Below, one piece after another: positions 1-7,547 of a DNA stretch of 7,547 nucleotides. The DNA is from Candidatus Diapherotrites archaeon CG08_land_8_20_14_0_20_30_16 (GTDB lineage: Archaea > Iainarchaeota > Iainarchaeia > Iainarchaeales > 0-14-0-20-30-16): assembly GCA_002779075.1 (NCBI GenBank), contig PEXK01000025.1, positions 1-7,547 of the forward strand. Direction: 5' to 3'. The notes below the pieces were generated by a model. It had not been told where the DNA came from. It saw only the letters and a program-made list of their open reading frames with translations, and did not search any database. Within the stretch, counting starts at the first letter, position 1. Each line of letters starts with the position of its first letter. Position numbers and translations under genes: made by a program.

Positions 1-17
1 ATAAAGACCTAGATATA

Positions 18-587
18 ATGTCTGGTTATTTTGAACATTATTTTCCTAAAAAAGGAGATGTTGTAATTGATTGTGGTGCATATGTAGGTTGCTTTACAAT
101 TATCGCATCAAAACTATTAGGTCTTAAAGGCAAAGTAATTGCAATAGAACCAGATCTTGTAAGTTATAGAAAACTCCTAAGCAATATTGAATTAAATAAA
201 TTGAAAAATGTAATTGCATTAAATGTTGGCTTGTGGTGCAAAAAAACCAAATTGATGTTTAGTGCAAAAGGATCAAGAGGATCATCTTTTGTTTTTGGGA
301 ATAACAAAAACAAATTAACAAATGTGAACACTTTAGATAATATTGTAAAAAATCTAAATATAGGTCAGATAGATTTTATTAAAATGGATTTAGAAGGATC
401 AGAATTATTTGTATTGAAAGGAGCAAAGAAAACAATGACTAAATATTTGCCTGATTTGGCAATTGCGACATATCACATTGTAAATGGGAAAACAACTGAC
501 AAAGGTATTGAAAAATTTTTAAATACTTTGAAGTACAAAACGAAAACTGGTTTTTTGAAACATAAAGTTACTTATGGTATGAAATAA
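18..587 (+). CDS. FkbM-family SAM-dependent methyltransferase (possibly 5'-incomplete)
   Basis: 189-aa ORF. It has the glycine-rich SAM loop 'VVIDCGAYVGCFTIIAS', then 'VIAIEPD', 'NVGLW' and the block 'IDFIKMDLEGSE', an order typical of FkbM-type methyltransferases. The frame stays open from nt 3 to the ATG at 18, so the true start may lie left of the window. TAA stop at 585-587. Confidence 0.8.
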   Translation: MSGYFEHYFPKKGDVVIDCGAYVGCFTIIASKLLGLKGKVIAIEPDLVSYRKLLSNIELNKLKNVIALNVGLWCKKTKLMFSAKGSRGSSFVFGNNKNKLTNVNTLDNIVKNLNIGQIDFIKMDLEGSELFVLKGAKKTMTKYLPDLAIATYHIVNGKTTDKGIEKFLNTLKYKTKTGFLKHKVTYGMK

Positions 588-588
588 A

Positions 589-598
589 TTTATATATA
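589..598 (+). promoter_or_regulatory. TATA-box-like element upstream of the CooS-like gene (possible leaderless transcript)
   Basis: 'TTTATATATA' begins 28 nt upstream of the ATG at 617. The 18 nt before the ATG (gtattcttatttctatt) carry no purine-rich SD. This geometry fits an archaeal TATA box at about -26 with the transcript starting at or near the start codon. TATA-like strings are common in DNA this AT-rich, so confidence is low. Confidence 0.3.
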
Positions 599-616
599 AG
601 TATTCTTATTTCTATT

Positions 617-2155
617 ATGCCTAACGATTTTGTACCAATATCAGAAAGATTGAAACTTTTGCCTTGTCCAATTGGTGAAAAAGGTTTTTGTTGTAAGATC
701 TGTTTAATGGGTCCTTGTAGAGTAATGACTAGTGAGCAAAAAGGGGTTTGTGGCGCATCTCAAGATCTAATTGTTGCAAGAAATATTTTAAGATTTACTG
801 CTGGTGGTGCTAGTGCACATTGTGGTCACACATATCACTTATTAAATCATTTTGGAGAGACATTCACTGACAATTATATTAAGGAAAAAAGCCCTGATTA
901 TTTGTACAAACTTTGGGATGATTTGAACATATTACCCAAAGTTAAAATGGAGCATTTTAAAGATATTTCTGAGGCCTTGCACACTTCAACAATGGGAACA
1001 AATTCAGATTATACTGATGTTTTGAAATGGTGTATGAAATTAGGAATTATTGATGGTTATTATGGCTTGTATTTTGCAACAGAATTAGAAGATAAACATT
1101 ATGGCAAACCAGAAATAAAGAAAGGGAAATTAAATTTAGGGGTACTGAATCCTGATAAAGTGAATATTGCAATTCACGGCCACGAGCCAATGTTTGCCCA
1201 AGCTATTGTAAAAGAAGCAAAAAATTACCCAGAAGTAAATCTAGTTGGGGTTTGTTGTACTGGTGCATCTTTGTTAGCAAGGCAGGGAGTTCCTTTGGCT
1301 GCACACTTTATGTTGCAAGAAGATGTTGTTGCTTCTGGTATTGTTGATATTTTAGTGGTAGATACTCAATGTATAATGCCTTCTTTGAAAGATCTGTGTG
1401 AGTGCTATCACACAAAAATAGTTACAACAAGTGAAATTGCAAGAATTGAAAATGCCTTACACATGCCTGTTAGAAACGAAGATGATGCAAAAAGAATTGC
1501 ACAAACAGTAATTAAAATGGCAATAGGAAATAAACTATACAGAAGGAAGAATGCAGAGCAATTATTCAAACAGAAACATCCTCAAATTAAAGAGGTAACT
1601 GTTGGCTTTACAGAAGATAACATCAATATTGATGATATTGCAAGAAAATTAAGCAAAAAAGAGATAAAAGGCATTATTGGTGTTGTTGGTTGTGTTAATC
1701 CAAGAGCAAATCAAAACTGGGTAAAGACTTTTGAGAAACTAAGTAAAGATTATTTAATTCTGTGCTCGGGTTGCATGGCTTTTGAATTTGGCAAAAATAG
1801 TTTGTTAGATGGAAAAAGATTTTATCATATGGGTTCATGTGTGAATAATGCAAGAATTGCGGAAGTGTTCAAAAGGTTGGCACAGAAACTAAATAAACAA
1901 ATAACTGAATTGCCTTTTTTGATTTCTTGTCCAATGCCAATTTCTGAAAAAGCAGTAGCTATTGGCTTCTTTTTCGCAGCAATAGGTGTTGATGTACATT
2001 TTGGTTATCCTTTTTTGATAAGTTCTGATACTAATGTTGCTAATTTCCTTGCTAACACTTTACGTGTAAAATTTAACAGTGTAATTTTTGTTGATACAGA
2101 CCCAAATACTTTTTATGATAAAGTAAAAGATGGTTTAATTGTTATTCCTAGGTGA
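617..2155 (+). CDS. cooS: Shortened anaerobic Ni,Fe carbon-monoxide dehydrogenase catalytic-subunit homologue (CooS / prismane family, 'mini-CooS'-like)
   Basis: 512-aa ORF. The N-terminal cysteine pattern is C17-x7-C25C26-x2-C29-x4-C34-x10-C45 ('CPIGEKGFCCKICLMGPCRV...GVCGA'), followed by 'IVARNILR' and 'GGASAHCGH'. Later blocks are 'IAIHGHEP' (H187/H189), 'VGVCCTGA' (C213/C214), 'VDTQCIMP' (C252), 'VGCVNPR' (C359), 'SGCMA' (C386), 'MGSCVNNAR' (C408) and 'PISEKAVAIG' (K445). These are the CooS signature blocks that carry the D-, B- and C-cluster ligands. TGA stop at 2153-2155. Confidence 0.85.
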   Translation: MPNDFVPISERLKLLPCPIGEKGFCCKICLMGPCRVMTSEQKGVCGASQDLIVARNILRFTAGGASAHCGHTYHLLNHFGETFTDNYIKEKSPDYLYKLWDDLNILPKVKMEHFKDISEALHTSTMGTNSDYTDVLKWCMKLGIIDGYYGLYFATELEDKHYGKPEIKKGKLNLGVLNPDKVNIAIHGHEPMFAQAIVKEAKNYPEVNLVGVCCTGASLLARQGVPLAAHFMLQEDVVASGIVDILVVDTQCIMPSLKDLCECYHTKIVTTSEIARIENALHMPVRNEDDAKRIAQTVIKMAIGNKLYRRKNAEQLFKQKHPQIKEVTVGFTEDNINIDDIARKLSKKEIKGIIGVVGCVNPRANQNWVKTFEKLSKDYLILCSGCMAFEFGKNSLLDGKRFYHMGSCVNNARIAEVFKRLAQKLNKQITELPFLISCPMPISEKAVAIGFFFAAIGVDVHFGYPFLISSDTNVANFLANTLRVKFNSVIFVDTDPNTFYDKVKDGLIVIPR

Positions 2156-2159
2156 TGTT

Positions 2160-2693
2160 ATGAGAGTATTATTTATAATTGCATTTAGAGATTTTCAAGA
2201 TGTGGAGTTTCTTAAAACAAAAGAGATTCTAGAGCAAAACAATATAGAGTGTGATGTTGCAAGCACACAGAAAGGAATTGCAAAAGGATCTTTTGGTGCT
2301 GAATTTAAAGTATCAAAAATATTGGAAGAGATTAGCCCTCAAGATTATGATTGTGTAATATTTATTGGTGGTGCAGGCACTCCTAGTGTAAGAGCAAAAA
2401 GAGATGCAATAAGAATTGCAGAGCAATCCTACAAATTGGGCAAGTTGACTTGTGCAATATGTTGGGCACCAACTATTTTAGCAAAAGCAGGCATCCTCAA
2501 AAACAAAAAAGCAACAGTTTGGGTAGGCTCCGATAATGAGTATCAAAAAAGCACAAAGGAAGTTCTTGAGCAGTATGGTGCAGACTTTGTTGATAAAGAA
2601 TTAGTTGTTGATGGAAATTTAATTACAGCAAATGGGCCACCAAGTGCTGAAAAGTTTGCAAAAGAAATCATCAAATTTTTAGGAAAAAAATAA
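2160..2693 (+). CDS. DJ-1/PfpI family protein (class-I glutamine amidotransferase-like fold)
   Basis: 'MRVLFIIAFRDFQDVEF...DYDCVIFIGGAG...LTCAICWAPTILAKAGILKNKKATVW...VVDGNLITANGP' matches the DJ-1/PfpI layout, with the nucleophile-elbow Cys in 'AICWAP'. I prefer the ATG at 2160 over the TTG at 2139 used by the ORF track. GGTGAT (2151-2156) lies 3 nt upstream of that ATG, which sits 4 nt after the CooS stop. Confidence 0.85.
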   Translation: MRVLFIIAFRDFQDVEFLKTKEILEQNNIECDVASTQKGIAKGSFGAEFKVSKILEEISPQDYDCVIFIGGAGTPSVRAKRDAIRIAEQSYKLGKLTCAICWAPTILAKAGILKNKKATVWVGSDNEYQKSTKEVLEQYGADFVDKELVVDGNLITANGPPSAEKFAKEIIKFLGKK

Positions 2694-2695
2694 AA
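2681..2695 (-). terminator. Oligo-T tract immediately after the hisS stop (candidate archaeal-type terminator)
   Basis: The minus strand reads TAA|TTTTATTTTTTTCC directly after the hisS stop (2698-2696). The tract is the complement of the Lys-rich C-terminal codons and stop of the DJ-1 gene (ggaaaaaaataaaa). Confidence 0.3.
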
Positions 2696-3994
2696 TTATT
2701 TTAATTCTTTTATAATTTCTTTTGTTGTCAGGTTATTTGTTTTTCCACTTTGCATATCTTTTAAACCAAATACTTCTGATTCAATTTCTTTTTTGCCAAC
2801 AACAATTACAAAAGGGATTTTTTCTTTGTTTGCATAATCTAATGCTTTGCTTAATTTATCTTCAAATGCAATACTTGAACTGATGTTATTTTTGCGCAAT
2901 TCTGTTGCTAACTCAATGCAAGGCTCTAATTTATCTAATGGAATTATCAATACTTTTGGAGTTCTTTCAAACCCCGTCAGTTTGGTTTTGTTTTCTAATA
3001 ATGCATTATATATTATATCTAATCCAAATGACATTCCTGTTGCAGGATATTCTCTATCGCTTTGCAAAAAACCCTGTATTATTTTGTCCCAACGACCACC
3101 ACCACCAACACTAGAAGTTATTTTACTATTTTCTAAATATACTTCCCACATTGGGCCAGTATAATAACTTAAACCTCTTGACAATGTTGGTGTAAAATAA
3201 ACATCTTTTATATTTTGTAGTTTTAGACAATCAAAAATTAGTAATAATTCGTTGTAGCCTTCATCAAATAAATTATTTCCACATTTGCTTTTTAAAAATT
3301 CTAGTTTCTTAAAATTATCTTTAATATCTTTTTGTCCTGCTAATAAATCAAACAAGGCATCAATACTTTGCTCTTTAATTCCTTTTTCTCTTAATTCTTT
3401 TTCAACATCTTTCTGGCAGGTTTTTTCTAATTTATCTAAAGATAAAGCAACATTAATAAAATCTTTTTCTTTTACATTGCAGGTTTCAAATAAGCCAAAT
3501 AAAAGTTTTCTATTATTAATTACAACATAAACAGGTAATTGAAGGTCTTTAAAAACATCAAAAATCAACGCAATTATTTCTGCATCTTGTGCAGGACTCT
3601 TTATTCCTGCAACATCAACATCACATTGAGTAAATTCTCTTAATCTTCCACTTTTTACTGGTCCGTCTCTAAATACCTTTCCTATTTCATATCTCTTTAG
3701 AGGCAGTCTTAGAGTTGGGTTTTCAGCAATTAGTTTTGCCATTTTGAATGTCAGTTCATACCTTAAGCACAATTTTCTTTTGCCTTGATCTGTTAGCTGA
3801 TAAGTTTCTTTTAATATTTCTTCGCCGCCAGCATATTTGCTTGCTGCAATTTCATAAGCTTCCAATATGCTTGTCTCAATAGGTCTAAAGCCGTATTTCT
3901 TGAAATTCTTTTTCAATACATCCAGAATATACTCTCTGATTTCTTGTTCTTCTGGCAAATACTCTTTAATCCCTTTTAATTGTTCTAATTCCAT
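2696..3994 (-). CDS. hisS: Histidyl-tRNA synthetase, archaeal/eukaryal-like type
   Basis: Class II HisRS blocks are present: 'KGIKEYLPEE', 'LCLRYELTFKMAKLIA', 'PLKRYEIGKVFRDGPVKSGRLREFTQCDVDVAG' (motif 2), 'GGGGRWDKII' (HisB-like GGGRxD), 'ATGMSFGLDIIY' (motif 3) and a C-terminal anticodon-binding domain ('KVLIIPLD...IPFVIVVGKKE'). I take the ATG at 3994 ('MELEQLKG...'), which has GTGAG 3 nt upstream. The track's TTG at 4027 would add a junk-like 'MCCLVCKLCER'. Confidence 0.95.
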   Translation of the reverse strand: MELEQLKGIKEYLPEEQEIREYILDVLKKNFKKYGFRPIETSILEAYEIAASKYAGGEEILKETYQLTDQGKRKLCLRYELTFKMAKLIAENPTLRLPLKRYEIGKVFRDGPVKSGRLREFTQCDVDVAGIKSPAQDAEIIALIFDVFKDLQLPVYVVINNRKLLFGLFETCNVKEKDFINVALSLDKLEKTCQKDVEKELREKGIKEQSIDALFDLLAGQKDIKDNFKKLEFLKSKCGNNLFDEGYNELLLIFDCLKLQNIKDVYFTPTLSRGLSYYTGPMWEVYLENSKITSSVGGGGRWDKIIQGFLQSDREYPATGMSFGLDIIYNALLENKTKLTGFERTPKVLIIPLDKLEPCIELATELRKNNISSSIAFEDKLSKALDYANKEKIPFVIVVGKKEIESEVFGLKDMQSGKTNNLTTKEIIKELK

Positions 3995-4121
3995 TCTCTC
4001 ACACAATTTACACACTAGACAGCACAATTTATATATTGTTATTTATATTATAACTATAAATATATTGGCAATCCCACTATATAAATATAGCTTAAAACAG
4101 TATTACTTTTTAGCAAAAAGA

Positions 4122-4130
4122 TTTATTAAA
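4122..4130 (+). promoter_or_regulatory. TATA-box-like element upstream of rpiB (possible leaderless transcript)
   Basis: 'TTTATTAAA', preceded by the purine-rich 'GCAAAAAG', is centred about 23 nt upstream of the rpiB ATG (4149). There is no SD in the intervening 'cttaacagttatcttatt'. It lies in the 154-bp divergent hisS/rpiB intergenic region. Specificity is low in AT-rich DNA. Confidence 0.3.
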
Positions 4131-4148
4131 CTTAACAGTTATCTTATT

Positions 4149-4577
4149 ATGACAATTTATATTGCTAGTGACCATGGTGGTTTTAAACTTAAAGAGAAGA
4201 TAAAAAACCATTTAGTTAAAAAAGGATTTGAAATCAAAGATTTTGGAACACATTCTGAAGACTCTGTAGATTATCCTATTTTTGCAAAGAAAGTATCAAA
4301 TGCAGTTACAAAAGATAGTAATTCAAAAGGGATCTTGGTGTGTGGCACAGGTATTGGAATGAGTATTGCTGCAAACAAAATAAAAGGTATAAGAGCAGCA
4401 TTGTGTTGGAACGAAGAAACAGCTAGACTTTCTAGAGAACACAATGATACAAATGTTTTGTGTTTTGGGCAAAGGATATTGGGTGAGGATCTTGTATTAA
4501 AGATTGTAGATGTTTGGCTTAATACAAAATTCACAAATGAAGAAAGACACATTAGAAGACTAGATATGTTGGATTGA
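4149..4577 (+). CDS. rpiB: Ribose-5-phosphate isomerase B (RpiB/LacAB family)
   Basis: 'MTIYIASDHGGFKLKEKI...VDYPIFAKKV...GILVCGTGIGMSIAANKIKGIRAAL...REHNDTNVLCFGQRILG...ERHIRRL' is a near-textbook RpiB of 142 aa, with the catalytic Cys in 'CGTGIG'. The track ORF (3867..) is an unlikely upstream extension through the hisS 5' end and the intergenic region. Confidence 0.93.
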   Translation: MTIYIASDHGGFKLKEKIKNHLVKKGFEIKDFGTHSEDSVDYPIFAKKVSNAVTKDSNSKGILVCGTGIGMSIAANKIKGIRAALCWNEETARLSREHNDTNVLCFGQRILGEDLVLKIVDVWLNTKFTNEERHIRRLDMLD

Positions 4578-4582
4578 TTTCT

Positions 4583-5194
4583 ATGGTTGAGGTTTCTCCA
4601 TCGCTTTTGGCAGCAGATTTCTCTAAAATTGATAAAGAATTAAATAAAGTTCTTAGGGCAACTAATAGAGTGCATATAGATGTGATGGATAATAAATTTG
4701 TATCAAATTACACTTTGAATAAAATGACCCCGAATTTAGTAGGAAAATGCATTAATTTTAAATTGAAACCAGATGTACATTTAATGGTTAATGATCCCTC
4801 AAAATATTTTGAATCTTTTGTAAAGGTAGGGGCAAAAGAAATATCTTTTCATTTTGAAGCAGTTTTTGATCCTATAAAAGAATTAAGATTGCTAAAGAGT
4901 TTTTGTTCTGCAGGAATTGCATTAAAACCAAAAACAAGTTTTAAAGAGGCTTATGATGCAGTAAAAGAAAGTGATTTTGTATTGATTATGTGTGTTGAAC
5001 CAGGATTTGGTGGTCAGGGGTTTATGGTTGATATGATACCTAAAATAAAATCAATACGTGAATCATTTCCCAAAAAGCCAATTATTGCAGATGGTGGCAT
5101 AAATAATGAAATAAAGACGCTGGTAATAGATGCTGGAGCATCAATATTAGTGATGGGCACAGCTTTTTTCAAAGAACAAAACAAATATAAATAA
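4583..5194 (+). CDS. rpe: Ribulose-phosphate 3-epimerase
   Basis: 'VSPSLLAADFSKI...VHIDVMDNKFVSN...DVHLMV...ISFHFEA...AGIALKPKT...VLIMCVEPGFGGQGF...IIADGGIN...AGASILVMGTAFF' follows the Rpe TIM-barrel block order. I prefer the ATG at 4583, with TTGAT 4 nt upstream. The alternative TTG at 4574 would overlap the rpiB stop as TTGA. Confidence 0.9.
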   Translation: MVEVSPSLLAADFSKIDKELNKVLRATNRVHIDVMDNKFVSNYTLNKMTPNLVGKCINFKLKPDVHLMVNDPSKYFESFVKVGAKEISFHFEAVFDPIKELRLLKSFCSAGIALKPKTSFKEAYDAVKESDFVLIMCVEPGFGGQGFMVDMIPKIKSIRESFPKKPIIADGGINNEIKTLVIDAGASILVMGTAFFKEQNKYK

Positions 5195-5227
5195 CTATTT
5201 TGTTATATATCTGGAATAGGTGAAGAT

Positions 5228-5371
5228 ATGAATAATGAAGCAGGTTTATTTTTGATAGGATTGGGCGTAGGAATGTATATTCCTTCTTTGCCAAAACCAA
5301 TTAATGTAATACAACCATTTTTAGGTTTGATAATAATATTGATTGGCGTATTGCTAATGATTAAAAAGTAA
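5228..5371 (+). CDS. Small hydrophobic protein, 47 aa, two predicted transmembrane helices (not in the ORF track)
   Basis: My own translation gives MNNEAGLFLIGLGVGMYIPSLPKPINVIQPFLGLIIILIGVLLMIKK*. AGGTGA (5218-5223) precedes the ATG by 4 nt, the same SD geometry as neighbouring genes. It has two hydrophobic stretches split by a Pro/Lys turn and a basic C-terminus. I recognise no family. Confidence 0.45.
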   Translation: MNNEAGLFLIGLGVGMYIPSLPKPINVIQPFLGLIIILIGVLLMIKK

Positions 5372-5482
5372 TTAAAAAAGAGGCAGTTGTTCGGGTTTCT
5401 TAGTATATTTTTCTAATTCTTCGAATATAACCCCTAAATGTTGTTTGTCAGGATTATTGTTTTCTCCTACTGCTACTTGATA
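5372..5482 (-). other. 36 sense codons continuing in frame after the TAA of the orphan gene, closed by a second TAA
   Basis: The minus strand reads ...ACT TTT TTT TAA TAT CAA GTA GCA GTA GGA GAA..., giving *YQVAVGENNNPDKQHLGVIFEELEKYTKKPEQLPLF*. This is the same frame as 5483-5965 and contains no internal ATG/GTG/TTG. The second stop (5374-5372) directly abuts the stop of the convergent 47-aa gene (5369-5371), and its last two codons overlap a T6 run. Confidence 0.3.
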
Positions 5483-5965
5483 TTAAAAAAAAGTAACTAG
5501 AAAAATAAATTGTTCAGTATATTGTTTGTATTTTTGCAAATTTCTTCTTAACAACAATAAAAATTGCCTAGGTTCACCTTTAGGATCATATAAAAGACTA
5601 AGAAGACTATCAAATAATATTCTGTTTTTGGTTTTAGCTGTGCACTCAGAGATAATATGTTCATCTTCGTTTATATACTCCTTTATATCTTGCTTTATTG
5701 TCCAATCCAGTTTTTCGTGGCTCAGCCTATCTTCTTGTATTCTTAGAGATTTTGTTGCATTTACAAATCGTTCAACTAATCTTAATTCAGGAATCAAATG
5801 AATTGCAACTATTGAAGGAGTAACTTTGTATTTCTGAAAAATTGCATGAACTAATGCTAATCTTCCAGCTTCATGACCCATTTCTAATACTTCTGGAGAA
5901 GCTGGTTTTAATTTTCTTCTTCTAAGTAGTTCAAGTTGTTTAGGTCCTTTTTTAGCACTAGCCAT
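5483..5965 (-). CDS. Hypothetical protein, 160 aa, no family recognised
   Basis: The composition is protein-like ('MASAKKGPKQLELLRRRKLKPASPEVLEMGHEAGRLALVHAIFQKYK...'), unlike its Ser/Leu/Phe/Cys-rich antisense partner at 5526-5801. I take the ATG at 5965, with GTGAT 4 nt upstream. The track's GTG at 5974 is that SD-like element itself. The N-terminus is basic, and the tail 'FIFLVTFF*' runs into a T8 homopolymer. Confidence 0.6.
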   Translation of the reverse strand: MASAKKGPKQLELLRRRKLKPASPEVLEMGHEAGRLALVHAIFQKYKVTPSIVAIHLIPELRLVERFVNATKSLRIQEDRLSHEKLDWTIKQDIKEYINEDEHIISECTAKTKNRILFDSLLSLLYDPKGEPRQFLLLLRRNLQKYKQYTEQFIFLVTFF

Positions 5966-5975
5966 AAATATCACT
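5963..5975 (-). repeat. Copy 1 of a 13-nt direct repeat AGTGATATTTATG (SD-like element plus start codon of the orphan gene)
   Basis: Plus-strand 'cataaatatcact' at 5963-5975 is identical to 6038-6050. Confidence 0.6.
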
Positions 5976-5983
5976 TCAATTAT

Positions 5984-6040
5984 TTATGGAAAGTGTTGTA
6001 TAATTTCTATCATCTTAGAAGAAATTATTAACTGAGTCAT
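5984..6040 (-). CDS. Candidate 18-codon upstream ORF / leader peptide
   Basis: The minus strand reads AGTGATATTTATG ACT CAG TTA ATA ATT TCT TCT AAG ATG ATA GAA ATT ATA CAA CAC TTT CCA TAA, giving MTQLIISSKMIEIIQHFP*. It uses the second copy of the same SD-plus-ATG cassette and ends 18 nt before the orphan gene's ATG. It is too short to call on sequence alone. Confidence 0.2.
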   Translation of the reverse strand: MTQLIISSKMIEIIQHFP

Positions 6041-6050
6041 AAATATCACT
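6038..6050 (-). repeat. Copy 2 of the 13-nt direct repeat AGTGATATTTATG
   Basis: Identical to 5963-5975, 75 nt away in the same orientation. Confidence 0.6.
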
Positions 6051-6101
6051 AAATAAATGTACATAGAATACATTTATATTATTATTTTTTATATTTCTTC
6101 A

Positions 6102-6350
6102 ATGCAAAACAAGACAAATCAAGTTTTAAAGCTTTTATTAAAGATTCCAAAAGGCAAAATAACACCTATGGTATTATAGCAAAAAAAAATGAATATAAGC
6201 CCAGGCAAGTAGGAAAAATATTGAAAGAAAATAAGATTACAGATATACTTGCTATAAAGCAATAAAAAACAATGCGAATTAGGAGGCTATAATAGAGAAT
6301 TAAAGAAGAAAATAGAGCATTTAAAAAAAGGGGATTAAACATAAGAAATA
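6102..6350 (+). pseudogene. Degraded MGMT / alkyltransferase-like (O6-methylguanine-DNA methyltransferase DNA-binding domain) gene with multiple frameshifts
   Basis: Homology can be followed only by hopping frames. Frame 0 from ATG 6102 gives 'MQNKTNQVLKLLLKIPKGKITPMVL*'. Frame 2 from 6164 gives 'TYGIIAKKNEYKPRQVGKILKENKITDILAIKQ*'. Frame 1 from 6250 gives 'CYKAIKNNAN*'. Frame 0 from 6279 gives 'LGGYNRELKKKIEHLKKGD*'. Joined, these mimic the MGMT C-terminal domain consensus: (K)IP-G-(K)-T-TYG-IA...PR-VG-L-N...PCHRV...G-LGGY...K..LL..EG. There are at least three frame changes, one next to an A9 run (6180-6189). Confidence 0.55.
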
Positions 6351-6445
6351 ATAAAAATATTAACTTTATGCTGTATTTATGGTATTATTAATTATAGATT
6401 TATATATTATAGTTTTCTTATATATTAAAAGAAAAAGGTGGTTTT

Positions 6446-7051
6446 ATGAAATTTTTTTATATCCATATAGTTGTTATAGTTTTGATTGTTGTTGCTTGTG
6501 TTGCAATTTTGTTAACTTATAATAGGCAACACACAATTGATTTGAACTATAATGTTAAGCTAGCAGATTATAATGATAAAATTACTGTTGATTATGAGTT
6601 AACAGTTGATGGAAATATTTTAGACACTTCTTTTGACAAAAACAATCCTTTGACTTTTGTTATTGGTGAAGGCAAAGTAATTAAAGGCTTTGAAAAAGGA
6701 GTCTTGGGTACAACAGAAGGACAAGAAAAAATATTTATTGTAAATCCAGAAGAAGGATATGGCATAGTAGACGATTATCCCTATAAATTTCAAGAGGACC
6801 TCAATAAAGTGTTGGTTGCAGTAAAAGAGCAAACAGGCAAAGATGTAAATGCAAAGGATATTCAAGGCGGAGTGTTTTACAATATGTATGGTCAGAAATG
6901 TATTTTTCAAAGCTATGACATAAACAAGAACATACAAAACATAAATTGCCAGCACAGATTGGCAGGTAAAACTCTTCAATTTAAAGTGAAGGTTTTGAAA
7001 ATAGAAAAGTTAGGGGAATACGGCACAGAACCAGAAGATAAGAATAAGTGA
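6446..7051 (+). CDS. FKBP-type peptidyl-prolyl cis-trans isomerase, SlyD-like with insert-in-flap region and an N-terminal membrane anchor
   Basis: It has an N-terminal hydrophobic helix, 'FFYIHIVVIVLIVVACVAILL'. The FKBP core is 'ITVDYELTVDGNILDTSFDKNNPLTFVIGEGKVIKGFEKGVLGTTEGQEKIFIVNPEEGYG'. An insert of about 60 aa follows, then 'HRLAGKTLQFKVKVLKIEK', the HxLAGK-xL-F closing strand typical of SlyD and archaeal short FKBPs. AGGTGG (6436-6441) lies 4 nt before the ATG. Confidence 0.85.
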   Translation: MKFFYIHIVVIVLIVVACVAILLTYNRQHTIDLNYNVKLADYNDKITVDYELTVDGNILDTSFDKNNPLTFVIGEGKVIKGFEKGVLGTTEGQEKIFIVNPEEGYGIVDDYPYKFQEDLNKVLVAVKEQTGKDVNAKDIQGGVFYNMYGQKCIFQSYDINKNIQNINCQHRLAGKTLQFKVKVLKIEKLGEYGTEPEDKNK

Positions 7052-7057
7052 TATGGT

Positions 7058-7411
7058 ATGTCAGAGAAGTCAATGCCTATAATTAGAAATAAAGAAGATC
7101 TTACTTTATTAAACAAAATTAAAAGTATTATTCACAAAGCACGATATGTTGCTTTTAATGCTGTAAATACAGAAATGCTTAAAGCATATTATGAGATTGG
7201 AAAAAGGATAGTTGAAGAAGAACAAAAAGGTAAAAAACGAGCAGAATATGGCAAAAAACTTCTTGAGACACTTTCAGTTGAACTTATAATGGAATTTGGG
7301 AGTGGTTTTAGTGTTACTATCCTTAAAAATATGAGGTTTTTTTATCAAATCTATAAAGATAGAATAAGTCAGTCAGCGACTGACTGTTATACCGTTTCAT
7401 TAAGAAATTAG
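7058..7411 (+). CDS. DUF1016/YhcG-family protein, N-terminal domain only (PD-(D/E)XK nuclease domain missing)
   Basis: 'ARYVAFNAVNTEMLKAYYEIGKRIVEEEQKGKKRAEYGKKLLETLSVELIMEFGSGFSVTILKNMRFFYQIYKD' matches the conserved N-terminal helical domain of YhcG-like proteins (N..l...Yw.iG..I...q....rAeYG..ll..Ls..L...fG.Gfs..nL..Mr.FY..Y). Full-length members are, from memory, about 340-370 aa. This ORF stops at 117 aa (TAG 7409-7411), before the expected 'SWSH' block. GTGAT (7048-7052) lies 5 nt before the ATG, which is 6 nt after the FKBP stop. Confidence 0.75.
   Translation: MSEKSMPIIRNKEDLTLLNKIKSIIHKARYVAFNAVNTEMLKAYYEIGKRIVEEEQKGKKRAEYGKKLLETLSVELIMEFGSGFSVTILKNMRFFYQIYKDRISQSATDCYTVSLRN
7370..7386. 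repeat. GC-rich perfect hairpin CAGTCAG-cga-CTGACTG at the point where DUF1016 homology ends
   Basis: It has a 7-bp stem (7370-7376 / 7380-7386) and a 3-nt loop. It is embedded in AGTCAGTCAG..ACTGACTG, i.e. tandem AGTC units facing tandem GACT units. It stands out in DNA that is otherwise about 30% GC. Confidence 0.4.
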
Positions 7412-7451
7412 AAAAAAATATCAAGGTTAAATAATAATAAGTGATATAATT

Positions 7452-7547
7452 ATGTCTCCTGTGAAACCTCCAAGACCTCCTGAAAAACTAAAACTACTCA
7501 AACCCAAATTTAAAATAGAACATCGAGTATTATTGCCTCAAGAATTA
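7452..7547 (+). CDS. 5' end of an unidentified ORF running off the right edge
   Basis: The ATG at 7452 has GTGAT (7441-7445) 6 nt upstream. It is open for all 32 remaining codons: MSPVKPPRPPEKLKLLKPKFKIEHRVLLPQEL... The N-terminus is proline- and lysine-rich. I recognise no family. Confidence 0.35.
   Translation, partial: MSPVKPPRPPEKLKLLKPKFKIEHRVLLPQEL

Follow-up and report, generated by a model that had tools for sequence, protein, structure and literature searches.

Ni,Fe-CO dehydrogenases (CODHs) of the CooS type normally run to ~630 residues, and canonical cooS clusters have cooC, cooF, ECH, ACS or FNOR genes adjacent to cooS. The solved enzymes that come closest to the protein described here are CODH-IV of C. 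hydrogenoformans (6elq; 633 aa), which is monofunctional, and two clade E enzymes of full length (~630 aa), namely the CODH of Thermococcus sp. AM4 (6t7j) and the CooS of Desulfovibrio vulgaris (6b6v, 6vwy); the latter has a C-x2-C D-cluster and is CooC-dependent, according to the titles of its PDB entries. A shortened form is also on record, the mini-CooS of Thermosinus carboxydivorans (WP_007288589.1), which keeps all of the cluster Cys and His residues and is biochemically uncharacterised (Techtmann 2012, PMC3328121); Inoue 2022 assigns it to clade G. The locus presented here resembles that case in general outline, since it too encodes a shortened CooS with all ligands retained.

The window, by which we mean the whole 7,547-nucleotide stretch of DNA that was analysed, carries an open reading frame that starts with ATG and encodes a protein of 512 aa, ~120 residues shorter than a normal ~630-aa CooS:

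617..2155, + strand: short CooS-type Ni,Fe-CO dehydrogenase gene (512 aa), from the ORF list, PF03063, TIGR01702, PDB matches, the AF2 model and Foldseek

We consider this ORF to be a genuine size-reduced CooS-type Ni,Fe-CODH of a DPANN archaeon, a reading that, taken jointly with the mechanism and role proposed below, we hold with moderate confidence. Pfam matched the protein to the prismane/CODH superfamily PF03063 with 351.9 bits (cutoff 27, E = 7.5e–105). The CooS equivalog model TIGR01702 gave 325.7 bits (E = 4.6e–97), under its curated cutoff of 478 bits, a shortfall consistent with the ~120 absent residues, which break the match into two stretches. Scores were far lower for the other branches of the superfamily: 86.8 bits for CdhA, the ACDS alpha subunit (TIGR00314, cutoff 781), and ~44 bits for the Hcp models TIGR01703 and NF003658 (cutoffs 361–367). 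The protein thus falls in the CooS branch of PF03063, and the first-pass annotation, which had called it CooS-type with Hcp as the competing assignment and had proposed a profile search as the check, was right on this point. Because its members score under the TIGR01702 cutoff, the family to which the protein belongs goes by the name 'hypothetical protein' in NCBI records and, being missed by that annotation, is probably undercounted in surveys of CO metabolism.

Searches against the PDB agreed with the profiles. HMMER matched the protein to solved CooS-type Ni,Fe-CODHs at E values of 1e–85 to 1e–64, the best being CODH-IV (6elq, E = 3.3e–85, identity ~29%), followed by the Thermococcus sp. 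AM4 enzyme (277 bits) and the D. vulgaris enzyme (267 bits), whereas Hcp entries reached E = 8e–5 or weaker (~1e–4) and the Hcp-like CODH-V (7b7q) scored 114 bits against 220–290 bits for true CODHs. An AF2 monomer model had a pLDDT of 91.5 and a pTM of 0.92, and Foldseek aligned it to more than 50 CODH chains at query-normalised TM scores of 0.86–0.89, recovering the three-domain CODH fold, again with CODH-IV as the best match (E = 3e–41, TM 0.89). In the model, the core of the fold and its confidence appear intact despite the deletions.

The first-pass annotation had named metal-cluster ligands by eye. All of these residues, from C17 through K445, were found where it had placed them, and HMMER alignment to 6elq, 6t7j and 6vwy put them in the CCxxCxxGPC, HGH, CCTG, QCIMPS, VGCxN, TGC, MGSCV(D/N)N and SEKA columns. 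Equivalents are given in the numbering of CODH-II as we take it to be (His93, His261, Cys295, Cys333, Cys446, Cys476, Cys526 and Lys563):

665..751, + strand: D-/B-cluster Cys motif C17-x7-C25-C26-x2-C29-x4-C34-x10-C45, aligned to CCRxCxxGPCR of 6elq, 6t7j and 6vwy

818..838, + strand: H68-x2-H71-x2-H74, aligned to AAH..DH of solved CODHs

1175..1183, + strand: H187-G-H189, with H189 the equivalent of C-cluster ligand His261 (alignment; invariant, 120/120)

1253..1258, + strand: C213-C214, with C214 the equivalent of C-cluster ligand Cys295 (alignment; invariant, 120/120)

1370..1372, + strand: C252, equivalent of C-cluster ligand Cys333, motif VDTQCIMPS (alignment, conservation)

1691..1693, + strand: C359, equivalent of C-cluster ligand Cys446, motif VGCVNP (alignment, conservation)

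1772..1774, + strand: C386, equivalent of C-cluster ligand Cys476, motif SGC (alignment, conservation)

1838..1840, + strand: C408, equivalent of the Ni-binding C-cluster ligand Cys526, motif MGSCVNN (alignment, conservation)

1949..1951, + strand: K445, equivalent of the catalytic Lys563, motif SEKAVAIG (alignment, invariant)

The spacings from C214 to C252 (38) and from C408 to K445 (37) equal those of the reference, as had been claimed, and both stretches align without gaps. We counted conservation over 120 homologue clusters with 48–71% identity. The six C-cluster ligands (H189, C214, C252, C359, C386 and C408) and K445 were kept in every one of the clusters; the D-/B-cluster motif was invariant in all non-gapped (non-truncated) members; H68, H71 and H74 were kept in 119, 118 and 111 of the 120, respectively; and I449 (the Ile567 equivalent) was kept in at least 90% of members. 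The non-ligand cysteines C261, C383 and C438 vary freely across the same 120 clusters, and this difference between fixed ligands and drifting cysteines indicates that selection acts on the clusters, in line with the earlier suggestion of a catalytic core under selection. By alignment, C17 and C25 are assigned as D-cluster ligands and C26, C29, C34 and C45 as B-cluster ligands. On the basis of the CODH-II literature we take H68 to correspond to His93, an acid-base residue, and H71 and H74 to form the histidine proton path. The CODH-II-like C-x7-C spacing of the D-cluster motif, which differs from the C-x2-C of D. vulgaris CooS, is the 'type II' of Inoue 2019 (PMC6344411), and the pattern of active-site and D-cluster motifs in the family fits clades E and F of the same survey. 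One departure is the presence in the family of Asn instead of the canonical Asp that follows the Ni-binding Cys (GSCVDN).

A shared scaffold need not mean a shared substrate, and the protein might carry an Fe-only or otherwise altered cluster that reduces hydroxylamine, NO or peroxide, or that serves in thiol-linked stress defence. There is a precedent in the clade D CooS-V with its Hcp-like site (PMC6344411), and the gene context described below would suit such a function: cooC was near cooS at none of the loci examined, and thioredoxin reductase, thioredoxin, glutaredoxin, rubrerythrin, DJ-1 and DUF1858/TIGR03980 proteins (85 bits) are found as neighbours. We nonetheless think it quite unlikely, since the full C-cluster set, including the Cys526 equivalent, is invariant in the family together with the equivalents of Lys563 and His93 (the latter in all but one cluster), whereas Hcp-like CODHs carry substitutions at these positions. 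The profile and PDB scores point the same way, the Hcp models and CODH-V both ranking well below the true CODHs; Hcp and CooS-V share the PF03063 superfamily with our protein, but its ligand set is of the CODH type and not of the Hcp type.

Measured by Cys-to-Cys spacing, 124 residues are missing over eight places, through two large deletions and some six small ones. In the first half of the protein these fall at the N-terminus (22 residues), in the B-cluster loop (3), in the helical domain (47) and between HGH and CC (9), and in the second half between C333 and C446 (6), C446 and C476 (3), and C476 and C526 (28), and at the C-terminus (6); the tally uses CODH-II numbering, and the multiple alignment gives the same pattern. 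The two large deletions have their junctions at:

854..874, + strand: junction of large deletion 1, with query residues 80–85 opposite 6elq residues 104–160

1811..1825, + strand: junction of large deletion 2, with query residues 399–403 opposite 6elq residues 489–520

At the first, ~50–55 residues that a 630-aa CooS has in its N-terminal helical domain are missing; the multiple alignment shows the same gap in P0066 and P0121, and the pLDDT at the junction is ~91. At the second, ~28–31 residues are absent between the Cys476 and Cys526 equivalents, the gap is common to the family and P0121, and the junction pLDDT is ~94. Set against CODH-IV in particular, with which it has the Lys/His pair and every ligand of the B-, C- and D-clusters in common, the protein is shorter by ~55 residues in the N-terminal helical domain and by ~30 residues in the Cys476–Cys526 interval, and several smaller segments are missing as well. 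The two gaps reported in the first-pass annotation (~47 and ~28 residues) are therefore real in the alignment to 6elq, but its list was incomplete.

Losses on this scale (~120 residues), together with the absence of partner genes, could also mark a decaying relic, a non-functional pseudo-enzyme in a reduced genome. P0121 might be taken as a step along such a path, being a relative with the same deletions in which several ligands have been lost according to the multiple alignment. The family itself consists of intact ORFs of similar length, in at least 120 clusters at 48–71% identity and with every ligand invariant, and AF2 predicts the fold with high confidence, so that decay seems very improbable. 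If active, the protein would be a natural minimal Ni,Fe-CODH that keeps all of its clusters at a size 20% below that of any characterised enzyme, and it would mark the dispensable parts of the scaffold, which could be of use in engineering catalysts for CO2 reduction or CO removal.

The family comprises at least 120 clusters (at 90% identity) of 437–565 aa, with a median of 508 aa, and forms a distinct clade with 100 of 100 bootstraps in a neighbour-joining tree. An earlier worry, that the protein might sit inside a full-length clade and its shortening be an artefact of motif matching, is thereby removed. In a search of 50% representatives the family scored 670 bits and the next sequence, P0121, scored 434 bits, with nothing between. 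Named homologues were mostly Pace-, Woese-, Nano- and Aenigmatarchaeota among the matches listed, and the HisRS encoded beside cooS in the window is closest to homologues from Woese-, Pace- and Micrarchaeota, that is, DPANN-like. Judged by its sequences, the family appears to be large, overlooked and found mainly in tiny DPANN archaea; our searches of the literature on DPANN, Pacearchaeota or Woesearchaeota in connection with CooS or CODH turned up no more than passing mentions. Activity would endow these genome-reduced archaea, which are usually portrayed as simple fermenters, with a capacity for CO/CO2 redox chemistry that has gone unrecognised, and would prompt one to ask how they insert Ni without CooC.

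The family could instead be the mini-CooS or clade G lineage already described from Thermosinus carboxydivorans (WP_007288589.1), with only the host being new. The lengths are similar (a reported 428 or 482 aa for the Thermosinus protein vs. ~510 aa), both retain all cluster ligands (PMC3328121), and the metagenome-derived clade G/H members of Inoue 2022 could include the family. The two can be compared by description only, and on that basis they differ in several respects. The Thermosinus gene adjoins cooF, whereas the family is without cooF and mostly archaeal (DPANN); clade G-1 shows substitutions of His and Cys residues and a D-cluster of type III, whereas in the family the E/F-type motif set is complete; and the clade G/mini-CooS branch splits off between clade A and the remaining CooS, whereas the family sits nearest to CODH-IV/Thermococcus-type sequences, its nearest outside relatives, P0123 and P0125, having their best matches in the Thermococcus AM4 CODH (6t7j) and CODH-IV (6elq). 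The Thermosinus name was absent both from the 120 best homologues and from cluster look-ups of 20 CooS-like representatives, and the gap between 670 and 434 bits in the search of 50% representatives contained no candidate for such a lineage. We thus regard identity with clade G as improbable.

Two other short proteins were considered and rejected. P0180 (510 aa, Desulfobacteraceae) was a candidate mini-CooS and has an internal gap and a truncated C-terminus, while P0243 (499 aa, all Cys kept, His93 replaced by Tyr), a candidate for clade G, is the 630-aa Persephonella/Aquificae-type CooS in truncated form.

Two features of the window flank cooS closely:

589..596, + strand: TATA-box-like archaeal element TTTATATA, read from the sequence, ~21 nt upstream of the cooS ATG

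2160..2693, + strand: DJ-1/PfpI family gene (PF01965, E = 1e–39)

The element TTTATATA, a putative archaeal promoter, suggests that cooS has a promoter of its own and a leaderless or short-leader mRNA. The DJ-1/PfpI gene begins 4 nt past the cooS stop codon and is probably co-transcribed with it; this neighbour is not conserved elsewhere, its cluster appearing only in the window and in duplicate contigs when neighbour ORFs were clustered. Pfam analysis of all window ORFs gave FkbM methyltransferase, DJ-1/PfpI, HisRS, RpiB, Rpe and FKBP as the neighbours, which matches the methyltransferase, DJ-1 protein and housekeeping genes of the first-pass annotation, and gave no cooC, cooF, acsB, cdh or hydrogenase gene.

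The lack of canonical CODH partners, also noted in that annotation, extends beyond the window. No cooC, cooF, ACS or hydrogenase gene was found at ~55 related loci, no CooC-type P-loop in the flanks of 75 loci, no protein of a CbiA, CooF, ACS or hydrogenase family and no cdh product in a Pfam census of 300 neighbour proteins, and neither cooC nor a dedicated nickel-transport gene in ~470 kb of flanks; a six-frame scan for ferredoxin motifs gave scattered motifs only. Short cooS thus differs from canonical cooS clusters in its partners, from CODH-IV in being without an adjacent CooF or FNOR-type partner, and from the CooC-dependent D. vulgaris enzyme in being without a nearby CooC. No conserved operon partner emerged from clustering of 772 neighbour ORFs or from two Pfam censuses, and no Pfam family occurred in more than 3 of the 150 immediate neighbours. 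With a gene context so weakly conserved, the physiological role has to be read from minority associations.

The themes that recur among the neighbours are weak. Thiol-disulfide redox genes lie near cooS in 14 of the 55 non-redundant loci, among them thioredoxin reductase (TIGR01292, 293–358 bits) and thioredoxin; rubrerythrin and glutaredoxin are near cooS in some loci, and DUF1858/TIGR03980 ('hybrid cluster protein-associated redox disulfide domain') recurs beside some members, as do Fe-S assembly genes. POR lies within 7 genes of cooS in 6 of the 55 loci, and in L005, L023 and L054 cooS stands between pta and ackA and beside POR genes, the stop codon of one gene overlapping or adjoining the start codon of the next.

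With the clusters assigned by alignment, we infer that the protein most likely functions as a homodimeric CODH linked to ferredoxin. The dimer would be bridged by a [4Fe-4S] D-cluster on C17 and C25 of each chain, to which the conservation of these two residues lends indirect support, and each chain would carry a [4Fe-4S] B-cluster on C26, C29, C34 and C45 and a [Ni-4Fe-4S] C-cluster on H189, C214, C252, C359, C386 and C408. The C-cluster would catalyse CO + H2O ↔ CO2 + 2H+ + 2e–, with K445 and H68 as acid-base residues and H68, H71 and H74 as the proton path, and electrons would travel from the C-cluster through B′ and D to a soluble ferredoxin whose gene lies elsewhere in the genome. It would be a stand-alone enzyme, working without a CooF, hydrogenase or ACS partner and without an adjacent CooC. 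Its role, of which we are less certain, would be to couple environmental CO/CO2 to the cellular ferredoxin pool, most likely as a CODH-IV-like CO scavenger that feeds low-potential electrons to thioredoxin and peroxide-detoxifying systems. We propose this use because of the thiol-redox neighbours, rubrerythrin/glutaredoxin and DJ-1/PfpI, and because CODH-IV is the closest solved enzyme; the neighbourhood of CODH-IV holds oxidative-stress or thiol-redox genes, like those near the short family. In some lineages the enzyme may instead be a redox valve for pyruvate:ferredoxin oxidoreductase, as suggested by the POR-pta-cooS-ackA operons of L005, L023 and L054.

The same operons, with the six loci that have POR nearby, could also be explained if short CooS ran chiefly in the opposite direction, oxidising ferredoxin to reduce CO2 and thereby disposing of both the electrons and the CO2 from POR. 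The net reaction would be pyruvate + CoA → acetyl-CoA + CO, a fermentation that needs no hydrogenase and leaves CO for the host or community to use. CODHs are reversible catalysts, and the CO2/CO couple has a potential close to that of the pyruvate/acetyl-CoA couple (about –0.5 V), which would make pyruvate-driven CO formation feasible at low CO. This mode of working, including its fermentation, seems to us unlikely as the main one: the POR linkage is found in a minority of loci and is absent from the window itself, many Woesearchaeota have hydrogenases and use them for such a purpose (PMC8421398), and the literature that we searched yielded no report of CO production by DPANN archaea.

A wider reading for DPANN archaea can be put forward, speculative when its parts are taken together. 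A minimal, CooC-independent Ni,Fe-CODH of ~510 aa might be widespread among Pace-, Woese- and Aenigmatarchaeota and serve as their main low-potential redox valve; this CooS might be the smallest natural scaffold with all three clusters; and it might be used either to scavenge trace CO for thioredoxin/peroxide defence or in a 'pyruvate:CO lyase' fermentation that vents CO. The latter option, if true, would imply interspecies transfer of CO between ultra-small symbionts and their hosts.

In the reading frame below, the first-pass annotation had recognized a shortened CooS-type Ni,Fe-CO dehydrogenase (CODH) that kept its metal-cluster ligands.

617-2155, plus strand: cooS ORF, ATG start, 512 aa

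A script check found all the residues it had listed in place (C17, C25, C26, C29, C34, C45, H187/H189, C213/C214, C252, C359, C386, C408 and K445), and H68, H71 and H74 in addition. The sole Pfam match of this protein was PF03063 (Prismane/CODH; 351.9 bits, E 7.5e-105), and its top NCBIfam model was that for the anaerobic CODH catalytic subunit, TIGR01702 (325.7 bits, below the 478-bit cutoff), with cdhA at 86.8 bits and two hydroxylamine-reductase (Hcp) models at ~44 bits. The best 36 distinct sequences in a PDB search were CooS-type CODHs throughout; matches ranged from C. hydrogenoformans CODH-IV (6elq, E 3.3e-85), Thermococcus AM4 CODH (6t7j, E 2.2e-81), D. vulgaris CooS (E 2.8e-78) and CODH-II (E ~1e-64) to the Hcp-like CODH-V (7b7q, E 6e-32), archaeal CdhA (E ~1e-11 to 1e-15) and Hcp (E ~1e-4). 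With CODHs so far ahead of Hcp in both rankings, a better fit to Hcp fails as an alternative. Its short (~510 aa) homologues, hereafter the family, are named 'hypothetical protein' at NCBI and CODH catalytic subunit at JGI; the NCBI naming apparently arises because the short form, at 326 bits, does not reach the TIGR01702 cutoff, so that PGAP-based surveys systematically miss the family.

HMMER alignments with solved CODHs placed the Cys, His and Lys residues in the canonical motifs (CCxxCxxGPCR, AAHxxH, HGH, CCTG, VDxQCIMPS, VGCxN, TGC, HMGSCVxN and SEKA), bearing out the ligand columns that had been read by eye. We then aligned the protein with 119 homologue clusters at 48-71% identity. H187, H189, C213, C214, C252, C359, C386, C408 and K445 were invariant in 120 of 120 sequences, C17, C25, C26 and C29 in all 114 with an untruncated N-terminus, and C34, C45 and H68 wherever not gapped. 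Non-ligand cysteines, in contrast, were replaced freely (C261 by A/V/I/S, C383 by T/A, C438 by A), a difference that is the signature of selection for metal binding. The motif pattern matches clades E and F, which have a complete active site and the CODH-II-like C-x7-C D-cluster, but not clade G-1, with its Tyr and Thr substitutions and different D-cluster (Inoue et al. 2019, PMC6344411).

The shortening is genuine: family members are 437-565 aa long (median 508), the best 120 homologue clusters have the same short architecture throughout, and the same gaps recur in a multiple alignment with full-length CooS. Two are large, with CODH-IV residues 104-160 opposite residues 80-85 of the short protein and 489-520 opposite 399-403; smaller ones affect the N-terminus, the B-cluster loop, the HGH-CCTG interval and the inter-domain linker. 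The two largest deletions had thus been recognized correctly at first pass, but that list was incomplete, since ligand-to-ligand spacing against CODH-II numbering places all 124 missing residues at eight sites. AlphaFold2, run on the family alignment, gave a confident model (mean pLDDT 91.5, pTM 0.92; both deletion junctions at about 91-94) that matched every solved CODH with query-normalised TM of 0.86-0.89, CODH-IV being the best. Together, the sequence, conservation and fold evidence supports a functional CooS-type enzyme, predicted to bind the B-, C- and D-clusters and to act alone with soluble ferredoxin, and overall the initial observation and its interpretation hold.

An exhaustive search against 50%-identity representatives returned the entire family as a single one (P0066, 670 bits); P0121, an outside sequence, ranked second (434 bits), and canonical ~630-aa CooS reached at most 277 bits, their matches broken into three stretches by the deletions. 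A neighbor-joining tree of 71 sequences united the family with P0121 in 100 of 100 bootstraps and left their sister group unresolved; P0123 and P0125, the closest sequences outside this group, had Thermococcus AM4 CODH and CODH-IV as best matches. P0121 (659 aa, encoded outside the window), the closest relative outside the family at 41% identity, shares every deletion of the family, yet several ligands are gone (C25 to S, C214 to S, Q-C252 to G-N, K445 to A) and it bears a C-terminal extension of ~130 aa with no Pfam match, which gives it the look of a paralogue that has degenerated or been repurposed. Techtmann et al. 2012 (PMC3328121) described a single 'mini-CooS', from Thermosinus carboxydivorans, with a reported length of 482 or 428 aa, that keeps all ligands, is phylogenetically isolated and adjoins cooF, whereas no cooF was seen at the family's loci. 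Our top homologues included no Thermosinus protein, and candidate stand-ins for the mini-CooS proved to be truncated ordinary CooS. The E/F-type motifs, CODH-IV-like nearest relatives, lack of cooF and lack of a Thermosinus top match indirectly suggest a lineage independent of that mini-CooS, as it was described.

Named clusters among the best 120 were mostly Candidatus Pacearchaeota, Nanoarchaeota, Woesearchaeota and unclassified 'archaeon' MAGs, while Fibrobacter and Elusimicrobia supplied one bin each; a GTDB genome match was an Aenigmatarchaeota MAG. These names, the affinity of the HisRS beside cooS (closest to enzymes of Woese-, Huber-, Micr- and Pacearchaeota) and TTTATATA, 21 nt upstream of the cooS ATG, mark the host as a DPANN-type archaeon, in line with the archaeal origin presumed at first pass. 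The GC content of cooS (0.31-0.35) is near that of its flanks (0.28-0.33), so recent import is not indicated. A bacterial-type flagellin gene (L038:11654-12556, a locus on another contig) adjoins a family member with 53% identity to the query; with the two bacterial bins, this points either to some bacterial members or to an effect of binning or horizontal transfer. For Pacearchaeota only a 732-aa clade F enzyme has been listed (Inoue et al. 2019, PMC6344411), and the DPANN genomics papers that we searched gave anaerobic CODH at most a passing mention. Rather than a novel type of enzyme, the short CODH is a reduced CooS variant of DPANN archaea, distinct and widespread, that has so far gone unremarked.

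Gene context was surveyed in 74 related loci (772 ORFs called and clustered) and by Pfam censuses of 150 immediate neighbours (213 families) and 150 neighbours 3-7 genes away (196 families). The reported absence of canonical partners was upheld: none lies in the window, and neither census contained CooC, CooF, ACS or hydrogenase. No CooC-type P-loop occurred in any flank searched, ferredoxin motifs were only scattered, and no Pfam family exceeded three of the 150 immediate neighbours. Weak themes emerged over 55 non-redundant loci; notable features at individual loci were as follows.

L005:6776-12504, L023:2301-8077 and L054:9133-12476: tight pta-cooS-ackA operons, POR genes in the same string, stop and start codons overlapping or adjacent
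L005:13688-13900: small DUF1858/TIGR03980 protein (85 bits), near cooS also in L019, L047, L059 and L022
L003:11528-12856: P-loop protein, 442 aa, beginning 10 nt past cooS (Aenigmatarchaeota MAG JAFCDY010000003.1)
L018:3955-4668: ZIP-family metal transporter (PF02535, E 2.9e-36) directly downstream of cooS, also in L022

We infer catalytic direction and purpose only from such minority associations and the likeness to CODH-IV. Thiol-disulfide redox genes, among them those for thioredoxin, a bona fide thioredoxin reductase, a LysE-clan membrane protein and two CxxC proteins with membrane anchors, occurred in 14 of the 55 loci, with glutaredoxin and rubrerythrin close by in some; CO scavenging that would feed ferredoxin-dependent thiol or peroxide defence is our first choice. 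POR, pta and ackA genes occurred in six loci, and in three lineages (L005, L023 and L054) the CODH lies inside an acetate-fermentation operon; a CO2-reducing electron sink for POR ranks second to CO scavenging. Fe-S assembly genes and TIGR03980, the 'prismane-associated' redox-disulfide protein, were found in 4-5 loci, the latter ('hybrid cluster protein-associated redox disulfide domain') being the same accessory protein as at Hcp loci. A non-CO, Hcp-like activity, our third choice, would come into play if Ni insertion were impossible, and the lack of a visible Ni-maturation gene at the loci examined is the main puzzle. The L003 P-loop protein, which resembles metallochaperone GTPases of the CobW/HypB/UreG type only marginally (Pfam E 1.9e-4; hypB E 7e-4) and was seen at no other locus, could be a Ni-insertion candidate, and the ZIP transporter, beside cooS in just two loci once duplicates were removed, could supply metal. 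Proof of activity, of CooC-independence or of a fermentation that evolves CO would give the enzyme high significance.

The window's genes are an FkbM methyltransferase, cooS, DJ-1/PfpI (its ATG 4 nt past the cooS stop), HisRS, RpiB, Rpe, an ORF of unknown function, FKBP and a DUF1016 fragment, with neither a tRNA nor an Rfam match throughout. A mechanical 236-aa RpiB ORF (3867-4577, plus strand) was rejected, as its Pfam match begins at residue 97; on the identical contig, gene callers place the RpiB start at 4149 (142 aa), and the long N-terminal extension, overlapping hisS on the opposite strand, is an ORF-calling artefact. Three features lie further downstream.

5483-5974, minus strand: ORF, 163 aa, no Pfam or NCBIfam match
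5975-6445: very AT-rich intergenic stretch, 470 bp, GC ~0.22, no tRNA or Rfam match
7058-7411, plus strand: DUF1016 (YhcG-like nuclease) ORF, 117 aa, N-terminal domain only

The last of these stops shortly before the contig end and may be truncated or fragmented.
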